Source: Bacilli bacterium (GTDB lineage: Bacteria; Bacillota_I; Bacilli_A; RF39; UBA660). From it: a stretch of 64,000 bases of DNA. Under the pieces are notes generated by a model. It saw only the letters and a program-made list of their open reading frames with translations, had not been told where the DNA came from and did not search any database. Both the position numbers and the translations under genes were made by a program. Location: assembly GCA_017411405.1 (NCBI GenBank), contig JAFQQE010000010.1, positions 29,615 through 93,614 of the forward strand, in the 5' to 3' direction. Position 1 is the stretch's first letter; each line of letters begins with the position of its first letter. Positions 1 to 64,000 of the stretch are shown piece by piece.

Positions 1-876
1 TATTATCCATTCCAATATTATTTAAATAATCTATTGCAGCCCCTAAACCAATAGCTCCTGCTATATTTGGTGTACCTGCTTCTAATCTATTTGGCAATTC
101 TTTTAAATATATTTCATTTTCGTTATCAAAAGATTCATTCATTCCTCCACCTAAATTAATTGGTGTAAGTTTATCTAAAAACTCTTTTTTTCCATAAAGA
201 ACACCTATGCCTGTTGGTCCACACATTTTATGTCCAGAAAATGCTAAGAAATCAATATCACTTTTTTTAACATCTACTTTTTTATGAGGTACTAATTGCG
301 CTCCGTCTACAATCACAAATATATTTTTTGAATGTGCATACTTACATATTTCATCAATAGGTCTTAAATCTCCTACCACGTTAGTTATACCTGCTATACT
401 TATTAATTTTGTTTTATCTGTTATAGCTTTTTTTACATTATCCATAGTAATATGTAAAGAATCGTCTAGTTCTATATAATTAATTATACAATTATTAGTA
501 TTCGCTAATCTAAACCATGGAAGAATATTACTTGCATGTTCACTTTTAGTTAAAAGTATTTCATCACCAGGTTCTAATAAATTTTTAAAAAAACCTTCTG
601 CTACAATATTTATAGAATCTGTTGTACCACTAGTAAATACTACTTCATCAAATTCAGCATTTATGAATTCTGCAACTTTCTTACGAGAACTTAGATAAGC
701 AACATCTACTTTATAACTTATAGTATAATCTCCTCTATGTGCATTAGCAGAATAATTAAAGTAGTAATCATTCATTGCATTTATGACACTTTTAGGTTTA
801 AATGTTGTTGCTCCATTATCAAAATAAATAATATTTTTTTCTAACATTGGAAAATCTTCTCTATAATTAAACATAT
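1..876 (-). CDS. sufS: Cysteine desulfurase (SufS/NifS-like, class V aminotransferase). Partial: C-terminus lies beyond the window start.
   Basis: Manual minus-strand translation from the ATG at 876 gives MFNYREDFPMLEKNIIYFDNGATTFKPK... with the PLP-lysine motif SGHKMCGPTGIG. It is not in the ORF track because it runs off the window edge. It lies downstream of sufC and sufBD. Confidence 0.8.
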
Positions 877-890
877 TTCACCTCCACATC

Positions 891-1469
891 TTATTTATTT
901 AAAAATCCATCTATAATTAACTTTTTAGCATTATCATTATCTATACCTTTACTATTTAAATAAAATAAATAATCTTCATTTATATTCGTTATACTTACAG
1001 CATGATCCGCTATAACATTTTTGGTATTTATAAACATATTAGGTAAAACAACTGATTTACCTTCGTTTATATTTAATAAATTTACTTTTTCTAATAATTC
1101 ATTATCTTTAGTATTATCATTAACTTTACCATTTAAAGTTATATTACTTTTTCCCATATCACTTATACCGTTTATATATATTTTATTTTTAGAATTATTA
1201 CCTTTTAATTCTATATTGATATCTAAATTATATATATTATTATTAATAAAATTATGATTATATATAAATTCTGAGTTATTATTTTGTTTTATATTTATTT
1301 TTAAATTATTAGTAGTACTATTTTTACATTTATGAATTATTCTAAATTTTATATTATCTTTAATTTCTATATTAATTTCATTTATATCATTTCTATTTAT
1401 TTCACATATAGAATCTTCAACTATTACTAAGTTAATAATACTTTCCTTATCTAATAATATTTTATTCAT
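891..1469 (-). CDS. Minimal SufB/SufD-family Fe-S assembly protein (192 aa; only the C-terminal SufBD domain is present).
   Basis: The C-terminal stretch ...NVIADHAVSITNINEDYLFYLNSKGIDNDNAKKLIIDGF matches the conserved SufB/D C-terminus (AxDxxxxHgxxxGxldxxqlFYLxsRGi...GF). Its start overlaps the sufC stop. It lies between sufC and sufS. Confidence 0.6.
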   Translation of the reverse strand: MNKILLDKESIINLVIVEDSICEINRNDINEINIEIKDNIKFRIIHKCKNSTTNNLKINIKQNNNSEFIYNHNFINNNIYNLDINIELKGNNSKNKIYINGISDMGKSNITLNGKVNDNTKDNELLEKVNLLNINEGKSVVLPNMFINTKNVIADHAVSITNINEDYLFYLNSKGIDNDNAKKLIIDGFLNK

Positions 1470-2217
1470 AATCTATACTCTCACTTACTTTATTTGTCCT
1501 ATTAAATCCGTTATTTTCTATATCAAAAGCTAAAGTATGATCTTTTGATTCTATTATTTTACCATCATTTAATATATGTACGTAATTTGGTACTAATTTT
1601 TTAAGTATATTTGTATGGTGTGTAATAATTAGAAATGAAGCATTATGTGTTTCATAATATTCTTTTAAAGATTCACTTATTATATTTAAATTATCTATAT
1701 CTACACCAGAATCTATTTCGTCAAGAATTATTAAATCTGGTTCTAGTACCCATAAGTGTAATAATTCATTTTTCTTTCTTTCTCCACCTGACATATTTTC
1801 ATTTATACCACGATGTATAAAATCTTTATCTAGTTTTATTTTTTCTAAAATATTATTTACTATTTTATAAAATTCTAAAACACTATAATGTTTATTATTT
1901 TTTTGTTCTAATGCTACTCTTAACATTTCTGAGTTTTTAACACCAGGTATTTCTATAGGATTTTGATTTACTAAATAAAGTCCCATTCTAGCACGTGATA
2001 CTGTATCTTGTTTTAATAAATCAATACCTTTATAGAAAATAGAACCTTCTACAATTTTATAGGTAGGATCTCCCATCAAAACTTTACATATAGTACTTTT
2101 TCCACTTCCATTTAATCCCATTAAAGTATGTATTTCATGTTCTTTTATAGTTAAACTAAAATCTTTTAATATTATTTTATCTGAAACAGAAACAGTTAAA
2201 TTATTAATTTCTAACAT
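1462..2217 (-). CDS. sufC: Fe-S cluster assembly ATPase SufC (ABC-type).
   Basis: 251 aa. Walker A GLNGSGKST, ABC signature MSGGERKK, Walker B LIILDEIDSGVD, H-loop ITHH. Confidence 0.9.
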   Translation of the reverse strand: MLEINNLTVSVSDKIILKDFSLTIKEHEIHTLMGLNGSGKSTICKVLMGDPTYKIVEGSIFYKGIDLLKQDTVSRARMGLYLVNQNPIEIPGVKNSEMLRVALEQKNNKHYSVLEFYKIVNNILEKIKLDKDFIHRGINENMSGGERKKNELLHLWVLEPDLIILDEIDSGVDIDNLNIISESLKEYYETHNASFLIITHHTNILKKLVPNYVHILNDGKIIESKDHTLAFDIENNGFNRTNKVSESIDYE

Positions 2218-2319
2218 AACGAATCACCTAATAAGTATTTTACCACAAAATACTTATAAAATAAAAAAATATATTATAAAATAATAAAGATATTAAAAAA
2301 AAAGTTATAATTATTAATT

Positions 2320-2366
2320 AAGTATCAAAAAAGAGTGTTAACACAAATTATAGTGCTAACACTTGT
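2320..2366 (-). terminator. Rho-independent terminator (bidirectional hairpin) just after the stop of the 382-aa gene.
   Basis: Inverted repeat AGTGTTAACAC...GTGCTAACACT. On the minus strand it is followed by CTTTTTTGATAC; on the plus strand by TGTTTTTTATTTC. Confidence 0.55.
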
Positions 2367-2369
2367 TTT

Positions 2370-3518
2370 TTATTTCTTTAAAAATGGAAATATCTTTCTT
2401 TTTAATTCTAATCTTTTTTGTTTCTTTTCTTCTCTTCTTTGAATTTCTTCTTCTATTTTTTGTTTTTCTAACAATCTTGCTTCTTCTATTCTTTTTTCTT
2501 CTGCTAACTGATTTTGTCTTATTTCATATAATAAAGATTGACTCCATTCAGGACAGTTATCTATTTTAACAAATATTCTTTTAAAAATATCATATTCCTT
2601 ATCGTTTAATGCTTCATTTACGATACTTGAATTGCATTCTAAGGAATATTTATCAGCATAACTTGGCGAAAACAATCTAAAATCATGCGAATAAGAATTA
2701 TTTCTGGATGGAACAAAAATACTAGCACCAAAATGACTAATATCAACACAAAAATTTGAATTAACTGATTTTGTATCATATTTTGCATTATATTCATTTC
2801 TATAGTCATTAAAATTCATAAATTCATCATATAAATTTGATAAATCCGAACTTAATGCTGCAAAAACTTCTTTATCATAACAACATTCTGATTTAGCAAT
2901 ATATAAATCTCCATTCTCTTTTGCAAAACTAATATCTTCATAATCCCCAAAATCCCATCTTTTAAATCCAACTTTTAAAAGTCTTTTTTTATAATCAAAA
3001 TCATATATAACAATACTGCTACTATCTCCAAAATTAGCCCTTAAAATACTTTTAAATTGAGTCCTATATCTTTCTTGCATCATTTCGTAGTTATTGCGTA
3101 ATTTTTTTAACAATTGAGCAACATCATATAATGAAATACAATCACTATTTTTATTAGGTTCACAAACCAATATATTTTTTACTTCCTCAAGAATCTCAGA
3201 ACTTTTAGTGATTGGTTTATATTTTTTATATTGACTCTCCTCGTATGCTTTTGTTGATATATCTTGATTTGTATAAAAGTAAACTTTTTTATCATTCTTT
3301 GAATATTGAATAGTATTAAAAATTACATTTGGATTAGATTCAAAAACTGTTTTTAAACAATTCTCTAATGAATACTCACTTACATTTGAAATTGTTGAAA
3401 CTTTAAGATTATTTCCTATATCTTTTACTGGTAAAACAGTATCGCTATATACAATTGTCTTATTTACCACAGTAGTATGAGTTGTATGTGGTACAAATGG
3501 TACTATCGGTACGTACAT
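2370..3518 (-). CDS. Hypothetical protein with a K/E-rich coiled-coil C-terminus.
   Basis: 382-aa ORF. The C-terminal tail LAEEKRIEEARLLEKQKIEEEIQRREEKKQKRLELKRK is strongly helical and charged. No recognisable catalytic motif. Confidence 0.4.
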   Translation of the reverse strand: MYVPIVPFVPHTTHTTVVNKTIVYSDTVLPVKDIGNNLKVSTISNVSEYSLENCLKTVFESNPNVIFNTIQYSKNDKKVYFYTNQDISTKAYEESQYKKYKPITKSSEILEEVKNILVCEPNKNSDCISLYDVAQLLKKLRNNYEMMQERYRTQFKSILRANFGDSSSIVIYDFDYKKRLLKVGFKRWDFGDYEDISFAKENGDLYIAKSECCYDKEVFAALSSDLSNLYDEFMNFNDYRNEYNAKYDTKSVNSNFCVDISHFGASIFVPSRNNSYSHDFRLFSPSYADKYSLECNSSIVNEALNDKEYDIFKRIFVKIDNCPEWSQSLLYEIRQNQLAEEKRIEEARLLEKQKIEEEIQRREEKKQKRLELKRKIFPFLKK

Positions 3519-3680
3519 AATATTCCTCCTAACAAAATTTAAGTAAAGTTATTATAACACATTTTTCAATAACTGTTAATAAAAATATAAGAAAAGTAGC
3601 CAAAAATCTAAAATAATTATTGGGAAAATACTATACTTTTTATTTTTCTTTATAAAGTATTTTTCCTCATAAAAAAAGAA

Positions 3681-5057
3681 TTAGTATTTAATTCTTTCAT
3701 TTATGTAATTTACTAATTCTTCTACTTTAACTTTTTCTTGTTCCATAGTATCTCTATCTCTTACAGTAACTATTCCACTTTCTAATGTTTCATCATCTAT
3801 AGTTATTGCAAATGGTGTACCAATAGCATCGCATCTTCTATAACGTTTACCAATGCTTGCAGTTTCATCATAAGATGTATTAAATTCTTTAGATAAATTT
3901 CTATATATTTCTAATGCTTTTTCACTATGTATTTTTTTTATTAATGGTAAAACTGTAGCTTTTATTGGTGCTAAGTATGGATGTATTTTTAATACTTCTC
4001 TTTCATCATTTTCAATTATTTCTTTTTTATAAGCATCACATAATACTGCTAAGAATAATCTATCTAATCCTACACTTGGTTCTACAACATAAGGAATATA
4101 TTTTTCATTAGTTTCAGGATCAAGGTATCTTAAATCTTGTTTAGAATGTTCCATATGCACACTTAAATCATAATCTGTTCTATCAGCTATTCCCCATAGT
4201 TCTCCCCATCCAATTGGATATAAATATTCTATATCAGTTGTAGCCTTACTATAAAATGATAACTCTTCTTTTTTATGATCTCTAAATCTTAAATTTTTTT
4301 CTTCTATTCCTAAACTTTTTAGGAATTCCATACAAAAATTTTTATAATAAGCAAACCATTCTAAATCTGTATTTGGTTTACAAAAGAATTCTAATTCCAT
4401 TTGTTCAAATTCTCTTGTTCTAAATATGAAGTTTCCTGGAGTTATTTCATTTCTAAAACTTTTACCTGTTTGTCCTATACCAAAAGGAAGTTTTGCTCTC
4501 ATTGTTCTTTGTACATTTAAAAAGTTAGTAAATATACCTTGTGCAGTTTCTCCTCTTAGATAACAAATACTTTTTGAATCATCTGTAACTCCAATATGAG
4601 TTTCAAATAATAGATTAAACTTTCTTATATCTGTAAAATCTTTGCTACCGCATTTTGGACAAGATATTTCATTTTCTTTAATGAATTTTTCTAATTCTTC
4701 GTTGCTCCATCCATCTCCAGTTTCTGAACCGTTAGTAAATTCTTCTACTAATTTATCTGCTCTATATCTAGCTTTACATTTTTTACAATCCATTAAAGGA
4801 TCTGCAAAACTTGTAACATGTCCACTTGCAACCCATACATTCGGATTCATTAAGATAGCAGCATCCAATCCATAATTATATTGATTTTCTTGTATAAATT
4901 TTTTCCACCAAGCACGTCTAATATTCTCTTTTAATTCTTTTCCTAAAGGACCGTAATCCCAAGTATTTGATAAACCTCCATATATTTCACTACCTTGAAA
5001 TATAAATCCATATTGTTTTGAATAATTTACTATATCTTCCATATTTTTAATTGCCAT
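3681..5057 (-). CDS. glyQS: Glycyl-tRNA synthetase, homodimeric alpha2 form.
   Basis: 458 aa. Class II aaRS core with motif 2/3 regions ([25 protein letters not shown]) and a C-terminal anticodon-binding domain. Length and sequence are typical of Firmicute GlyQS. Confidence 0.9.
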
Positions 5058-5068
5058 AATTTCACTCC

Positions 5069-5635
5069 TTATTTAAATTTTTTAGATAGATTATAATTCT
5101 TTTTATAATCCTCTACAATACTCTCTAATTCTTCTAAATTTGTAACTACTTGATAACAATCACTTAAATCATCTTTAAAGAATTTTGTATCAATATTATC
5201 TTTTGTAAACTTTAATATGTCATCATAATAACCATCTAAGTTATATAAAATAATTCTCTTATTTCCTCCTGATGATCTATATTCTTCAATAGCGCATGTA
5301 AATTCTGCTAATGTTCCTATACCACCAGGTAAGATTACTACTATATCACTTGCAAAATACATTTTTCTAAATCTTAATAGTGTATCATTAACTTTAACAC
5401 ATTTTGCTTTTGGTATTCTCAAAAAATCTCGTTCCCATTTTGGTACTGTATATGCATATATCTTTCTTTTATATTTTACAAATGTTTTATAACATTCCCC
5501 CATCATTGAATAGTGCCCTGCTCCAAATAATAAATCAAAATTATTTTTTGCAAAAATTTCAGATACTTCTCTTGCTAAATTCATATATTTTTCTTCTAAA
5601 TCTAAATTTGCAGCACTTGCAATAAATACTTTCAT
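5069..5635 (-). CDS. LOG-family (TIGR00730) cytokinin riboside 5'-monophosphate phosphoribohydrolase-like protein.
   Basis: 188 aa with the [12 protein letters not shown] signature of LOG/YvdD proteins. Only 11 bp separate it from glyQS, so the two are probably co-transcribed. Confidence 0.8.
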
Positions 5636-5639
5636 AAAT

Positions 5640-5835
5640 CCTCCTTTTTACAATAAAAAAAAGACTTTATTATAGGGGCAATTATAATCGCTGTTCCACC
5701 CTACTTTGGTCTCTTTATTTTTCATAGCTCTGAATTTTCCACATCCGTCATCGCTTACACAATATATTTTATTATAAATTTTCCATTTTGTAAATAAATA
5801 TGTTATATTAATTGTGGTGATTTTGTATGAAATTA
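5640..5835 (-). promoter_or_regulatory. Candidate T-box leader (glycine-responsive) upstream of the LOG-glyQS bicistron.
   Basis: The minus-strand RNA contains AGUAGGGUGGAACAGCG (coordinates about 5689-5704). This matches 12 of 13 positions of the T-box consensus AGGGUGGNACCGCG. It is followed by an AU stem (AUUAUA...UAUAAU) plus a U8 run immediately before the RBS AAAGGAGGAT of the LOG gene. A GGA-containing candidate specifier region lies upstream. Confidence 0.4.
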
Positions 5836-6174
5836 GTTGGAGAATCATATTTAGAAATTAAAAAAAGTAAATTTTATGGTTATTTATATGAAATAGATTC
5901 ATTAGATGAAGTAGATGTTATATTGGAAAATATAAAAAAAGAAAATAAAAAAGCTAGACATTTTCCATATGCTTATAAAATAAATAATACTGCAAAAAAG
6001 ACTGATGACAAAGAACCTAGTGGTACTTGTGGCACACCACTTTTAAATGTATTAGAAAGAAACAATTTAAATAATCATTTAATAGTTGTTGTTAGATATT
6101 TTGGAGGAGTAAAATTAGGTGCTGGTCCATTGCTTAGAAGTTATAGTAAAGTTGCAAATGATGTTATAAAATAA
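5827..6174 (+). CDS. IMPACT/YigZ-family protein, N-terminal UPF0029 domain only (115 aa).
   Basis: Motifs KSKFYGY, HFPYAYK and EPSGTCG, plus VVVRYFGGVKLGAGPLLRSY, are typical of the YigZ N-domain. Confidence 0.7.
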   Translation: MKLVGESYLEIKKSKFYGYLYEIDSLDEVDVILENIKKENKKARHFPYAYKINNTAKKTDDKEPSGTCGTPLLNVLERNNLNNHLIVVVRYFGGVKLGAGPLLRSYSKVANDVIK

Positions 6175-6206
6175 AGTATTATGAATAGTATTTATTAGGT
6201 GATCTA

Positions 6207-6569
6207 ATGAATACTTTTTATAAATATTTAAAATCTTTAATTATATTTATGAGTTCTATTATAATTATTCCTTTCTTTTTAAGTTTATTTAATTTATTAA
6301 AATTAGAAACAAATAAAATAATGATAATTATTATAGGTAGTATACTTATGTTTATAATAGGATTTATACTTGGTAGAAAAAGTAATAGTAAAGGATATTT
6401 AAATGGATTATTATTATCAGTAATATGTATTTTTATATTAGTTATACTTTCTTTGATATTTAGATTTTCTTTAAATATTAATACTTTAATTTATTATGTG
6501 ATATTAGTAATTAGTACTGTATTTGGTTCTATGTTAGGAATTAATAAGAAAGTAAAAAACAAAGTTTAA
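6207..6569 (+). CDS. Small integral membrane protein (3-4 TM helices).
   Basis: 120 aa and very hydrophobic. No known motif recognised. Confidence 0.4.
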   Translation: MNTFYKYLKSLIIFMSSIIIIPFFLSLFNLLKLETNKIMIIIIGSILMFIIGFILGRKSNSKGYLNGLLLSVICIFILVILSLIFRFSLNINTLIYYVILVISTVFGSMLGINKKVKNKV

Positions 6570-7339
6570 TCTTTGTTTTTATTATATTTTTTTATTTTAA
6601 CATTTTGTATATGATAATTTATTCTAAGTAGTAATTTAGTTGGAACTAATCTTGTTAGAAATACTGCTAATTTTATTTTAATAGTTGGTATTATTACAAG
6701 TTTATTTTTAAACATTTTATCTATCGCATAACGTGCTACATATTCACTTGTAGCACTTTTTGTATTAAAACTACCACCTGCAACTTTATTAAAATTAGTT
6801 TCTACTGGTCCTGGACAAAGTACAGATATTTTTACATTAGAATTCATATGTCTTAATTCTTCATATATTGCTAAACTACTTTTTAATACATAATTCTTAG
6901 TAGAATAATATGTAGAAAGTTTAGGTCCGGCCATAAATCCTGCTGAAGATGCTACATTTAAAATATACCCTTTATCTCTTTTTATAAAATCTTTTAAAAA
7001 TAATTTAGTTAATATATGTACTGCAATAATATTTACATTTATCATATTTAATTCTTTTTCTAAATCTGTTTCATAGAAATTACCAAATAAACCAAAACCA
7101 GCATTATTTATTAATATATCTATGTTTTCATCTTTTGTAATATCATATAATTTAAAAACATTTTCTTTTATACTTAAATCTAAATCATATACAGTTGCTT
7201 TACTTTTACATTTTTCTTTTACTTTTTTTAATTCATCTAGATTTCTACCTACTAAAATTAAATCAATACCTTTATCTGATAAGTAATAAGCCATATCTCT
7301 ACCTATTCCACTAGAGGCTCCTGTTATAAGTGCTTTCAT
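6566..7339 (-). CDS. Short-chain dehydrogenase/reductase (SDR) family oxidoreductase.
   Basis: N-terminal TGASSGIGR Rossmann motif, NNAG, and a catalytic YxxxK region (YYSTK). Confidence 0.85.
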   Translation of the reverse strand: MKALITGASSGIGRDMAYYLSDKGIDLILVGRNLDELKKVKEKCKSKATVYDLDLSIKENVFKLYDITKDENIDILINNAGFGLFGNFYETDLEKELNMINVNIIAVHILTKLFLKDFIKRDKGYILNVASSAGFMAGPKLSTYYSTKNYVLKSSLAIYEELRHMNSNVKISVLCPGPVETNFNKVAGGSFNTKSATSEYVARYAIDKMFKNKLVIIPTIKIKLAVFLTRLVPTKLLLRINYHIQNVKIKKYNKNKD

Positions 7340-7947
7340 AAAATCTTCTTCCTTTCTATTATATCTATTGCTAATAATAATATTGCAAGTGCTAATGTAA
7401 ACCCTGCTATTACATCACTAAAATAGTGTACTCCTAAATATATTCTACTTATCATAATTAATAATATAAGTAATGATAATAAACTAATTATTATTATTTT
7501 GTATATTTTATCTAATTTACTCTTATTAACTATATAGATTATAAAACCATATAAAATAACACTAACCATAGTATGTCCACTAGGAAAAGAAAATGATGTT
7601 TCTTCTACTAAATTAATCAATATAGGTCTATCTCTTCTTATTATAATTTTTATTAAATGATTAATAATAGTTTCTATAATTATTAGTATATTTATAATAA
7701 TAGGTATTTTATAATTAAATATACTTAATATAAATAATATTAACATTAAAAGTAATATAAAATTCGTACTAGCTAAAAATGTAATATTTTTCATAATATT
7801 TGTTATATTATCATTTTTTATACTTATTATAATTTTATAAAAATAATCATCAATAAATTCTAATTTATTAAATTTATACAAAATTAATAATACTAAAAAT
7901 AATGCAGTTAATAATATATACCATATTTTTCTTTTCATAATTATCAC
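7336..7947 (-). CDS. PAP2-family phosphatase (membrane phosphatidic acid phosphatase type 2 / undecaprenyl-PP phosphatase-like).
   Basis: PAP2 motifs KxxxxxxRP (IIIRRDRP), PSGH (FPSGHTM) and SRxxxxxHxxxD (SRIYLGVHYFSDV). Confidence 0.8.
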   Translation of the reverse strand: MIIMKRKIWYILLTALFLVLLILYKFNKLEFIDDYFYKIIISIKNDNITNIMKNITFLASTNFILLLMLILFILSIFNYKIPIIINILIIIETIINHLIKIIIRRDRPILINLVEETSFSFPSGHTMVSVILYGFIIYIVNKSKLDKIYKIIIISLLSLLILLIMISRIYLGVHYFSDVIAGFTLALAILLLAIDIIERKKIL

Positions 7948-8000
7948 TATTTTATTATAGCATACATTTCCAAAATAAAAAGAAATATCAACCGATATTT

Positions 8001-8366
8001 CTAGTATAATTTTTTACATAAAGTTTTTGGCTTTTCAGTTTCTAAATATTGATTAGCTTTTATTAAAAATTCTTGGTTTGATAGAGTATTTATATCTTCA
8101 AAAATCGAATTTTCGATTCTGAAATCATGATATTTTTCTATAATATCGCCATTTTCATCAATTAGCCAGTGGTCGTGTGTTTTTTCTGAATCAGATTTTA
8201 TATATAAAGCATATTCCCCGTTGCCAATTTCTCTTACTGTATAATCATTTTGTCCATAAGTACCGTTCGAATATTCCCTAGTACCATCATAAGGATTTTC
8301 TACAGGTGTTTCATATTGACTTTCTCTAGCTGTATCTATATTTCCATCCCATGGTTCCCCTTTCAT
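8001..8366 (-). CDS. Hypothetical acidic protein.
   Basis: 121-aa ORF with a 4-bp overlap to the upstream gene. No recognisable domain. Confidence 0.35.
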   Translation of the reverse strand: MKGEPWDGNIDTARESQYETPVENPYDGTREYSNGTYGQNDYTVREIGNGEYALYIKSDSEKTHDHWLIDENGDIIEKYHDFRIENSIFEDINTLSNQEFLIKANQYLETEKPKTLCKKLY

Positions 8367-8692
8367 TTATTCTTACCTCCTTTCAAAATTAATTTATTTC
8401 TAATGTATATCCCTTTCAGTTTACCATTTTCTATATGATAACTGTAATCATCTCCATAATTAAATAGTCCATTTTCCATAGATACATAAAACAATTCTAT
8501 GTCAGTATATTTAAGTTCAGGATTAATTGCATTTTGTAATAAAATATATTCTTCTTTTGTCAAATTACTAACATCAAATTCAAAAGAGTGTTCTGCTTTA
8601 TAGTCTATTATTGGTAAAGTTAAAGTAATAACTTTTTGAGTTTTTGCATTTTCTATATCAATATCAACTTCTCCTATTATTCTTTTTTGCAT
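8363..8692 (-). CDS. Hypothetical protein.
   Basis: 109-aa ORF, translationally coupled to the 8001-8366 gene. Confidence 0.35.
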   Translation of the reverse strand: MQKRIIGEVDIDIENAKTQKVITLTLPIIDYKAEHSFEFDVSNLTKEEYILLQNAINPELKYTDIELFYVSMENGLFNYGDDYSYHIENGKLKGIYIRNKLILKGGKNK

Positions 8693-8709
8693 ATTATTAC
8701 ACTTCCTTT

Positions 8710-9459
8710 TTAGTCTTTATATTTTAGATTATTATATTCTTTAATAGAAAGTTTCAAACCTAGTTCTCCTCTTAAATCTTGATCAAATATATGATTTGTT
8801 TTATATATTAAAGATTTCATTTCCCTCAAATAAGGATATTTATTAAAATATAAAATTAATGGATATTTTGAAGTTTCTATATTATAATTTTTTATGATTG
8901 TAAATAAATAATCATTTTTAAAATAATTTTTTATTTTTATATTATCTGTCAATCCAATAAATTTTAAAATTTTTTTTATGGATACTATATTTGCTTGCCT
9001 TTCCATAGGATTTATATTATATAAAATTCTATTATAGTAATCTAAATTTTTATCTTTAATTGCATATTCCCAGTCCTGTACTCTTAAATATATTTTAGTT
9101 TCTAAATCATTATTTAATCTTATTTTCCTTTCTTGATTCACATGTTCTAATTCATGTAACAAAATCTTTAATATTTGTAAATTAACTAATAAAAATTTTA
9201 TTTTAGGTTCATTTATATTTTCAGGTAGATTATTTATAATATATAAAATCATTTTTTGAAAATTAATATTAATTGTTTTCTTATTTATATTATAATTAGC
9301 AAGATTATTATCTTTATAATTAGTAATATTAATACTTTCTACATATTCATTTAAAGAATAATAATCTACTAATGATTTTAATAAATTAATAATTATATTT
9401 TCATCTATTATTTTTTGATTCTTAGAAATAGAATATATATTTTTAAATAAATCTTCCAT
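8710..9459 (-). CDS. Hypothetical protein with an HExxH motif (possible zinc metallopeptidase-like).
   Basis: 249 aa containing LLHELEHVNQE (HExxH). Otherwise low-complexity and N/K/I-rich. Confidence 0.35.
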   Translation of the reverse strand: MEDLFKNIYSISKNQKIIDENIIINLLKSLVDYYSLNEYVESINITNYKDNNLANYNINKKTININFQKMILYIINNLPENINEPKIKFLLVNLQILKILLHELEHVNQERKIRLNNDLETKIYLRVQDWEYAIKDKNLDYYNRILYNINPMERQANIVSIKKILKFIGLTDNIKIKNYFKNDYLFTIIKNYNIETSKYPLILYFNKYPYLREMKSLIYKTNHIFDQDLRGELGLKLSIKEYNNLKYKD

Positions 9460-9625
9460 AATATTTATTCCTTTAGTTTCCTTATATCATAAATAATTTA
9501 TTTTTCACGCTTTTGTATTTTAATTATTAGATTTATTGTTTTAATTATATTTTTTTTCTATATTTTTATATTTCTTTTACTTTTAGACATATTTAAGATA
9601 TTTTTAGACAAAATAAAAGAAATAC

Positions 9626-10228
9626 TTATTTTGTATTTCCTTCTAATTTTAATACTTTTACATCATAATTTTTTTGTTCTTTTTTATATATACAAATCAA
9701 TTTATAAAATAACACTAAACTATCTTTTAAATATTTATCTGGTACTTGAATAATTAAATCATCATTATCTATTGTTATATTTCCAATTATTTTTTTATAG
9801 TATTTACTAATTATATCTATTTCAAATTTATCTTTATGAATTATTTCTTTATAATTCATTGAACTTAAACGAAGTTTAGTATTTTCTATTAAAATATTTG
9901 AATATTTTTCTTTTATAAGATTATTCAAAGTTTTTAAATCTAATAAATCATTAGCTAAATTATTATTTTTTAGACTATTTAATATTTCAGTTATGATTGT
10001 TATTTCTTCTTCTTTTGTAAGTTTTATTCTTTCTTTATTATTGTTTTCTGTAATATTTTTAGTAAAAATTACATTATTATTTTTTATTAGTAATCTTTCT
10101 AATAATTCTCGTTCTCTTGATGTTTTTATTCTTTTTATTTCTGTAATTAATCTATTACAATTAATTATGTATATATAGTCATTTTCATAATAGCGAATAC
10201 CTAAATCTTGTGTATCTACTTTTAACAT
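9626..10228 (-). CDS. Hypothetical protein.
   Basis: 200-aa ORF with no recognisable motif. Confidence 0.35.
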   Translation of the reverse strand: MLKVDTQDLGIRYYENDYIYIINCNRLITEIKRIKTSRERELLERLLIKNNNVIFTKNITENNNKERIKLTKEEEITIITEILNSLKNNNLANDLLDLKTLNNLIKEKYSNILIENTKLRLSSMNYKEIIHKDKFEIDIISKYYKKIIGNITIDNDDLIIQVPDKYLKDSLVLFYKLICIYKKEQKNYDVKVLKLEGNTK

Positions 10229-10260
10229 AATGTCATCCTTTCTTTTAGAAAATAAAAAAA

Positions 10261-10785
10261 CTAATTTTTATTTAGTTTTACTACACTATTTATTTTTCCT
10301 ACTATAAATACTATGCTATCACACTTTTTTATTGCAACCTTTTTAAATATTGCTTTACCGCCAACTGTTAAAGATGATATTATACTTGATACTATTATTG
10401 ATGATAGAGTTATATTTCCTCCTAACAATTTAGAAAGACTTATTGCTACCATTGCTCCCATACTACCACTTAATATTCCGCATATATCTCCTATAACATC
10501 GTTACATATACTAGCTACTTTAACTGAGTTTTTTATAAGACTTAATGATTCTTTAGCACCTTTAATTTTTCTTGATGATTTTGCATGGAATGTTGCTTCA
10601 TTACTTGTTAGAGCAGCAGTTCCAATCATATCAAATATTATTCCGATAACAATAACTAATATTGTAATTACAATCATTACTATTAAATTAGCATTAGTTG
10701 TTATTGCGTTTGATATAAAACTAAATGCAAGTGATAGAAAAAAAGTCATTAAAAAAACTTTATATATCCAGTTATCCTTCTTCAT
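10261..10785 (-). CDS. Small integral membrane protein (about 4 TM helices, Gly/Ser-rich helices) downstream of a long structured leader.
   Basis: 174 aa. Contains ICNDVIGDICGILSGSMGAMVAISL. RBS AAGGGG lies 7 nt upstream of the ATG. Family not recognised. Confidence 0.5.
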   Translation of the reverse strand: MKKDNWIYKVFLMTFFLSLAFSFISNAITTNANLIVMIVITILVIVIGIIFDMIGTAALTSNEATFHAKSSRKIKGAKESLSLIKNSVKVASICNDVIGDICGILSGSMGAMVAISLSKLLGGNITLSSIIVSSIISSLTVGGKAIFKKVAIKKCDSIVFIVGKINSVVKLNKN

Positions 10786-11284
10786 TTACGACACCCCTTA
10801 TATAAAGTTGGAAAATATTGTATGGTATACTATAAATTAATTTTACGGCTTTGGTCGAGTTGAATTTCTCTATTTCCACACCTTCAGTTACCATCTGGCG
10901 ATTTCTCTTTATGGGAAATAACTAAAAGTCACCTATTTAATTACTCGATTACCACTTAGTCCGCACCTCAAACTTTATAGTTTAACACGCTAGAAGTTTT
11001 CCTTGACACAACTAACCTATCATTATTCGCTTTTGCAATTATATTTTCATATATATAAATTCGTATAATCCCATATAATCACTCACGACATGCACATTCT
11101 ATAAGACATTGACGCAATAAAAGGATTTAAATTGTATGCCATTACAACCGTCCTTGAATTTTAAATTATATATTCACCCCAACTTGGGCAGAAGAAGCAA
11201 ATATACAAAGTGTCATCTGTACAATTGGTGGATTTTTAGCCCCACCTTCAAATAGTGTTTATGACTAGCATAATGCACCACACG
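10786..11284 (-). ncRNA. Candidate large structured ncRNA or long 5' leader of about 500 nt. Family unassigned; an OLE-like RNA is a hypothesis.
   Basis: No ORF of 60 codons or more on either strand. GC content is clearly elevated relative to the flanks (e.g. ccacaccttcagttaccatctggcgatttctc). Several local hairpins are visible, including AAGGA-CGG-UUGUA-AUGGCA-UACAA-UUUAAA-UCCUU and GGUGGGGCUAAAAAUCCACC. It lies directly downstream of a perfect sigma-A promoter on the minus strand. Confidence 0.4.
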
Positions 11285-11325
11285 AATAACATTATAGCAA
11301 ATAATTTTGATTTTGTCAAAAATTT
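11285..11325 (-). promoter_or_regulatory. Strong sigma-A-type promoter (TTGACA-17-TATAAT) driving the ncRNA/leader and the membrane protein gene.
   Basis: Minus-strand sequence aaatttTTGACAaaatcaaaattatttgcTATAATgttattcG. The -35 is the reverse complement of 11314-11319 and the -10 is the reverse complement of 11291-11296. Confidence 0.55.
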
Positions 11326-11397
11326 TTCCAGAAATTTAATGCTACATTATATTATATTTAAATATTAAAAAAATAATAATTGTTTTTATTATTATTT

Positions 11398-12090
11398 TTA
11401 ACATCCTTCATTTTCTATACAAACATTAGATTTTAATTTATCAATATGTGTTTGATAAATACTCATTAATTCTTTTTCTTGCTCTTTAGTTAATTCATCA
11501 GTTGCATTAATTTGACTAGGTACACTTACAGCATGTAGTCCAACATATTTGCCATCTTTAATAAATATTACTGTAGGAGCAAGTATTTTCTTTTCATTAG
11601 CTCTTAGAGATTCTTCATTAAATACACTAGTAATATCTTCTCCTATTATTTCGATAATATCTTCATAGATTTTAACAGATTTTGAATCTGTATTGTTTTC
11701 ATATGCTGTTCTTAGTTTTTTAAAATTAAAATAGTATAATTTTTCTATATTATTTTTACTAACTACTTCTAATAAACTTGGTAATACACTTCTACACCAA
11801 TTACATTCATTCCAACCTAAATATATAACATTAGTTCCATTTTTTAATAAATCTACTATTTCATTATCATCTATGTATTCTACATTATTATCACTTTTAA
11901 TATCTAAAGTTTTTAATATATAGTCTTCTGTTAATTCTAAACCGTTAACACTTTCATATTCTTCTTTAAATTTTATTTCATCTTCTGTATATTTTGTTTG
12001 TTTATCTTCTATTGAAACAAAGAACAAAATAGCAACTAATAAAACAATTACAACAATAACACTTATTACAATATTCAATTTGTTTTTCAT
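11398..12090 (-). CDS. Membrane-anchored thioredoxin-fold protein with a CxxC motif (thiol-disulfide oxidoreductase-like).
   Basis: N-terminal TM anchor, then IYLGWNECNWCRS (WCxxC-type active site). Confidence 0.55.
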   Translation of the reverse strand: MKNKLNIVISVIVVIVLLVAILFFVSIEDKQTKYTEDEIKFKEEYESVNGLELTEDYILKTLDIKSDNNVEYIDDNEIVDLLKNGTNVIYLGWNECNWCRSVLPSLLEVVSKNNIEKLYYFNFKKLRTAYENNTDSKSVKIYEDIIEIIGEDITSVFNEESLRANEKKILAPTVIFIKDGKYVGLHAVSVPSQINATDELTKEQEKELMSIYQTHIDKLKSNVCIENEGC

Positions 12091-12249
12091 ACTACTCTAC
12101 TTCCAATCTAATGATAATTATATCAGTATTTATTTCAAATATCAATTATTTGATTTATAAAATGTAAAATAAGTATAAATATAATGTTTTTGTTTTTACT
12201 TTAATATATAGAAATGATATAATTTTTTATATAATAAAAGGAGTTTAGT

Positions 12250-13389
12250 ATGAATACATTAAATAATAAACAAAAAATTTTATTACTTAGTATAATAATA
12301 TGTATATTTAATATATTCGTTTTTACTATATCATTTTATTATTTATTTAGTAATAATAATAAAGATATTATAACTTATAAAGATGAAATCTTTAATATTA
12401 GTTTTAATAAGAAGATATATTATGTTGGTATTAATGAAACTATAGATATTAATATAAATAATCCAGATAATATAAATTATTCTTTAATTACCGACAATAG
12501 TAATTTAATAAGTATTGATGGTAATAAAATAACAGGATTAAAAAGTGGTAAAACCAATTTAGTCATTGTTTTACCTAATAGTAAAGTTATAACTTCTATA
12601 ATCTATATTGTAAAAGGTTTAGTAGCAAGTCCTCAAGAATTTAATTATAATAAACCATATCTATCTTGTAATTATTTTTCTAATGATGAAAACAAACTAA
12701 TTGATAATACTTTAAAAGATAGGATAAATGATGTTGGATACAAAACTCGTGCTGCAGTTATTGAAGCAGCTAGATTCTTAACTTTAAATTTTGATTTTAG
12801 AATACATTATTTTTATGAAAATGGACGTTTAAATAATTTTAGCGGTAAGGAATATGTAGATGGTGAAGGAAGATATTATCATAAGGGGTTATTTTTGAGT
12901 GAATCTAAATTTGATTCTTTAGTTGCTTCTTTATATGGTCCTACTTCATGGGGATGTCCTTTAACTAACATTACTAAAGCACATGGATATGGTTATTATG
13001 TTGGTAAAAAATATCCAAATGGTTTGGATTGTAGCGGATTTGTTTCATGGGCTTTATATAATGCTGGATTTGATGTTAAAGATACTGGAGCTGGCGATTC
13101 TCCACGTAATGATGATTTATATGATTTAGGAGAAAAAAATATAATAACTGATGAACTATTAAACTCTAAAAAAGTTAAAGTTGGAGACTTAATAGCATAT
13201 AATGGTCATATGGCTATTATAGTTGGAATTGATAAAGAACACTATTATGTTTCCGAAACTTTACCTGGATTAAAAGGATTAGTTACTAAAAAATATACTA
13301 AAGAAAAATTAAAGAATACTTTTACTCATATAATGTTAATGGATAGTGTTTATAAAAAAGATGGAAATTTAACTAATATGTGGTATTAA
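12250..13389 (+). CDS. Secreted NlpC/P60-family cell-wall hydrolase with an N-terminal Ig-like (Big_2-type) domain.
   Basis: Signal/TM segment. The C-terminal catalytic region has GLDCSGFVSWALYNAGFDV (Cys nucleophile) and a downstream His (GHMAIIVG). Confidence 0.75.
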   Translation: MNTLNNKQKILLLSIIICIFNIFVFTISFYYLFSNNNKDIITYKDEIFNISFNKKIYYVGINETIDININNPDNINYSLITDNSNLISIDGNKITGLKSGKTNLVIVLPNSKVITSIIYIVKGLVASPQEFNYNKPYLSCNYFSNDENKLIDNTLKDRINDVGYKTRAAVIEAARFLTLNFDFRIHYFYENGRLNNFSGKEYVDGEGRYYHKGLFLSESKFDSLVASLYGPTSWGCPLTNITKAHGYGYYVGKKYPNGLDCSGFVSWALYNAGFDVKDTGAGDSPRNDDLYDLGEKNIITDELLNSKKVKVGDLIAYNGHMAIIVGIDKEHYYVSETLPGLKGLVTKKYTKEKLKNTFTHIMLMDSVYKKDGNLTNMWY

Positions 13390-13420
13390 TAAGAATTTAT
13401 TGCAAATTCTTATTTTTTTT
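13390..13420 (+). terminator. Rho-independent terminator after the NlpC/P60 gene.
   Basis: Hairpin AAGAATTTattgcAAATTCTT followed by ATTTTTTTT. Confidence 0.6.
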
Positions 13421-13441
13421 GCTAAAATACTTTAGTCAGAG

Positions 13442-13999
13442 GTGAGATGTATGAAATTACCAAATATAAAAATATTAGATGAATCAAATAAAATATTAAG
13501 ACAAGTAAGTAAAGAAGTAACATTTCCATTAGATAAAGAAACTAAAAAATTAATCAATGATTCTTTAGATTATTTAGAAATGAGTCAAATGGATGAATAT
13601 ATAGAAAAATATGATCTAAGAGCTGGAATGGGACTTTCTTTTGTTCAAATTGGAATATTAAAAAGAATATTTGTTATATCTGAAGAATTAGAAGAAGGTT
13701 TCAATAGATATATACTTATAAATCCAAAAGTTATATCTCGTAGTGAGGAATTAATTTATGTCGGTGAAGGTGAAGGATGCTTAAGTGTAAATAGACCAGT
13801 TGATGGTATCGTTCCAAGACATGCTAGACTAACAGTTGAAGCTTATGATATTGATGGTAATAAATTTACTATTAGAGTTAGAGAAGATATTGCAATTGCA
13901 TTTCAACATGAGTTAGATCATTTAGACGGTATATTATTTGTAGATAGAATTGATAAAAACAATCCATATAAAAACAAAGAATTTATGAGGGAAATATAG
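13442..13999 (+). CDS. def: Peptide deformylase.
   Basis: PDF motifs GxGxAAxQ-like region (AGMGLSFVQIG), EGCLS (GEGEGCLSV) and HExxH (FQHELDHLDG). Confidence 0.9.
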   Translation: MRCMKLPNIKILDESNKILRQVSKEVTFPLDKETKKLINDSLDYLEMSQMDEYIEKYDLRAGMGLSFVQIGILKRIFVISEELEEGFNRYILINPKVISRSEELIYVGEGEGCLSVNRPVDGIVPRHARLTVEAYDIDGNKFTIRVREDIAIAFQHELDHLDGILFVDRIDKNNPYKNKEFMREI

Positions 14000-14045
14000 T
14001 TAAAAGACTATATTTTTTTTATAAAAAAATAGAAACTTTAAGTTC

Positions 14046-14699
14046 CTATTTCAAAATTAATTTTGGTAATTCAATCACTTTTTCTTTATTTAATGTAATT
14101 ATTTCATTTTCTTTAGACATTTCTCTTATAGGTATATCTAGTTTTGTTGTTTTTAAAGCCATAGCTATATTTTTTAATTCATTAAAATTATTTATAGATT
14201 CTTCTAATGATAGATATTTGTTAGTTTTTAATTTTTCAAATAAATCTATTAATCTTATATCTACGGATTTTATTTTATCACTTGGTATACTTTTATAAGA
14301 TAAATATTCGTTTCCCCAATTTATTGTGCTTCTTCCAGCTTGAATACTATTAGAAAGTAAGAAGTCTACTCTACTATTTGAAAATGTATCAAATTTTTCT
14401 TCGCCTGGATATAAATCATCAACTAAAGGGTCAGATAATGATACAGCATAAGTTCCATTTGCGTGTGAATCAATGTCTCCTAATCTTTCTAGTTCAGATT
14501 TTGAATCATTTCTTAAACCTAATTTGTTTAAATCTTCTATAGTTAAAATACCATATTTAATAATAGAAGGAGCAATTTTATATTCTGTTCCGTGATGAAA
14601 TCTATAGTCAGTTACTTCTCTATTCTTTTCTTTACAATCATTAAGTATGTCTTTTATATATTCTAAAATATATTTTTCTTCTAATTTAATAGTTTCCAT
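14046..14699 (-). CDS. Hypothetical protein.
   Basis: 217-aa ORF with no recognisable motif. Confidence 0.35.
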   Translation of the reverse strand: METIKLEEKYILEYIKDILNDCKEKNREVTDYRFHHGTEYKIAPSIIKYGILTIEDLNKLGLRNDSKSELERLGDIDSHANGTYAVSLSDPLVDDLYPGEEKFDTFSNSRVDFLLSNSIQAGRSTINWGNEYLSYKSIPSDKIKSVDIRLIDLFEKLKTNKYLSLEESINNFNELKNIAMALKTTKLDIPIREMSKENEIITLNKEKVIELPKLILK

Positions 14700-14723
14700 A
14701 ATTATCCCCTTTTTATGTTTCTA

Positions 14724-15977
14724 TTAATTTAATTTTAATACTTTTTTATTAGTTTCTTCTTGTATTTTTTCTTCGATTTTTTTACTTATTTCATAAGTAT
14801 CTTTTAATATCATATATTCTTCATTAGTTGGTAAAACTAAAACTTCTATACTTGAATCAGGAGTAGATATTTTTCCTCCTTGATATGCACTTCTTCTTGA
14901 AATATTATCATTCATTTCTTTATTTAATTTAATATTTAATGGTACTGATATATCATTAATAATACTTTCTCTTAAACTAATAGCATTTTCTCCAATACCA
15001 GCAGTAAATACGATAGCATCAACTTTTCCTTTTAATTCTATATAATATTGTCCTATATATTTTTCTATAGAATTTTTTAACATTTCTAGAGCTAGTGTTG
15101 CTTTTTTATCTCCATTTTTTCTTGCACTTTCTAAATCTCTATTATCGTTTTTACCAGCAATACCTAGCAAACCACTTTTTTTATTTAATATATTAGTAAC
15201 TTCACTAACAGTTAAATTTCTTTCTTTGCAAATATATTCAATAATAGATGGATCTATATCTCCTGAACGAGTTCCCATTATTAATCCTGCAAGTGGTGTT
15301 AATCCCATTGTTGTATCATAACTTTTTCCATCCTTAACACAACACATACTTGCTCCACTACCTACATGGCATATAATTAAGTTTACATCTTCTTTTTCAT
15401 ATCTTTTTTGCATTTCTTTAGTTATATATCTATAACTTGTTCCATGGAATCCATATTTTCTAACACCATCTTGTGTATAAAATTCTTCTGGAACAGCATA
15501 TCTATAGTTTTCTTCTGGTATTGTATTATGGAAAGAAGTATCAAAAACTGCTACTTGTGGTACATCAAGATATTGCATCATACTTTTAATTCCAGCAATT
15601 GCACCAGGTAAATGTAATGGCCCAAATTTAACTAATCCTTCTAAATTTCTTAATGTTTCTTCATTAATTAGTGTTGATTCTTTATAAATTTCAGCACCAT
15701 GTAATACTCTATGTCCTACACCTTTTATTTCGTTAATATCGCTAATAAAATTATTTGCTAGCAACTCTTCTAACATAGTTTTAACAGCTTCAGTATGATT
15801 CATAATTACTTTGTTTTTTTCTTGCTTTTTACCATCATACTTTAAAGTGTAACAACTATCTTCATTACCTATTCTTTCTACTAATCCATTAACTATTTCT
15901 TTTGCCTCAGGCATAGTATATAATGAGAACTTCAATGATGAACTTCCTGCATTAATTACTAAATATTTTTCTTTCAT
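14724..15977 (-). CDS. ackA: Acetate kinase.
   Basis: 417 aa. N-terminal LVINAGSSSLKF, and HLGNG-equivalent regions (GFHGTSY, ICHVGSGAS). Confidence 0.9.
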   Translation of the reverse strand: MKEKYLVINAGSSSLKFSLYTMPEAKEIVNGLVERIGNEDSCYTLKYDGKKQEKNKVIMNHTEAVKTMLEELLANNFISDINEIKGVGHRVLHGAEIYKESTLINEETLRNLEGLVKFGPLHLPGAIAGIKSMMQYLDVPQVAVFDTSFHNTIPEENYRYAVPEEFYTQDGVRKYGFHGTSYRYITKEMQKRYEKEDVNLIICHVGSGASMCCVKDGKSYDTTMGLTPLAGLIMGTRSGDIDPSIIEYICKERNLTVSEVTNILNKKSGLLGIAGKNDNRDLESARKNGDKKATLALEMLKNSIEKYIGQYYIELKGKVDAIVFTAGIGENAISLRESIINDISVPLNIKLNKEMNDNISRRSAYQGGKISTPDSSIEVLVLPTNEEYMILKDTYEISKKIEEKIQEETNKKVLKLN

Positions 15978-16079
15978 AAAATCACCCCATAAATTTTTTA
16001 TGTTGTTTATAATAACACATCTTTTTTAAAAATGCAAATTTTTGTTCTATATATTTAAAAACACCTACATAAAGGTGTT

Positions 16080-16769
16080 TTAAACTTTCATAGTGTTTTT
16101 TAAACGTTTAATTACTTTCTTTTCTATTCTAGATATATATGATTGACTTATACCTAGCATATTAGCTACTTCTTTTTGTGTATATTCTTCTGTATTATTT
16201 AATCCATATCTTAATTTCATTATATGTTTTTCTCTATCATTTAAGGAATTTAATTCTCGTTCTAATAATACCTTATCTACTTTCGCTTCAAATTCTTTAT
16301 ATACTATATCTTCTTCAGTGCCTAGTATATCTTCCAAGTGTAATTCATTTCCTTCTGCATCATAGTTTAGTGCATCTTCAAAACTTATTTCTGTTTTTCT
16401 TCTTTTATTTTTTCTTAGAAACATGAGTATTTCATTTGCAATACATCTAGAACAATATGTTGCTAATTTTATATTTTTATCCATTTTGTAAGTATTTATA
16501 CCTTTTATTAGTCCAATTGATCCAATGCTTACTAAATCTTCTAAGTCATACCCTGTATTTTCATATTTTTTTGCAAGAAAAACTACTAATCTTATGTTAT
16601 GTTCTATTAGTTTATTTCTAGCTTCTTTATCCCCTTCTTTAGATAAAATTAAATATTTTGTCTCTTCTTCATTAGATAAAGGAGGAGGTAAAATATCTGT
16701 ACTACCTAGAAATAAACAAATATTTTCTTTTTTAAAAAACTTTAATATTAATTCTATAATTTTTTTCAT
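16080..16769 (-). CDS. sigE: Sporulation sigma factor E (pro-sigma-E).
   Basis: 229 aa. Pro-sequence with ILPPPLSNEEE, sigma-70 regions 2 and 4 (HNIRLVVFLAKKY, GISQSYISRIEKK). It immediately follows spoIIGA within the ftsA-ftsZ-spoIIGA-sigE cluster. Confidence 0.8.
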   Translation of the reverse strand: MKKIIELILKFFKKENICLFLGSTDILPPPLSNEEETKYLILSKEGDKEARNKLIEHNIRLVVFLAKKYENTGYDLEDLVSIGSIGLIKGINTYKMDKNIKLATYCSRCIANEILMFLRKNKRRKTEISFEDALNYDAEGNELHLEDILGTEEDIVYKEFEAKVDKVLLERELNSLNDREKHIMKLRYGLNNTEEYTQKEVANMLGISQSYISRIEKKVIKRLKNTMKV

Positions 16770-17572
16770 AAATCAAATATCCTTTCATTTAAAATACAAT
16801 CAGCTTTTAAATTTTCACATATTCCAATTAATACTTTTTCAATCTTTTTATCTTCTATTAAAATATATTCACAAGTTATACATTTTAGTAATCCACTATT
16901 ATTTAAAGAAGAAAATGGTACATATAATACTTTTTTATTTTTAATATTTATATATTTTTTATTAAGTAATATAATTGGTCTTTTTAAGTATGGATCAACT
17001 AATTTATTTCCTGTATCTAGAAATCCTTCTACATTAATTTCTTTATTTTTAAATTTTATTGTTACATAGTATTTTGTATTTATTCTTTTTTTATAATTTA
17101 AGTGTTCTTTAATATAAAATAAGATTATTATTGGACTTATTATTAAAAGTATAACTAAATTAATACTATATCCGTTATTTATGAATATAAAACTATTAAC
17201 TTTATATCCTAAAGAATCATTTATTAAATATAAACTTCCTCCTAATACTATACTTATTATGTATAAATAAAAAAGATTATTAAAAAATGATTTTTTACCA
17301 AAAGAAATTAATACCATAAATATACTAATTATTATTTTTACTAAATTTAAGATAATTGTTGACATTTTAAAGAATAAGAGAATTAAAGAAAGACTACCTA
17401 TAAGTGATCCTAGTAAAATTCTATATTTTTTTGTAGGAAGTTTATTTATAAATTTTACACCAGTCAATATATAGAAATCCATTATAAAGTTTATAAAAAA
17501 AACTAGGTCTATATATACTGTCATAGTATCACCTAGTTTATTATATTTTATATTTTTTAAAAAAATTGTCAA
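16766..17572 (-). CDS. spoIIGA: Sporulation sigma-E-processing aspartic protease SpoIIGA.
   Basis: Membrane N-domain and a C-terminal GFLDTGNKLVDP catalytic motif. The true start is probably the internal Met (MTVYIDL, about 17524), by comparison with the B. subtilis N-terminus MKIYLDV. Confidence 0.8.
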   Translation of the reverse strand: MTIFLKNIKYNKLGDTMTVYIDLVFFINFIMDFYILTGVKFINKLPTKKYRILLGSLIGSLSLILLFFKMSTIILNLVKIIISIFMVLISFGKKSFFNNLFYLYIISIVLGGSLYLINDSLGYKVNSFIFINNGYSINLVILLIISPIIILFYIKEHLNYKKRINTKYYVTIKFKNKEINVEGFLDTGNKLVDPYLKRPIILLNKKYINIKNKKVLYVPFSSLNNSGLLKCITCEYILIEDKKIEKVLIGICENLKADCILNERIFDL

Positions 17573-17598
17573 AATAAAAAGTTTAGATAATATCTAAA

Positions 17599-18675
17599 CT
17601 AAAATTCATCTCTATCTCTTAAAAATGATGGAATATCAAAGTCGCTATCGTCGGTTACCTTTGTACTTCTTGAAGGAATTGTTTCATTTTCTTGTGAATA
17701 GTTATTATTTCCTAATTCTCCATCTTCAAATCCAGTTGCGATAACTGTAACTATTACTTCATCATTTAAATTTTCATTTATTACGGCACCGAATATTATA
17801 TTAATATCTGTATTTGCGCTTTGTCTAACTATTTCAGCTGCATCTTCTGCTTCGAATAATGTTAAAGAATTTCCTCCAGTAACATTAATTATTGCATCAG
17901 TTGCTCCACTTATACTTGTTTCTAATAAAGGACTAGAAACAGCTTGTTTAGCAGCCTCTATAGCTCTATTTTCTCCTACGCCTAATCCAATTCCAATTAA
18001 TGCATTTCCGCGTTTTTCCATTACTGCTTTAACATCAGCAAAGTCTAAGTTTACTAATCCTGATACAGCAATTAAATCACTTATAGATTGAACGCCTCTA
18101 TGTAATACATTATCTACTTCTTTAAATGCTTCTAACATTGGAGTTGACTTATCAATTATATCTCTTAATCTATCGTTAGGAATAACAATTAAAGTATCAA
18201 CGTGTTTTTTTAACTCTTCAATACCAAGTATTGCTTGTTCCATTCTTCTTTTTCCTTCAAATCTAAATGGTTTTGTAACAATACCAACTGTTAATGCTCC
18301 TAAATTTTGTGCTATTTCTGCAATTACTGGAGCAGCTCCTGTTCCAGTTCCGCCTCCCATACCACAAGTTACGAATACCATATCAGCACCTTTTAATGCT
18401 TCTGTTATTTCAGCTTTACTTTCTAATGCTGCTTCTCTTCCTACTTCAGGATTCGCACCAGCACCAAGTCCATTAGTAATATCTTGCCCTATTTGTAACT
18501 TTGTTTCAGCTTTACTTACATTTAATACTTGTAAATCTGTATTAGCTACAATAAATTCTACTCCTTTAACTCCAGATTCTATCATTCGGTTTACGGCATT
18601 ATTTCCTCCGCCCCCAACACCAATGACTTTAATTTTTGCAATTTGATCCATTTGTAAATCGAACATATCTTCCAC
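17599..18675 (-). CDS. ftsZ: Cell division GTPase FtsZ.
   Basis: GGGTGTG tubulin signature ([12 protein letters not shown]), N-terminal [17 protein letters not shown]. Confidence 0.95.
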
Positions 18676-18680
18676 TCTCC

Positions 18681-19922
18681 TTAATTATCAAAAAAATAAC
18701 CAAAAACTTTTCCCAATATTGAGTCGCTAGCGACATTGATTCTTTTTTCACTAGAACACAATGCTTCAATTTCTTCGCTATCAAATACTGAATATTCTTT
18801 ATCTTTCATATTTAGTTTATTATTAAAATTTTTAATCATACCAATAGCAGTTGAATATTTATTATCTCTAACTCCTATTATGTTAACAGAACCAATTGTA
18901 ACATTTTTACCAAATATTTCTTCAGCAACTATATTAAAATCTTTTATTTCTGTTAAACCTCCTGTAATTATTATATAACTAATTTCTTTCTTTGTTAAGT
19001 AATTTATTTCATTTTTTGCTTTTTTTAGTATTTCTTCTACTCTTGCACTTACATATTCAGTTAATTCATATTGATTTACTGTTACTTTTTCTCCTAATTT
19101 ATTAATTAAAGTTCTTGTTTCTTTAGGATTAGCATATTTTGTAGAAGCTAAAGCAAATCTTTCTTTTAACTTCTTACTATCATTAATCTTAGTCTTATAC
19201 ATAAATGATATATCATTGTCTACATTTACTCCACCATCATCAATTATACTTTCACTAATCAAAATACCTTTATAAAAGGCTGATATAGTAGTTTTACCAG
19301 CACCTAAATTAATAATAATACCATTACTATTTGATATAAATTCGTTATTAAATAATGCATAATCTGCAATACTACCCAACATTATATCTATAACTTCTAG
19401 TCCGCATTTTTCTATAGCTTTAATAAAATCATATGTATTTTTTTTGGGTGCACTAATAATTAAGCTTTTTAATTTTAATTTATTTCCCATTAAACCTACA
19501 GGATCTTTTACTTGTTTACCATCTAATTTATACTCTATTGGAATTATATTTATTAATTCATAATTTTCATCAACTTTATTATATGCACAAGTTTTTAATA
19601 ATCTTGATATGTCACTTTTAGTAACTATACTATCATCATTAGTTATAGTATTAAGTCCTTCACCACTTGTGAATTTTATATTATATTCAGGAATACTTGC
19701 TACAATTTTTTTCAGTTTTATACCTAATAAATCTTCTGCTTTTTTTATAGCTTTTTTTATAGAATAAACAGTATCTTCAAAATTTTCAATTAATCCTTTT
19801 TTTATACCTCTAGCCTCTTCAGAAACAGCACATAGTACATTTATTTTATCTTTAACTATTTCAGCAACTACTAATTTAATTGAATTGGTCCCAATATCAA
19901 TACTAGATAAAATACGTCTCAT
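18681..19922 (-). CDS. ftsA: Cell division protein FtsA.
   Basis: 413-aa actin-like ATPase ([14 protein letters not shown]-terminus). Immediately upstream of ftsZ. Confidence 0.9.
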
Positions 19923-20026
19923 AGTGTCCCTCCTACATTATATAAATAATTATACTATATATTTTTTTTATTAACAACTATAAAATTATAAATAAAAAGA
20001 ACTGTATTATAGTTCAATTAGAATCT

Positions 20027-20371
20027 TTATTTTCCTAAAGTCTTAGTTAATGTTTTTGGTTTTTCATCTAAAATTACTAATTTATCAACTAATTCATTTA
20101 ATTCATTTTCATTCATACTCTCTATATATGATTGAGTAGCATTATAATTATATGTATTTGCATCTACATCATTTATAGCAGCTGATAGAGCTGTTGCACT
20201 AGTTAATAAAGTTGTTCCTTTAGCTGGTTCGTCATCACATATTTTAGTAGTTCCAGAAATAGAACTTCCCGTTGCTAATGTATATTCTGTATTTGTTATT
20301 GTGCTACCGCTTAACCAAAAATTACAAAATATCTTTATAAAGTTATCAATAAAATTGCTTATTAAATTCAT
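20027..20371 (-). CDS. Hypothetical small protein.
   Basis: 114-aa ORF, T/S-rich. Confidence 0.3.
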   Translation of the reverse strand: MNLISNFIDNFIKIFCNFWLSGSTITNTEYTLATGSSISGTTKICDDEPAKGTTLLTSATALSAAINDVDANTYNYNATQSYIESMNENELNELVDKLVILDEKPKTLTKTLGK

Positions 20372-21132
20372 AATGTTTTTTTCCTTTCTAGTTTCTTAGT
20401 TTCTTTTTTTAAAGAGTTTAAATGCTTTCTTGCATAATTTAATAACTCTTTTGCCTCTTCCTTATTTGTTATACTATTTATTATATCATCTATTTTTGGT
20501 ATATCAACGCTTTTTCTAAAAGCATTCCCTATTACTTTAGAACCTTGACTCATATTTTTATTAAACGTTTCTTTTTTCTTTTCGCTCATTTTATTTAAAA
20601 AAAGTTGCATTCTTTCTTCTTCTAATCTGGATAAATTATAATTCTGTAAATTAATACATTCGAAATTGATAAGCGCACATATTAATTCATATCCAAGTAC
20701 CGAATATAATAATACAGGATAAGGATTTGATAATATTATACTTATAGTAATTAGAATAATAGATAATAAAGTATTACCAATTAATCCTTTAATATGTATC
20801 TTTTTATTTAATTCTAAATATGTTCTAAATTCAAATGGATTATTAAAATCTATATGATAGTTTCTATTCTCTTTTTTATTTAATTCTTTTTTAAATTTTA
20901 ATTTTTCAAATCTATAAAATTCTATTATATTTTGTTTTTCCTTATCACTTTTACATCTTTTTAATTTGTTATCTCTTTTTCTATCACATTCTTTAAAATA
21001 CCACTTTTCAATATTTGGAAATAATTTATCTAATATGTAATATTTTAGTTTTTCTACTTTAAATACAATTTTTTGAAAGTGTTCTGCACCTAGCAATTTA
21101 TATAAAGTAATTTTTTTACCTTTGTATTTCAT
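20368..21132 (-). CDS. Hypothetical membrane protein.
   Basis: 254 aa with a central hydrophobic segment and basic N- and C-termini. Confidence 0.35.
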   Translation of the reverse strand: MKYKGKKITLYKLLGAEHFQKIVFKVEKLKYYILDKLFPNIEKWYFKECDRKRDNKLKRCKSDKEKQNIIEFYRFEKLKFKKELNKKENRNYHIDFNNPFEFRTYLELNKKIHIKGLIGNTLLSIILITISIILSNPYPVLLYSVLGYELICALINFECINLQNYNLSRLEEERMQLFLNKMSEKKKETFNKNMSQGSKVIGNAFRKSVDIPKIDDIINSITNKEEAKELLNYARKHLNSLKKETKKLERKKTL

Positions 21133-21246
21133 TTTTATCCCCTCTTAGAGTTATATATTATATCAACTTTCTTTTTTTTGTCAAATTCTTCAATTTGGTT
21201 TAAAATATTAATAATATAATGATATAATAGTTTTAAAGGTGATTAT

Positions 21247-22587
21247 ATGAAAACAACTCTATTAATTATATATAATAGATTAATTACATTAATTTGTAAG
21301 ATTTTTAAAAGAAATGGGAGCGTTTTTCCTGGAAGTTTAGTAAATAAACATGATAAAAATATTTTAAGAAAGATTAAATATCCTAAATACGTTATAGGAA
21401 TAACTGGTAGTAGTGGTAAAGGATCAACAACCAGTTTAGTTGCTTATGTACTAGAAAAAAGTGGATATAAAGTAGTATGGAATAAAAGTGGTTCTAATTT
21501 GATAAATGCTGCTACTACACTAATTTTAAATAATACTAATCCTATAACTAAAAAAGTTAATGCAGATATATTACTTATGGAATTAGATGAATCTTATATA
21601 TCACAAATATTTGATAAGAATACTATAACTCATTTATTAATTACTAATATAACTAGAGATCAACCAGCAAGAAATGGTCATCCAGAAATCATTTTAAATA
21701 AAATAATAAATAGTATTGGTGATAATACTCATGTAATAATTAATGTAGATGATCCATTCTTAAATAGAATAAAGTATACTCATCATGGGTTAGTTACTAC
21801 TTATGGAGTTAATAAAACTAAATACGATTCAGTTGAACCAATTAATAATTCGATAGATGCCTCTTATTGTCCTATTTGTGGTAAAAAATTAAAATATAAT
21901 TATTATCATACTGGTCATATAGGTAAATATAAATGTTTAAATTGTGATTTTGATAGAAATAAAGCAAATTTTGAAGCAAAAGATGTAGATTTAAAAAAAC
22001 AATTTATTACTATTAACGATTCTATCTATCATATAAATAAAGATGTGTTTTTTGCAGTATATTATACTTTAGCTGCTTATTCTTTATTAAAAACCATTGG
22101 TATAAATGATAATATTTTAAAGAAATATTTAAATGAAGAACCATTACAATCTAAAAGGATGAAAGAATACTATATTGATAATAGAAAAGTTAATATGATA
22201 GAAAGTAAAAATGAAAATAATTTAAGTTATTATGAATCATTGCATTATATAAGAGAACAACATACAAAAAAAACTGTAATATTAGGATTTGATAATGTAT
22301 CTAGAAGATATAATTTAAATGATCTAAGTTGGTTATATGATGTTAATTTTGAAATGTTAAATGATAAATATATAGATAAAATATTTATTATAGGAAGATT
22401 TAGATATGATGTTTTAACTAGACTTAATTATGCTAATATTGATAAAGATAAATTAGTTTTAATAGATAATATTGATACTTTAATTGAAAGAGTAAAAAAA
22501 GAAAGTGTTGGTAATATTTATACAATGGTTTGTTTTGATATGACTGAGATTATTAAAAAGATGATATTGGAGGATAACAATGGATAA
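21247..22587 (+). CDS. murT: Mur-ligase-family protein MurT (lipid II isoglutamine synthase subunit).
   Basis: Mur ligase P-loop GITGSSGKGSTT. C-terminal DUF1727-like region with a Cys4 ribbon CPICGKK...CLNCDF. Overlaps and is co-oriented with a GatD-like amidotransferase. Confidence 0.75.
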   Translation: MKTTLLIIYNRLITLICKIFKRNGSVFPGSLVNKHDKNILRKIKYPKYVIGITGSSGKGSTTSLVAYVLEKSGYKVVWNKSGSNLINAATTLILNNTNPITKKVNADILLMELDESYISQIFDKNTITHLLITNITRDQPARNGHPEIILNKIINSIGDNTHVIINVDDPFLNRIKYTHHGLVTTYGVNKTKYDSVEPINNSIDASYCPICGKKLKYNYYHTGHIGKYKCLNCDFDRNKANFEAKDVDLKKQFITINDSIYHINKDVFFAVYYTLAAYSLLKTIGINDNILKKYLNEEPLQSKRMKEYYIDNRKVNMIESKNENNLSYYESLHYIREQHTKKTVILGFDNVSRRYNLNDLSWLYDVNFEMLNDKYIDKIFIIGRFRYDVLTRLNYANIDKDKLVLIDNIDTLIERVKKESVGNIYTMVCFDMTEIIKKMILEDNNG

Positions 22588-23290
22588 AATACGTATTGCA
22601 CACCTTTATTATGATTTAATGAATCTTTATGGAGAATATGGTAATATTATGGCTTTAGTGAAAGGGTTTAATGATCAAGAATTGTATACTGAAGTTGTTA
22701 ATTTAACTATAGATGATAAAATTGATTTTAATAAATATGACATTTACTATATAGGATGTGGTAGCGAAGAAAATCAAAAATTAGTTATTGAAGATTTATT
22801 AAAATATAAAGATAAAATTAAAAAGTCTATAGAAAATGGAAAGTATTTTATATTTACTGGTAATAGCTATGAAATATTAGGTAAATATATTGAAAAAGTA
22901 AATGGAGAAAAGATAGAAACCTTAAATATATTTGACTTTTATTCTAAAGAAGTCGATAAAAGAATAATTGGCGAACAGGTAATGGAATCTAATTGCTTTA
23001 AGGAACCTATAATTGCTTTTCAAAATAGACAATGTGTTTTAAATAATAAAGATAATCATTTGTTTGAAGTTATTAATGGTTTTGCTGATAATAATAAGTC
23101 AAAATACGAAGGTATACATTATAAAAATTTATTTGCAACTTATAATTTAGGACCACTTCTTATTCGTAATCCTCTATTAAAAGATTATATAATAAAAAGT
23201 ATTTTAGATGAAAAAGAGATACTTTATAAAAAAGTATCTACAATTGACGAAAAAGCTTACAATGAATTTGTTAAGAATTTTATTTCTTAA
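22580..23290 (+). CDS. gatD: CobQ/CobB-type glutamine amidotransferase GatD (partner of MurT).
   Basis: 236 aa. YIGCGSE catalytic Cys region. 8-bp overlap with murT. Confidence 0.7.
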   Translation: MDKIRIAHLYYDLMNLYGEYGNIMALVKGFNDQELYTEVVNLTIDDKIDFNKYDIYYIGCGSEENQKLVIEDLLKYKDKIKKSIENGKYFIFTGNSYEILGKYIEKVNGEKIETLNIFDFYSKEVDKRIIGEQVMESNCFKEPIIAFQNRQCVLNNKDNHLFEVINGFADNNKSKYEGIHYKNLFATYNLGPLLIRNPLLKDYIIKSILDEKEILYKKVSTIDEKAYNEFVKNFIS

Positions 23291-23297
23291 CATTTTT

Positions 23298-24170
23298 TTA
23301 TTTTACTAATTTCATTACATTATTATTTAAATAATATAGTTGTTCATCTAACATATTTAAGTTATATTGAATCCATCTATTCCATGCTTCATTTGTTTCT
23401 TCTTTTGCTAAAAAAGCAATACGTCCTCTATAATCTCCTCTAGTTAATAAATAATTTTTAGATAAGTATAATAAAGGTTTAGTAAAACTTTTGGAATATA
23501 ATTCATTAGTATTTTTCCAAAATTCGGCATGTTGAACTAACCTTGATAATCTTGTATTTCCATCATCAAATGGTTGCATTACAGATATTAATGCATGAAA
23601 GATTATCGGTGTCATAAAAGGTTCTGACATTTTGTTATTATTTAAAAAATACATTGCTTTATCTACAGTTTCATTAATTTCATTACTAGGGATTGGGATA
23701 TAATCTATATTTTTAGTACCATCAGCATTAAAAGTTCCTACAAATTTAGTATCTGTACTTCTAAATTTTTCTGCTCCTATTTCACTTTTTGTTCCCCTCA
23801 TTAAAATTTTATGAAGACTTTTTAAATCTTCTTTTGTTAAATCTCTTTTTTCATTTGTTATTTTTATAATTGTATCTAATGAATTTTGTCTATACATATT
23901 ATTATATAAACTAATTAAAAACGAATCTTCTTTTTCAACATGTTGATTATTTAAAATTTCATGATACTTAATAGTTTCTAAATAGTGTTTTAATAATTTC
24001 TCATCAAAGTTTTCTATTAATTTTATATAATTTATATAATTATTAACTGTATCTTCTAAATGATATTTATTATTATCATTAATATTAATTTTATCTACAT
24101 TATCGACTAATTTCATATCATTTCCCCCTTTATTGCCGTATATGATATCAAAAAAACGAACATTTGTCAA
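23298..24170 (-). CDS. Fic/DOC-family protein (AMPylation / cell filamentation family).
   Basis: Fic motif HxFx(D/E)GNxR present as MQPFDDGNTRLSRLV. Confidence 0.8.
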   Translation of the reverse strand: MTNVRFFDIIYGNKGGNDMKLVDNVDKININDNNKYHLEDTVNNYINYIKLIENFDEKLLKHYLETIKYHEILNNQHVEKEDSFLISLYNNMYRQNSLDTIIKITNEKRDLTKEDLKSLHKILMRGTKSEIGAEKFRSTDTKFVGTFNADGTKNIDYIPIPSNEINETVDKAMYFLNNNKMSEPFMTPIIFHALISVMQPFDDGNTRLSRLVQHAEFWKNTNELYSKSFTKPLLYLSKNYLLTRGDYRGRIAFLAKEETNEAWNRWIQYNLNMLDEQLYYLNNNVMKLVK

Positions 24171-24197
24171 TTTTCAGCAAAAAAAAATTATTAAAGC

Positions 24198-24731
24198 TTA
24201 TTTTAAAGCGTTTAATAATTCATCTTTTTTCATTGTTGTATATCCACTAACACCTTTATCTTTAGCCATAGCTTTTAATTCAGCAACTGTTTTTTTAGAT
24301 AAATCTGTATCAGTAGTTTCTTCTTTATTTGTAGTAGTTGTAGTTTTAGTAGTAGTTTCTTTTTTTACTGTTTTACCTTCTAAAGCAGCTTTAGAAATGT
24401 TAACTAATTCACTAAATGCTTTAGCATTATCTATAGCTAATTCACTTAACATTTTTCTATTTATTTCAATTCCTGCTTTTGAAAGTCCATTAATAAATTT
24501 AGAGTAACTTATATTATTTAATCTACAAGCAGCATTGATTCTTGTAATCCATAATTTTCTAAAGTTTCTCTTATTTTGTTTTCTATCTCTATAAGCATAA
24601 GCTCCACTATGGAATAATTGTTCTTGAGCTGTTTTAAATAATCTATGTTTACTTCCAAAATATCCTTTTGCAGCTTTTAATACTTTTCTTCTTCTGTTTT
24701 TTGCAACAGGTCCGCCTTTAACTCTTGTCAT
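24198..24731 (-). CDS. rplT: 50S ribosomal protein L20 with a roughly 58-aa C-terminal extension (T-rich linker plus Rho_N/SAP-like helix-hairpin).
   Basis: The first roughly 118 aa match L20 ([26 protein letters not shown]...WITRINAA...). The extension [54 protein letters not shown] resembles the Rho N-terminal / SAP motif. Confidence 0.9.
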
Positions 24732-24745
24732 TACGCCTCACCCCA

Positions 24746-24934
24746 TTAGATGACATTTTTTAATTTGTCAACTGTTCCTTTCGATAATTTTCCTGCTTTT
24801 CTTCTTTGTCTAACTGCTTTTGCTGTATCTTTTGCAGTTTGGTGGTTTCCACCTGATTTTTTATAAGTGATTACTCCACTTTTATGTTTCTTTAAAACTT
24901 TACTACTAGCCTTATGTGTTTTTTGTTTTGGCAT
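24746..24934 (-). CDS. rpmI: 50S ribosomal protein L35.
   Basis: 62-aa basic protein MPKQKTHKASSKV..., located between infC and rplT. Confidence 0.9.
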   Translation of the reverse strand: MPKQKTHKASSKVLKKHKSGVITYKKSGGNHQTAKDTAKAVRQRRKAGKLSKGTVDKLKNVI

Positions 24935-24946
24935 ACTAATTCCTCC

Positions 24947-25474
24947 TTATTTTTTTGGTGCTAAAATCATAGTCATGTTTCTACCTACAAGTTCTGGTGC
25001 ACTCTCGATATCTGCAATATCACTTAATTCGTTTGCAAATCTTAATAATACATCACGACCTAATTCAGTGTGTGCAAGTTGACGTCCTTTAAATCTTAAA
25101 GATGCTTTGATTTTATGTCCTTTTGCTATATAATTAGCAGCATTCTTTTTACGAGTTTCAAAATCATGAATATCTATTGTTACTGAAAATTGATATTCTT
25201 TTATTTCTTTATTACTCTCTCTTTGTTTCTTCATTGCTTCTTTTTGTTTCTTTTGACGTTCATAACGGTATCTATTATAATCCATTATTTTTCCAACTGC
25301 ATGTCCTGGAGTTCCATTCATCAAAACTAAATCTAATCCAGCATAATTTGCTAAAGTCAATGCATCTGCAAGCTTTTTAGTTCCCATTTGTTCTCCATTT
25401 GGTCCTATAACCATTAATTCACTTACTCTTATTTGTTCATTGATCGGTAGATCATCTTTTTTAACGTTTGCTAT
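24947..25474 (-). CDS. infC: Translation initiation factor IF-3, probably with a non-AUG (AUA/AUU-type) start.
   Basis: The ORF-track segment 24947-25414 begins at an internal Met. In-frame upstream sequence reads I-ANVKKDDLPINEQIRVSELMVIGPNGEQ, matching the IF3 N-terminus. The RBS GGAGGTG lies 7 nt before the ATA codon at 25474. IF3 genes classically use non-AUG starts for autoregulation. Confidence 0.8.
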   Translation of the reverse strand: MANVKKDDLPINEQIRVSELMVIGPNGEQMGTKKLADALTLANYAGLDLVLMNGTPGHAVGKIMDYNRYRYERQKKQKEAMKKQRESNKEIKEYQFSVTIDIHDFETRKKNAANYIAKGHKIKASLRFKGRQLAHTELGRDVLLRFANELSDIADIESAPELVGRNMTMILAPKK

Positions 25475-25479
25475 AAAAA

Positions 25480-25600
25480 CGCACCTCCATAAATTTAAAA
25501 AGTGAATACAATTGTATCCACATAAAAACCTTATTAGTCTTTGGCTTTTTGCCTATTGCTTTTGCAATCAGGCGGATGTGGATTCATCGCTTTCCTTTTT
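25480..25600 (-). promoter_or_regulatory. Candidate L20-leader (ribosomal protein autoregulatory RNA structure) upstream of infC.
   Basis: GC-enriched segment caggcggatgtggattcatcgc. The minus-strand RNA shows a long-range pairing GAAUCCACAU...AUGUGGAUAC enclosing the hairpins UUGC-AAAA-GCAA and GGC-AAAAA-GCC, resembling the L20-binding leader of Firmicute infC operons. Confidence 0.4.
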
Positions 25601-25650
25601 TAATTCGTTATTATTATATCAAATATATCTAATTTGTCAATACATATTAT

Positions 25651-26472
25651 TTAAATTTCTTTATTATCTGGTATTAGCTTTTTTATTAAAGGTAAATCTT
25701 TTGTTTCTTCATAATACTTTTCATTAAATAATATGCTCTTTATATACTCTTTATTCTTAATTAAATCAGCAATTTTATATATTTTACTGTCCTTATCTAC
25801 TTTCTTTATAGATTTTATAAAATAGTCTACTGCAACAATACTTTCTGATATTATTGCAGATGATACTGCAACATTTTTTATAACATCTTTATTTTTTTCT
25901 ACTTCTTCTAATACATTAAGGGTTATATCTTTTGAATTGACTAAATATTCTAAACTGTTTTTATCTATTTTAACATTTTTTAAATTTTCTATTAATTCTG
26001 GTCCTAATCCGGTTAACAATAAACTAAATATAGATAATCCCATTACCCACATTTTAATTCTTCCTAGTTCACTTGACTTACCTACTGTACCTTTCATCAT
26101 ACCTTTATAATTTATTCCTGCTATAATTGTTTCTAAAGCAAGTGGAATAGTCATTATTGGATACATTGTACTTAATACTATAAGTATTACTATACCAAAA
26201 ACTTTATCAGCTGTCATATCTAAAATGCTGCCAAATACTGTACTTACACCCCAACGTCTCGCCAAGATTCCATCTACAAAATCAGTAAATAATATGGCAC
26301 TTACTACTAATAAAAATACTCCACTAGATAATGTATTAAATAATATTGGCATTAATACAGTACCTATTACTCTTGTAGAAGTTATAGTATTTACAATAAT
26401 TTTTTCTTTTGTTTTTTTCATATCTTCCCCCAAAATTAATATTATTATATTACTTATATTATTAATTGTCAA
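25651..26472 (-). CDS. CDP-alcohol phosphatidyltransferase family membrane protein.
   Basis: The motif D-G-x2-A-R-x8-G-x3-D-x3-D is present as DFVDGILARRWGVSTVFGSILDMTAD. Multiple TM helices. Confidence 0.7.
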   Translation of the reverse strand: MTINNISNIIILILGEDMKKTKEKIIVNTITSTRVIGTVLMPILFNTLSSGVFLLVVSAILFTDFVDGILARRWGVSTVFGSILDMTADKVFGIVILIVLSTMYPIMTIPLALETIIAGINYKGMMKGTVGKSSELGRIKMWVMGLSIFSLLLTGLGPELIENLKNVKIDKNSLEYLVNSKDITLNVLEEVEKNKDVIKNVAVSSAIISESIVAVDYFIKSIKKVDKDSKIYKIADLIKNKEYIKSILFNEKYYEETKDLPLIKKLIPDNKEI

Positions 26473-27103
26473 AAGTTAAATTATATGTTATTTCATTATA
26501 TTTAATATCAATTTTATTTATGTTATCTGTGTCGGTTTCAATATATATTTTTGTTATTATATCATCTATATTTATAGAATATTCATATGTTTTTATATTA
26601 TCTAAATCTTTTATATAAGCTCTATTTTCTTTTATTAATTTTATAATATAGTTTAAATTTAGAAACTTTATATCAAAAGAACTTTCTAATAAAATTTCTT
26701 CATTATTATTTATTTCATATAATGTCTCATTTTTTAAAATAATTTTTTTAATACCTTCATTACTTTCTAAATAACCGTTAATTATATTATTCTCTAAAGT
26801 TCCATTAATTGTATATGTTATTTCATCAATAGTAATTTTATAATTAATATTATGTTTTTTATTTAATAAATTTTCTTGTTTGTCGTTATAATTATCTATT
26901 AATTTGGTTGTTGTAGTTGTTTTATTATTGTTGCTATAAGTATTATCAATACCATCTGTTATATATGCTAAAATGATAAATAATAGAAAAAATATTAAAT
27001 AGCATAATAATTTAATTCCTGCTTTCTTTCTAGGATCTTTCCATGCTTCTTTCAATTTACTATAATTTTCTTTGAATTTACTTTGTTTTTCTTCATTCTT
27101 CAT
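26462..27103 (-). CDS. Hypothetical membrane-anchored protein.
   Basis: 213 aa, one TM after a basic N-terminus, N/T/I-rich ectodomain. Confidence 0.35.
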   Translation of the reverse strand: MKNEEKQSKFKENYSKLKEAWKDPRKKAGIKLLCYLIFFLLFIILAYITDGIDNTYSNNNKTTTTTKLIDNYNDKQENLLNKKHNINYKITIDEITYTINGTLENNIINGYLESNEGIKKIILKNETLYEINNNEEILLESSFDIKFLNLNYIIKLIKENRAYIKDLDNIKTYEYSINIDDIITKIYIETDTDNINKIDIKYNEITYNLTFDN

Positions 27104-28022
27104 TTATTTTAACTCCTAATATACTTTTTTTATCTATACCATTTAAATAAGAATTTGCTTGCATTTGTTTTTTTCCTGCAGGAATAAATTCTGTTATTAC
27201 TACTTCACCATCTTTACATGAAATACCTATACCATCTTTATATATGCTATTAACTGTACTTATCTTTCCATTTTTATTTTCATATCTTATACTTATTACT
27301 TTGTATTCTATACCATTTAATATAAAATAACTTCTAGGAAGTAATGCTCTTACCTTATTATATATTTCTTTATAAGTTTTATTAAAATCTATTTTTTCAT
27401 CTTCTCTTTTAATTGTATAAGCAAAAGTTACTTCGCTTTCGTTTTGTTTTATTCTTGTTATGTTTCCACTTATAATGTTAGGTAAAGCTTCTATTAATAA
27501 TTTACTTCCTAAAGTACTAAGCTTTTCACTTAGTGTATTTATATTATCATTATCTAAAATATTTATACTTTCTTTTTTTATTATATCTCCATCATCCATA
27601 CCTTCTGCCATATACATTATAGTTATACCTGTTTTATCATCACCATTTAAAATTGCAGCATGTATAGGAGCTCCTCCCCTATACTTTGGTAATAAGGATG
27701 CATGTACATTTATGCATTTATATTTTGGTAAGTCTAAAAGTATTTTTGGAATAATTTGTCCGTATGCACAAGTGATTATTATATCAGGATTAGTTTCTAT
27801 GATTTTTTCATAATCTTCTCTTATTTTATAAGGAGTAAATACTTCAATATTATTTTCTAGCGCTAATTGTTTTACAGGACTAGGTGTTAATACTTTCTTT
27901 CTACCTACATAAGCATCTGGTTGACTAACAACTAATACTACATTAGTATTTTCTATTAAAGTTTTTAATACTGGAACAGCAAAATCTGGTGTTCCCATAA
28001 ATACTACTTTTAAATTTTTCAT
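27093..28022 (-). CDS. fmt: Methionyl-tRNA formyltransferase.
   Basis: 309 aa. N-terminal VFMGTPDFAVP, and HASLLPKYRGGAPI (formyltransferase SLLP/His motif). Confidence 0.9.
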   Translation of the reverse strand: MKNLKVVFMGTPDFAVPVLKTLIENTNVVLVVSQPDAYVGRKKVLTPSPVKQLALENNIEVFTPYKIREDYEKIIETNPDIIITCAYGQIIPKILLDLPKYKCINVHASLLPKYRGGAPIHAAILNGDDKTGITIMYMAEGMDDGDIIKKESINILDNDNINTLSEKLSTLGSKLLIEALPNIISGNITRIKQNESEVTFAYTIKREDEKIDFNKTYKEIYNKVRALLPRSYFILNGIEYKVISIRYENKNGKISTVNSIYKDGIGISCKDGEVVITEFIPAGKKQMQANSYLNGIDKKSILGVKINEE

Positions 28023-28103
28023 ATTATCACTTCCATATTTATTATACTAAATATTTAAAGACATTTCATTAAAAAAGCAACTTTTTTGTTGCTTTTGATT
28101 TTT

Positions 28104-28706
28104 TTATACTTTCTTTAATACTTTTGTAGTATTTTTTACAAAAGTTTCCTCAAAGCTTATAATACTGTTTTTATATCTATTATATGCAAACTCATAATCC
28201 CCATTTGTTATTGCTTCTACGCAAGCATCAACTACATTATCATAAATATAATTATATATAATATCTTTTTTCTCTTCTTTTTCTATATTTTCTACAATTT
28301 TAGGTGCTATTTCATAATAATGTCTAACATCGCTTTCATTAACATAATTATCTCTAAACCATCTTAAAACTGTTAATTCAAAACAATCATCTTTAAATTC
28401 ATTTAAATAATGTTTCATACAAGCTGTTGTAAGATAGCAACCAGAACCGGAAGTATGAGTTTGCGTATTTTTTTCATCACTTCTATCGTTATCTGTTCTT
28501 TCCCAATTTCCATTTAAATCTGACTTAATATGTGATGAACTATGAGAATTATTATTGTAGGTTGATTTATCATAATAATCATATTTATATCCTTTTCCAT
28601 CATTATAAGGAGTTACTCTTAATTCTCTACCATCTTCTCCTACATATCTTTGTCTATGTATATCATATTCCATATTTTTTATTTTATCATAATCATTCTT
28701 ATCCAT
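28104..28706 (-). CDS. Cassette protein A2: hypothetical protein sharing a conserved Cys-containing domain (GCYLTTACMKHYLNEFKDDCFELTVLRWFRDNYV) with the 29397-29750 ORF.
   Basis: 200 aa. The DNA at about 28320-28440 is near-identical to 29420-29530. The N-terminal part has a YD-like stretch (YVGEDGRELRVTPYNDGKGYKYDYYD). Confidence 0.5.
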   Translation of the reverse strand: MDKNDYDKIKNMEYDIHRQRYVGEDGRELRVTPYNDGKGYKYDYYDKSTYNNNSHSSSHIKSDLNGNWERTDNDRSDEKNTQTHTSGSGCYLTTACMKHYLNEFKDDCFELTVLRWFRDNYVNESDVRHYYEIAPKIVENIEKEEKKDIIYNYIYDNVVDACVEAITNGDYEFAYNRYKNSIISFEETFVKNTTKVLKKV

Positions 28707-29028
28707 TTTTCTTCATTTTCCTTTCTCTATTATTATTTCTTAAATTATTAACATAGTTTTTATGTATTATTTTTTTATAATAAATATATATTAGAGAATA
28801 TAAATTTACTAAATCATACAAATTATCATATTTTTGATCCAAATAATTAATGTTTTCGTTTATAATTTCTAAATTAATTTCCTCTATTTTTTCTGTTTGT
28901 AGCAATATTTCAAATTCTCTGTATAAATTATTAATAATATTTAAATCTTCTTTATAAGTTTTTTCTGTTTTTAACAACTTTAAAATATCTATTATATTTT
29001 TTATATTATTATCTATATTTTTTACCAT
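28699..29028 (-). CDS. Cassette protein A1: small helical hypothetical protein, translationally coupled to A2.
   Basis: 109 aa with an 8-nt overlap to A2. Preceded by a conserved roughly 270-bp element. Confidence 0.4.
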   Translation of the reverse strand: MVKNIDNNIKNIIDILKLLKTEKTYKEDLNIINNLYREFEILLQTEKIEEINLEIINENINYLDQKYDNLYDLVNLYSLIYIYYKKIIHKNYVNNLRNNNRERKMKKNG

Positions 29029-29040
29029 TTTATCGTCCTT

Positions 29041-29350
29041 TCTTTTTTATTTATTTAGTAAATTTTTCTTATTATCACTTCCTAACAAAAAAAGAGGATA
29101 ATAAAACTTATCCTCCTCCAGCCAAAACATAAATGCACAAATCATTTAAGTTGTAAATATACTAACATTTTGTTAAAACTTATTTTTTATATCATGTATA
29201 AAATAATGATTTTTGCGTTTATATTAACTTTTTTTATTATTTTTAATCAAATAAATTCGTTTTAAACTGATTTTTAGGTGTTTTATACAATATAAAAAAT
29301 TATATGCAAAAAAAGTCTAGAAATTTTGTATTTTCTAGACTTTTGATTCT
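29041..29350. repeat. Copy 1 of a roughly 270-bp conserved non-coding element (direct repeat of 30161-30420) containing an intrinsic terminator hairpin.
   Basis: More than 90% identical by eye to 30161-30420. On the minus strand it contains GAGGATAAgttttTTATCCTC plus TTTTTTTG, about 60 nt upstream of the A1 start. Confidence 0.7.
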
Positions 29351-29396
29351 TAAGATGACGCCGTACAACAACCACCAGACATAAATTTGCACACTG

Positions 29397-29750
29397 TTAT
29401 ATTGGCTTGACATCTCTTTCATTAACATAATTATCTCTAAACCATCTTAAAACTGTTAATTCAAAACAATCATCTTTAAATTCATTTAAATAATGTTTCA
29501 TACAAGCTGTTGTAAGATAGCAATTACCTGTAGAGGTTGTTGTAATCGATTTGTTTTCATCATGATTTTTTACAGTAAAAGTTCTCTTTTCATGATCTAT
29601 ATTTACATGTGTAGCAGCATGTTTCTTATCTGGAGTATCACTATAAATAGACATAGATTTTTCTGTAAATTTTAAAGATTCTCCGCGTCCATTTATATAT
29701 GAATTAGTTTTATTATCTTTTGAAACTATCTTATCTTTATCATCTTTCAT
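29397..29750 (-). CDS. Cassette protein B2: 3'-truncated paralog of A2 (shares the CYLTTAC...RWFRDNYV domain).
   Basis: 117 aa. Homology to A2 ends abruptly at about 29405 (...NERDVKPI*), suggesting a recombination breakpoint. Confidence 0.5.
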   Translation of the reverse strand: MKDDKDKIVSKDNKTNSYINGRGESLKFTEKSMSIYSDTPDKKHAATHVNIDHEKRTFTVKNHDENKSITTTSTGNCYLTTACMKHYLNEFKDDCFELTVLRWFRDNYVNERDVKPI

Positions 29751-30142
29751 TTATATCTTTTATCCTTTCGAATTATACTATTTTCATTAATTTTTTTGCC
29801 TATTGGGCAACTACCATAATAAATAACAATGTCTAGCCAATTAACAATTTCTTCAAAATAAATTCCATCATAAGCATCAAATGGTATTTTAGATATTATT
29901 TTTTTTGCTTTTAACACTTCTTTTTCCGACATTTTTAATAAATCATTATTTTCTACAAAGTATTTTATCCATTTGTCTACTATCTTTAATAGTTCTTTGA
30001 AATATTCTTTATATTCTTCATAGGGTTTATATAACATTGAAACTTTAATATAAAATAATATTTTTGCTAAAGCTTCTTCTACTTCGTATCTATTAATAAT
30101 TATTAATTCGGATTTATTATTTTCGATTTGATTCTCTTTCAT
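29747..30142 (-). CDS. Cassette protein B1: small helical hypothetical protein, unrelated in sequence to A1, translationally coupled to B2.
   Basis: 131 aa with a 4-nt overlap to B2. Preceded by the second copy of the conserved element. Confidence 0.4.
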   Translation of the reverse strand: MKENQIENNKSELIIINRYEVEEALAKILFYIKVSMLYKPYEEYKEYFKELLKIVDKWIKYFVENNDLLKMSEKEVLKAKKIISKIPFDAYDGIYFEEIVNWLDIVIYYGSCPIGKKINENSIIRKDKRYK

Positions 30143-30160
30143 TATTTTATTCTTCCTTTC

Positions 30161-30420
30161 TTTTTTATTTATTTAGTAAATTTTTCTTATTATCACTTCC
30201 TATTAAAAAAAGAGGATAATAAAACTTATCCTCCTTCAACCAAAACATAAATGCACAAATCATTTAAGTTGTAAATATACTAACATTTTGTTAAAACTTA
30301 TTTTTATATCATGTATAAAATAATGATTTTTGCGTTTATATTATTTTTTTTTATTATTTTTAATCAAATAAATTCGTTTTAAACTGATTTTTAGGTGTTT
30401 TAGACAATATAAAAAAATTG
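30161..30420. repeat. Copy 2 of the roughly 270-bp conserved non-coding element.
   Basis: Near-identical to 29041-29350, including the GAGGATAA...TTATCCTC terminator hairpin. Confidence 0.7.
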
Positions 30421-30691
30421 ATAAAACTTACTAAAATTTCCAATATTTCATAAACATATTTTAGAAAAAAATAAAGTGAACTATTTAGAACACTTTTGAA
30501 ATATTTAACATGAGAATTGTCATATAAAAACCTCGATTCTATTTGTCCAAGAAACGGGGTTCATATCATATTGGCTTGCCAATAGGTGTGTTACTAAAAT
30601 GACAATTTTAGTTTTTATAGAAGTTACATATAAATTTATATTAATTATAATTGTATAACATTAAAAGATTTGATATAATTTTTATAGGAAC

Positions 30692-30915
30692 ATTTAATAG
30701 TTGGGTGATTGCCGAATTCTTAATAAGGAAGGAGGCGATAATATGTTTAAGAAAGATTTATTAAACACTCATTAATCATACTTATCTTCCTACTAGTATT
30801 ATTACTATTTATAGTTTTGATATGAAAAGAAAATCACCTAACTCAGCAATGATTTAGGTGATGTCAATATATGGGCAACACTCAACATACGAATATTGAA
30901 TGTTCCTTTTTTATT
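30692..30915 (+). ncRNA. Candidate short transcript with a 10-codon ORF (MFKKDLLNTH) and terminal hairpins.
   Basis: Extended -10 promoter ttTGaTATAAT at about 30680-30690. Strong RBS AAGGAAGGAGG then ATG at 30743. Perfect 9-bp hairpin AUCACCUAA-N12-UUAGGUGAU. Terminal stem AACAU...AUGUU plus CCUUUUUU. Confidence 0.3.
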
Positions 30916-31010
30916 ATATGAAGTTTCCTTCATCTATATACATACTAACATAAAAACGACTTATTTTCAAGTCGTTTTAAATTTTATCTCGAAAAGTTCG
31001 AATAACAATC

Positions 31011-31044
31011 AATCTGGTGCCATTGAAGTAGACGTCTACAACTT
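31011..31044. repeat. att-like junction repeat: tRNA 3'-end-like core (caatctggtgccattga) plus the perfect palindrome GTAGACGTCTAC.
   Basis: Palindrome at 31028-31039. The shared 20-mer gtagacgtctacaactttta also occurs at 31996-32015. The adjacent sequence resembles the 3' end and flank of tRNA-Arg (tcaatggtg). Confidence 0.55.
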
Positions 31045-31770
31045 TTATATTTTTCTTATTTTATCATAATAATCATCTATACATTGCTTAAATTTATAAA
31101 AATCCTTCTTATTATTCAAATAGCTCCTCTTATTTATCTCTAGCATAATTGAGGATAATCTTTTTTCTTTTTTATTAAAATATTTATTTGGGATTATAGT
31201 TCCTTTATATGGATGATTAATTTTAACTGAATAGCCATATTTTTTAAAATGTTCAACTGTAAAATTAGTTAATTTTTCATTAACATAAGTATTATCAGTA
31301 CCAATACATATATCCGGTGTATTGGTTATATCAAATAATTTTTCTACCATCTCATCCGAAAAACTATGGAAATCTATAATAATACATCTATTGTATTTTT
31401 TTAATAAGTTAGTAACCATTTTATCTAATTTATTATGATGTTTGTCATAGTATGATTTTAAAATTCTTCTTTTATATTTTTTGTTTGGAATTGCAATAGT
31501 ATTATCACAATCTCTTGTATAAATTACTCCCATTCCTTTTTTTGACATAATTTCTTTTGAATCATCTTTAAATTTTTCAACATCACAAAATAATCTTGAA
31601 TATTTAAAAACTAACTTATGACATTTATTTGGAATTAATTTATCAGTCAAGTAATCACTCAAAAATTTATTTGTTCTTTTTATATAGTTTTGATCATTTA
31701 TACATATATCCCAATATTGTTTAGGAATTTTCAAAGCCGAATGTGGAACATGAAATAAAATACAATCCAT
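31045..31770 (-). CDS. N-formylglutamate amidohydrolase-like zinc hydrolase family protein (cassette gene).
   Basis: 241 aa with ILFHVPHSA near the N-terminus and IIDFHSF centrally (HxH...DFHS pattern of the FGase family). Flanked by att-like repeats. Confidence 0.45.
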   Translation of the reverse strand: MDCILFHVPHSALKIPKQYWDICINDQNYIKRTNKFLSDYLTDKLIPNKCHKLVFKYSRLFCDVEKFKDDSKEIMSKKGMGVIYTRDCDNTIAIPNKKYKRRILKSYYDKHHNKLDKMVTNLLKKYNRCIIIDFHSFSDEMVEKLFDITNTPDICIGTDNTYVNEKLTNFTVEHFKKYGYSVKINHPYKGTIIPNKYFNKKEKRLSSIMLEINKRSYLNNKKDFYKFKQCIDDYYDKIRKI

Positions 31771-31976
31771 TAAACTTCCTCCTAAAAATTATAAATTTCT
31801 CTATATATATTTTATCACATTTTATAGTATTTTTTATTATATTTTGTTATGACAAAATATTTAACCCCCTAGGTATTTTGACATGAATATCAAAACACAA
31901 TCTGAAAAAGAAAAAAAACAATCCTTTTTTTCAGATTGTATATATATATTTAAAGTTCTATTAGTTAGAACAGAAT

Positions 31977-32016
31977 CGTCAATGGTGCTAGTGACGTAGA
32001 CGTCTACAACTTTTAA
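31977..32016. repeat. Second att-like junction repeat (tcaatggtg core plus GTAGACGTCTAC palindrome).
   Basis: tcaatggtg at 31979-31987 duplicates the tRNA-Arg 3' end (32712-32720). The palindrome lies at 31996-32007. Confidence 0.55.
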
Positions 32017-32040
32017 TTTTATATTTTATATCCAATTGTC

Positions 32041-32534
32041 AATAGTTTTCTTTTAATCTCTTCTTTACCACCATCACGTTGATGACATTCGTTTATAAAT
32101 AAATTAATTAAATCTTTTTTATCTTCTCCGAATAAAATTAAATAGTCTCCTTCGATATTCCACCAAAAATCATAAAGACATTCTTCTGGATTGCGGTTTA
32201 TATATTCCTATAATGAAAAATTTCGATCAATATTAAACTTTGATAAATTATATATAAAGTGTGGATTTTCCTTTAACTTATCATTTACTAAATTACTATT
32301 AGCATATATATACATTTGATTATTATCTTTATTGAATATTTGTGTTGGATAGAAGTAATAATCTTCTTTATAATATTCGATGAACATTCTGGAAATAGGA
32401 ATCGCATTTCCTTCATATTCAAATTGTCCCATATATTCTAAATCAATTATTCGTTTTATACCATCATTATCGATTGGAATATTAGCTAATTCACCAATAT
32501 TAGTTATTAAAAATTTGCCTTTTTGTAGTTTCAT
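32041..32534 (-). pseudogene. Cassette gene interrupted by an in-frame amber codon (108-aa ORF plus a 55-codon in-frame continuation).
   Basis: The ORF 32208-32534 ends ...NIDRNFSL-TAG. The same frame continues EYINRNPEECLYDFWWNIEGDYLILFGEDKKDLINLFINECHQRDGGKEEIKRKLLTIGYKI* with no internal Met, ending 25 bp from the palindrome repeat. Confidence 0.45.
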
Positions 32535-32555
32535 AAATTAACTCCTTTCAGATAG

Positions 32556-32640
32556 TATTTATTATATTATATTTTTTGTATTTAGTTATGACAAAATATT
32601 TAACCACCTAGGCATTTTGATATATATATCAAAATGCTAG
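32556..32640 (-). promoter_or_regulatory. Cassette promoter (TTGTCA-17-TATAAT) preceded by a perfect 22-bp palindrome ATTTTGATATATATATCAAAAT (operator-like).
   Basis: On the minus strand, -35 is the reverse complement of 32589-32594 and -10 is the reverse complement of 32566-32571. The palindrome lies at 32614-32635. A homologous but imperfect segment lies upstream of the 241-aa gene (about 31830-31900). Confidence 0.5.
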
Positions 32641-32714
32641 CTGAAAAAGAAAAATCAATCATTTCGATTGATTTCTATATATCAAAGTTCGAATAGTTCG
32701 AACAGATTTATCAA

Positions 32715-32791
<77 letters not shown>

Positions 32792-32898
32792 ATGACTCAA
32801 TTACAAAAAAAATTATATAATAAAATTAAAGTAATTTCAAGTCTTTTTATTTATTTTTTTAAAAAAAGTATAAGTTATGTTTATTTAACTTATACTTT

Positions 32899-35262
32899 TT
32901 ATACATTTTCTTCTATATATTCTAATAGTTTTAAGAACATATTTATATGTTTAGGTTCTAATCCTTGTTTTTTTAATTTTCTTATATTTATTCTTTTTTT
33001 CTTTATTTCATCATCGCTGAACATTATTTTACTTACACTACCTTTTAAAGTTGTCTTTATTTTTAATCCACTTATAATATCATCTATATCTTTATTAACT
33101 ATTCTATTAGTTTCGATTTCTATATCTTGTCCTTTACAATTTATAGTTATTTGTTTAAATGAATTTACTCTTTCTAACTCTATAATGAAATCATTTTCAT
33201 CTATATAGTATTTATAATTATCTATTTTTTCTTCTCCAATATATATAGTAATATCGTTAGGTAATCTTGTATTTCTGAATTTAATTTTAAATGTTCTTAT
33301 ACTTGGAATAATAGATGAATCAGTTATATCCTGTCTTATTATTAACGTATAATTATTCAACATATAATTATAATCTATTATAGTTTTTACATATTTATCT
33401 TTATAATTATATATTTCATTATCTTCATATATAGTATAAGTATTACTTTTTCCAGGGAAAACATGTATTTCAAATCCATCTGGATTTTTAGAACTATTTA
33501 GATTATCATCATTTAGTAATGCTAAGGGAATTATACTACCTTGTGTAGCAAATACTGGATAATCTTCATCTTTATAAAATGAAATATATCTTTTATTTCC
33601 TGTATATTTAATTCCTGTTTTAAAATCATACCATATACCACTTGGTAAAAACATTCTTTGTATTGTTCTATTCATTATATCATCTTTTTGTTTTGTTATT
33701 GGAACCACTAATAAAGACTTTCCAAAATAATATTCATTTTTATAATCTGGTTCATCATATATTTCTGGATTATTATAATATAATGGTTGTATTAAAGGTA
33801 ACCCTGTTTCAGTGTAATTATAGGATTCACTATATATATATGGAATCAATTTTGCTCTTAATCTTAAGTAATAAGTAACAATACTTAATGTATGCATATC
33901 CCAATTCCATGGCTCTCTTTTGTAATAATGACTTCCTGCACTAGATAATCTTAATATAGGGCTAAAAGTACCTAATTCAATATATCTTCTATATAATTCG
34001 TCATCTTCTATACCACCATAAAATCCACCTATATCATTGCTTATAAAACTTAATCCCATATTACTTGCACTACTATAGTATTCTGGTATTTTATCAAGCA
34101 CTTTCCAACTAACTAAGGTTTTTCCAGTATATATAATATTAGACAAATGAGAATTAATTAAACCATTTCTACTAAAACAAGAATTTTTTAAATTTTTACT
34201 TTCTAGAAATTTATAATGATAATGATTTAATACTCTTAAATTATATAAGTTGTTAATATCGTTATAATCTATTAAGAAACTATTAATACCTTTATCTATT
34301 AAAGGATTAATAAAATTATTCAAATAACTTTCTACTATATTTTTATTATAAAAATTAAGTGGAATATTATCTTTTTCTTCTATATTGTTTTCTTTTATAA
34401 AATTATTAAAATTATCTTCTTTATTACTTATAATTATGGGATTTATTGTAACACCTAAATATATATTTTTTAATTTTAAATAATCTATGAATTTATCATA
34501 ATCTATAAATAGATCTTTATTCCAACTTAATCCATAATCATTATCCGTTTTTTTATGCCAATAATTACCTAGCAGTATCATATTTATTGGTATATTATTT
34601 TTATTAAATTTGTTTATTAAGTCTTTAATATTTTGATCAGTATAATAAGAATCTTTATTCCAAATATTACCAAACATATAGCGAGGTATCATTTTAGGTT
34701 TGCCTGTTAAATTAAAATAGTCTCTTAAAACTAATCCAAAGTCTCTTTTATACATAAATAAATATGTATCTATAGTTTTTTCACTTCTTTTATAAAATGC
34801 ATTATCTTTTAATATTAGTGAATTAGAATCGTCAATACTTACAAAGCCATCTGTAGAATATAATCCTTTATTATTTAAAGTAATATTTTCTTTATTATCT
34901 AAACTATATCCTATAGTTTTAAAATTTCTGGCTTCTATATGATTAAAATACCAATATTTATCGGTATCTTTTAAGAATACTTTTAAATTTTGTTCTGGTA
35001 CTAATTTAGTTCCATAAAATGATTTTTCTTTTACATATTCTAGTTTAAAGTAATTAGTTTCTATAACTAAATATTTTTCATCTTCTTGAACATTAATATT
35101 TATATTTGGGAAATTTCTATTACGTACAAATTCTGTATATTCGTCAATAAATTTCCCGCTTTCACTATACTCTAATCTTATTAATATTTCACTTAGTACT
35201 GTAAATCTATAGTGTTTACCTTGAAATATATTAGTACTTTCTTTCATACTATCACCTATCAT
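32899..35262 (-). CDS. Glycoside hydrolase family 31 protein (alpha-glucosidase/alpha-xylosidase-like).
   Basis: 787 aa. SNDIGGFYGGIEDDELYRRYIELGTFSPILR matches the GH31 acid/base region (GADICGFxG...ELxxRWxQLGAFxPxxR). No signal peptide, so likely cytoplasmic. Confidence 0.65.
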   Translation of the reverse strand: MIGDSMKESTNIFQGKHYRFTVLSEILIRLEYSESGKFIDEYTEFVRNRNFPNININVQEDEKYLVIETNYFKLEYVKEKSFYGTKLVPEQNLKVFLKDTDKYWYFNHIEARNFKTIGYSLDNKENITLNNKGLYSTDGFVSIDDSNSLILKDNAFYKRSEKTIDTYLFMYKRDFGLVLRDYFNLTGKPKMIPRYMFGNIWNKDSYYTDQNIKDLINKFNKNNIPINMILLGNYWHKKTDNDYGLSWNKDLFIDYDKFIDYLKLKNIYLGVTINPIIISNKEDNFNNFIKENNIEEKDNIPLNFYNKNIVESYLNNFINPLIDKGINSFLIDYNDINNLYNLRVLNHYHYKFLESKNLKNSCFSRNGLINSHLSNIIYTGKTLVSWKVLDKIPEYYSSASNMGLSFISNDIGGFYGGIEDDELYRRYIELGTFSPILRLSSAGSHYYKREPWNWDMHTLSIVTYYLRLRAKLIPYIYSESYNYTETGLPLIQPLYYNNPEIYDEPDYKNEYYFGKSLLVVPITKQKDDIMNRTIQRMFLPSGIWYDFKTGIKYTGNKRYISFYKDEDYPVFATQGSIIPLALLNDDNLNSSKNPDGFEIHVFPGKSNTYTIYEDNEIYNYKDKYVKTIIDYNYMLNNYTLIIRQDITDSSIIPSIRTFKIKFRNTRLPNDITIYIGEEKIDNYKYYIDENDFIIELERVNSFKQITINCKGQDIEIETNRIVNKDIDDIISGLKIKTTLKGSVSKIMFSDDEIKKKRINIRKLKKQGLEPKHINMFLKLLEYIEENV

Positions 35263-35290
35263 AATTATTTTATCATAAAAAAAAAGAGAG

Positions 35291-35722
35291 TTAAATATTA
35301 TTTTGTATTTTTCCTAAACAAAATATATTTTCTCTTTTTAATAATATTTCTTTTTTATTTAATGAATCCAATAGTTTTTCTACTTTAATTGTAAATTCTT
35401 CTATATTTTTATAAGTTACTATATTAATATTATTATATTTTTTTATTTTTTTATCATTTTCATCTATAAAGTAATATATATCTTTATTTAATTTATTTGC
35501 TATTTTTAATTCATATTTTAATAAGTAATTTGATTTACTTAAATTACAAATTATTATATCTGAATCTTTTATGAGATCTTTAACATAGTTTGATATAAAT
35601 CTTTTTGTCATTGGTAATACTAAATAGTATTTATCCATTAGATTTTTTTCTAATAAAGGTTTATAAATTTCTTCTTTATAATTTACCTTTTCAGAATGCA
35701 TTATATATACTTTTATTTTCAT
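35291..35722 (-). CDS. Hypothetical protein.
   Basis: 143 aa, 4-nt overlap with the upstream gene. No motif recognised. Confidence 0.35.
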   Translation of the reverse strand: MKIKVYIMHSEKVNYKEEIYKPLLEKNLMDKYYLVLPMTKRFISNYVKDLIKDSDIIICNLSKSNYLLKYELKIANKLNKDIYYFIDENDKKIKKYNNINIVTYKNIEEFTIKVEKLLDSLNKKEILLKRENIFCLGKIQNNI

Positions 35723-37263
35723 TGTAATGTAGTTCCTACAACTTTATATGGTTCATTTTTCGTTCCAATACCTGTTATTAAAACTTTATTTGATAAATTA
35801 ATAGCCGGTCTATATCCAATATTAGTTGCATAATTTGTCCACATATCTCCTGTAACATTTACCCAAAAAGCTTCATCTTTAGAATTATTATATCTAGTAG
35901 GAGTTAATGTCCACCATGTATAAGCTCCTGTTAAATAATTATTAGGATTCTTCCCTGCCCATTTATATCCAGCAAAAGTTGTTTCTTCCGCAGTTAATGT
36001 TGCTACATACATATCAGTTCCATCGTTAAAATCTGTTAATATAGTTCCTGTACATTCAAGACTTGGTTCTTTCATAGGCTCCAATCTTATATATGAAGTA
36101 TAATATATTCCTGATGAATAATAACTTGATAAATTACCTAAAGTTATGCTTCCTAATGCTGTTATACCTTCAGCATTTAAATTAGTTACTGAAGTATTAT
36201 AACCTTTATCTTCAAAGCACCAATTACCTGGTTCTAAATATGTTAAATAATTACTTAATTTATTTGTTTGAAAAGTTTTAAACGTTGCTTGCATTGAAGT
36301 TGAAGATGTAGGATTTAAATAATTAATTTTATTAGCTGAATCGTATCCAAAAGCTCCTACACCTGATGTTCCTCTATAATTCCCAGTAGAAGTTTCACAT
36401 GTAGTTTGAGCGTCTTCTAAAATCAATCTAGTAGTTTCATCTCCGTTTATTCTAACTATTTTCCAACACATTCCTGCAAAATTAATATAGTTATTTATAA
36501 CATTTCCTCTAAAATAATATGTATTTCCATCATTATCTGTTGTTAAAGATAATGTTGCTTCATTACTTCCATTTATAATTTTTCCAGGTCTAGTTTGTGG
36601 AGTTTCACTATAAGTTGCATATCCTGTTTCATTTGAAGTTTTAGCACTCTTTAATATTTCGTAAGCTAATGTTCCGCCTATAAATGGATTATCAGCTTCA
36701 GTATGCGTACCATAAATATGAACTACACCTTTAAATCTATGCCCCTGATCATCATTTTGATCTATATTTTCATGATATATATATTCTACTTTTAAAGCAT
36801 AAGTGTATGTATCATTAGAATTATTTAATTTTTCATCTTTTAAGATTATTGCATTCCCACTTGGATATATACCACTTGCAACTATCTCAGCAGTACTTAA
36901 ATCACTTGAATCAATGGTATTATTACCATTTTTTCTATATAAAGTATATACAATATCTTCTTTTCTAATAAAATTATTTTCTACATCCATTAGATAAATA
37001 GAATAAGTACTATCTAAATCACCTGTATTTTTAACAGTGAATATTTTAGTATAAGTATAACCAGGTCTTATAATTTCTGAAATTGTTTCATTAGATATAT
37101 CTGTAATTTCTACTTGATCTAAACCTGAAATAGCCTCAACAGTTTTTTGGTTTGTGTTTCCAATTACTCTATTTATATAAAATCCGTATGTAAAACCTAG
37201 CAACGATATTGTTACCATAATTATAGCTACAATACAAATTGTTATTGTTGTCTTACGATTCAT
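35719..37263 (-). CDS. Large secreted/membrane-anchored surface protein, paralog of 37380-39359 (possibly a TasA/camelysin-like N-domain).
   Basis: N-terminal TM/signal. The N-domain KIFTVKNTGDLDSTYSIYLMDVENNF is paralogous to KTFTVENTGSKTNNYAVYLEDVINEY in the neighbouring gene. The C-terminus shares GYRPAINLS with the neighbour's GVRPIICLKSS. Confidence 0.45.
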   Translation of the reverse strand: MNRKTTITICIVAIIMVTISLLGFTYGFYINRVIGNTNQKTVEAISGLDQVEITDISNETISEIIRPGYTYTKIFTVKNTGDLDSTYSIYLMDVENNFIRKEDIVYTLYRKNGNNTIDSSDLSTAEIVASGIYPSGNAIILKDEKLNNSNDTYTYALKVEYIYHENIDQNDDQGHRFKGVVHIYGTHTEADNPFIGGTLAYEILKSAKTSNETGYATYSETPQTRPGKIINGSNEATLSLTTDNDGNTYYFRGNVINNYINFAGMCWKIVRINGDETTRLILEDAQTTCETSTGNYRGTSGVGAFGYDSANKINYLNPTSSTSMQATFKTFQTNKLSNYLTYLEPGNWCFEDKGYNTSVTNLNAEGITALGSITLGNLSSYYSSGIYYTSYIRLEPMKEPSLECTGTILTDFNDGTDMYVATLTAEETTFAGYKWAGKNPNNYLTGAYTWWTLTPTRYNNSKDEAFWVNVTGDMWTNYATNIGYRPAINLSNKVLITGIGTKNEPYKVVGTTLQ

Positions 37264-37379
37264 GATATCACACTTTCTTACTATATTTATAATATCATAG
37301 TTTTATTAAACTAGTCAATTTATATAAGTTATTTTTTTTAATTTTTTACATAAAAAAACTAATAGTAATATGCTATTAG

Positions 37380-39359
37380 TTAATTTATAATGTAATCATA
37401 TTCCGTATTAGCAGCTGGTGTAATTAGAGCACTACTTTTTAAACAAATAATAGGTCTAACTCCTCTTGATGTACTAGGAAGAATTGCTTTACCTAATATA
37501 CTGACACTGGAATCTCCTGCTTCGTCCCACCTAACACCTGTATTATAATTTATTTTAAATGAAGTTTGGTCAGATAAATTTGATGTTATACTCATTAATG
37601 CTGTTGGTGCATTACCAGATGGTGATGCTAACCAATATCCATAGGAATAGATATCTACATCATTTCCATTAGGATGAGTATTTCCTTCTCCTGTTTTATC
37701 ATAATATGAATTATGGTCTAAATATAAGGTTTCGTTTTCACAATAATATAATCCAGTTGTTTCATTTAATATAGGTGTTCCACCTACGCAATGAGATAAT
37801 CCGGTATCAATATTTTGTTTTAATACACCATTTTGGTCTAAATAGTATCCCCATTGTCTTAGTAAAGTATGGTATTCTCTATTTTGAAAACCATAAGAAA
37901 TACTTGTATTATTAACTTTATTAAATGAATCTAAGAATAAAGTTAATGGAACTCCACCCATTGCATATTCTAGTGTATTTTTACTATCTTTATAATAATC
38001 TGTCCAAATATCATCATGCATGTAAGCTACAGGCTGCATGTTTATTGGTTTTACTATTTTAGATACAGTTTCTGTAATATTTGAAGTTCCATCTTCATAA
38101 GGTAAGAAATCTCCTAAATATTCATCACTTAAAAATCTTTCATCTATCCATTTTCTTTTAACTGCATTTCTTACATCTTCAACAGTTTTATATTCATTTG
38201 AAGCATAACTTATATCTATTATTCTTGAATATCCATACTCACTTTCAACAGATAAAACTTCTACCCCATTCTTACTTGGAGCTTGATTGGCAAATATTGG
38301 ATTTTTTGCTATTAAATAAATATTTTCTCCATCTGAATGAAATATTTGCCATTCTATATCCAGTAAATTTGAGTTTGTTGGTGTATAATTAACTGTTTTA
38401 CCGTAATATGTTTCAGCATTTAAAGCTATATAAGAAGCATCAACAGAATTAGATTCAATAATTTCGTTATTTACTTCTATTTCTAAAAGTGTGTCTATTT
38501 TTGTTATATTAAATGGAATTGTTTGGGCATTAGCAGTTACTGTAATTTCATTTCCGTTTTCTACCTTATTTTCTTTACCTCTTTTTATAGAAAAATCTAT
38601 ACTTCCTTTTAACGCGTCATTAGTACAATCTTTAACTCTTATTGTATAATTCCCCGCTTCTAATGCTGGTATTAAATAATCACCATTTGATTCTATATGA
38701 CTAATTTTAGTATTTTCATTTGATTTATTTATAGTTTCAACACAGTATCCATCAAAACTACCCGTAACAGAGCCTTTTAAATCTACTGTATCATCTAAAT
38801 TATATATTTGAATTTTTCCTTCTATTTTTTTTGCCATATCAACACTTTGATCTACACCGGCTTCTAAATATTTAATAACTAAAGTATATTCATGTTTTCT
38901 ATTTATATCAATGTCATTACTAACTAGCATCGCATTATTATTTGGATAATTACCGTTTATACCATTACAAGTTTCTTCTACATATTCATCATTGGTTGTA
39001 TTAATTGTTTTACATGAAAGTGATATGTTCATGTCTTGTTGTCTTTCATATTCATTAATGACATCTTCTAAATAGACTGCATAATTATTTGTTTTACTTC
39101 CTGTATTTTCTACAGTAAAAGTTTTTGTTGCAATAATTGTATCTGGTCTAAATTTTGACATTGTTATAATTTCATTTGTGCCATCATCATATATTAATTC
39201 TAAATCAGCACTTGTTACAACGATGCTTTTATTAGTTGTATTACCTTTTACACTAATTAAGTAATAAGCATATGAAAATCCAATTAATGAAAGTAATCCT
39301 ATTACAAGTGATAAAGTAATTATTAATATTTTATTTTGCTTAATCATTTTTACCTCCAT
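37380..39359 (-). CDS. Large secreted/membrane-anchored surface protein, paralog of 35719-37263.
   Basis: 659 aa. N-terminal anchor ILIITLSLVIGLLSLIGFSYAYY. Shares N- and C-terminal blocks with the downstream paralog. Confidence 0.45.
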   Translation of the reverse strand: MEVKMIKQNKILIITLSLVIGLLSLIGFSYAYYLISVKGNTTNKSIVVTSADLELIYDDGTNEIITMSKFRPDTIIATKTFTVENTGSKTNNYAVYLEDVINEYERQQDMNISLSCKTINTTNDEYVEETCNGINGNYPNNNAMLVSNDIDINRKHEYTLVIKYLEAGVDQSVDMAKKIEGKIQIYNLDDTVDLKGSVTGSFDGYCVETINKSNENTKISHIESNGDYLIPALEAGNYTIRVKDCTNDALKGSIDFSIKRGKENKVENGNEITVTANAQTIPFNITKIDTLLEIEVNNEIIESNSVDASYIALNAETYYGKTVNYTPTNSNLLDIEWQIFHSDGENIYLIAKNPIFANQAPSKNGVEVLSVESEYGYSRIIDISYASNEYKTVEDVRNAVKRKWIDERFLSDEYLGDFLPYEDGTSNITETVSKIVKPINMQPVAYMHDDIWTDYYKDSKNTLEYAMGGVPLTLFLDSFNKVNNTSISYGFQNREYHTLLRQWGYYLDQNGVLKQNIDTGLSHCVGGTPILNETTGLYYCENETLYLDHNSYYDKTGEGNTHPNGNDVDIYSYGYWLASPSGNAPTALMSITSNLSDQTSFKINYNTGVRWDEAGDSSVSILGKAILPSTSRGVRPIICLKSSALITPAANTEYDYIIN

Positions 39360-39429
39360 TATTATATTTTCCTACTCTTAAATAATACAATAATTTTCAT
39401 TTTATTTCAATACTTTTTAAAAAAAAGAA

Positions 39430-40440
39430 CTATTTAGTTTTTTCAAGTAAAACTTTCATAGTTCTAATCATTTGAGAAGTATAACCCCATTCATTATCAT
39501 ACCAAGCTACAACTTTGACTAATTGTTTATCATTTACAGTTAATACATTAGTTAATAATCCATCAACTAATGCACCAGTACTCTCTCCTAATATATCGCT
39601 TGAAACTACAGGATCCATAGTAATCTTAATTGCTTCAGATTCATTATCTTTAAATAATTTATTTATTTCTTCTAATGAAGTATTTTTCTTTAATTCTAAT
39701 GATAAATCTACTACCGATCCATCACCAACAGGTACTCTTAATGCTCCTCCATCAAGTTTTCCTTCGAGTTCAGGGATTACTTTGCCTATTGCACTCGCTG
39801 CTCCTGTACTAGATGGAATTATATTTAAACTTGCCGCTCTACCTCTTCTTGATTTTATTCCCTTTTTATGTGGAACGTCTAATGTTGATTGATCGTTTGT
39901 CATTGCATGAACAGTAGTCATAAATCCTTTTTCTATACCATATTCTTTATTTAATATATTTAACACTGGTGCCAAGCAATTTGTCGTACAACTTGCAGCA
40001 CTAATTACTGATTCTGTACCATCTAATTCTATATCATTTACTCCATAAACTATAGTTTTCATATTTCCTTTTCCTGGTGCTGAAATAATTACATGTTTTG
40101 CTCCTGCAACTATATGTTTATAAGCATCATCTAATTTAGTAAATAAACCTGTACATTCTAACACAACATCAATATCATTTTCTCTCCAAGGTAGTAACGA
40201 CGGATCTTTTTCACTGTATACTTTAATTTCTTTTCCTTTATAAATTATGGAATCATTATCAAATGATATATTTTCGCCATCAAATTTTCTATGATTAGTA
40301 TCATATTTTAAATAATACGATAATTCTTCAGCACTTGTTAAATCATTTATAGCTACTACTTCCATATCAGGTTCGTTAGCTATTAATCTAAACGCAAGTC
40401 TACCTATTCTTCCAAATCCATTTATTGCTATTTTTTTCAT
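39430..40440 (-). CDS. gap: Glyceraldehyde-3-phosphate dehydrogenase.
   Basis: N-terminal INGFGRIGR, catalytic ASCTTNCLAP, WYDNEWGYT near the C-terminus. Confidence 0.95.
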   Translation of the reverse strand: MKKIAINGFGRIGRLAFRLIANEPDMEVVAINDLTSAEELSYYLKYDTNHRKFDGENISFDNDSIIYKGKEIKVYSEKDPSLLPWRENDIDVVLECTGLFTKLDDAYKHIVAGAKHVIISAPGKGNMKTIVYGVNDIELDGTESVISAASCTTNCLAPVLNILNKEYGIEKGFMTTVHAMTNDQSTLDVPHKKGIKSRRGRAASLNIIPSSTGAASAIGKVIPELEGKLDGGALRVPVGDGSVVDLSLELKKNTSLEEINKLFKDNESEAIKITMDPVVSSDILGESTGALVDGLLTNVLTVNDKQLVKVVAWYDNEWGYTSQMIRTMKVLLEKTK

Positions 40441-40448
40441 TATATCCC

Positions 40449-41885
40449 TTACCCTTCATTAAATTCTGATTTTCCAATAAATTCTCTTAATACATTATCA
40501 CTTGCTAAATATTCACTACTAATAGGATAAAATGTTTTTAAACTATCAAGTAAACTTCTAGCTTTTTCATAATGTGGACTGTCCATTTTTACTGTATATA
40601 ATAATGGCTCCGCATAAACTTTAAGTACTCCTATTTCATATATGTAACTTGTATTTAATATTACATCTGCCTCATCAGTAAATGGAAATATATATTTATC
40701 TTCTCCATTTCTTACGCTATCCCACATAGATAAAGTCTTTTCAACACTAATTCCTCTAGTTCTATTATCTCTAATCATTCTTCTTAATAACCTGTTTTCT
40801 GTAGTTGAAATATAATTATGTCTATCTAATGTTAGTGGTGTTAAAGGACTTACATATATTTTATATTTATCTTCTTTAGGTATATTTTTGCTTACAACTT
40901 CATTTAAACAATGTAATCCTTCTACTAGTAATATATCGTTTTCATCTAATTTTATACTATCTCTATCAAAGTTTTTAGCACCTAATACAAAATTGTATTT
41001 TGGTAGCGTTACTTCTTTTCCTTTTAATAAATCACTTATTTGATTTCTAAATAATACTAAATCTATAGCATCTAAACTTTCTAAATCTCTTTTTCCAGTT
41101 TCGTCAGGAATTATCTCTTCTAATTCTTTATAATAATCATCTAAACTAACCTTAATAGTTTTCTTACCTAAAGAATTTAGAAATAATGATAATTTTCTAG
41201 TACTTGTAGTTTTTCCACTACTACTAGGACCTCCTAAAAATATAATTTTTTTATTTAATTTAACTATATTCTTAGCTATTTTCATCATAGAATCATCTAT
41301 TATAATGTCATTTTTCTTTATGAAATCTTCTATTTTACCTTGTGAAATTATTTTATTTAAATCAGAAACATAATGTATCCCCTGTTTATTTATCCATTCA
41401 TTATATTTATCAAATTCATTCATTATATTTTTCTTAAATTCAAATTCTCTTTTATTATCTGCATTATCTATTAAAACAAAATCATTGTTACTTAAATTAA
41501 CTATTTTAAAATAGTTTATTTCTTTAGTATTAGAAACAATATTAGAAAAGAAATAATTATATTTTCCTAATAATTCGTTAAATACAATTGTCTCATTTAT
41601 CATATTATTAATAGTTTCTGATTTTTCATATTCTTCATATCTATTATAATAATTTATTGCGTCTTTTCTACTTACATTTAGTTTTAATATTGGATAATTA
41701 CCATTAATATATTCTTTCATTTTATTAGTAATTAATTTGATTTCTTGTGCTGTTATTTTTTTATCTGTTATAAATTTCCCTCTCATACCAATATCTAAAC
41801 TATGACATATTTTAACATCACAATCTAAAACTTCTTTTGCTGCTATTATAAATAAAAATTTTAAACCTGCTTTTTCTTCTTTCAT
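40449..41885 (-). CDS. Uridine kinase-family protein fused to a ThrRS-like N-terminal (TGS/second additional) domain.
   Basis: 478 aa. C-terminal half has the PRK/uridine kinase P-loop IFLGGPSSSGKTTSTRKLS. Confidence 0.7.
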   Translation of the reverse strand: MKEEKAGLKFLFIIAAKEVLDCDVKICHSLDIGMRGKFITDKKITAQEIKLITNKMKEYINGNYPILKLNVSRKDAINYYNRYEEYEKSETINNMINETIVFNELLGKYNYFFSNIVSNTKEINYFKIVNLSNNDFVLIDNADNKREFEFKKNIMNEFDKYNEWINKQGIHYVSDLNKIISQGKIEDFIKKNDIIIDDSMMKIAKNIVKLNKKIIFLGGPSSSGKTTSTRKLSLFLNSLGKKTIKVSLDDYYKELEEIIPDETGKRDLESLDAIDLVLFRNQISDLLKGKEVTLPKYNFVLGAKNFDRDSIKLDENDILLVEGLHCLNEVVSKNIPKEDKYKIYVSPLTPLTLDRHNYISTTENRLLRRMIRDNRTRGISVEKTLSMWDSVRNGEDKYIFPFTDEADVILNTSYIYEIGVLKVYAEPLLYTVKMDSPHYEKARSLLDSLKTFYPISSEYLASDNVLREFIGKSEFNEG

Positions 41886-42019
41886 ATTATCCCTCTTTAC
41901 TTTATTAATTATATTCTATCATATATTTTATTATTTTGAAATTTTTTTATTAAATATTTTGTCTAATTTTTTATAGTATTAATATTTAATTTGTTTATAA
42001 AATATTAATAGGTGATAAA

Positions 42020-42586
42020 ATGTTTATTCCAACTATACAAGAAAGTACATCTAATGGAGAAAAAGTTTATGATATATATTCTAAATTATTAGATAATAGA
42101 ATTATTTTTATAAATGGTGAAATAAATGATAGTCTATCTAATTTAGTAATATCAGAATTATTATATTTAGATTCTATAAATCACAATGATATTGATATTT
42201 ATATAAATAGTCCTGGAGGTAGTGTTACAAGTGGACTTGCTATAGTAGATACTATGGATTTTATAAAAAGTGATGTTAGAACTACTGTAACTGGTATTGC
42301 TGCAAGCATGGCTTCTATTATTTTAGCAAATGGTACTAAAGGAAAAAGATATTCTTTAAAAAATAGTGAAGTTATGATACACCAACCACTCGGTAATACA
42401 AGTGGTCAAGCTACTGATATTGAAATTCATGCAAAAAGAATCATAAATAAAAAAAAGTTACTAAATAAATTGTTAGCAACCTTAACAAATCAAAGTATTA
42501 AAAAAATAGAAAAAGATACAGAAAGAGATAAGTATCTAACTAGTCTAGAAGCTTTAGAATATGGTTTAATAGATTCTATAATATAA
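42020..42586 (+). CDS. clpP: ATP-dependent Clp protease proteolytic subunit.
   Basis: Catalytic Ser in GIAASMASIIL and His in VMIHQPLG. 188 aa. Confidence 0.95.
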   Translation: MFIPTIQESTSNGEKVYDIYSKLLDNRIIFINGEINDSLSNLVISELLYLDSINHNDIDIYINSPGGSVTSGLAIVDTMDFIKSDVRTTVTGIAASMASIILANGTKGKRYSLKNSEVMIHQPLGNTSGQATDIEIHAKRIINKKKLLNKLLATLTNQSIKKIEKDTERDKYLTSLEALEYGLIDSII

Positions 42587-42816
42587 AATTTATAATTAAT
42601 CCTACTATTATAGATATAACCAATCCTATAAATTCGCCTATTATACCTTGTTTTATATGATACCAATAATTTTGGTATTCTTTTTTTATATCTTCTGTAC
42701 CAATAAAGATAAATCTTTCATATAATCACCAATATAAGTATAACAAATTGTAAATATTTCATCTAATAAATTTACAAATCATTATATAAAATGTTAAAAT
42801 AATATAGGTGATTTAA

Positions 42817-43809
42817 ATGATTATAAATAAAATAATTGAGTTAGCGAAAAAAGATAAAAAAAATATTGTATTAGTAGAAACAAATGATATTAGAACTTTA
42901 AAAGCTGCAAGCGAAGTAAAAAGTATGAACTTCGCTGATATAACTTTAATTGGAAATGAAGAAAATATTATGACTTTGGCTAAAGATAATAATATAATGC
43001 TTGATGACATTAAAATAATAGATCCTAAAACTTCTTTATTAACTAAAGAATTAATAGAAGAATTTTTTAATTTAAGAAAAAGTAAAGGAATGAGTTATGA
43101 AGAAGCAAGTGATATTATTTCAAATGATTATTTATATTTTGGAGATATGTTAGTTTATATGGATTATGCTGATGGATTGGTTGCTGGAGCAACACATTCA
43201 TCTAGTGATGTTTTAAGAGCTGCTTTGAAAACTGTTAAAACTGCACCTGATTCAAAAATAGTTTCTTCTTTCTTTTTAATGGAAACAGAAAATAAAAATA
43301 TAGGTCAAGATGGCATATTTATCTTTTCGGATTGTGGTATGATACAAAATCCTACTAGTGAAGAATTAGTGAATATTGCTTATTCTTCTCAGGAATCATT
43401 TAAGAAGTTAGTTGGAGAAATACCTAAAATTGCATTTTTATCCCATTCAACAAATGGTTCTAGTAAGTGTGAAGATGTAGATAAAGTAAAAAATGCAGTT
43501 AATATGTTTAAAGAAAAATATCCAAATATATTAGCTGATGGAGAATTACAATTGGATGCAGCAATAGTAAAAGAAATATCAGAAAAAAAATATCCTGATT
43601 CTAAAATAAAAGGAGATGCTAATATTTTGATTTTTCCTGATTTAGATGCTGGTAACATTGCATACAAGACTGCTGAAAGAATTGGAAATGCCAAAGCTTA
43701 TGGACCTATTACACAAGGTATAAGAAAGCCTATAAATGATTTATCAAGAGGTTGTAATTATAAAGATATAGTTGGTGCTATTGCAATAACTTGTGTACAA
43801 GCAAAATAA
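42817..43809 (+). CDS. pta: Phosphate acetyltransferase (phosphotransacetylase; PTA/PTB family).
   Basis: 330-aa PTA_PTB-fold protein with a C-terminus typical of Firmicute Pta. Assigned as pta rather than ptb by length. Confidence 0.65.
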   Translation: MIINKIIELAKKDKKNIVLVETNDIRTLKAASEVKSMNFADITLIGNEENIMTLAKDNNIMLDDIKIIDPKTSLLTKELIEEFFNLRKSKGMSYEEASDIISNDYLYFGDMLVYMDYADGLVAGATHSSSDVLRAALKTVKTAPDSKIVSSFFLMETENKNIGQDGIFIFSDCGMIQNPTSEELVNIAYSSQESFKKLVGEIPKIAFLSHSTNGSSKCEDVDKVKNAVNMFKEKYPNILADGELQLDAAIVKEISEKKYPDSKIKGDANILIFPDLDAGNIAYKTAERIGNAKAYGPITQGIRKPINDLSRGCNYKDIVGAIAITCVQAK

Positions 43810-43838
43810 AGAACTCAAACGAGTTCTTTTAATCTTTA
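43808..43838. terminator. Bidirectional intrinsic terminator between pta and spoVAE.
   Basis: Hairpin AAGAACTCaaacGAGTTCTT flanked by T-runs on both strands. Confidence 0.55.
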
Positions 43839-44179
43839 ACTTTAGTTAATAAAGTAAATATAAACGAGAATATAATAGCACTACATATTCCTAAACTAAC
43901 GTTACATAATAATTCATTAAATATTCCAATAAATCCTCCACTCAGATATCCTGAATATGCACTATTAAATAATGTATTTCCGAAAGATGTAATAGGTATA
44001 CTGGCACCTACTCCAACAAAATTAATTATTTTATCATAACAACCTAACATACCTAAAAATGCTCCTAATACTACTAAACTACTTGTTACATGTCCTGGTG
44101 TAAATTTTGTATTATCTAATATAATTTGTCCTATAAGACAAATAAAACCGCAAAATAGAAAACTATATATTATTGTCAT
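43829..44179 (-). CDS. spoVAE: Stage V sporulation protein AE.
   Basis: 116-aa membrane protein downstream of spoVAD and spoVAC, in the Clostridial spoVAC-AD-AE arrangement. Confidence 0.7.
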   Translation of the reverse strand: MTIIYSFLFCGFICLIGQIILDNTKFTPGHVTSSLVVLGAFLGMLGCYDKIINFVGVGASIPITSFGNTLFNSAYSGYLSGGFIGIFNELLCNVSLGICSAIIFSFIFTLLTKVKD

Positions 44180-45134
44180 TAGTAACCTCCAAACTAATTA
44201 AATGTGCAATTGATGGTATTGAATGTTTTTGATTTACTAACATAGGACTATGAAGTGAACCTGTTGCTATAGCTAATATTTTTTTATATTTTTTATTTTG
44301 TAATATATTATTGAAAAGAATTAGTGGTAAACATACAGGTCCGCTTCCACCACTATATTTTTCTTGTTCTTTTTTGTATATTATACTTCCTGCATCGATA
44401 TGATTTTTTATGTTAATATTATAATCTTCCTTTAATAGAATTTTAAATAGTTTTGTTCCGTAACTACCTAAGTCTCCCGTTAGAATTATATCGTAATCAT
44501 TTACACTGGTTTTTGTATAATCTAAGTGTTCTTTTAAAGTTTTTACAGCCGCCGGCGCCATTACAGCTCCCATATTATTTGCATCTTTTATTCCCATATC
44601 AACAATGCTTCCGATAGTGGAGCCTTTTATCTTTATATTGGACTTATTTTTTGATAAGACACAACCTACACTCCCTGTAGTAGTAAATGTTGTATAAGAA
44701 GGTTTTTGAGCACCATATTCAATTGGAAATCTAAATTGTTTTTCACTTGCTAAATTATGAGAACTTGTTATAGATATTCCTTCTTTTATACTTTTTCCAT
44801 TTATAAAATTAGATATTATTATCATTGATTCAACAAATGTAGCACAGGCATTATATACTCCTAAAAATGATATATTATTATTAACATTACTTGAACTAGT
44901 AGCAGTTATTTGATTCATTAAATCTCCGCCTACTATTAAATCAGTTTTAGTATTTATTAGATTATTTAAAACTTCTTTTTGCATTTTTATTTCAGAATCT
45001 TCTATAGTTTTTTCGCCGTAATAAAAATCATTTATGTATTTATTTACATTTTTTAAAATACCGTTATTTTCATTTTTACCAGCAATACTATAAAAATTAT
45101 TTATATATAGATCTTTATAGATAAAACTAGCCAT
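44163..45134 (-). CDS. spoVAD: Stage V sporulation protein AD (thiolase-like fold).
   Basis: 323 aa between spoVAC and spoVAE, with an overlapping start/stop at each junction. Confidence 0.7.
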   Translation of the reverse strand: MASFIYKDLYINNFYSIAGKNENNGILKNVNKYINDFYYGEKTIEDSEIKMQKEVLNNLINTKTDLIVGGDLMNQITATSSSNVNNNISFLGVYNACATFVESMIIISNFINGKSIKEGISITSSHNLASEKQFRFPIEYGAQKPSYTTFTTTGSVGCVLSKNKSNIKIKGSTIGSIVDMGIKDANNMGAVMAPAAVKTLKEHLDYTKTSVNDYDIILTGDLGSYGTKLFKILLKEDYNINIKNHIDAGSIIYKKEQEKYSGGSGPVCLPLILFNNILQNKKYKKILAIATGSLHSPMLVNQKHSIPSIAHLISLEVTNDNNI

Positions 45135-45564
45135 AAAACACCACCTTAATTAAACAAAATATAAATGCACTTACTATTCCATACAATATAACAGATCCGG
45201 CTAATTTAAAAAAGTTAGCACCTAGTCCTGTAATTAAACCATCTTTTTTATAATCTAATGCACTACTTTGAATAGAATGTGCAAATCCTGTTATCGGAAC
45301 AATTAATCCTGCTTTAAATTTTATAACCCATTTATCAAAATCAAAAAATGCTGTCATAAAACAAGCTACTATTACTAATATGAAAATTATTATGCTTGAT
45401 GCATCTGTAATTTTCATATCATATACATTTACTAAAATTAATTTTAATATTTCACATATAGCTCCAAGTAATCCTCCACTAATAAAAGCAATTAGTGAAT
45501 GTTTCATTTTTTTTGGTTTAGGTGTGGTATCATTAACTAGTTTTTGATATTTTAATTTTTCCAT
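45127..45564 (-). CDS. spoVAC: Stage V sporulation protein AC.
   Basis: 145-aa membrane protein immediately downstream of sigF. Confidence 0.7.
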   Translation of the reverse strand: MEKLKYQKLVNDTTPKPKKMKHSLIAFISGGLLGAICEILKLILVNVYDMKITDASSIIIFILVIVACFMTAFFDFDKWVIKFKAGLIVPITGFAHSIQSSALDYKKDGLITGLGANFFKLAGSVILYGIVSAFIFCLIKVVFYG

Positions 45565-45604
45565 TTAAAAACCTCCATTTTTATTATGAAGGTTTTCATT
45601 TTTT

Positions 45605-46264
45605 TTATGCACAAATATATTCTTTTATCTTTTTTTTGGACTTTGTTTCTAATCTAGATACTTTAACTTGATTAATTCCTAAAATACGTGCTACTTCTTC
45701 TTGTGTATAATCTTTAAAATATCTATAATCTATTACTTTTCTTTCTTCTTCAGATAATTTTTCAAGAGAATCCTTAATCAAAATCTTTGTATCATAATCT
45801 TCTTTATGGCCAATAAAATTATAAAGATTAGTTTCACTATTTAATTCAATATTATCATCTAAAGAAATAATATTACTACAAGTAATTACTACATCATTCA
45901 CTAAACTTATGTCTAATTCTAAAAATCTACTTATTTCATCTAATGATGGAGTTTTGTTAAATTTTTGAGTTAGTAATACTTTAGCATTTTCTATTCTTTT
46001 GTAGATTTTTAAGTAATTTTTATTAAGTTTAATATTTCTATTATTCTTAGCTAAATCATACATTTCTCCAAAAATATATTTATATGCAAATGTGTTAAAT
46101 TCTACACCAGAATTAATATTATAATTTTTTAATGCTTTTATAGCCCCAATATAGCCAGCCTGGTATAAATCAATATTTTCTACATTGTAAAACTTTTTAG
46201 CAATAAAATATATTATTTTTTTTAAACCTGGATCATTTATTACTTCATCTAAATTTGTATTCAT
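45605..46264 (-). CDS. sigF: Sporulation sigma factor F-like (sigma-70 family, regions 2-4).
   Basis: 219 aa. Region 2 (YQAGYIGAIKAL, FNTFAYKYIFGEM) and region 4 HTH (EVARILGINQVKVSRLE). Position directly downstream of the STAS protein and upstream of spoVA genes is as in spoIIA operons. Confidence 0.7.
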   Translation of the reverse strand: MNTNLDEVINDPGLKKIIYFIAKKFYNVENIDLYQAGYIGAIKALKNYNINSGVEFNTFAYKYIFGEMYDLAKNNRNIKLNKNYLKIYKRIENAKVLLTQKFNKTPSLDEISRFLELDISLVNDVVITCSNIISLDDNIELNSETNLYNFIGHKEDYDTKILIKDSLEKLSEEERKVIDYRYFKDYTQEEVARILGINQVKVSRLETKSKKKIKEYICA

Positions 46265-46272
46265 TTTTTCAC

Positions 46273-46596
46273 CTAAATTTGTAATATTTTAAGTGCACTT
46301 AATTCATTATTTGTTTCTTTATAAAATTCTAAATTAAATTTATTATTTACTACTAAAACTCTTCCATTATTATTTAATATAGCATTATATCCTAACAATA
46401 ATGATTTACTACCAACTTCATCAATACTAACTAATTCGTCAAAGTTATATACTAAATTTTTTATACCTTGACTTATAATAATAGGAATTAAAGTATCAAC
46501 TAACTTATTTGCCGTTAATTTATTTAAGGATCCTATTAACCTTACAAATAATATACCACTCTTATACTCCATATTTATATTTAACATAATCACCAT
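46273..46596 (-). CDS. spoIIAA: Anti-sigma-factor antagonist (STAS domain, SpoIIAA-like).
   Basis: 107-aa STAS fold. The region NFDELVSIDEVGSKSLLLGYN aligns to the SpoIIAA DLSGVSFMDSSGLGVIL block. The phospho-Ser position may be substituted. Confidence 0.65.
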   Translation of the reverse strand: MVIMLNINMEYKSGILFVRLIGSLNKLTANKLVDTLIPIIISQGIKNLVYNFDELVSIDEVGSKSLLLGYNAILNNNGRVLVVNNKFNLEFYKETNNELSALKILQI

Positions 46597-46633
46597 CTCC
46601 TATAATATAAATTATTTTTTATAAATTTTAAAC

Positions 46634-48211
46634 TTATTCGACATTATTTCTATTTCTTTTTTTCTTAATAAATAATATTATTTCTAATGCAATAAAATTT
46701 ATGATTATAATATATTTAATAAAACTCATTTTATTAATTTTTATTTTATCTGTTTTAACTTTTTCTTTATATTCTTCTAATAATTCAGTTTTATTACTTA
46801 CCTCTTCAGTATTAGAAAAATAATTTTCTTTATTTATTTCAGAACTTTTGCTTTGTTTAACTATTTTTAAATATTCTATATCATCTAATACTTCATATTT
46901 ATTATTTTCTACATAAGTTTCATTTTCTAATTCATTATTTATTTCTATATTATCTTTTTCTACATTTACTAATTCCTTATTTATTTCTATATTATCTTGT
47001 TCTATATTTTCTAATTCATTATTTATTTCTATATTATCTTGTTCTATATTTTCTAATTCATTATTTATTTCTATATTATCTTGTTCTACATTTTCTAATT
47101 CATTATTTATTTCTATATTATCTTGTTCTACATTCTTTATATCGTCTTTTTTATTTTCTATATTTTCATTATTTAAATCTAATATTTCCTCTTTAATCTC
47201 AGTTTGAGGTATATTCACAATTACTTCTTTTTTTACATTAATATCATTTAATTTAAAGTTACATTCATATACACCATTAACATTATAGTCAATATTACAA
47301 TCTATATTCGTTTTTCCACTACTATATTTTATATATTCTTCTATACTTTTAGTATTATTATTTATTTCAATAATATCCTCTATTTCTAATTTATCTCTTA
47401 AGTAATATTCTTCTATTTCTTTATAATCATCTAATATTATATTTTTTCCTTCTTTTTGATAATTATCTGTTTTTGTTATATTTTCTTTATAATGTTTATA
47501 TAATTTGATTTTATCTATATATTTATATTCAGCTTCATAGCTTTCTTCTTTATCATAGTCTTCGATATAATCAAAAGTAAATATATGTTTTCTTTTGATA
47601 GAGTTATTTAATAATATAGGTATAGCATTACCACATATATTAAATTTAATTTGATAATTTTTATCTATATCTGTGTATAAAATAATTTTTAATGATTCTA
47701 CATAATAAGGTTGTTTTAATAATGGTGAAATATAGTTAAATGCTTGATAGTAAAAATACGTATCATAGTCTTTATCATATAAATATTTTAATGTAGTACC
47801 AAATATACTGCTACTATATATATCATAAGTTAATAATTCTTCATTATTATAAATTTCTAATTCATAAAATTTAGTATTAAATGGTATTTCATCAAATATA
47901 AAATCAAAATCTTTTTCTTTGCTAACTTTTATATTTATATATTCATCATTTTCAGTATAATAATCAACTAATCTTTCTTCTATAATATAATCTTCGTAAT
48001 CTACAATATATTCTTCGTTTTCTTCCATATATCCAATATCTATATACTCTTTATCATAAGTATTATAAATTTTATATTTTTCTATCTTTATTAAATCTTC
48101 ATGTATATCATTAAGGCTTTCTACCTTTCTATATTCTCCATAATATACTTCTGCTATTACGTTATTTTGTAATGCAAAAAAACAAATAATAATAAATAAA
48201 TATTTTTTCAT
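46634..48211 (-). CDS. Secreted, C-terminally membrane-anchored acidic repeat protein.
   Basis: Signal peptide MKKYLFIIICFFALQNNVIA. Tandem 15-aa repeats (NNELENIEQDNIEIN). C-terminal TM plus KKKRNRNN. Confidence 0.6.
   Translation of the reverse strand: MKKYLFIIICFFALQNNVIAEVYYGEYRKVESLNDIHEDLIKIEKYKIYNTYDKEYIDIGYMEENEEYIVDYEDYIIEERLVDYYTENDEYINIKVSKEKDFDFIFDEIPFNTKFYELEIYNNEELLTYDIYSSSIFGTTLKYLYDKDYDTYFYYQAFNYISPLLKQPYYVESLKIILYTDIDKNYQIKFNICGNAIPILLNNSIKRKHIFTFDYIEDYDKEESYEAEYKYIDKIKLYKHYKENITKTDNYQKEGKNIILDDYKEIEEYYLRDKLEIEDIIEINNNTKSIEEYIKYSSGKTNIDCNIDYNVNGVYECNFKLNDINVKKEVIVNIPQTEIKEEILDLNNENIENKKDDIKNVEQDNIEINNELENVEQDNIEINNELENIEQDNIEINNELENIEQDNIEINKELVNVEKDNIEINNELENETYVENNKYEVLDDIEYLKIVKQSKSSEINKENYFSNTEEVSNKTELLEEYKEKVKTDKIKINKMSFIKYIIIINFIALEIILFIKKKRNRNNVE
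46921..47140. repeat. Tandem 45-nt coding repeats (about 5 copies) within the surface protein gene.
   Basis: Repeating unit attatttatttctatattatcttgttctatattttctaattc, with minor variants. Confidence 0.8.
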
Positions 48212-48254
48212 ATTTTCCTCCCTACATTTATATATATTAAGTATTTTTTTGCAT

Positions 48255-48300
48255 TTCCTTTTTTTTATTAAAAAAAACTGTTGCTTTTTAACAGTTTTAT
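48255..48300. terminator. Bidirectional intrinsic terminator.
   Basis: Hairpin AAAACTGTTgctttttAACAGTTTT flanked by T-runs on both strands. Lies downstream of the spoVS / small-TM gene pair. Confidence 0.55.
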
Positions 48301-48307
48301 CTTTTTT

Positions 48308-48496
48308 CTACTGATTATCAATATCTGTGTTGTCAAAATTACTCTTTTCTTCTGTATCGCTTTTTAATTCTATTTCATAAAAAGCATCTTTTATTGCAAT
48401 TTTTATTATGTAATATAAAAGATATGAGACAAGTGCAATAAGTGCTATATAAAATATACCAATTAATACATTAATCATATTATCTTGATTCAACAA
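48308..48496 (-). CDS. Small single-TM membrane protein.
   Basis: 62 aa, overlaps the spoVS stop by 17 nt. Hydrophobic core VLIGIFYIALIALVSYLLYYII. Confidence 0.35.
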   Translation of the reverse strand: MLNQDNMINVLIGIFYIALIALVSYLLYYIIKIAIKDAFYEIELKSDTEEKSNFDNTDIDNQ

Positions 48497-48749
48497 CTAA
48501 TTTTATAGCTGTCTTTTCCTCTCCTTCGATTAAAATATCAGAGAATGCAGGTATTACAATTAAATTTTGTCCAGAAGGCGCTAAGAATCCTCTTGCTATA
48601 CATATAGATTTAACAGCTTGATTTAAACTTCCAGCTCCTATAGTTTGAATTTCAACACTTCCATGTTCTCTAAATACATTTGCAATAGCTCCTGCTACCT
48701 TCGATGGATTAGATTTACTAGATACTTTTAAAATTTCCATTATTTTCAC
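48480..48749 (-). CDS. spoVS: Stage V sporulation protein S.
   Basis: 89 aa: MKIMEILKVSSKSNPSKVAGAIANVFREHG...AIKLVVESR, highly typical of SpoVS. Confidence 0.85.
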   Translation of the reverse strand: MKIMEILKVSSKSNPSKVAGAIANVFREHGSVEIQTIGAGSLNQAVKSICIARGFLAPSGQNLIVIPAFSDILIEGEEKTAIKLVVESR

Positions 48750-48795
48750 GCTCCTAATTAATAATATTAATTACAATAAAAAAAATGAATTTTTT

Positions 48796-49095
48796 TTAAT
48801 TCATTTTTATATTTTCTATAATTTGATTAATCTCTTCTTTACTTTTAAATCCAATAAACTTATTTACTTCTACACCATCTTTATAAATAAATACTGTAGG
48901 TATACTCATAACTCCATATTTAATTGCAAGTTCATTAAATTGGTCTGTATTAACTTTAACTACATTTAAATCCATTGTTTCAAGTACGCTCCCTAACATT
49001 TTACAAGGACCACACCAATCAGCATAAAAATCAACCAATACTATGCCTTCTTTTATTAAGTCATTTAAATTATTTTTTTCTAAATATTTAATCAT
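48796..49095 (-). CDS. trxA: Thioredoxin.
   Basis: 99 aa with WCGPCK active site. Confidence 0.9.
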   Translation of the reverse strand: MIKYLEKNNLNDLIKEGIVLVDFYADWCGPCKMLGSVLETMDLNVVKVNTDQFNELAIKYGVMSIPTVFIYKDGVEVNKFIGFKSKEEINQIIENIKMN

Positions 49096-49807
49096 TATTT
49101 TTCTCCTTATATTTTTCTATTACTGTTTCTATTCCTTCTATTTTTAGTTTATTATCATTTTGTAATTTAATAGCTGATTCATAAGTTAAGATTTCATATT
49201 TCATTAATGTATCTATACTTTCTAAATTAGATTTATTTACATCATTTTTGTTATTTAATGTAATATTATAAATTTCTTTACCACTATTAATTAAATTACT
49301 TGTAACATTATTTATTATAGGTATATTATTTAAAATAATTCCACTATATTTACTTTCATTTACATATTTTGCTGTAGTATTTACTACACTACCTATAAAT
49401 AACAATAAAAAACAAAATAATATTCCTTCTAATAGCCCTATTATACCTCCAACAATTTTACTAGGTAAATTTAATAGAATTGTTAAATTTAATATCTTTT
49501 GTATACCTACAGATATTTTTTTTATAACACCAAATATTATCCATAAAACTATTATAGTAAATAAATAACTTATTGCTTCATAAAATAATATATTTACTGC
49601 TATAACACCTTTAAATATACCTCCAAAACTTAAAAAAGGTAAATTTTCATAAAGAAATGTTGATATAGGTTGTTTAAAATAAAAAGCTATAATAAATACT
49701 AAAAAAGTTCCTATTAAATTAACCGCACTTGGTATTAAACCATTTTTAAAACCTTTTAGTGCACAAAGTAATAAAATTACAATAATTAAGTAATCAACTA
49801 TATTCAT
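49088..49807 (-). CDS. CvpA-family membrane protein (colicin V production protein-like).
   Basis: 239 aa. N-terminal MNIVDYLIIVILLLCALKGFKNGL is typical of CvpA. Four TM helices. Confidence 0.65.
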   Translation of the reverse strand: MNIVDYLIIVILLLCALKGFKNGLIPSAVNLIGTFLVFIIAFYFKQPISTFLYENLPFLSFGGIFKGVIAVNILFYEAISYLFTIIVLWIIFGVIKKISVGIQKILNLTILLNLPSKIVGGIIGLLEGILFCFLLLFIGSVVNTTAKYVNESKYSGIILNNIPIINNVTSNLINSGKEIYNITLNNKNDVNKSNLESIDTLMKYEILTYESAIKLQNDNKLKIEGIETVIEKYKEKNND

Positions 49808-49891
49808 ATATATTCACCATCCATTTTAATTATATTATAAAAAAGGTGAAAAATAAAGAATAATATGATAAAATGGATTTGGTGATGAAAA

Positions 49892-50848
49892 ATGGCACAA
49901 ACTACAATTGTTTTTAAAATAAGCAATAATTTAAAAAATGAAATAATAGAGTTTTATCAAGATAGATTTATAGATAAGAAACCTCCTTATAGTGTTTTTC
50001 AAGTTAAAGATTTTGATTGCGTTACTACTTTATATGAATCTGGAAAAATAATGTTCCAAGGAATGGCTGCAGATATAGAAGCATCTTATTGGATAGAAAG
50101 AGAAAGAATATTAAATAATCGTAACATAAAACAAGAACTTGATAAGGATTCTAAGAAAAAAGATGATAAGAAAAATGAATTAAAAGATGAAAGATTTAAA
50201 TATATTTCTACTATAGGATCAGATGAGGTTGGTACTGGAGATTATTTTGGACCTATAGTTGTTACTGCATCTTATGTTGATATTAAAGATAAAAATAAAT
50301 TAGAAGATATTGGTATTAGAGATTCTAAAAAACTTACTGATGATAAAATCAAATTAATTGCACCTAAATTAATAAAAGAAATACCTCATGTAACTTTTAT
50401 ATTAACTCCTAGTGAATATAATCAAAAAGGTATAACAAATATGAATAAAATAAAAGCAATATTACACAATAAAGTGTTATATGCTTTAGTTAATAAAGAT
50501 ATATATGATTATGAAAAAATTGTTATGGATCAATTTGTTTATCCTGCTAAATATTTTGAACATATAGAAAGTATTCCTAAAAAAATAACAAATATAACAT
50601 TTACAACTCATGCTGAAGATAAATGTTTATCTGTTGCTGTATCTAGTATTATATCAAGATATATTTTCTTAAAGGAAATGGATAATTTAAGTGATTCATT
50701 AGGTATTCCTTTACAAAAAGGTGCTGGAGAAAACGTGGATAAACAAGGTATTGAAATCATAGAAAAATTTGGTTTTGATAAATTAAAAGAAATTGCTAAA
50801 TTAAATTTTAAAAATACTGATAAGATTAAATTTAATATGAATTTTTAA
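49892..50848 (+). CDS. rnhC: Ribonuclease HIII.
   Basis: 318 aa. N-terminal TBP-like domain, then an RNase HII/HIII catalytic core with GSDEVGTGDYFGPIVV. Confidence 0.85.
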   Translation: MAQTTIVFKISNNLKNEIIEFYQDRFIDKKPPYSVFQVKDFDCVTTLYESGKIMFQGMAADIEASYWIERERILNNRNIKQELDKDSKKKDDKKNELKDERFKYISTIGSDEVGTGDYFGPIVVTASYVDIKDKNKLEDIGIRDSKKLTDDKIKLIAPKLIKEIPHVTFILTPSEYNQKGITNMNKIKAILHNKVLYALVNKDIYDYEKIVMDQFVYPAKYFEHIESIPKKITNITFTTHAEDKCLSVAVSSIISRYIFLKEMDNLSDSLGIPLQKGAGENVDKQGIEIIEKFGFDKLKEIAKLNFKNTDKIKFNMNF

Positions 50849-50880
50849 AAATGTAAAGTGTTTACTTTACATTTTTTATT
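50848..50880 (+). terminator. Intrinsic terminator after rnhC (overlaps the convergent trmB stop).
   Basis: Hairpin AATGTAAAGTgtttACTTTACATT followed by TTTTTATTT. Confidence 0.55.
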
Positions 50881-51505
50881 TCTTGTATGCATTTAAATAA
50901 TTTATTTTAATTCCATTTTTCATAAATTTGTTTTCATACTCAGTTATTACATTATCTATATCTTCATTTGCTAAATCCATGCTTACTCTATCTAGTATAT
51001 AACCATGTTTAGATAATGATTCAATTGAATAAGCAAATAATAAAATATTATCTGTTTTTTGTACTATATGTGGTTTATTCTTAAATATATTTTCATATAA
51101 ATTTAAAAATACTTCACTAGTTAATCTTCTTTTAGCATGTCTTTTTTTAGGCCATGGATCGGAAAAATTTAAATATAAAGTATCTATTTCTTTATTGAAT
51201 ATTTTATTTATATTTATTGCATCTAATCTTATTAATTTTAAATTAGTTAATTCTTCACCAGCTAACTTTTCTATTGCCCTAACCATTACAGATTCATATT
51301 TCTCTATTCCTATAAAATTTATATTAGGATATTTTTTTGCCATACCTATTATAAAATCTCCCTTACCCATACCAATTTCTATATGAATAGGATTATTATT
51401 ATCGAATATTTCTTTGTATTTACCTAAATATTCTTCTGGATTATTTATTACATAATTACAATTTTCAACTATATTAATTGCATTTTTCACATTTCTTAAA
51501 CGCAT
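50876..51505 (-). CDS. trmB: tRNA (guanine-N7)-methyltransferase.
   Basis: 209-aa SAM methyltransferase. IEIGMGKGDF motif I, LNFSDPWPKKRH motif. Confidence 0.85.
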   Translation of the reverse strand: MRLRNVKNAINIVENCNYVINNPEEYLGKYKEIFDNNNPIHIEIGMGKGDFIIGMAKKYPNINFIGIEKYESVMVRAIEKLAGEELTNLKLIRLDAININKIFNKEIDTLYLNFSDPWPKKRHAKRRLTSEVFLNLYENIFKNKPHIVQKTDNILLFAYSIESLSKHGYILDRVSMDLANEDIDNVITEYENKFMKNGIKINYLNAYKK

Positions 51506-51558
51506 TATTAATCACTTCCTTTATTTTTTTACATATAATGAACTGAGGAGGAAAATCT

Positions 51559-51915
51559 ATGAAAAAAGATAGAAATTCATTTTTTTCAGAATATAACATG
51601 AGTTCATATAATAATATGCAACCTATGATGCCTAATATGTATCCTAACCAAGTATCTAGTCAATCATCTTTTTATTCAGGACCTGCAATGGATTATAATA
51701 TGAATCAAAATTATAATAATATGATTCCACAAAATAACATGAATAACAATTATACATCAGATATCGAATCTAGGATATCAAAAATTGAAAGACAAATCAA
51801 TAGAATTGAAACAAGATTAAATAAATTAGAAAGTGAATTATCTACAAATTATAATACAACTAAAGATTTAGATAATAGTTTATACAATAACAATAATAAT
51901 ATGTATATGGTTTAA
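51559..51915 (+). CDS. N/Q/M/Y-rich low-complexity protein with a C-terminal coiled-coil (spore-coat-like).
   Basis: 118 aa. RBS GAGGAGG. NMQPMMPNMYPNQ... then SRISKIERQINRIETRLNKLESELS. Confidence 0.45.
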   Translation: MKKDRNSFFSEYNMSSYNNMQPMMPNMYPNQVSSQSSFYSGPAMDYNMNQNYNNMIPQNNMNNNYTSDIESRISKIERQINRIETRLNKLESELSTNYNTTKDLDNSLYNNNNNMYMV

Positions 51916-51967
51916 TACTTACTTTAATGTAAGTTTTTTTATAAAATAAAAAAATTCTATTAACTAA

Positions 51968-52132
51968 TCATTTATACATTATTAAAGCACTAAAACAATA
52001 TAATTGTTCTTCTCCACTTATTGCAATAGATACATTAAATTTTATATCTATAACATTTTTATCTAGTATAAACTCATTAATAGAATTTTCTAAATCTTTT
52101 TCATGACATTCATCAAATACTTTTACTTTCAT
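51968..52132 (-). CDS. Small sporulation protein, Cse60-like (54 aa); missed by the ORF track.
   Basis: Manual translation MKVKVFDECHEKDLENSINEFILDKNVIDIKFNVSIAISGEEQLYCFSALIMYK resembles the Cse60 family (KVKVFDEEHEKDLE...VYCFSA). Confidence 0.45.
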   Translation of the reverse strand: MKVKVFDECHEKDLENSINEFILDKNVIDIKFNVSIAISGEEQLYCFSALIMYK

Positions 52133-52183
52133 ATAATCACCAACATAATTATAATAATTAACTATGTCGAATTATAAGAGTTT

Positions 52184-53071
52184 TTATTCAAATTTTAAAT
52201 CTATAAAACTATTACATATACTTGCAATTAATATAGCACCCAAACTAGATAAAGCGGGTTGAACTAAATATAATAAAAATGTAAGTAATCCAACTATAAT
52301 ACCATAAATAACTATACCTTTTTTAGTATAACTACTACTAACACTATCAGTTGCAATAAATACAAAAGAAAATAATATTCCATTAGTAAATAACATATTC
52401 ATAATATTACTAATATCATTCATTATTAAACAATATATTATAGTTAATATAGAAAAAGTAATAGTTGCAAAAATGGGTATATTTCTTTTGTATATTTTAA
52501 AATTATATAATACTATAAAACTTATAATTAATAGCAATACGTTAGTAGTAAAAATTCCACCACTACCCTTACCAAGTAAATAATCTAGTGCATTCATATT
52601 AAAATTATTGCTTGCTTCGTAATTATTTAAAAAACTAAATTCATTAAATAAATTCATTATAAAAAATATTATTAAACTAGTTAGAGCTATATAATTTATT
52701 TTATTTATTTTAATAAACTTAGATACTAATAATACTATAAAAGTAACTGTACTAAATAGTATTATATTAGTATTTATACTTATTATACACGCAACTAATA
52801 CTCCATATAAAGAATGAAAACTACTAAATATAATATCAACTAATTTAGCTTTTTTCTTTTTTATTAATACTTCATATATATAATTAACTAAACTACCTAT
52901 TATGAATCCAATTATTATAAATAATAAAGGTTTAATAGCACCATATAAAGAAACATAATCCTTTAAATATAAACTTATACCATTTTTATATATACCAAAT
53001 AATATTAATGGAAATAAACTTAAAAAATATATAAAATAACATTTCTTAATACTATTACTACTTTGTATCAT
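52184..53071 (-). CDS. RnfD/NqrB-like integral membrane protein (diverged).
   Basis: 295 aa. GKGSGGIFTTNVLLLIISFIVLYNFKIYKRNIPI parallels the RnfD block GxxGGxLGETSxLxxLxGGxxLxxxxxIxWxIP. Overlaps the RnfC-like gene by 14 nt. Confidence 0.45.
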   Translation of the reverse strand: MIQSSNSIKKCYFIYFLSLFPLILFGIYKNGISLYLKDYVSLYGAIKPLLFIIIGFIIGSLVNYIYEVLIKKKKAKLVDIIFSSFHSLYGVLVACIISINTNIILFSTVTFIVLLVSKFIKINKINYIALTSLIIFFIMNLFNEFSFLNNYEASNNFNMNALDYLLGKGSGGIFTTNVLLLIISFIVLYNFKIYKRNIPIFATITFSILTIIYCLIMNDISNIMNMLFTNGILFSFVFIATDSVSSSYTKKGIVIYGIIVGLLTFLLYLVQPALSSLGAILIASICNSFIDLKFE

Positions 53072-54182
53072 TATTACACCCCTTATTTAATTTAATATGA
53101 CTAGGACAATAATAAGAACATAAACCACAATTAACACATCTTTTTTTATAGTCTAATGCTTTATTATCTTTATTAAAATACATATATTTAGGATTTATAT
53201 TAACAGGACAATTATTAACACATAATCCACAATTAATACATTCATTTTCTTTAATTTCTTCATTACTATTTATAAAAATACTTCGAATGTTATTATCTAT
53301 TATAAAATTAGTATTATTCAATTTTTTACCATTTAACAAACCATTAATAATTATATCTTTATTATTAATTTTATAGTAATCTACGATATCACTTAAACTA
53401 GTTCCAATTTTAACACGTAATACTTTACTATAATCTATTAAATTTCCTGTTAAAGTTATATAAGTATAACTATTCTTTCTTCCTTTTTTTAATACATTAT
53501 ATATATTTAATATATCCTTAATATTTAAATATAATACTGGATACTTTTTATTTTTATAACTAGTTAATTTATTAATTAAGATATTTTTATTTCCAATAGT
53601 TAAACTATTACTAAATAATTTCAAATCTATTTTAGGATATGTACCTATATTATTAAGTAATATATCAACAACATTTATATCATTATTACTAACTGCTAAA
53701 AAACACTTTTTTATATTCATTATATCTATTAAAGCATCAATACAATCTAATATTTGAATAGTATATTCTTTTAATAGTACATTATAATTCAATTCTTCTA
53801 TATATTCATCTATACCATTTACTATTAATACTTTACTATTTGAATTAAAATTGTCTATTAAATTAAATTTATCAACCAATTCTATAAATTCTTCTTTACT
53901 ATATTTATTAATATATTTTTTAGTACCAAATCTAGTTTTTAATTTATCTTTATAATCGTTATCAATAACAATATATTTTTTATTATTTATAGTTGTTGAA
54001 CCTAATACTTTACCAGATACACTACTATAAACTTTATTTTCATTATTTTCTAATAAAACTTCATTTTTATATATATAATCCCCTTCTTTATAATAGATTT
54101 GACTATTATTTAATATTGGTAAATATATATAATCACAATTTAAAAAATTTTCTATATTACTAACTTCTTTCATATCTTGCAC
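53058..54182 (-). CDS. RnfC-like protein with two C-terminal 4Fe-4S ferredoxin motifs (diverged; no obvious NAD/FMN glycine-rich motif).
   Basis: 374 aa. CINCGLCVNNCP and CVNCGLCSYYCP at the C-terminus. N-terminal barrel-like region. Confidence 0.45.
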   Translation of the reverse strand: MQDMKEVSNIENFLNCDYIYLPILNNSQIYYKEGDYIYKNEVLLENNENKVYSSVSGKVLGSTTINNKKYIVIDNDYKDKLKTRFGTKKYINKYSKEEFIELVDKFNLIDNFNSNSKVLIVNGIDEYIEELNYNVLLKEYTIQILDCIDALIDIMNIKKCFLAVSNNDINVVDILLNNIGTYPKIDLKLFSNSLTIGNKNILINKLTSYKNKKYPVLYLNIKDILNIYNVLKKGRKNSYTYITLTGNLIDYSKVLRVKIGTSLSDIVDYYKINNKDIIINGLLNGKKLNNTNFIIDNNIRSIFINSNEEIKENECINCGLCVNNCPVNINPKYMYFNKDNKALDYKKRCVNCGLCSYYCPSHIKLNKGCNNDTK

Positions 54183-54261
54183 CTATATTAATTATAAAAA
54201 ATATATATAAAAAAAGCAATAATCTAAAATTACTATTCAAAATTTTTATAATACTTTATAT

Positions 54262-54299
54262 ATTAAATAAAACAAAAAAGTGATCTAATAATCACTTTT
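54262..54299 (-). terminator. Intrinsic terminator after the ytxH-like gene.
   Basis: Hairpin AAAAGTGATtattagATCACTTTT followed by TTGTTTTATTT on the minus strand. Confidence 0.5.
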
Positions 54300-54702
54300 A
54301 TTTAGCATCTTTATTTTCTAATTTTGCAGTAATAGAATTTAATACATCTATCGCAGTTAATCTAATATCATCAGCTGCTTTTTCTAATATAGGAGTACCT
54401 TTTTTTACTGCTAATTTATATAACTCTTCAGTCTTTTTAACTATTGCTTTACCTTTTTGTTTAGCAAGTTTTAATACTTTTTCTTTATCTAAATCTTCTA
54501 ATTCTTTTTTGATATCTTTAATTTGTTTTTCTATAGATACCTTAACTTCTTCAATATCTATTTCTTTAATTTTTTCATACATATCGTTTAGTTTATTCTT
54601 TAATTTTTCTCTTGTATCCTTACCTTTTTCAGGTGCAAAAAGTATTCCTATTCCAACACCTATTCCAATACCTGCTAATAATTTTCCCCAATTTTTACTC
54701 AT
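54298..54702 (-). CDS. YtxH-family protein.
   Basis: 134 aa. N-terminal LLAGIGIGVGIGILFAPEKGKDTREKL is typical of the YtxH / general stress family. Confidence 0.65.
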   Translation of the reverse strand: MSKNWGKLLAGIGIGVGIGILFAPEKGKDTREKLKNKLNDMYEKIKEIDIEEVKVSIEKQIKDIKKELEDLDKEKVLKLAKQKGKAIVKKTEELYKLAVKKGTPILEKAADDIRLTAIDVLNSITAKLENKDAK

Positions 54703-54973
54703 TTGTATCCTTATCCTTTCTTTTAAATATTTTATTCACAAAACTCATAATTAATTCCACAATATTGCTTAGCCCTAAAGATAATTTATCACTTACAACG
54801 TTAATTATGTTAAACATTGAATTAAATGAATTAACTTTATTTTGTACATCATCTATCAATTTATCAGCTTTGTCAACAACAAAAATAATCTTAATCCCTA
54901 ATACTATTAATATAATTAATAATACTATCAATAATAAATTTACAATAACTGGTAACATTTCTACAAAAGTCAT
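54695..54973 (-). CDS. DUF948-family (YtxG-like) membrane protein.
   Basis: 92 aa. N-terminal TM then a coiled region. Immediately upstream of the ytxH-like gene, as in ytxG-ytxH. Confidence 0.55.
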   Translation of the reverse strand: MTFVEMLPVIVNLLLIVLLIILIVLGIKIIFVVDKADKLIDDVQNKVNSFNSMFNIINVVSDKLSLGLSNIVELIMSFVNKIFKRKDKDTNE

Positions 54974-54976
54974 ATT

Positions 54977-55876
54977 CTATTCTCCCTTTTCTTCATACAT
55001 AGAATCAATTAAGCTAAATAAATCTGCTTCATCTTCATCTATTTCATCTTCTTCAATCTCTTTTACTTCATCCTCTATAATTTCTTCTTCGATAATCTCT
55101 TCTTCCACATCATCAATAATGTCTTCTTTTATTAAATCTTCAAAAGTATTTTTAGGTTCTTCAATAGTTATTTCTTCTTCATCTTCTTTATTATTATGTT
55201 GTTCTTCTTCATCAATTATACTTTCTAATTTTGGTACATCTATTTTTAAAGAATCTTCTTCAATTAATTCACCTATAGTTTTCAACTTATCTACTGGTTC
55301 TTCTACTATAATTTCTTTTTTTATTTCTTCTTTTATAATTGTTTTTTCTTCATTAGAAGGCATATTTAATTCTATTTCATCTTCTAAAGTTCCGAATGCT
55401 TTTTTTCTTACTTCATCTAAAGTAATCTCATTAGGTCTTCTTAAAACATCTTTTTTTACTATTACATCTTCTTTTTTATAATTTTGATCTAATACACCAT
55501 ATACTGGTGAAATAATAGGTGTAGGTTTAAATTGTTTTTTTACATCTTTTTTATTTAAAAAATCAGTATAATCTCTTTTTAGAGGTTGTTTTTTTTCAAT
55601 AGTCTCTTCTATTCTCGGTCTTGGTTTTTCTTCTCTAACTGGTCTTTCAAATTCTTCATCATCAAAATCTATTGGAAAAGTAAATGTTGACTCAGTTTTA
55701 TGTTCTCTATCGCTAAAATCATCTTTAGGTATCTTTATTTCCTTTATAGGATTTTCATCTTCTTCTATTCTAATATTTTCTTTTTTCACTACTTTTTCAG
55801 GTTCTTTTTTTATTTCTGGTAATTCTACTTCTTCCTCGTCAAATAAAATTCCCTTAATTTTATCAAATATCCCCAT
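54977..55876 (-). CDS. Highly acidic (E/D/K-rich) hypothetical protein.
   Basis: 299 aa, MGIFDKIKGILFDEEE..., low complexity. Confidence 0.4.
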   Translation of the reverse strand: MGIFDKIKGILFDEEEVELPEIKKEPEKVVKKENIRIEEDENPIKEIKIPKDDFSDREHKTESTFTFPIDFDDEEFERPVREEKPRPRIEETIEKKQPLKRDYTDFLNKKDVKKQFKPTPIISPVYGVLDQNYKKEDVIVKKDVLRRPNEITLDEVRKKAFGTLEDEIELNMPSNEEKTIIKEEIKKEIIVEEPVDKLKTIGELIEEDSLKIDVPKLESIIDEEEQHNNKEDEEEITIEEPKNTFEDLIKEDIIDDVEEEIIEEEIIEDEVKEIEEDEIDEDEADLFSLIDSMYEEKGE

Positions 55877-55890
55877 ATAAACTATCCTCT

Positions 55891-56526
55891 CTAATTTATA
55901 ATATCATAATCAGGAATTACATCTTCTTCCTCTTCATATTTATCATATTCTTCCATAATATCTAAGAAATTATCATTGCTAACATTATTGTCAAAAATAC
56001 TTAAATTTTCTTCTTTACTATTTATATTATTGTCTCCAATTAAATTATCTATAATATCTCTATCATATTTAATAGTGGATAATATAATTATAGAATTATT
56101 TATAGCGTTGTTGATATCTTCTTTATCTACTTTCACTTCTATTTTAGCATAATTATATATAATTTCAATATAATATTTATCATTATTATTATTTACTTTT
56201 AAACATCCTTCTATATTATTATTACTAAAATAATAACTATCATTATTACATGTTATTTTAGAATTATTATAATAACTTATAATATCAATAAACAAATAAT
56301 AAGAATATTTATTACTACTTATTTTTTCATTATAATCTTTATCATCAATAACGCTCATATATTTAGGTAAATAATATTTATATCCTTTAGAAGATCTATT
56401 ATATATTTTATTATTACTGTTTTTCTTAATAGTTTCATTCACTATATCTTTATAATTCATTTTATTTATATTAGTACAACCTACTGTACATAACATAAAA
56501 CATACTATAAGTAAAATTCTTTTCAT
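55891..56526 (-). CDS. Lipoprotein (hypothetical).
   Basis: Lipobox LCTVGC after a signal peptide (MKRILLIVCFMLCTVGCTN). Confidence 0.55.
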   Translation of the reverse strand: MKRILLIVCFMLCTVGCTNINKMNYKDIVNETIKKNSNNKIYNRSSKGYKYYLPKYMSVIDDKDYNEKISSNKYSYYLFIDIISYYNNSKITCNNDSYYFSNNNIEGCLKVNNNNDKYYIEIIYNYAKIEVKVDKEDINNAINNSIIILSTIKYDRDIIDNLIGDNNINSKEENLSIFDNNVSNDNFLDIMEEYDKYEEEEDVIPDYDIIN

Positions 56527-56593
56527 ATTTCACCTACTCTTCATATGTTATTATAACAAAAAAAAAGAAATAATAAAATGTTTTTTATCATTT

Positions 56594-57769
56594 CTATACT
56601 ATTTTTGTATTATTTACTTTCTTATTCAATATTTTTATAGGTTCACTTTTATCTTTTAATAACTTAGATATAGATAAATCATTATGAATATTATAAATAA
56701 TATTAGCAAGTAATTTAGAGCAATCACAAACATGCAACCATTCTTCATCTTTATAATCTTCTGGAATATAAGATAAATTAGTAGTGTATATGCCATCAAA
56801 TAATCCTCTATTATAATAATCTCTAAACTTATCTATTCCTTCCGTAAATAAAGCGTAAGTAACAACTATATAAACTTTTTTTACACCACGTTTCTTAAGT
56901 TCATCTATAACATCAAATATACTTCCACCACTAGATATCATATCATCACTTACTATTGCTGTTTTACCCTTTAAATCATTATTACCACAATAATCATGAG
57001 AAGTAACTGGATTTTTACCATTTACTAATTTATTATAATCTCTTTGCTTATAAAAACTACCAGCCTCTATTGTTACAAAATCACTGTTTAAAGAGTTTAA
57101 ATAAATATTTCTTCTACCATTAGCACCGTTATCAGGAGCAACACAAGTAACTAGCAAAAGATCATTTATATCAACATCATTAATTAAATCTTTTAAAATA
57201 ACATTAGATGGAAATACATTATCGAATTCAGTATAATGTAAAGCATGTTCAACACTAGGGTCATGTGCATCAAAAGTAATAATACTTTTTAATTGCCTAT
57301 TCATCTCTAATTCATGTAAAGTAGCACCACACATTAAATTCTCTCTAGTATTCCTTCTATGTTGTCTACCAGCGTAAAGTAGTGGCATAATTATATTAAT
57401 ACCACTAGCATGTCCATTACAAGCTCCTATACCATCTTTTAATTGCATCATCAAATCATTAGGGCTTGTATGATTAATAAAACCATGCATTTTATATTCT
57501 ATCGAATAATTACCAATATCTGTTAAAGCATATATGTTTTTACCTCTAACACTACTACCAATTTCTACTTTCAAATGACCATCACTAAAGAAATTTTCCT
57601 TAACAGGTAACATAAATGTATATCTATCAGGATCTAAATTATAAAGTTTAACAAGTTCATAGTCTACTTTTCTTCCTAATTCTAATGCACTCTTAAATAC
57701 CATAAGTCTTAATTTTTGATTTTCAATTTCTCTTTTTTCCATATTTACTCCCATATAAAAACTAGACAA
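56594..57769 (-). CDS. Ribose-phosphate pyrophosphokinase (PRPP synthetase) family protein, atypically long.
   Basis: 391 aa. ITFDAHD (PRPP synthetase DxHS-type) and TAIVSDDMISSGGS (PRPP-binding loop). Roughly 75 aa longer than canonical Prs. Confidence 0.6.
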   Translation of the reverse strand: MSSFYMGVNMEKREIENQKLRLMVFKSALELGRKVDYELVKLYNLDPDRYTFMLPVKENFFSDGHLKVEIGSSVRGKNIYALTDIGNYSIEYKMHGFINHTSPNDLMMQLKDGIGACNGHASGINIIMPLLYAGRQHRRNTRENLMCGATLHELEMNRQLKSIITFDAHDPSVEHALHYTEFDNVFPSNVILKDLINDVDINDLLLVTCVAPDNGANGRRNIYLNSLNSDFVTIEAGSFYKQRDYNKLVNGKNPVTSHDYCGNNDLKGKTAIVSDDMISSGGSIFDVIDELKKRGVKKVYIVVTYALFTEGIDKFRDYYNRGLFDGIYTTNLSYIPEDYKDEEWLHVCDCSKLLANIIYNIHNDLSISKLLKDKSEPIKILNKKVNNTKIV

Positions 57770-57911
57770 ATATATTATCTAGTTATAAAGATGGCAATAG
57801 AAGAATAAATATGATAATTTTATTTTATCTAATTCTACCATTGCCATCACCATTATTATAGTATCATTAATTAATAAATATTACAATCAGCAAAAAAATT
57901 AATTTACACAA

Positions 57912-59684
57912 TTAATCATTTTTTTTATTAAAATTATCTAAATAGCTTTTTAGTTTTATTGCTATATTTCTAGGTACTACACTTTCTAATTCTTCTATAG
58001 TAGCATTACTTATTTTTTTTACACTGCCAAACTTCTTTATCAATTCTTTTTTTCTAACATTACCTATTCCTTCTATATTATCTAGTATACTTGATATAGC
58101 ACCTTTACTTCTAACTGTTCTATGATAATTTATAGTATACCTATGTACTTCATCTTGTATTCTTGTTAAATAATGAAATAAACTACTAGTTTTATCTATA
58201 TCATATATATTTAAAGTATCTCCATCCATTAAATCGTTAGTTCTATGTTTATCATTTTTAACTAAACCACATACTTTTATATTTAAATTTAATTCTCTTA
58301 AAGTATCCATACAAGCATGTATTTGACTCTTACCTCCATCTACTATAATTAAATCAGGTAACTCACTTTTTTCAACTAAACATCTATAATATCTTCTATA
58401 TATAACTTCTTTCATAGTATTATAATCATCATTTTTATCTACAGTAATTTTATACTTTCTATAATCACTCTTACTAGGTTTACCATCTTTAAAAACAACC
58501 ATACCACTAACATTAAATGTTCCAAATATATTAGAATTATCAAAGACATCTATTCTATAAATATTTATACCAAGTAATTTACTCAATTCATTATTAGCAT
58601 TACTAGTATTAGCACTCTCTTTTTTTAATAAAGTTAATTTATTTTCTAAATTTAACTTTGCATTCTTATAAACCATATCAAGTAATTTTTTCTTACTTCC
58701 TTTTAAAGAAGTAACAAACTTCATATTTAACATATCACTAAGTAAATTAATATTAATATTATCATTAACCAATACTTCTTTAGGTCTTTCGTTCTTATTA
58801 TAAAATAATGCAATAAAATATTCTAACTCATTAATATAATCTTCCATAACAGGAATAATTTTATTATTATGACCTACTAATTTACCATTTCTTAAAAAGA
58901 ATATTTCTATACTTAAATATCCATTATCAAAATAATAATTTATTATATCTCTATCTATATTATCATGTAACTCTACTCTTTGACGCTCCATTACTACTTT
59001 AATATATTCTAATTCATCTTTTAATTCTTTAGCTTTTTCAAAATTTAATTGTTCAGAATAAAAATTAATTTTTTCTAATAATTTATTAGTAATTACATCT
59101 TCATTCCCTTTTAAAAAACTAATTATTTCTTTTTCCATCAATAATATTTTCTCTTTATCAATATTTTTAACACAATATCCTAAACATTCTCCAATATGAT
59201 AATATAAACATACATTTTTAGGCATATGATCACATTTTTTTAAAGGATATAATCTATTAATTAAATTAACTATACGTCTCGCTGCATATACATTAACAAA
59301 AGGGCCAAATAACATTTTATTTTTATGATTTTTAATATTTAAATATCTTACTACTTTTAAACTTGGGAAAGGTTCTCTATTATATTCAATATATGGATAA
59401 CTTTTATCATCTTTTAATAAAATATTATATCTAGGATCATATTTTTTTATTAAATTTAATTCTAATATAAAAGCTTCTAATTCACTATTAGTAACTATAT
59501 ATTCAAAACGTGCAACTTCACTTACCATTAAAGCAGTTTTACCTGTATTCTTACCAATAAAATAACTACTTAATCTATTTCTTAAATCTTTAGCTTTACC
59601 AACATATATAATTACATTATCTTTATTATACATTTGATAACTACCTGGTAAATGAGGCACTAAATTAAGTTCTTCTTTAAACAT
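57912..59684 (-). CDS. uvrC: Excinuclease ABC subunit C.
   Basis: 590 aa. N-terminal GIY-YIG (YQMYNKDNVIIYVGKAKDLRNRL), C-terminal RNase H-like and HhH regions. Confidence 0.9.
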   Translation of the reverse strand: MFKEELNLVPHLPGSYQMYNKDNVIIYVGKAKDLRNRLSSYFIGKNTGKTALMVSEVARFEYIVTNSELEAFILELNLIKKYDPRYNILLKDDKSYPYIEYNREPFPSLKVVRYLNIKNHKNKMLFGPFVNVYAARRIVNLINRLYPLKKCDHMPKNVCLYYHIGECLGYCVKNIDKEKILLMEKEIISFLKGNEDVITNKLLEKINFYSEQLNFEKAKELKDELEYIKVVMERQRVELHDNIDRDIINYYFDNGYLSIEIFFLRNGKLVGHNNKIIPVMEDYINELEYFIALFYNKNERPKEVLVNDNININLLSDMLNMKFVTSLKGSKKKLLDMVYKNAKLNLENKLTLLKKESANTSNANNELSKLLGINIYRIDVFDNSNIFGTFNVSGMVVFKDGKPSKSDYRKYKITVDKNDDYNTMKEVIYRRYYRCLVEKSELPDLIIVDGGKSQIHACMDTLRELNLNIKVCGLVKNDKHRTNDLMDGDTLNIYDIDKTSSLFHYLTRIQDEVHRYTINYHRTVRSKGAISSILDNIEGIGNVRKKELIKKFGSVKKISNATIEELESVVPRNIAIKLKSYLDNFNKKND

Positions 59685-59717
59685 AACACATCACATTAGT
59701 ATTCTATCACAAAATAA

Positions 59718-59753
59718 GAAAAATATAAAAATAAAAAGAGCCTTAAGCTCTTG
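59718..59753 (-). terminator. Intrinsic terminator after efp.
   Basis: Palindromic hairpin AAGAGCTTAAGGCTCTT overlapping the stop codon, followed by TTTTATTTTTAT. Confidence 0.5.
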
Positions 59754-60303
59754 ATACATATTTTCCATCTAATGTAGAAACTATTATATGTTCTCCTTGT
59801 GAAATAAATAAAGGAACTCTTAAAGTATAACCTGTTTCTATTGTAGCATCTTTAGTAGCATTATTAGTAGTATTACCTTTAGTTGCATCTGTAGTTTCAA
59901 TTATTTCATACTCAACTTTTTCTGGTAAATTTATACCAATAATTTCTCCCTCATAAAAAGAAATATCTATATCCATACCTTCTTTTAAGAATTTAATTTG
60001 ATCTATTAATTTTTCTTCAGGTATTTCTAATTGTTCATATGTTTCATTATTCATAAATACATATGAATCACCTTGACTATATAAATAATTCATCTTAGAT
60101 TTTTCAACCATAGCTCTTTCAATCTTAATATTTGTATTATAAGTTTCTTCTACTAAAGAACCTGTTTTTAAATTTCTTAATTTCATTTTCATAAAAGCTG
60201 AACCTTTACCAGGTTTAACATGTTGAAATTCTTCTATTAAACAAAGTTTACCATCTATTATAATAGTCATACCATTTTTAATTTCATTAATATTAATATT
60301 CAT
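59743..60303 (-). CDS. efp: Elongation factor P.
   Basis: 186 aa. KPGKGSAFMKMKLRNL loop containing the modified-Lys region. Confidence 0.9.
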   Translation of the reverse strand: MNININEIKNGMTIIIDGKLCLIEEFQHVKPGKGSAFMKMKLRNLKTGSLVEETYNTNIKIERAMVEKSKMNYLYSQGDSYVFMNNETYEQLEIPEEKLIDQIKFLKEGMDIDISFYEGEIIGINLPEKVEYEIIETTDATKGNTTNNATKDATIETGYTLRVPLFISQGEHIIVSTLDGKYVSRA

Positions 60304-60341
60304 AAATATACTCCTTTCTAAAAAAGTTAATTATATTTAAA

Positions 60342-60509
60342 TTATTTTTTTTCTTTAAAATCTGTAGTTTTTCTACATTTAGAACAATATTTTTTTACTT
60401 CTAATTTATCTGGTGTATTTTTCTTGTTTTTTTCTGTAGGTCTAATAATAAAACCACATTCAGAACATTTTAATTCAATATTTGCTCTTGCATCACTTTT
60501 TTTAGCCAT
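60342..60509 (-). CDS. rpmG: 50S ribosomal protein L33 (55 aa; missed by the ORF track).
   Basis: Manual translation MAKKSDARANIELKCSECGFIIRPTEKNKKNTPDKLEVKKYCSKCRKTTDFKEKK, with a Cys4 zinc ribbon. RBS AGGAGG lies 8 nt upstream. Confidence 0.85.
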   Translation of the reverse strand: MAKKSDARANIELKCSECGFIIRPTEKNKKNTPDKLEVKKYCSKCRKTTDFKEKK

Positions 60510-60559
60510 AATTCTGCCTCCTTCTTCACCGAACTACAAGTATTATAGCAAAGAAATAG

Positions 60560-62515
60560 TTAATTAGCAAATAAAATTTCACTTATTTGCCTTGCTAAAT
60601 ATATATTTATAGGATAAGTACGTACATTATCATTTTCTTTATAATCTATATTAGGACTAACTATTACTAAACTATATACCGGATCATCACTTGGCATATA
60701 AGAAACAAACGTCCTTGTAGTAGCAAAAGTATCACTAATTCCATCCATATCACTATCTAATATACTTTCACTAGTACCGGTTTTACTACTGGCATTATAT
60801 TTTTGATTTATATATGAACTTCCAGTACCACTACTACCTACTTTTTTTAATCCTTCTTTTATTCTATCTTTATAAATACTATCTAATTCTACTTCATTTA
60901 ATATATTTGATTCATTTTCTAAAATAACTTTACCTTCACTATTAACAATTTCTTTCATTAAAGATAATTTTATTCTACTCCCATTATTTGCAACAGTATT
61001 AATATACTGAGTTAATTCTATAGGTGTATAAGTATCATATTGACCTATACTTAAATTGAGTAACAAATCATCACTTATAGTTTTTCCAATTATTCCGATA
61101 CTTTCATTTTCTAAATCAATGCCTGTTTTAACTCCTAATCCATATTCACTTAAAGTATCTCTATAAATTTTAAAAGCATAATCTAAATTATTTAAACTCA
61201 TATTATATTTATATTTTTCTCCAGTTAAACCAATTGCTATTAGAAACTGATAATAATTACTAGACTGTGCTAAAGCGCTTAAGTCATTTACTTTACCTAA
61301 ACTCTTCCAACTGCATTTTGGAAGTTTGTTTTTTAATTTAACACAAGAATCAACTACACTATCACCTATATCTATTATATTATATTTATATCCAATACTA
61401 ATTGTAGCAGCTTTTACTACACTACCTACTGTATAACTTTTATTAATATTACCTATCTCATTATTATAAAATATGCCATTATTATAGCTTTTACCAACTA
61501 AAGAAACTATACCCCCAGTATTAGGATCACTAATGATTATATAAGAACCATTATAATACTTGCTACTTTTAAATTCTTTAGCTTTTTTTATCTCACTTTC
61601 TAATATACTTTCTATATTTTTTTGTAACTCAATATCTATATTTAAAATAAGATCATTCCCTTGTATTGCATCACTAACTAAACTAATTGTATTATCATTA
61701 TTTACTTTATATTGAGCCTTAGTACCTTTTAAATAATCTTCATAATATTTTTCTAAATAACTTATACCTACTATATCATTATTACTATATCCTTTACTTT
61801 TATAATATTCTAATTCTTCTAGAGGTATTAAACCAACTTTACCAATTACTTCAGATAATACTCCGTCATAATTATTAATTCTTTCAAATGTTAATTCTGT
61901 TCTAACTCCAGGTAAATTACTTTCTATAACTAGACTATATTCTTTATCATTACAATTACTTTTAATTATCTTATCTTGATAATTATAACCATTATTCATT
62001 ATATTAAATATATTAGCTGCTCGCTTTTCTAAACTAGACATATTATTTATTATCACATTTGAAATTAAACTCAATCTAATATCTAATAATTCATCGCTTT
62101 CTATTTTTCTTTCTTTATATTTATTCATTATATCTTGACTAACTAAAGAATTAATTTTTTCTTTATTATTTAAATAATAAAAATATTTTAATTCTTCTGA
62201 ATTAGCTTCTTCTATATCTAAAATATTTGCAAGTTTTAAAGCAATATCTATCTCATCTTTTATACTTATACCACTTAATTTATTATAAACTATTGTTTTA
62301 ATTCCTATATTATCCACTATTATATTACCGTTAGTATCAATTATTCTTCCTCTAGGAGCACTAGTACCATATATAATTCTATTATTTTTTAAACTTAAAA
62401 GTTCCTTATAATAACTAGATTTAATAAACATTAAATAACTAATTCTAAATATACAAATAACATATAATAAAATAATTATTATATACAAAGTCTTTTTTTT
62501 CATAATTTCCACCAT
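60560..62515 (-). CDS. Penicillin-binding protein 2 / SpoVD-like class B transpeptidase.
   Basis: 651 aa. N-terminal TM and PBP dimerisation domain. Transpeptidase motifs SxxK (SVVK), SxN (SSN) and KTG (KTGTS). Confidence 0.8.
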   Translation of the reverse strand: MVEIMKKKTLYIIIILLYVICIFRISYLMFIKSSYYKELLSLKNNRIIYGTSAPRGRIIDTNGNIIVDNIGIKTIVYNKLSGISIKDEIDIALKLANILDIEEANSEELKYFYYLNNKEKINSLVSQDIMNKYKERKIESDELLDIRLSLISNVIINNMSSLEKRAANIFNIMNNGYNYQDKIIKSNCNDKEYSLVIESNLPGVRTELTFERINNYDGVLSEVIGKVGLIPLEELEYYKSKGYSNNDIVGISYLEKYYEDYLKGTKAQYKVNNDNTISLVSDAIQGNDLILNIDIELQKNIESILESEIKKAKEFKSSKYYNGSYIIISDPNTGGIVSLVGKSYNNGIFYNNEIGNINKSYTVGSVVKAATISIGYKYNIIDIGDSVVDSCVKLKNKLPKCSWKSLGKVNDLSALAQSSNYYQFLIAIGLTGEKYKYNMSLNNLDYAFKIYRDTLSEYGLGVKTGIDLENESIGIIGKTISDDLLLNLSIGQYDTYTPIELTQYINTVANNGSRIKLSLMKEIVNSEGKVILENESNILNEVELDSIYKDRIKEGLKKVGSSGTGSSYINQKYNASSKTGTSESILDSDMDGISDTFATTRTFVSYMPSDDPVYSLVIVSPNIDYKENDNVRTYPINIYLARQISEILFAN

Positions 62516-62569
62516 TATTTATTATGTAATATTTTCATATATTTACTCATATAATAAATTGGTGATTAA

Positions 62570-62818
62570 ATGTTAAATATAATTGAACCTTATATAAAAA
62601 ATATATCTAAAGAAGATATTAATAATTTTGCTTTAAAAAATAATATCAAATTAAATAATAATGAATTAGAATTTATATATAACTTCATTACAACAAGATA
62701 TAAAGAAGTATTATCTAATCCTAATAATTTTAGTTTAGTAAAATATAAGAATAACTTTTCTAACGAAAACTTTGTTAAAATAAATGGATTAATTAATAGA
62801 TATAAAATGTTATTATAA
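62570..62818 (+). CDS. Small hypothetical protein.
   Basis: 82-aa ORF preceded by a GGTGA RBS. Confidence 0.35.
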   Translation: MLNIIEPYIKNISKEDINNFALKNNIKLNNNELEFIYNFITTRYKEVLSNPNNFSLVKYKNNFSNENFVKINGLINRYKMLL

Positions 62819-62853
62819 TTATTGTAAAATAATTTAAAAAATTGGTCAGTCAA

Positions 62854-62892
62854 TAAAAAAACCATGTTTTGTTTTTAAAACATGGTTTTTAA
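62854..62892. terminator. Bidirectional intrinsic terminator.
   Basis: 13-bp perfect stem AAAACCATGTTTTgttttAAAACATGGTTTT. Confidence 0.6.
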
Positions 62893-62908
62893 ATAGTATA
62901 AAACTAAA

Positions 62909-63580
62909 TTAAATCTTTTTAAACAAATTATGTTTTTTTACTACTGCCATCAATCCATATGTTAATAATCCTACTATTCCTAGTATTATATAATATGTTT
63001 CTACACCAGTATCAACAGGTGGGACAGTAGTAGAACCATTATAATCATTTCCAGCATTCGAACCGTTTCCGTTTGAACCGTTCCCATCGTTTGAGTCTTT
63101 TTCATTTTCTATTACTTCTCCGTTTGATGTTGTATTGTCGTTTGAACATTGTACTGAATAATCTTCACTCCAATATGCTGGTTCATTATTTGGTCCGCTA
63201 TCATAATTTGCTTTATTATCATCTTTAAATGCGTCTTTTCCTGATCCCGTAGATTGATATATTATATATTTTTCTCCATTACTACATGATACTATATCAC
63301 TTATTACATCTTCTTGATTATCATTAACAGTATATCCAGCATAATTATATTCACAACTAGATGTTTCTGTACTACATATTGATTGCCCATACAATGTAAC
63401 AGTTTTTCTAGTTGATGATACTGTTACACTTGGTAAATTACTTTTAAAATTATTATAACTACTTTTTAAAGTTTCATAATGTGGTTGTCCAGGATAAGCA
63501 GAAGAATTATCAGCACTTACCTCTTTAATTCCTATAAAAGCCATTATTATAAATAAACCAATTATTGTTTTTTTTCTCAT
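62909..63580 (-). CDS. Secreted protein with a C-terminal hydrophobic anchor and basic tail.
   Basis: Signal peptide MRKKTIIGLFIIMAFIGIKEVSA. C-terminus ...ILGIVGLLTYGLMAVVKKHNLFKKI. RBS AAGGAGAGGG. Confidence 0.5.
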   Translation of the reverse strand: MRKKTIIGLFIIMAFIGIKEVSADNSSAYPGQPHYETLKSSYNNFKSNLPSVTVSSTRKTVTLYGQSICSTETSSCEYNYAGYTVNDNQEDVISDIVSCSNGEKYIIYQSTGSGKDAFKDDNKANYDSGPNNEPAYWSEDYSVQCSNDNTTSNGEVIENEKDSNDGNGSNGNGSNAGNDYNGSTTVPPVDTGVETYYIILGIVGLLTYGLMAVVKKHNLFKKI

Positions 63581-63592
63581 ACAGCCCTCTCC

Positions 63593-64000
63593 TTATTCCT
63601 CAAAATATTCTTTTTTAGTTTTATTTTTCTTCTTTATTATTATTATGGCACTACTTCCTAAAATTATTACAGCACCTACCACTATTGCAGTTATTTCAAT
63701 CGCTTTATTAAACGCATCTTTCTTTATATCTATTGAATATGTTGTGAATTCTCCGTTTTCTGCAACTACTTTTACTCTTACTGTACTAAATCCTGTTAAT
63801 TCATCATTTCCTCTTATAAATACTTCTGCTCTATTGCTATTTGGTACAGCTGTTATTACTAATGATTTTTCTTGTTTTATTCTTACTGTATATTCTTTTT
63901 CATTTGGATTAAATTTAATAACATGTCCTAATACTTTTAAATCTTTTAAAGTATTATCATTTTCTACTTCTAATCCAAATTCTTTTCTAATTATTGTTAA
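63593..64000 (-). CDS. Surface protein C-terminal fragment (cadherin-like beta-sandwich domain plus TM anchor). The N-terminus lies beyond the window.
   Basis: Manual translation ...LKDLKVLGHVIKFNPNEKEYTVRIKQEKSLVITAVPNSNRAEVFIRGN...VVAENGEFTTYSIDI matches the Clostridial cadherin-like domain pattern. It is followed by AIVVGAVIILGSSAIIIIKKKNK. Confidence 0.5.
   Translation of the reverse strand, partial: LTIIRKEFGLEVENDNTLKDLKVLGHVIKFNPNEKEYTVRIKQEKSLVITAVPNSNRAEVFIRGNDELTGFSTVRVKVVAENGEFTTYSIDIKKDAFNKAIEITAIVVGAVIILGSSAIIIIKKKNKTKKEYFEE

Follow-up and report, generated by a model that had tools for sequence, protein, structure and literature searches.

OLE RNAs are among the largest and best-conserved bacterial RNAs of unsolved biochemical function. 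They have been described as abundant, stable, membrane-localised components of ribonucleoprotein (RNP) particles with protein partners of their own, and their structure has been divided into domain 1 (P3-P9) and domain 2 (P1, P2 and P10-P15) (Lyon & Breaker, PMC12265935). The roughly 12 bp of P3 plus P3.1 are proposed to cross the membrane as a helix, with OapA sites on either side of it, in or near P2 and P4a (PMC12265935). In current models, an OapA-bound OLE dimer spans the membrane. Kretsch et al. (PMC12286853) have described bridge B1 as A-A pairs between L4 loops, bridge B2 as contacts among L5, L6 and L7, and bridge B3 as a symmetric L9.3 kissing loop in which GGCC covaries to GAUC or AGCU.

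Compact members of the class have also been reported. According to Fernando & Breaker (2024, mSphere; PMC11332333), RNAs of variant 2 "entirely lack P7 and P8"; they are frequent in RF39, an uncultured gut clade with reduced genomes from which OapB and OapC are absent, and a shortened P9 is given in the text for variant 1 only. The authors also list the hallmarks of OapA, namely four transmembrane helices, a DxxxD motif that is absent from CNNM domains and a distant kinship with CNNM proteins, and they name MtCorB (7M1U) as its best structural match. Candidatus Coprovivens belongs to GTDB order RF39, family CAG-1000 (PMC8035907).

Here we describe one locus within a 64,000-nt stretch of bacterial DNA, hereafter the window. 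We are highly confident that this locus is a self-contained ole-oapA unit, composed of a compact OLE RNA (variant 2) and the gene for OapA. The RNA class and variant 2 are both already known, and Rfam annotates the element routinely. The original prediction had proposed a large structured RNA in 10786-11325 and named the OLE/OapA arrangement as its closest analogy. The Rfam match, the features of the protein and the covariation of the RNA all agree with that analogy, and the alternatives offered beside it, a novel large RNA or a long regulatory leader, are not needed. A known large noncoding RNA was in this case correctly recognised from raw sequence alone.

The Rfam match and its missing parts

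When the entire window was scanned against Rfam, two matches exceeded the gathering score, one to OLE and one to a tRNA. The former occupies the following interval.

10806-11297, minus strand: OLE RNA gene, match to Rfam RF01071 (cmscan, 228.1 bits, model positions 1-616)

The gathering score of the family is 50, and the match (E 4.9e-63) is untruncated, with 492 nt set against a 616-position model. The Rfam search suggested with the original prediction therefore returned OLE over the full model. The RNA does not have the ~600-nt length that goes with P7, P8, a long P9 and P11, and the deficit falls in discrete places. Two stretches of 44 and 36 positions within model positions ~198-277, which correspond to P7 and P8, are matched by 7 and 9 nt. 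The 41 positions of the distal P9 (model ~314-354) are represented by 7 nt only, and the model hairpin at 424-435, which is P11 and lies between P10 and P12, is missing. P7 and P8 are thus wholly absent and the conserved core is kept, as in variant 2. The short length is the published condition of this variant, and membership of the OLE family stands. Compared to the ~600-nt OLE that had been named as the analogy, the RNA is not full-length but a compact variant 2 without P7 and P8.

The RNA was originally noticed by its base composition. GC is 0.329 in 10806-11297 and 0.320 in 10786-11325, compared to 0.232 in the window overall, which bears out the elevation that had been claimed. Equally GC-rich segments of 492 nt make up 1.1% of the window, and all of these are coding and lie near 18.2 kb. 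The interval 10786-11325 contains ORFs of 37-40 aa only. The description of this interval as the only GC-rich, ORF-free stretch was slightly overstated, however: GC is indeed high and no ORF longer than 40 aa lies inside, but the window has nine other gaps of at least 250 nt without ORFs of at least 80 aa, and one of them (32535-32791), which contains the tRNA, has a GC of 0.327. The claim that neither strand carries an ORF likewise holds for the interior, but a 175-aa antisense ORF (10313-10840, plus strand) overlaps the terminal 35 nt.

Related loci and the covarying structure

We searched the 174-aa protein encoded next to the RNA in one genome per species and kept 80 loci. All of them are from gut metagenome-assembled genomes (MAGs) labelled Bacilli, Tenericutes, Mycoplasma sp. 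CAG:472, Candidatus Coprovivens and similar. With the window RNA as nhmmer query, 76 of the 80 loci proved to carry an RNA homolog immediately 5' of the protein gene; in 74 of these the homolog is complete (463-593 nt), and in two a contig end truncates it. Among the remaining four loci, two end less than 40 nt from the gene, one (L015) keeps its oapA homolog with the RNA reduced to the last ~55 nt, and one (L069) has an oapA homolog and no OLE within 6 kb. The pairing of OLE with oapA is not absolute, because L015 and L069 lack an intact adjacent OLE.

The window RNA was aligned with 72 distinct relatives (73 rows; 463-515 nt). About 157 of the 492 positions are invariant in the 73 sequences. 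Near-invariant blocks amounting to ~25% of positions are expected of OLE RNAs, and the alignment contains such blocks: GGUGCAUUAUGCUAGUCA (with minor variation), CUAAAAAU, GCCCA, AAUGGCAU and UGCAAAAGC, together with UCUAG, GGAC, UGG, GAGAAA and GACCAAAGCCG. RNAalifold predicted 100 pairs, 60 of which have compensatory changes, and the addition of P1 and P3 by covariation brought the structure to 113 pairs in 19 helices. These pairs are 97.4% paired across the 73 sequences, compared to 37-41% in controls with the 3' partners shifted by 1-3 columns, and 67 of the 113 show changes on both sides. The covariation score was 0.374 against ~0.07, and none of 500 shuffles reached any of the observed measures. 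These results show that the RNA is structured and under strong selection. A covariation test in related genomes had been proposed as a check on the prediction, and 67 compensatory pairs across 73 sequences are its outcome.

Folding of the single sequence is less informative. The minimum free energy of the RNA has a z-score of -1.31, and 11 of 100 shuffles fold equally well; at 23% GC, single-sequence folding is not useful. The local stem-loops originally noted in the region are therefore upheld by the 19 helices obtained through covariation, but thermodynamics alone would have been insufficient to establish them.

The structure has the two-domain layout of OLE and the following parts, beginning with the closing helix.

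10820-11283, minus strand: RNA core from the P1 5' strand to the P1 3' strand, 464 nt, predicted
11283-11277 with 10826-10820, minus strand: P1, GUGUGGU/ACCAUAC; in 24 of 73 sequences a U-A pair is swapped for A-U
11265-11272 with 10986-10993, minus strand: P2, UAUGCUAG with CUAGCGUG, 8 bp, 99.8% paired
11251-11263 with 11007-11021, minus strand: P3 and P3.1 (CAUAAA, CUAUU), 6 + 5 bp, 9 of 11 pairs compensatory
11227-11246, minus strand: P4 hairpin with the A-rich loop GCUAAAAAU, stem 100% paired
11166-11208, minus strand: P5/P5.1 long hairpin with loop GCCCA (72 of 73), 11 of 16 pairs compensatory
11131-11148, minus strand: P6.1 hairpin with loop AAUGGCAU, 5 of 6 pairs compensatory
11089-11130, minus strand: 42-nt linker that replaces J6/7, P7 and P8 (36-54 nt in the clade)
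11027-11088, minus strand: P9, with base and internal loops kept and the distal arm cut, 9 of 14 pairs compensatory
10829-10981, minus strand: 3' domain (P12-P15 region), including a P13 hairpin with a G-GNRA-C loop, helices 96-100% paired

Several of these elements vary in ways that preserve pairing. One position of P2, a helix that holds an invariant CUAG palindrome, occurs as GC, AU, CG and UA as well as GU, and one pair of P3 shows four pair types. The P4 loop reads GCUAAAAA in 63 of the 73 sequences and CCUAAAAA in the other 10. All 73 have either AUGGCA or ACGGCA in the P6.1 loop, which is complementary to the loop of P5.1, and the P15 loop is GUAA throughout. The stem names in the 3' domain are a mapping made in the present analysis.

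The tip of P9 departs most from this pattern of conserved loops. In the window RNA, the tip (11045-11072) is a 28-nt, AU-rich segment with a predicted folding energy of 0 kcal/mol, and it stands where full-length OLE has the P9.1-P9.3 arm, which carries a palindromic kissing loop. We looked for GGCC in the P9 tips and found it in 0 of 73. A bare A-GNRA-U cap forms the tip in 30 of the 73, and most of the others have tips that are short or consist of A and U only. L066 alone among the 73 keeps a GC-stemmed P9 hairpin, with a GAUC loop. Judging from the loops present, the L4, L5.1 (GCCCA) and L6.1 (AAUGGCAU) elements of bridge B1 and of the L5/L6 part of bridge B2 are kept, and by the same reasoning bridge B3 and the contribution of L7 to B2 are gone.

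Promoter, oapA and rival explanations

The original prediction had placed a perfect TTGACA-17-TATAAT promoter on the minus strand, and this reading was correct.

11314-11319, minus strand: -35 hexamer TTGACA of the ole promoter, a 12/12 consensus promoter that recurs in place in most of the 73 loci
11291-11299, minus strand: extended -10 element TGcTATAAT, in which TG precedes the second hexamer

With its 12/12 match and the upstream TG, this sigma-70 promoter (11319-11291, minus strand) is the only such site in the 3 kb scanned. Throughout the clade, the -10 element ends 7-9 nt upstream of the invariant GUGGUGCAUU, and in most of the 73 loci both the -35 hexamer and the extended -10 element stand at a constant distance from GUGGUGCAUU. 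Placed by promoter geometry, transcription would start at ~11283-11285, 6-8 nt past the -10 element, which coincides with the first nucleotide of P1. The first ~14 nt of the Rfam match overlap the -10 box and are probably untranscribed. A terminator scan of 9400-12400 found none, including between ole and oapA, and the locus has no visible signal that marks the 3' end of the OLE RNA. This arrangement points to a promoter-ole-oapA bicistron whose 5' end would form without need for processing. On the other side of the promoter, after the upstream gene, lies an AT-only hairpin (11363-11402; -6.9 kcal/mol, z -2.4) that could be a weak terminator.

Downstream of the RNA, the features are as follows.

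10792-10799, minus strand: ribosome-binding site (RBS) of oapA, AAGGGGUG, 20 nt past the end of P1
10261-10785, minus strand: oapA; its 174-aa product is a membrane protein with four long helices (motif, profile and fold tests)
10486-10500, minus strand: codons of D96-V-I-G-D100 (DxxxD)

The interval was originally said to end at the RBS of the 174-aa ORF, as it does, with AAGGGGUG at 10799-10792; P1 and the ATG are 34 nt apart. Database searches with the protein returned 3197 relatives, the best of which is a protein from a Bacilli bacterium MAG with 100% identity. Across 35 diverse members of the family, among them the protein encoded beside the near-full-length OLE of locus L078 (see below), D96 and D100 never vary; they form part of the block C-N-D-x-x-G-D-x-x-G-I-x-S-G, which is invariant except that C102 is replaced by S in one of the 35. 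In a confident AlphaFold2 model built with 56 homologs (pLDDT 84.8, pTM 0.74), the long helices span residues 3-31, 34-60, 87-118 and 125-153; a short helical hairpin occupies 63-85, and a further helix forms the C terminus. The four long helices would represent the membrane-spanning topology. Between the second and third of these, the loop at 67-86 reads HAKSSRKIKGAKESLSLIKN, in which K73, K75, K78 and K85 are nearly invariant, and K144 and K148 are invariant; the face that carries these positive residues is presumably cytoplasmic.

The modelled fold is CNNM/CorB-like, with MtCorB (7M1U) as the top structural match. Sequence comparisons place the protein at the margin of the CNNM family. Pfam and NCBIfam have no model of this family: searches with the 174-aa protein gave nothing at E <= 0.01, and its score against CNNM PF01595 is 9 bits (E = 1.4), compared to a cutoff of 28.4. 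PF01595 is the commonest weak Pfam match in the family; 27 of the 35 members show it, the strongest at E 3.4e-9. When the PDB was searched by sequence, both the protein alone and a profile gave only weak matches to CorB (E 0.6-1.3), and neither search found an OapA chain among the PDB structures. We also considered whether the protein is itself a CNNM transporter of the MpfA/CorB type. We rejected this assignment: the PF01595 score is below cutoff, and 174 aa leave no room for the cytosolic domains. OapA is related in fold to the CNNM transporters and is not a member of that family. The comparison with OapA that had been suggested thus found the DxxxD motif, the four long helices and the CNNM/CorB-like fold all present, and by motif, profile and modelled fold the 174-aa protein is OapA.

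A homolog in a Clostridia MAG (L078) connects this protein to longer OLE RNAs. It has 49% identity to the window protein overall (51% in the best tblastn segment), and its gene lies directly 3' of a near-full-length OLE (333 bits, 593 nt) that keeps P8, a long P9 with a UGGCCA loop and the P11 hairpin. We did not take the L078 RNA as a full-length OLE, as by the score classes of PMC11332333 it may be variant 1, with a reduced P7.

In principle, the ~490-nt element could be a leader that controls oapA in cis, as a riboswitch or attenuator of unusual length, rather than an independent RNA. It lies directly upstream of oapA, shares a promoter with it and is separated from it by no terminator, and RNA and oapA are inherited together in 76 of the 80 loci. 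However, P1 closes the whole fold 20 nt before the RBS, and there is no conserved alternative pairing of the RBS. Moreover, the match is to a gene-type Rfam family of stable membrane RNP RNAs with their own protein partners (PMC12265935), which elsewhere act in trans, and about one-third of positions are invariant while OapA has diverged to 50-60% identity within the clade, a degree of conservation that exceeds the needs of a leader. We regard a leader as very improbable. The notion that the element is a protein-coding gene in decay, with its GC left over from former coding, is weaker by far and can practically be dismissed: its GC is similar to that of the coding regions of the genome, but no ORF exceeds 40 aa, the Rfam E value is 5e-63, and substitutions track base-pair covariation rather than codon periodicity.

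A decaying, non-functional OLE relic in a reduced genome is also very improbable, and marginally less credible to us than a leader. Such a relic would be at home in a reduced-genome lineage that has, according to PMC11332333, lost OapB and OapC; four substructures are in fact missing (P7, P8, the distal P9 and P11), and L015 demonstrates that OLE can be truncated while oapA survives. Yet 73 distinct sequences share this compact architecture, pairing is at 97.4% and double substitutions maintain 67 pairs, the functional loops are invariant, and the consensus promoter is conserved in position. In 30 of 73 sequences, too, a tidy GNRA cap stands in place of the P9 arm, a change that selected minimisation typically produces. 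The pattern of conservation is one of purifying selection and not of decay, and L015 has the look of real loss. We therefore retain the reading of the locus as a compact OLE RNA with its oapA gene.

Relation to known OLE systems and genomic neighbourhood

The window RNA most resembles OLE variant 2 as portrayed in PMC11332333, sharing with it the lack of P7 and P8, the retention of conserved nucleotides, an adjacent oapA and, probably, a host among uncultured gut Bacillota with reduced genomes. Two features of the locus are unstated in the text of that paper: the absence of the distal P9 arm, kissing loop included, and of the hairpin between P10 and P12, and the presence of a positionally conserved consensus promoter belonging to the RNA. 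The change in P9 may or may not be new for variant 2.

With full-length OLE, as known from Halalkalibacterium halodurans and from Clostridium acetobutylicum (577 nt; cryo-EM dimer), the window RNA has P1-P6, the P9 base, P10 and P12-P15 in common. The A-rich L4, GCCCA in L5.1 and AAUGGCAU in L6.1 are also shared, as is the downstream oapA. In contrast to full-length OLE, it is ~110 nt shorter and is without P7, P8, P9.1-P9.3 and P11, as well as without bridge B3 and the L7 share of B2. The setting differs too. The H. halodurans ole gene lies inside a long polycistronic cluster of isoprenoid, DNA-repair and translation genes (PMC12265935), whereas ole in the window has its own promoter, and the host here is probably a gut symbiont and not an extremophile.

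This view of the host comes from the closest loci, which are gut MAGs and include two of Ca. Coprovivens (RF39; L059 and L073). The window's 23% GC and gene content fit an RF39 assignment. The locus fits an RF39-type gut bacterium with a reduced genome, an assignment that rests on the named relatives and not on the window's own genome; such a host is not a classical extremophile.

The window protein resembles H. halodurans OapA in the position of its gene just 3' of ole, in its four long predicted helices and DxxxD motif, in the Lys/Arg-rich loop between helices 2 and 3, and in a CNNM-like fold for which MtCorB (7M1U) is the top match; the link between the two goes through the L078 homolog (49% identity). 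It differs from the MpfA/CorB/CorC CNNM Mg2+ transporters (7m1u, 7cfg), to which its identity is 11-23%, in having no CBS or CorC/HlyC cytosolic domains and in being partnered by an RNA instead of regulatory protein domains. Compared to CorB, it has four long helices and not three (a distinction that PMC11332333 draws for OapA), in addition to DxxxD.

By analogy with H. halodurans and Clostridium, OapA dimers would bind the OLE RNA cooperatively, close to P2 and P4a, and keep it at the membrane. The RNA itself may dimerise as it does in those organisms, an analogy to be read with the loss of B3 and L7 here in mind. Since the P9.3 kissing loop (B3), L7, P7 and P8 are lost, a dimer would form through L4 A-A pairs and L5/L6 contacts only, or else the RNA would be a monomer. 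The particle, if it behaves as elsewhere, would aid the cell in coping with excess Mg2+, cold, alcohols and poor carbon sources, and it could regulate cation transport through the CNNM-like OapA. OapA is probably the only dedicated protein partner of RF39-type OLE, because RF39 is reported to be without OapB and OapC. Among 31 proteins of the 64-kb window scanned against Pfam or NCBIfam, none looked like a further OLE partner.

These considerations raise the possibility that RF39-type OLE is a true minimal device, in which a ~465-nt RNA works with OapA alone, has a strong promoter of its own and starts at the first nucleotide of P1. We put this forward tentatively and judge its chances to be a little under even. 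If true, the device would define the smallest functional OLE core and would be the simplest form to reconstitute and to solve structurally. That OLE has fewer partners in RF39 is already hinted at in the literature, and the present work adds two minor points, the dedicated promoter and the loss of B3. The locus represents no new class and is of modest interest as a clean example of a naturally minimised OLE. The 73-sequence comparison shows what evolution keeps (P1-P6, the P9 base, P10, P12-P15, the L4, L5.1 and L6.1 loops and the CUAG palindrome) and what it has discarded (P7, P8, P11 and the P9 arm, including the kissing loop). This can help in the design of minimal constructs and bears on the need for the P9 arch and for bridge B3.

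Among the larger proteins of the 64-kb window, we found no MpfA/CNNM paralog. Four orphan, very AT-rich ORFs lie at 8001-10228, beyond oapA. We considered these ORFs as new OLE partners and rejected them, as homologs are present in 0 of the 80 loci and PAP2 directly follows oapA in the closest relative. A single weak PHROGs match (E 0.0024), to a family without assigned function, and two marginal PADLOC matches (E ~0.006) were the only other results, and neither set is interpretable. In the closest relative (L010), the gene order is a Trx-like gene, OLE, oapA, PAP2 phosphatase, SDR, LOG and an aminoacyl-tRNA synthetase (aaRS), and the window has the same order except for the 2.3-kb insertion between oapA and PAP2 that carries the four ORFs. 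The surroundings are ordinary chromosome, with ftsA, ftsZ, spoIIGA-like, sigE-like, ackA, def, murT, PBP, uvrC and aminoacyl-tRNA synthetase genes.

P13 and the tip of P9 in compact OLE RNAs

We examined two hairpins in A1, an alignment of the window's compact OLE RNA with 72 distinct relatives. The P13 hairpin (window 10921-10941, A1 columns 410-431) carries a G-GNRA-C loop, and all six of its six base pairs covary. This loop is the published binding site of the partner protein OapB, and RF39 genomes are reported to lack OapB (PMC11332333). Because the hairpin is kept even though RF39 reportedly has no OapB, its conservation suggests that the G-GNRA-C loop serves some further function besides binding OapB. 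The P13 loop is deleted in three related loci (L019, L022 and L035).

Among the 73 compact OLEs, that of L066 (5468-5982) alone retains a distal P9 hairpin with a GC stem. Its P9-tip loop carries the palindrome GAUC, one of the sequences reported to covary with GGCC in kissing loop L9.3 (PMC12286853). The L066 P9 tip may represent an intermediate between full and minimal P9.

oapA homologs without an intact adjacent OLE

At two related loci, the oapA homolog does not adjoin an intact OLE. In L015 (1-490), the last ~55 nt of OLE (ACUCGACCAAAGCCGUAAAAUUGAUUUGUAAUAUACCAUACAA) remain 5' of an intact oapA homolog with 62% identity, and the remainder of the RNA has been exchanged for unrelated sequence. 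Either OLE was naturally truncated at this locus or the assembly is chimeric here. The oapA homolog at L069:5300-6513 has 58% identity and an intact DxxxD motif, and nhmmer and Rfam searches of the 6 kb flanking it on each side detected no OLE. The OLE of L069 may lie elsewhere in that genome, or it may have been lost.

Gene neighbourhood and possible insulation of ole

A PAP2-family lipid phosphatase is encoded at window 7336-7947. PAP2-family genes lie 3' of oapA in 14 related loci, including L003, L010 and L013, and an SDR gene occupies this side of oapA in 21. This conserved PAP2/SDR neighbourhood differs from the isoprenoid and DNA-repair cluster that has been reported around ole in other Bacillota. 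In the window, oapA and the PAP2 gene are separated by four AT-rich orphan ORFs (~12-18% GC).

Orphan ORFs between oapA and the PAP2 gene
9626-10228, minus strand, 200 aa
8710-9459, minus strand, 249 aa
8363-8692, minus strand, 109 aa
8001-8366, minus strand, 121 aa

None of the 80 related loci contains homologs of these ORFs, and in L010, the closest relative, PAP2 directly follows oapA. Judged from this comparison of sequences, window 8001-10228 therefore looks like a 2.3-kb insertion. Pfam and NCBIfam gave no match for any of the four, and PHROGs and PADLOC returned only marginal, uninterpretable matches (E 0.002-0.007). An HExxH-like motif, HELEH, occurs in the 249-aa protein.

On the other side of ole, a 16-bp hairpin of almost exclusively A-U pairs, with a U-run (11363-11402, minus strand; -6.9 kcal/mol, z -2.4), lies directly 3' of the stop codon of a thioredoxin-like gene. 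This hairpin is a possible intrinsic terminator of AT-rich type and may serve to insulate the ole promoter. Our terminator scan requires G-C pairs and would overlook sites of this kind genome-wide.

Other features of the window

The 902 nt at 30143-31044 contain no ORF of at least 80 aa, have average GC (0.232) and match nothing in Rfam, even at E <= 0.1. The window's sole tRNA, which is also its sole Rfam match besides OLE, is tRNA-Arg (anticodon TCT; 32715-32791, minus strand).

Directly after ftsA-ftsZ are spoIIGA-like and sigE-like genes (16080-17572, minus strand). The former matches TIGR02854 under the cutoff (E 1e-34), and the sigma factor, at 321 bits, falls short of its cutoff of 339. 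A correlation of OLE with sporulation genes has been reported, and a sporulation sigma-E module in this reduced gut genome fits that correlation.

Follow-up and report, generated by a model that had tools for sequence, protein, structure and literature searches.

CFI-box-CTERM proteins, for which the literature searched holds no published function, carry at their C-terminus a domain that starts with a Cys-aromatic-aliphatic motif, as does the second protein (g2) of the two-gene cassettes described here, which lie in a 64-kb stretch of DNA (the window) from a metagenome-assembled genome (MAG) of a 'Bacilli bacterium'. The motif reads C-F-I in the named family versus C-Y-L-T-T-A-C (CYLTTAC) here, in a domain of about 105 residues with three to four conserved cysteines. 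A RefSeq protein from a Pannonibacter plasmid that is matched by g2B, the second protein of the downstream cassette, bears the CFI-box-CTERM annotation; it has a Tat-like signal peptide, whereas the proteins here have no signal peptide. In organisation, the cassettes resemble type II toxin-antitoxin systems, in which two small, co-oriented and translationally coupled or overlapping genes form a unit of about 1 kb with its own promoter (putative here), the first gene being small and fast-evolving and the second better conserved, in variable neighbourhoods that include defence and mobile regions. They differ from such systems in that no known toxin or antitoxin family is matched and in that variation in the first gene (g1) tracks the variable N-terminal domain of g2 and not the conserved domain. 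Searches of Pfam, NCBIfam (other than CFI-box), PHROGs and PADLOC likewise returned no toxin, antitoxin, defence or recombinase family for the window proteins.

Rhs/CDI polymorphic toxins also form arrays of related cassettes with a short conserved stretch that recombines and with truncated 'orphan' copies, and one relative lies just downstream of an RHS-repeat gene; the window proteins, however, have no trafficking domain. The argument that the conserved domain occupies the position of a toxin has as its basis one of 149 family representatives, which has an N-terminal eCIS_core/DUF4157 domain, a domain that sits N-terminal to C-terminal toxin domains (PMC8213781). An array of the Rhs/CDI/LXG type was considered and rejected, because here the C-terminus is conserved, the N-terminus is variable and the small gene lies upstream. 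For the non-coding DNA, the relevant models are the terminator/antiterminator leaders (attenuators) of Firmicutes, for example those of the trp, pyr and bgl/sac operons; their order of parts is that of the region upstream of g1, where the putative promoter leads into about 75-190 nt of leader, a hairpin that contains G+C and is trailed by a U-run, and finally the ribosome-binding site, and where a sequence further upstream that mimics the 3' arm of the hairpin is predicted to be able to pair with the 5' arm. Gene-conversion families with silent donors, such as Neisseria pilE/pilS and the MgPa repeats of Mycoplasma genitalium, share with this locus a variable block between conserved segments, a truncated, presumably silent copy beside a full-length one and homogenisation within the genome, but here there are two copies only, no variants were observed, the proteins are cytoplasmic by sequence and nothing points to a part in surface variation. 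Finally, IS1634 of Mycoplasma mycoides is an insertion element with long, variable target duplications; the cassettes are similarly flanked by direct repeats (14-55 nt), host-derived wherever their source can be traced, but the units contain neither a transposase gene nor terminal inverted repeats.

The two gene pairs of the window are arranged in tandem, and all four open reading frames lie on the minus strand. The upstream unit consists of g1A (29747..30142), which encodes a helical protein of 131 aa, and g2A-delta (29397..29750), which encodes 117 aa and is 3'-truncated; the downstream unit consists of g1B (28699..29028), which encodes a helical protein of 109 aa with a basic C-terminal tail, and g2B (28104..28706), whose 200-aa product has both an N-terminal and a C-terminal domain. 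The reading frames overlap by 4 nt (g1A/g2A) and 8 nt (g1B/g2B), and overlapping or abutting g1-g2 genes recur in most of 68 metagenome loci. Directly upstream of each g1 lies a copy of a conserved element, E (copy A, 30144..30416; copy B, 29027..29299; both minus strand), so that self-BLAST, repeat search and reading frames all bear out the initial annotation's description of two units that each combine a conserved element, a small gene and a larger gene. A unique spacer of 97 nt (29300..29396, minus strand) follows the 3' end of g2A-delta, contains a terminator-like hairpin (29312-29343) and has a homologue in none of the fetched loci; a terminator scan places a further hairpin 3' of g2B (28073..28096, no strand assigned). 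We read the locus, with a probability of roughly 65%, as two paralogous cassettes of a widespread family, subtypes A and B, in which the near-identical patches stem from recent non-allelic recombination or gene conversion and the upstream region is an attenuator leader.

The division into subtypes concerns both genes of each pair. BLASTP finds no similarity between the 131-aa and 109-aa proteins, which had indeed been called unrelated. Homologues of g1A were found at L112_X (47% identity, E-value 7e-38) and L156_g1 (33%, 1e-16), a word-index search returning only g1A itself; positional homologues of g1B occur upstream of g2B-type genes at L012 (46%), L003, L006 and L001. In the same way, the N-terminal 76 aa of g2A match P0162 (58%), L141 (53%) and L156 (59%), and the N-terminus of g2B, which contains a conserved beta-rich domain (residues 13-87), matches a distinct set at 57-67%. 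In each cassette, g1 is a small, fast-evolving helical protein and g2 a larger one with a subtype-specific N-terminal domain. For g2B, 794 homologues align at 55-71% full-length identity, and clustering at 90% identity divides the B subtype, in gut Bacilli and Clostridia, into about 800 clusters. Both genes of this pair are under purifying selection: between the window and strain L093, g1B differs by four synonymous and no non-synonymous changes and g2B by five synonymous changes and one non-synonymous change.

Because g1A with g2A, and likewise g1B with g2B, have long been inherited together and each pair has orthologues of its own, the units are better described as two subtypes that exchanged a 5' region and a coding patch than, as had been proposed, as cassettes with swapped partner genes. 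The same orthologue sets effectively rule out the explanation that had been named as the main challenge to exchange, a recent tandem segmental duplication followed by random decay in which the non-coding part happened to decay less. Tandem layout, similar unit lengths (1,118 and 1,048 nt) and 96% identity of the E copies are what such a duplication would leave; g1A and g1B, however, cannot be aligned, the N-terminal domains of the two g2 proteins are of different subtypes with separate orthologues, another locus (L006) carries subtypes A and B as complete, intact pairs that share no upstream DNA, and decay does not produce islands of 99% and 96% identity beside unalignable DNA. We therefore consider it highly improbable.

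The C-terminal part of g2 has a different history. In g2B (AlphaFold2 model, pLDDT 83.6) it forms a Cys-rich domain of five helices (residues 90-190); the PDB yielded no structural neighbour. Residues 90-159 match the whole 69-position profile of CFI-box-CTERM (NCBIfam NF041770) at 35.0 bits (E-value 9e-9), and g2A-delta matches profile positions 1-29 only, at 15.7 bits; both scores lie below the cut-off of 40. Since this cut-off is exceeded by distant proteins that belong to the same phmmer family (P0227, 61 bits; P0249, 53; P0260, 52; P0203, 43), the window proteins constitute a divergent sister subfamily of CFI-box-CTERM. The domain family comprises 3,121 representative clusters at 50% identity. 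It sits at the C-terminus in all 150 listed representatives, and in the 111 that have the Cys motif the median distance from the Cys to the end is 107 residues. The cassette family itself has no Pfam entry and no solved structure, and no paper on it was found in the literature searched.

It is at the start of this domain that the two second genes become nearly identical in DNA. A direct repeat of 114 nt, 29410..29523 in g2A and 28327..28440 in g2B (both minus strand), is 99.1% identical in self-BLAST (E-value 4e-53), close to the 120 nt or so originally noted; the truncated copy, however, is that of the upstream unit and not, as then stated, copy B. Within genomes, the 114-nt core is shared by paralogues at 98% (A versus B in the window), 100% (two architectures at L001) and 82-90% (three paralogues at L006), and L001 has a longer tract of 333 nt with 96.7% identity; between genomes, same-type orthologues are only 68-79% identical. 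High identity within and lower identity between genomes indicates gene conversion of the C-domain DNA, and the 114-nt tract would be part of a general concerted evolution of this domain among the paralogues of a genome. The locus in this way illustrates how the family evolves, with paralogues exchanging their conserved domain and regulatory DNA. The near-identical patches are best explained, as originally suggested, by recombination of one unit with the other, and the broader idea that the family behaves as exchangeable cassettes is supported as well.

A more elaborate form of exchange would be programmed switching of the pilE/pilS type, with the truncated unit as a silent donor and E (5') and the 114-nt core (3') as homology arms through which its variable block would enter the full-length expression copy. 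Conserved arms do surround a variable block (g1 plus the g2 N-domain), one copy is 3'-truncated, paralogues in other genomes too have homogenised C-domain DNA, and the 333-nt repeats of L001, which are inverted, bracket the variable block there. We nevertheless judge switching improbable. The gene g1A is present in five contigs (L009 and four more) that are reported as one common gene neighbourhood, base-by-base comparison among them covering L009, and no switched variant was seen; L093, the sole variant strain, differs only upstream of the cassette and shows no swap. No recombinase is annotated across the neighbourhood in L009, and truncated copies are no family feature, this locus being alone in having one among 82 loci with the domain. 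The E copies, moreover, are 96% rather than about 100% identical, which suggests that exchange is not frequent. On these grounds (one neighbourhood for five contigs, no recombinase nearby, a strain that differs only upstream) phase or antigenic variation also finds no support here, and the toxin/immunity or phase-variable nature proposed initially stands as a guess.

The upstream g2A is probably a non-functional 3'-truncated copy. The 117-aa product keeps the subtype-A N-domain and the first 40 or so residues of the C-domain but lacks four of the five helices, and its stop codon lies about 12 nt past the end of the 114-nt tract. As the sequence comes from a MAG, and misjoins typically arise at repeats of such lengths (114 and 274 nt), a chimeric assembly could in principle have produced both the truncation and the tandem layout. 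The chance of this seems very slight. A second assembly, L009, has the same arrangement with 99.98% identity over 8,973 nt, its independence being uncertain as its sample may be the same one or one very like it, and the four further g1A contigs are reported as the same neighbourhood. Weaker similarity persists over the roughly 12 nt between the tract and the stop codon, as fits true paralogues; the 114-nt repeat is shorter than the k of 141 given in the assembly's contig names; and the E copies differ at 10 positions, so that they are distinct loci.

We turn now to E itself. Self-BLAST of 28000-30700 against the window aligns its two copies as a direct repeat of 274 nt (30144-30416 and 29027-29299) with 96.4% identity (E-value 7e-126), the 10 differences being eight mismatches and two one-base indels, and neither self-BLAST nor repeat search finds a third copy of this or the 114-nt repeat in the 64 kb. 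The near-identity reported initially thus holds; the extents given then (29041-29350 and 30161-30420) do not, since 29300-29350 is not common to both units and has the separate hairpin of the spacer. Homology between the copies extends through the ribosome-binding site to the g1 start codons. Each copy has a putative sigma-70 promoter that matches the consensus, in copy A TTGATT (30367-30362), an 18-nt spacer and TAATAT (30343-30338), spanning 30338..30367 and with its TTGATT also listed by a promoter scan at 30367, and in copy B the equivalent site at 29221-29250 (both minus strand). About 100 nt downstream of it, both copies contain the hairpin that had been described upstream of gene 1, here resolved as GAGGATAA-N6-TTATCCTC followed by T7 (30212-30233 and 29094-29115; chance expectation 0). 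Terminator scan and folding delimit it as an intrinsic-terminator hairpin GGAGGATAA/TTATCCTCT with U7 at 30205..30234 (copy A) and 29087..29117 (copy B; both minus strand), with a free energy of about -13.7 kcal/mol and its 3' end 60-64 nt upstream of gene 1. The folding z-scores of E are -2.5 to -2.8. The interior of E also has a long imperfect inverted repeat. By consensus matches and folding, E reads as a promoter and a leader of about 190 nt with an intrinsic terminator, and we favour a putative function of this leader as a transcription attenuator; no leader peptide, RNA-binding-protein site or ligand pocket was identified in it.

Related cassettes elsewhere provide the comparison on which this preference draws. 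In L094, L095, L096 and L012, TTGATT-17-(TG)TAT.AT is followed by a leader of 75-125 nt, a hairpin GGTGGCGAA/TTCGTCACC with U4-5 and a ribosome-binding-site block, which in L094 (AAAGAAAGGAAAAATAAAATG) is almost identical to that of E; a -35 TTGATT with 17-nt spacer, by consensus match, also precedes the leaders of L121 and L128. The GGTGGCGAA/TTCGTCACC hairpin occurs only four times in 1.2 Mb of fetched loci, every time 31-40 nt upstream of g1. For L094, L095, L096 and E, predicted folds of the nascent RNA have the 5' arm of the terminator paired with a sequence further upstream that mimics its 3' arm; no such alternative pairing is predicted for L012. Six hairpin sequences yield one compensatory pair change among the relatives and three double changes between relatives and window. 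When the four related leaders are combined in a covariance model, its match to E is not significant (9.8 bits, E-value 2.3), so that homology of E to these leaders rests on the architecture and the 20-nt ribosome-binding-site block. Since no more than 8 of the 43 cassette loci have a strong hairpin ahead of g1, this unclassified terminator-containing leader can be a trait of a subclade at most. The locus also illustrates that cassettes come to lie beside essential genes, between repeats of host-site origin where this is traceable. An attenuator is favoured for E because similarly built leaders with predicted antiterminator pairing precede related cassettes in at least four other metagenomic contigs.

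The initial annotation had left a choice between a small RNA and an attenuator. Analogous promoter-hairpin-U-run leaders on related cassettes make a cis-acting leader or attenuator more plausible than junk; a small RNA has no backing from Rfam, the Rfam 15 covariance models giving no match in 28000-31100 at E-values up to 10 and none in the leaders of L094-L096. More generally, E might be an independent element whose position before the two cassettes is incidental: a small-RNA gene that ends at the terminator, or else mobile non-coding DNA, MITE-like or of another kind. A promoter-like site with a strong terminator about 125 nt further on would give a discrete short RNA, as the folding z-scores would allow, an inverted repeat is present, and in strain L093 module B lacks the 5' part of E, which is therefore dispensable or recently gained. 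We set little store by this possibility, however, since exact-match scans with a 22-23-nt E core, which would miss diverged copies, were negative in 185,579 species genomes and in JGI metagenome contigs, E was not found in other cassette loci, its two copies remain homologous across the ribosome-binding site as far as the start codon, as a 5' UTR should, and the analogous leaders keep a fixed position before g1. For the attenuator leader, we infer that the 274-nt region was copied between the cassettes, which would have brought promoter and leader with it; judging by its ribosome-binding-site block and architecture, E looks native to subtype B and would have been copied onto subtype A.

One component of E comes from the host. 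The cassettes lie at the 5' end of fmt, the methionyl-tRNA formyltransferase gene (27093..28022, minus strand; Pfam Formyl_trans_N and Formyl_trans_C on the identical L009 gene). Promoter scan and repeat count place the native start region of fmt at 28011..28069 (minus strand), comprising a promoter-like site P (28041-28069) and T (28011-28034), the genuine ribosome-binding site, ATG and four codons; promoter, ribosome-binding site and start are laid out in the same way in the upstream regions of 11 relatives that were inspected. The 24-nt T sequence has three copies in the window and no others (chance expectation 0.01), at intervals of 1,118 and 1,048 nt, the other two being disabled versions (T*, ATG to AAG in copy A) inside E copy A (30177..30200) and copy B (29059..29082), both on the minus strand. 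Simple gene conversion does not explain an fmt-derived insert in both E copies. In relatives, 80 orthologous fmt loci were recovered, all of them free of cassettes over 5 kb, and placement beside fmt is thus restricted to this lineage.

Direct repeats of 14-55 nt also border other cassettes of the family, as at L093, L010, L097 and L156/L159, and in 8 of 41 loci these repeats exceed the 99th percentile of a cross-locus null. Those whose origin is traceable derive from the host site, as the T copies of the window derive from fmt, which suggests that the cassettes are mobile; recombination of circular or tandem intermediates could equally have left such repeats. The units contain only g1 and g2, neither of which matches a recombinase family. 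As to what the cassettes do, the best, if tentative, candidate is an accessory module that regulates itself and is toxin-antitoxin-like or selfish in some other way, with g1 matched to the g2 N-domain. It is a still more speculative and rather unlikely proposal that g1-g2 is a compact mobile cassette of about 1 kb that inserts at the ends of housekeeping genes with long, variable target duplications (14-55 nt or more) and has its own attenuator-controlled promoter but no recognisable transposase, its mobility being mediated by its own proteins or a host pathway and the CFI-box-like domain serving as the conserved effector of a selfish or toxin-antitoxin-like system. If either attenuation or mobility proved true, the poorly studied uncultured gut Bacilli would gain a cis-regulatory RNA motif not described before and perhaps also a small mobile module of a new type; if neither did, it would be an instructive but ordinary case of gene conversion between paralogues. 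The sites of insertion would, on that proposal, be the 5' end of fmt, the interval between rpsG and fusA, and the 3' end of a PHP-domain gene.

The window, part of a MAG of ruminant-gut type ('Bacilli bacterium', locus tags IJD92_01765-01775), has a G+C content of 23%. Its cassette region carries all genes on the minus strand and holds two gene pairs, each preceded by one copy of a non-coding element (E) that we read as promoter plus leader. In the direction of transcription, copy A of E (30416-30144) leads into a 131-aa gene, g1A (30142-29747), and a 117-aa gene, g2A (29750-29397). A unique spacer of 97 nt with a hairpin of its own (29396-29300) is followed by copy B of E (29299-29027) and by module B, made up of g1B (29028-28699, 109 aa) and g2B (28706-28104, 200 aa), all likewise on the minus strand. 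Beyond g2B lie a terminator (28096-28073) and, on the same strand as the cassettes, a promoter-like site for fmt (P, 28069-28041) and fmt itself (28022-27093). Self-BLAST and a repeat search of the window return E as a 274-nt repeat with 96.4% identity between its copies, the alignment starting TTTTTTATATTGT and reaching the g1 start codons, together with a second repeat of 114 nt at 99.1% identity (29410-29523 = 28327-28440); neither has a further copy in the 64 kb. The duplicated element and units reported in the initial annotation are present in the sequence, but their coordinates had to be trimmed, 29300-29350 falling outside the repeat. The spacer gave no significant match in the fetched loci, and the idea that it is the native 3′ flank of subtype-A cassettes was dropped. 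A second assembly (L009), perhaps of the same or a similar sample, has the identical layout at 99.98% identity. Its synteny with the window ends exactly at a tRNA gene (window 32718-32791, minus strand, and onwards; L009 1-3423). Past this point, a 787-aa ORF and further genes follow in the window, and yabP, spoVG and divIC-type genes in L009; the tRNA may mark an island or a difference between strains, or else one assembly is misjoined.

Homologue searches indicate that the two units are old subtypes, A and B, and not a gene pair and its decayed duplicate. The g2B protein is conserved over its full length, with 794 matches at 55-71% identity, none of them named and most derived from metagenomes of the gut or from MAGs with the label Bacilli or Clostridia, and in all contexts fetched a gene of ~100-130 aa lies directly upstream. 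Homologues of g1B are the upstream genes of B-type pairs in the comparison loci L012 (46%), L003, L006 and L001. The g1A protein seemed an orphan in a word-indexed search, yet it matches L112_X (47%, E 7e-38) and L156_g1 (33%, E 1e-16) and is a member of a broad second g1 family. Likewise, the N-terminal 76 residues of g2A are 53-59% identical to P0162, L141 and L156, and the N-terminal 88 residues of g2B are 57-67% identical to a set other than that matched by g2A. A single locus, L006, holds a complete A-type pair (128 + 183 aa), a complete B-type pair (106 + 209 aa) and a 266-aa fusion form. From these separate g1 and g2 N-terminal matches, and from the L006 pairs, we infer that g2A, which includes the first ~40 residues only of the C-terminal domain, is a 3′-truncated A-type gene; truncated g2 copies were found in none of the other 81 loci with the domain. 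A recent duplication followed by decay is ruled out, and the idea that partner genes had been swapped is not borne out, each unit being an old subtype with homologues of its own. Homology of the g1A type to the N-terminal helical domain of fused 266-297-aa paralogues looked plausible by eye and was rejected at an hhalign probability of 0.3%.

The near-identical patches shared by the units are, as read from the alignments, recombination tracts. We compared the 114-nt core among seven paralogues in three genomes and four single-copy orthologues. Cores in different architectures are 98-100% identical within the window and within L001, and 82-90% identical within L006, whereas same-type orthologues across genomes show a lower identity of 68-79%. 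Because identity at synonymous sites goes beyond protein-level constraint, the DNA of the C-terminal domain evolves in concert, and the recombination between units proposed earlier is broadly upheld by this contrast within and between genomes. In L001, a 333-nt tract at 96.7% identity is shared by the C-terminal domains of two oppositely oriented paralogues (3501-3833, 5259-5591); between the two inverted copies lies 1.4 kb of DNA for which inversion is conceivable in principle. Duplicated upstream non-coding DNA was found in no other locus compared, so the duplication of E is particular to this genome, and the view of the element as the better-conserved core of the family does not hold. At the DNA level, gene conversion between paralogues together with a copied promoter and leader is an ordinary pattern. 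Substitution counts were taken against another strain (L093, 98.4% identical): g1B differs by 4 synonymous and 0 non-synonymous changes, and g2B by 5 and 1, L093 also having a stop in place of codon 3 of g2B. By this usual test, both B genes are functional.

On the transcribed strand, E contains, in this order, TTGATT and TAATAT separated by an 18-nt spacer, a segment of ~100 nt folding as a long imperfect stem-loop, the hairpin GGAGGATAA/TTATCCTCT followed by U7, a 24-nt segment (T*) treated below, and a 35-nt purine-rich stretch with a ribosome-binding site. Cassettes in L094, L095, L096 and L012 share this plan: TTGATT, a 17-nt spacer and an extended -10 box come first, and are followed by a leader of 75-125 nt, by the hairpin GGTGGCGAA/TTCGTCACC with U4-5, and by 31-40 nt that reach to the g1 start and in L094 include AAAGAAAGGAAAAATAAAATG, nearly identical to E. 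This related motif precedes g1 at L094 1043-1189, L095 309-601, L096 104-499 and L012 5282-5684, and in a degenerate version at L103 ~1930-2133; within 1.2 Mb of fetched DNA, the hairpin GGTGGCGAA/TTCGTCACC occurs at just four sites, those in the first four leaders. All nine of its pairs are kept among the related leaders, with one compensatory G-C to A-U change (RNAalifold), and by hand count the window hairpin also keeps nine pairs, with three double changes relative to them. In folds of the nascent leader, the 5′ arm of the terminator pairs with an upstream mimic of the 3′ arm (-13.4, -10.7 and -8.2 kcal/mol for L094, L095 and L096); in E it pairs with an adjacent upstream segment instead, and no such alternative pairing is predicted for L012. 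Since alternative pairing of the terminator 5′ arm follows the logic of an attenuator, E is most likely a leader of this kind, a putative attenuator on the strength of the predicted folds, and the earlier suggestion to that effect gains from the shared plan of the related leaders. A covariance model of the four related leaders scores E at 9.8 bits, which is not significant, and of 43 loci, 8 have a strong hairpin upstream of g1, compared with 3 of 137 control genes, some of the eight probably being terminators of preceding genes. As its ribosome-binding-site block matches B-type leaders, we infer that E probably originated in module B, from which g1A received its upstream copy.

The idea that E is a known RNA was dropped after Rfam gave no match, either at the gathering threshold or at E values up to 10; the related leader motif also had no match in Rfam. 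Searching E by blastn against all fetched loci returned noise only, and exact scans with its 22-23-mer core gave 0 matches in the species-genome collection and in JGI metagenome contigs. The source species is seemingly absent from the genome collection, where the best fmt match has 78% amino-acid identity. Two further candidates were discarded: a leader peptide, as the 32-codon ORF that spans the terminator in E is without a ribosome-binding site and is not conserved in related leaders; and, by eye, an integron attC site for the long hairpin, there being neither intI nor R″/R′ core motifs.

Three copies of the 24-mer GGAAGTGATAATAWGAAAAATTTA lie in the window, against a chance expectation of 0.01. 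One of them (28034-28011) spans the true ribosome-binding site of fmt, its ATG and its four opening codons, and the other two lie within the E copies with the ATG changed to AAG. This disabled copy, T*, directly adjoins the post-hairpin TTTTAATA on one side and the 35-nt stretch with the ribosome-binding site on the other; the related leaders lack any counterpart of it. Among 80 fmt loci of relatives, which reach 78% amino-acid identity, no cassette lies within 5 kb of the gene. In the 11 upstream regions inspected, fmt has differing neighbours, and nine of these regions show a promoter-like site of small size with a ribosome-binding site and start, as in the window. These comparisons imply that the cassettes are a lineage-specific insertion and that T* derives from fmt. 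In L093 (Logan SRR7949672), positions 1-1073 correspond to window 29068-28035, with module B at 98.4%; before module B, a copy of the fmt promoter region and a more decayed copy of the fmt start replace the 5′ part of E, and the contig has the same 30-mer of the fmt promoter at both ends, as a 30-nt terminal direct repeat.

Direct repeats also accompany cassettes elsewhere. They measure 35-40 nt in L010 (5619-5658 and 6595-6634), where the 3′ end of a PHP-domain gene (last 11 codons) recurs as the g2 tail and either copy may be the original, and 16 nt in L097 (2069-2084 and 3105-3120). Repeats of 22-25 nt lie at the cassettes of L156 and L159, inside an Ala/Lys-rich gene, and 14-nt repeats flank those of L121 and L128. 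Overall, 8 of 41 loci have flanking repeats that score above the 99th percentile of the null built across loci. Cassettes lie between rpsG (S7) and fusA (EF-G) in L097 (1185-5219) and L112 (972-5033), and similarly in L111; others are near large serine recombinases. Just upstream of the complete pair, both L097 and L112 have an extra A-type g1-like gene with no g2 partner, an arrangement that resembles the A-then-B order of the window. We read the fmt-derived T*, the flanking direct repeats and the insertion sites together as evidence that the ~1-kb unit may move and, in doing so, duplicate DNA of the host at its borders.

In the AlphaFold2 model of g2B, which is of good quality (pLDDT 83.6), residues 13-87 form a beta domain of seven strands and residues 91-190 a bundle of five helices. 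Foldseek against the PDB gave nothing with E < 0.02 or TM > 0.3, and a profile search of the PDB was empty. One domain of the model is matched by an unnamed 113-aa phage protein (BFVD A0A6M5CC42; target-normalised TM 0.69, rmsd 2.9 over 102 columns, 22% identity); by tblastn, g2B had no match in 50,697 phage genomes. A plasmid collection yielded two Pannonibacter matches, to the C-terminal domain only. A protein of the Pannonibacter phragmitetus plasmid NZ_CP013069.1 (L165, 181659-182813), which RefSeq names 'CFI-box-CTERM domain-containing protein', carries a signal peptide of Tat-like type, and there is an overlap between its gene and the end of a gene for an 878-aa OmpA/TPR/WD40 protein. 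Against NCBIfam NF041770 (CFI-box-CTERM), the C-terminal domain of g2B scores 35 bits, under the cut-off of 40, which more distant members of its phmmer family pass. The domain family comprises 3,121 representative clusters (E up to 1e-3) and is invariably C-terminal, after N-terminal regions of 9-483 residues; a hydrophobic N-terminal stretch suggesting a signal peptide occurs in 1 of 149 representatives. Its nearly invariant residues are C90, T93, A95, C96, D106, C108, E110, L111, L114, R115, F117, R118, D119, Y130, Y131, P135, Y155 and Y178, and 80% of representatives also have C162. This set, with its conserved cysteines in the spacing C-x5-C-x11-C...C, suggests that the domain may bind a metal or act in redox chemistry. 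The N-terminal partners are diverse and for the most part uncharacterised (beta-flower, TPR, Sel1, zinc ribbon, FtsK-gamma and one eCIS_core/DUF4157). DUF4157 is reported to lie N-terminal to toxin domains (PMC8213781), and its presence in one member is a weak hint, by analogy, at an effector role for the family. The distant members P0227 (596 aa), P0260 and P0249 have an N-terminal eCIS_core/DUF4157 metallopeptidase-like domain or an LQRxIGN-type motif, then a CFI-box-like domain. Pfam searches of 90 flanking proteins from 30 loci revealed no recurrent neighbour gene, an exact-protein look-up of g2B for other strain arrangements returned no record, and the C-terminal domain is not mentioned in any paper of the literature searched.

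We tentatively suggest, with a probability of about 0.3, that the cassettes act as a module under its own regulation, toxin-antitoxin-like or selfish in some other way, and that g1 is the specific counterpart of the N-terminal domain of g2. Neither the cassette family nor its leader and insertion footprints have been characterised so far.

Two further observations concern other parts of the window. In the gap of 625 nt that precedes E copy A, at 30743-30828 on the plus strand, a strong ribosome-binding site and ATG open a 10-codon ORF (MFKKDLLNTH*), which one frame off continues as SLIILIFLLVLLLLFIVLI* and is followed by a 9-bp hairpin; by sequence, it resembles the small hydrophobic peptides of type I toxins, here with a frameshift. 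At 10806-11297 on the minus strand of this 23% G+C genome, from an uncultured gut member of the Bacilli, lies a full-length OLE (ornate large extremophilic) RNA, scoring 228 bits against a gathering score of 50.

Follow-up and report, generated by a model that had tools for sequence, protein, structure and literature searches.

How is sigma-F kept in check where the operon that encodes it has no gene for the anti-sigma factor? The partner switch of SpoIIAA, SpoIIAB and SpoIIE is the textbook mechanism by which sigma-F activity is restricted to the forespore. The window analysed here, a stretch of 64,000 nt from an uncultured gut bacterium with very AT-rich DNA (23% G+C), had been read from its sequence alone as containing a spoIIA-type operon without spoIIAB, in which the STAS protein might no longer be phosphorylatable. 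The gene order on the minus strand is a 525-aa ORF, the STAS gene, an 8-nt gap, the sigma factor gene, spoVAC, spoVAD, spoVAE and a terminator-like hairpin, and the features of the locus are as follows.

46634-48211, minus strand: 525-aa ORF without known domain, upstream of the STAS gene
46637-46643, minus strand: Spo0A box, exact TGTCGAA, overlapping the last codons (V-E) of the 525-aa ORF
46604-46632, minus strand: putative promoter, TTTAAA (-35-like), 17 nt, TATATT (-10-like), from a consensus scan; begins 4 nt downstream of the box
46273-46587 (ORF readable from 46596), minus strand: SpoIIAA-like STAS protein, 104 aa (Pfam, NCBIfam, HMMER alignment)
46269-46274, minus strand: AGGTGA ribosome-binding site for the sigma factor gene, overlapping the STAS stop codon TAG
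46265-46272, minus strand: intergenic gap between STAS and sigma factor genes, 8 nt, gtgaaaaa
45605-46264, minus strand: sigma-F-like sporulation sigma factor, 219 aa (Pfam, NCBIfam)
45582-45610, minus strand: forespore-type promoter-like motif, GCATA, 17 nt, CATAATA, upstream of spoVAC; GCATA overlaps the sigma factor stop codon
45566-45598, minus strand: hairpin with a 13-bp stem and a U-run after it; the spoVAC ribosome-binding site (GGAGG) lies in the 3' arm
45127-45564, minus strand: spoVAC, SpoVA protein recognised by Pfam/NCBIfam
44163-45134, minus strand: spoVAD, SpoVA protein recognised by Pfam/NCBIfam
43829-44179, minus strand: spoVAE, SpoVA protein recognised by Pfam/NCBIfam
43808-43829, no strand assigned: bidirectional terminator-like hairpin 3' of spoVAE

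The two ORFs that the sequence-only reading had placed on the minus strand at 46273-46596 and 45605-46264 are present at those positions, the 8-nt junction carries the AGGTGA ribosome-binding site that it described, and Pfam and NCBIfam confirm its assignment of the three genes 3' of the sigma factor gene to spoVAC, spoVAD and spoVAE. The fourth codon of the STAS ORF, the ATG at 46587, is the likely true start and yields a 104-aa protein, which is entered at NCBI as 'STAS domain-containing protein [Bacilli bacterium]'. According to the ORF map and NCBIfam, STAS is the first gene and the sigF-like gene the end gene of the operon, an arrangement that recurs in related loci. The STAS protein matches Pfam PF01740 with 28.9 bits, and its best NCBIfam model is SpoIIAA (TIGR02886) with 36.4 bits, below the equivalog cutoff of 114.75. 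An AlphaFold2 model of it, for which 53 homologues were used, reaches a pLDDT of 95.5, and the top four Foldseek matches of this model are SpoIIAA chains with TM 0.84-0.86, the best being 1THN_B; structures of RsbV and RsbW and the UsfX-RsfB complex (8IH8, TM 0.80) are also among the matches. Helix alpha-3 of SpoIIAA is deleted in the window protein, which has a loop in its place, and the corresponding segment is still present in more basal members of the STAS family. The sigma factor has regions 2, 3 and 4 (Pfam); its best equivalog is SigF (TIGR02885) with 123.3 bits, compared with 95 for SigG and 82 for SigB and below the cutoff of 321.45, and its best match in the PDB is sigma-F of G. stearothermophilus (1L0O_C, 85 bits; the second best has 60).

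With a STAS fold nearest SpoIIAA, a sigma factor nearest sigma-F, spoVA genes downstream and a Spo0A box upstream, the locus is indeed the spoIIA-type operon for which it had been taken. With the canonical spoIIAA-spoIIAB-sigF operon of Bacillus and Clostridia it shares the SpoIIAA-type fold (TM 0.86), the affinity of its sigma factor to sigma-F, the Spo0A box on the 5' side, spoVA directly on the 3' side, tight gene junctions and, in one relative, a dacF-like gene on the 5' side. It differs from the canonical operon in having no SpoIIAB gene, in a phospho-serine that is not conserved in the lineage, in the deletion of alpha-3 in the window's sub-clade, in a sigma factor that lacks about 35 residues (most of them at the N terminus) and scores far under the equivalog cutoff for SigF, and in promoter hexamers that look sigma-A-like rather than sigma-H-like. 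The RsbV-RsbW-sigma-B system has the same three-part partner-switch logic and is represented among the structure matches, but SigB scores below SigF (82 versus 123 bits), the synteny of the window is specific to sporulation (spoVA, Spo0A box) and no RsbW was found.

The 525-aa ORF has a signal peptide, a C-terminal membrane anchor, a conserved N-terminal V-Y-Y-G-E-Y motif and, at 46921-47134, five tandem repeats of 42 nt. Related loci have diverged homologues of it in the corresponding place 5' of STAS, as a fast-evolving syntenic family. In B. subtilis, dacF lies upstream of spoIIA, and in one of the more distant members of the STAS family (L057) a Peptidase_S11 (dacF-like) gene is found about 1.5 kb 5' of the STAS-sigma pair. 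A diverged DacF was considered for the 525-aa ORF and rejected: its size and its layout of signal peptide and anchor agree, but there is no Peptidase_S11 signal.

No second sigma factor of the SigF/G type is present in the window or in 50 related loci. The genes for SpoIIGA and pro-sigE lie directly 3' of ftsA-ftsZ in the window (16080-17572, minus strand), and the gene after them is that for acetate kinase (ackA), not sigG. There might be just one forespore sigma factor in the lineage, or sigG might be located elsewhere.

The candidate positions for a kinase gene are the junction of the STAS and sigma factor genes, the rest of the window, and the neighbourhood of the same operon in other genomes. 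A B. subtilis SpoIIAB query, checked against PDB 1TIL/1L0O (E = 2e-68), detected no SpoIIAB when run against the window with tblastn (best E 0.29), and an HMM for SpoIIAB/RsbW has no real match either there or in the related loci. The claim that no SpoIIAB ORF lies between the two genes thus holds for the 8-nt gap itself and, by tblastn and HMM, across the whole window. Pfam found no HATPase domain in the 28 window ORFs that were scanned, most of which are of uncertain identity, and no candidate for SpoIIE or another PP2C phosphatase was noted among the window ORFs, part of which were scanned with Pfam. In up to 10 kb to each side of the sigma factor gene (loci spanning about 20 kb at most), a SpoIIAB/RsbW-like ORF is missing from 50 of 50 species. 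Weak hits of the SpoIIAB HMM in loci L028-L035 proved to be antisense artefacts within a minus-strand gene, and a hit in L045 is an ordinary histidine kinase. When the B. subtilis SpoIIAB sequence was used for a database search, the best 120 of 8000 candidates were all from Bacillaceae. One match of that search, from outside the window, is a 207-aa Bacillus protein (P0109) that has both a STAS and a SpoIIAB domain, and it is either a SpoIIAA-SpoIIAB fusion or an artefact of annotation or frameshift.

The 50 related loci were obtained by scanning one genome per species, and all are from uncultured gut MAGs labelled Bacilli, Tenericutes or Mollicutes, with a G+C content of 22-34% and sigma factors 39-73% identical to that of the window. 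STAS lies directly upstream of the sigma factor gene in 44 of them, as an ORF of 101-125 aa that ends between -16 and +88 nt from the sigma start, mostly at -1, 0, 1 or 8 nt, and a spoVAC-sized ORF follows the sigma factor gene in most loci. An exhaustive profile search yielded 260 cluster representatives at E <= 1e-10. The contigs of five more distant family members were inspected, and in each the STAS gene is followed directly by the sigma factor gene, and then by spoVA where the contig extends that far, with no kinase gene; two of the five have an intact DSSG together with this adjacency. The synteny check in related genomes, which the sequence-only reading had called for, therefore extends the arrangement of STAS and sigma factor without SpoIIAB to 44 of 50 species and to further metagenome contigs, and its recurrence in so many independent species genomes is far beyond chance. 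The remaining six loci (L025, L036, L037, L042, L043 and L045) have no STAS gene, and the sigma factor tree groups five of the six in a single clade. The gene upstream of sigma in these loci is Ddl or TruB in three that were checked and has no Pfam match in two; spoVAC is downstream of sigma, except that L045 has no called ORF after it.

The STAS protein itself is maintained as a gene. Its ORF is intact in more than 150 diverged clusters, and because stop codons are frequent by composition in these genomes, ORFs that stay open indicate that the genes are maintained. Pairwise dN/dS is about 0.48 for STAS, 0.47 for the sigma factor and 0.35 for SpoVAC; as dS is saturated and AT-biased, these values are a rough guide and show only that STAS evolves like the neighbouring sigma factor. 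Divergence from the canonical families can be compared among the sporulation proteins of the window as the share of the curated NCBIfam cutoff that each attains, which is 32% for STAS, 38% for sigma-F, 57% for SpoIIGA, 72-82% for SpoVAC, SpoVAD and SpoVAE, and 88-95% for SigE. STAS and sigma-F thus stand furthest from their curated families among the sporulation proteins of the window, a pattern that would fit an altered constraint on proteins that once had SpoIIAB as a partner.

The sequence-only reading had noted that the phospho-serine block DSSG of SpoIIAA appears to be replaced by DEVG, with a glutamate that might mimic phosphoserine, which would fit loss of the kinase. Residues 5-82 of the STAS protein align without gaps to the SpoIIAA proteins of G. 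stearothermophilus and B. subtilis (HMMER), with 'sidevgsk' aligned on 'fmdssglg', so that the position of the phospho-serine is occupied by glutamate (codon GAA at 46417-46419, minus strand). This residue, Glu57, is the one at which helix alpha-2 begins in the AlphaFold2 model. The substitution is thus borne out by alignment to SpoIIAA proteins of solved structure, and the canonical phosphorylation site of the window protein is without serine, as a non-phosphorylatable STAS protein would have it. The residues found at this position in three sets of homologues are as follows.

107 close relatives: E 65, D 28, K 6, N 4, M 2, R 1, S 1
44 species loci: N 13, S 8, E 7, D 5, I 4, R 2 and five singletons
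149 family representatives: E 24, S 20, K 19, L 16, I 14, N 12, M 8, D 7, Q 6, Y 6, V 5 and others

The flanking Asp (D57) and Gly (G60) are 95-100% conserved in all three sets, and about 95% across the 149 representatives. The variability of the serine position beside a conserved Asp and Gly indicates that the site is unconstrained; as the residue is hydrophobic in 50 of the 149 representatives and no acidic residue is fixed, the idea of a phosphomimetic glutamate is not supported. A kinase substrate site would not tolerate such variation. Serine or the whole DSSG is retained in the sub-clade L027-L035 and in some representatives. The possibility that the position serves only as a helix N-cap agrees with the 44 species loci (mostly N, S, D or E) and was dropped on account of the hydrophobic residues in the wider family.

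The Spo0A box lies about 57 nt upstream of STAS, and a box is present in all 45 STAS-bearing sequences (the window and 44 loci), at a distance of 44-62 nt from the STAS start, and of 56-62 nt in 42 of the 45. The variant TGACGAA occurs in four loci and TGTCGAA in the others. All six STAS-less loci have the box 46-61 nt upstream of the sigma start, and at least five of them have a similar promoter after it, which indicates that the STAS gene was removed cleanly. Hexamers resembling -35 and -10 elements occur at matching positions 3' of the box in related loci; in all 51 sequences (the window and 50 loci) a conserved box, TGNCGAA, stands beside promoter hexamers at a near-fixed distance and is predicted to be a Spo0A site. 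The exact sequence TGTCGAA occurs only twice in the window when both strands are counted; the other occurrence is intergenic (52165-52171, plus strand), beside rnfC/rnfD-like genes (52184-54182), and may be a second Spo0A site. From these motifs we infer that STAS and sigF form a Spo0A-driven bicistron.

A different signal precedes spoVAC. The motif GCATA-17-CATAATA resembles the consensus of B. subtilis forespore promoters for sigma-F/G; the window has two matches to the forespore-type motif compared with 0.64 expected, and about 40 loci have G[ACT]ATA-N17/18-CATA[AC]TA in the same register (the first element is GTGTA in L039). The motif is embedded in the hairpin that precedes spoVAC, which has a predicted energy of -13.4 kcal/mol (z = -4.5) and shows compensatory changes in six of nine consensus pairs across 28 loci. 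Transcripts that read through from the sigma factor gene would fold the terminator-like hairpin and mask the spoVAC ribosome-binding site, while transcripts from the forespore promoter would begin without the 5' arm and be translatable. The hairpin would in this way insulate translation of spoVA from read-through of the Spo0A-driven transcript.

The gene content of the window can be compared with a published survey. According to the KOfam presence/absence calls of Field, Bowerman and Hugenholtz 2024 (PMC10868615), spoIIAB and spoIIE are reduced or absent and spoIIGA is present in order RF39, with at least five RF39 genomes among those listed, all of family UBA660. The window has the same gene set in that it lacks spoIIAB and has spoIIGA, and by this gene content (spoIIGA-sigE present, no spoIIAB) rather than by phylogeny it would belong with RF39. 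The bare absence of spoIIAB is thus already known from that survey; what is new is the anatomy of the locus, namely the retained degenerate STAS protein, the conserved bicistron with its Spo0A box and the STAS-less branch. That survey gives KO presence/absence only, without the retained STAS, the degenerate serine, the STAS-less sub-clade or the promoter with the Spo0A box.

With somewhat better than even confidence, we read the locus as the spoIIA operon of this lineage after the partner switch of SpoIIAA, SpoIIAB and SpoIIE was dismantled. In an ancestor of the large AT-rich clade of uncultured gut Bacilli, spoIIAB would have been cleanly excised from between spoIIAA and sigF, with loss of the phosphatase alongside that of the kinase (the phosphatase part on the strength of the literature). 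The STAS gene would have stayed translationally coupled to sigma-F under the promoter with the Spo0A box, and with no kinase to serve, the phospho-acceptor serine would have become a free position, filled by glutamate in the window genome. Deletion of helix alpha-3 would have come later, and in one sub-clade the STAS gene would have been lost altogether. Sigma-F would have been under Spo0A control throughout and made when Spo0A is active; it would not be held by an ATP-dependent anti-sigma factor encoded at the locus, and its activity would be set mainly by synthesis or by some other factor. The free serine position, the loss of STAS in six relatives and the published absence of spoIIAB and spoIIE from RF39 together favour rewiring or loss. 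Counting against the dismantled switch, Ser or DSSG is kept in L027-L035 and in some representatives, and purifying selection on STAS implies that it has a partner. Two further points against it are that the published absence depends on KOfam thresholds and that, to our knowledge, these organisms have never been seen to sporulate.

The main rival reading places the gene for a SpoIIAB, or for an anti-sigma-F that is non-orthologous or not a kinase, at another site in the genome, so that STAS is still the antagonist of this protein and is regulated without serine phosphorylation. In M. tuberculosis, RsfA and UsfX are precedents for non-phosphorylated antagonists of a non-kinase anti-sigma factor; the STAS antagonists RsfA and RsfB of that sigma-F system work without the canonical phospho-serine cycle, and the match of the window protein to 8IH8 is in keeping with such a likeness. 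The conservation of STAS and its tight coupling to sigma-F, and the invariance of the Asp and Gly that flank the lost serine, also speak for this reading. A diverged gene for it can escape KOfam-based calls; since STAS and the sigma factor are themselves far below curated cutoffs, an equally diverged SpoIIAB could be missed by KOfam thresholds. In M. tuberculosis, however, UsfX adjoins sigF, and at the window locus no anti-sigma gene was found, nor does one occur in the 64 kb of the window or within 10 kb in the 50 species; six species have dropped STAS yet keep the sigma factor and its promoter, and RF39 has been reported with spoIIAB and spoIIE reduced or absent. On balance, an anti-sigma factor encoded in trans, diverged or not a kinase, is unlikely, at a chance of perhaps one in five.

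The conservation of STAS under purifying selection implies a role independent of phosphorylation, and that role could be played on the sigma factor itself, STAS being a direct regulator of sigma-F (an inhibitor or chaperone) in a two-protein module. Stop/start junctions that overlap or are 1-8 nt apart suggest coupled and possibly equimolar synthesis of the two proteins, which have diverged together from their canonical families, and a sigma-F made from a Spo0A-type promoter needs some restraint. Against this, no STAS domain that binds a sigma factor directly is known to us, and the STAS-less sub-clade does without the protein; a branch that manages without a co-encoded partner argues against STAS as the sole restraint on sigma-F. 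Direct regulation by STAS is improbable, and hardly less so is the fuller proposal that a large clade of putative endospore formers turns on its first forespore sigma factor without SpoIIAB or SpoIIE by re-using a non-phosphorylatable SpoIIAA-like protein as a direct stoichiometric partner of sigma-F; if true, compartment-specific gene activation would there be achieved in a different way, by a minimal switch of two proteins. Less probable than any of these is that the locus has no current function and is left over from a sporulation pathway in decay, in a genome-reduced lineage that does not sporulate. These orders are documented to have reduced genomes and to have lost sporulation genes step by step, and STAS has been lost in some members, but the ORFs are intact at 23% G+C and across the more than 150 clusters, the Spo0A box is kept in 51 of 51 sequences, the forespore-type promoter and covarying hairpin are conserved before spoVAC, and the window has well-conserved SigE, SpoIIGA, SpoVS and SpoVA.

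If the partner switch has been dismantled, a broad and abundant gut lineage keeps a Spo0A-driven sigF, sigE with spoIIGA, and spoVA while the switch is missing, an absence that we infer to be genome-wide. Either cell-specific activation of sigma-F would be attainable in another way, or sporulation would proceed without cell-specific activation. The graded series of STAS with serine, STAS without serine and no STAS makes the question open to comparative genomics and heterologous expression.

Further features lie elsewhere in the window. A 290-aa protein with a Fic/DOC domain is encoded at 23298-24170 (minus strand), and a Fic gene is also found near the spoIIA-like locus of L057. OLE RNA (RF01071) has a full-length match at 10806-11297 (minus strand) that scores 228 bits, where the gathering score is 50, in only about 490 nt, and directly after it, at 10261-10785 (minus strand), lies an ORF for a 174-aa multi-pass membrane protein that has no match in Pfam or NCBIfam and is placed like the OLE-associated protein OapA; the RNA and the membrane ORF are a compact OLE locus in a gut MAG of 23% G+C.
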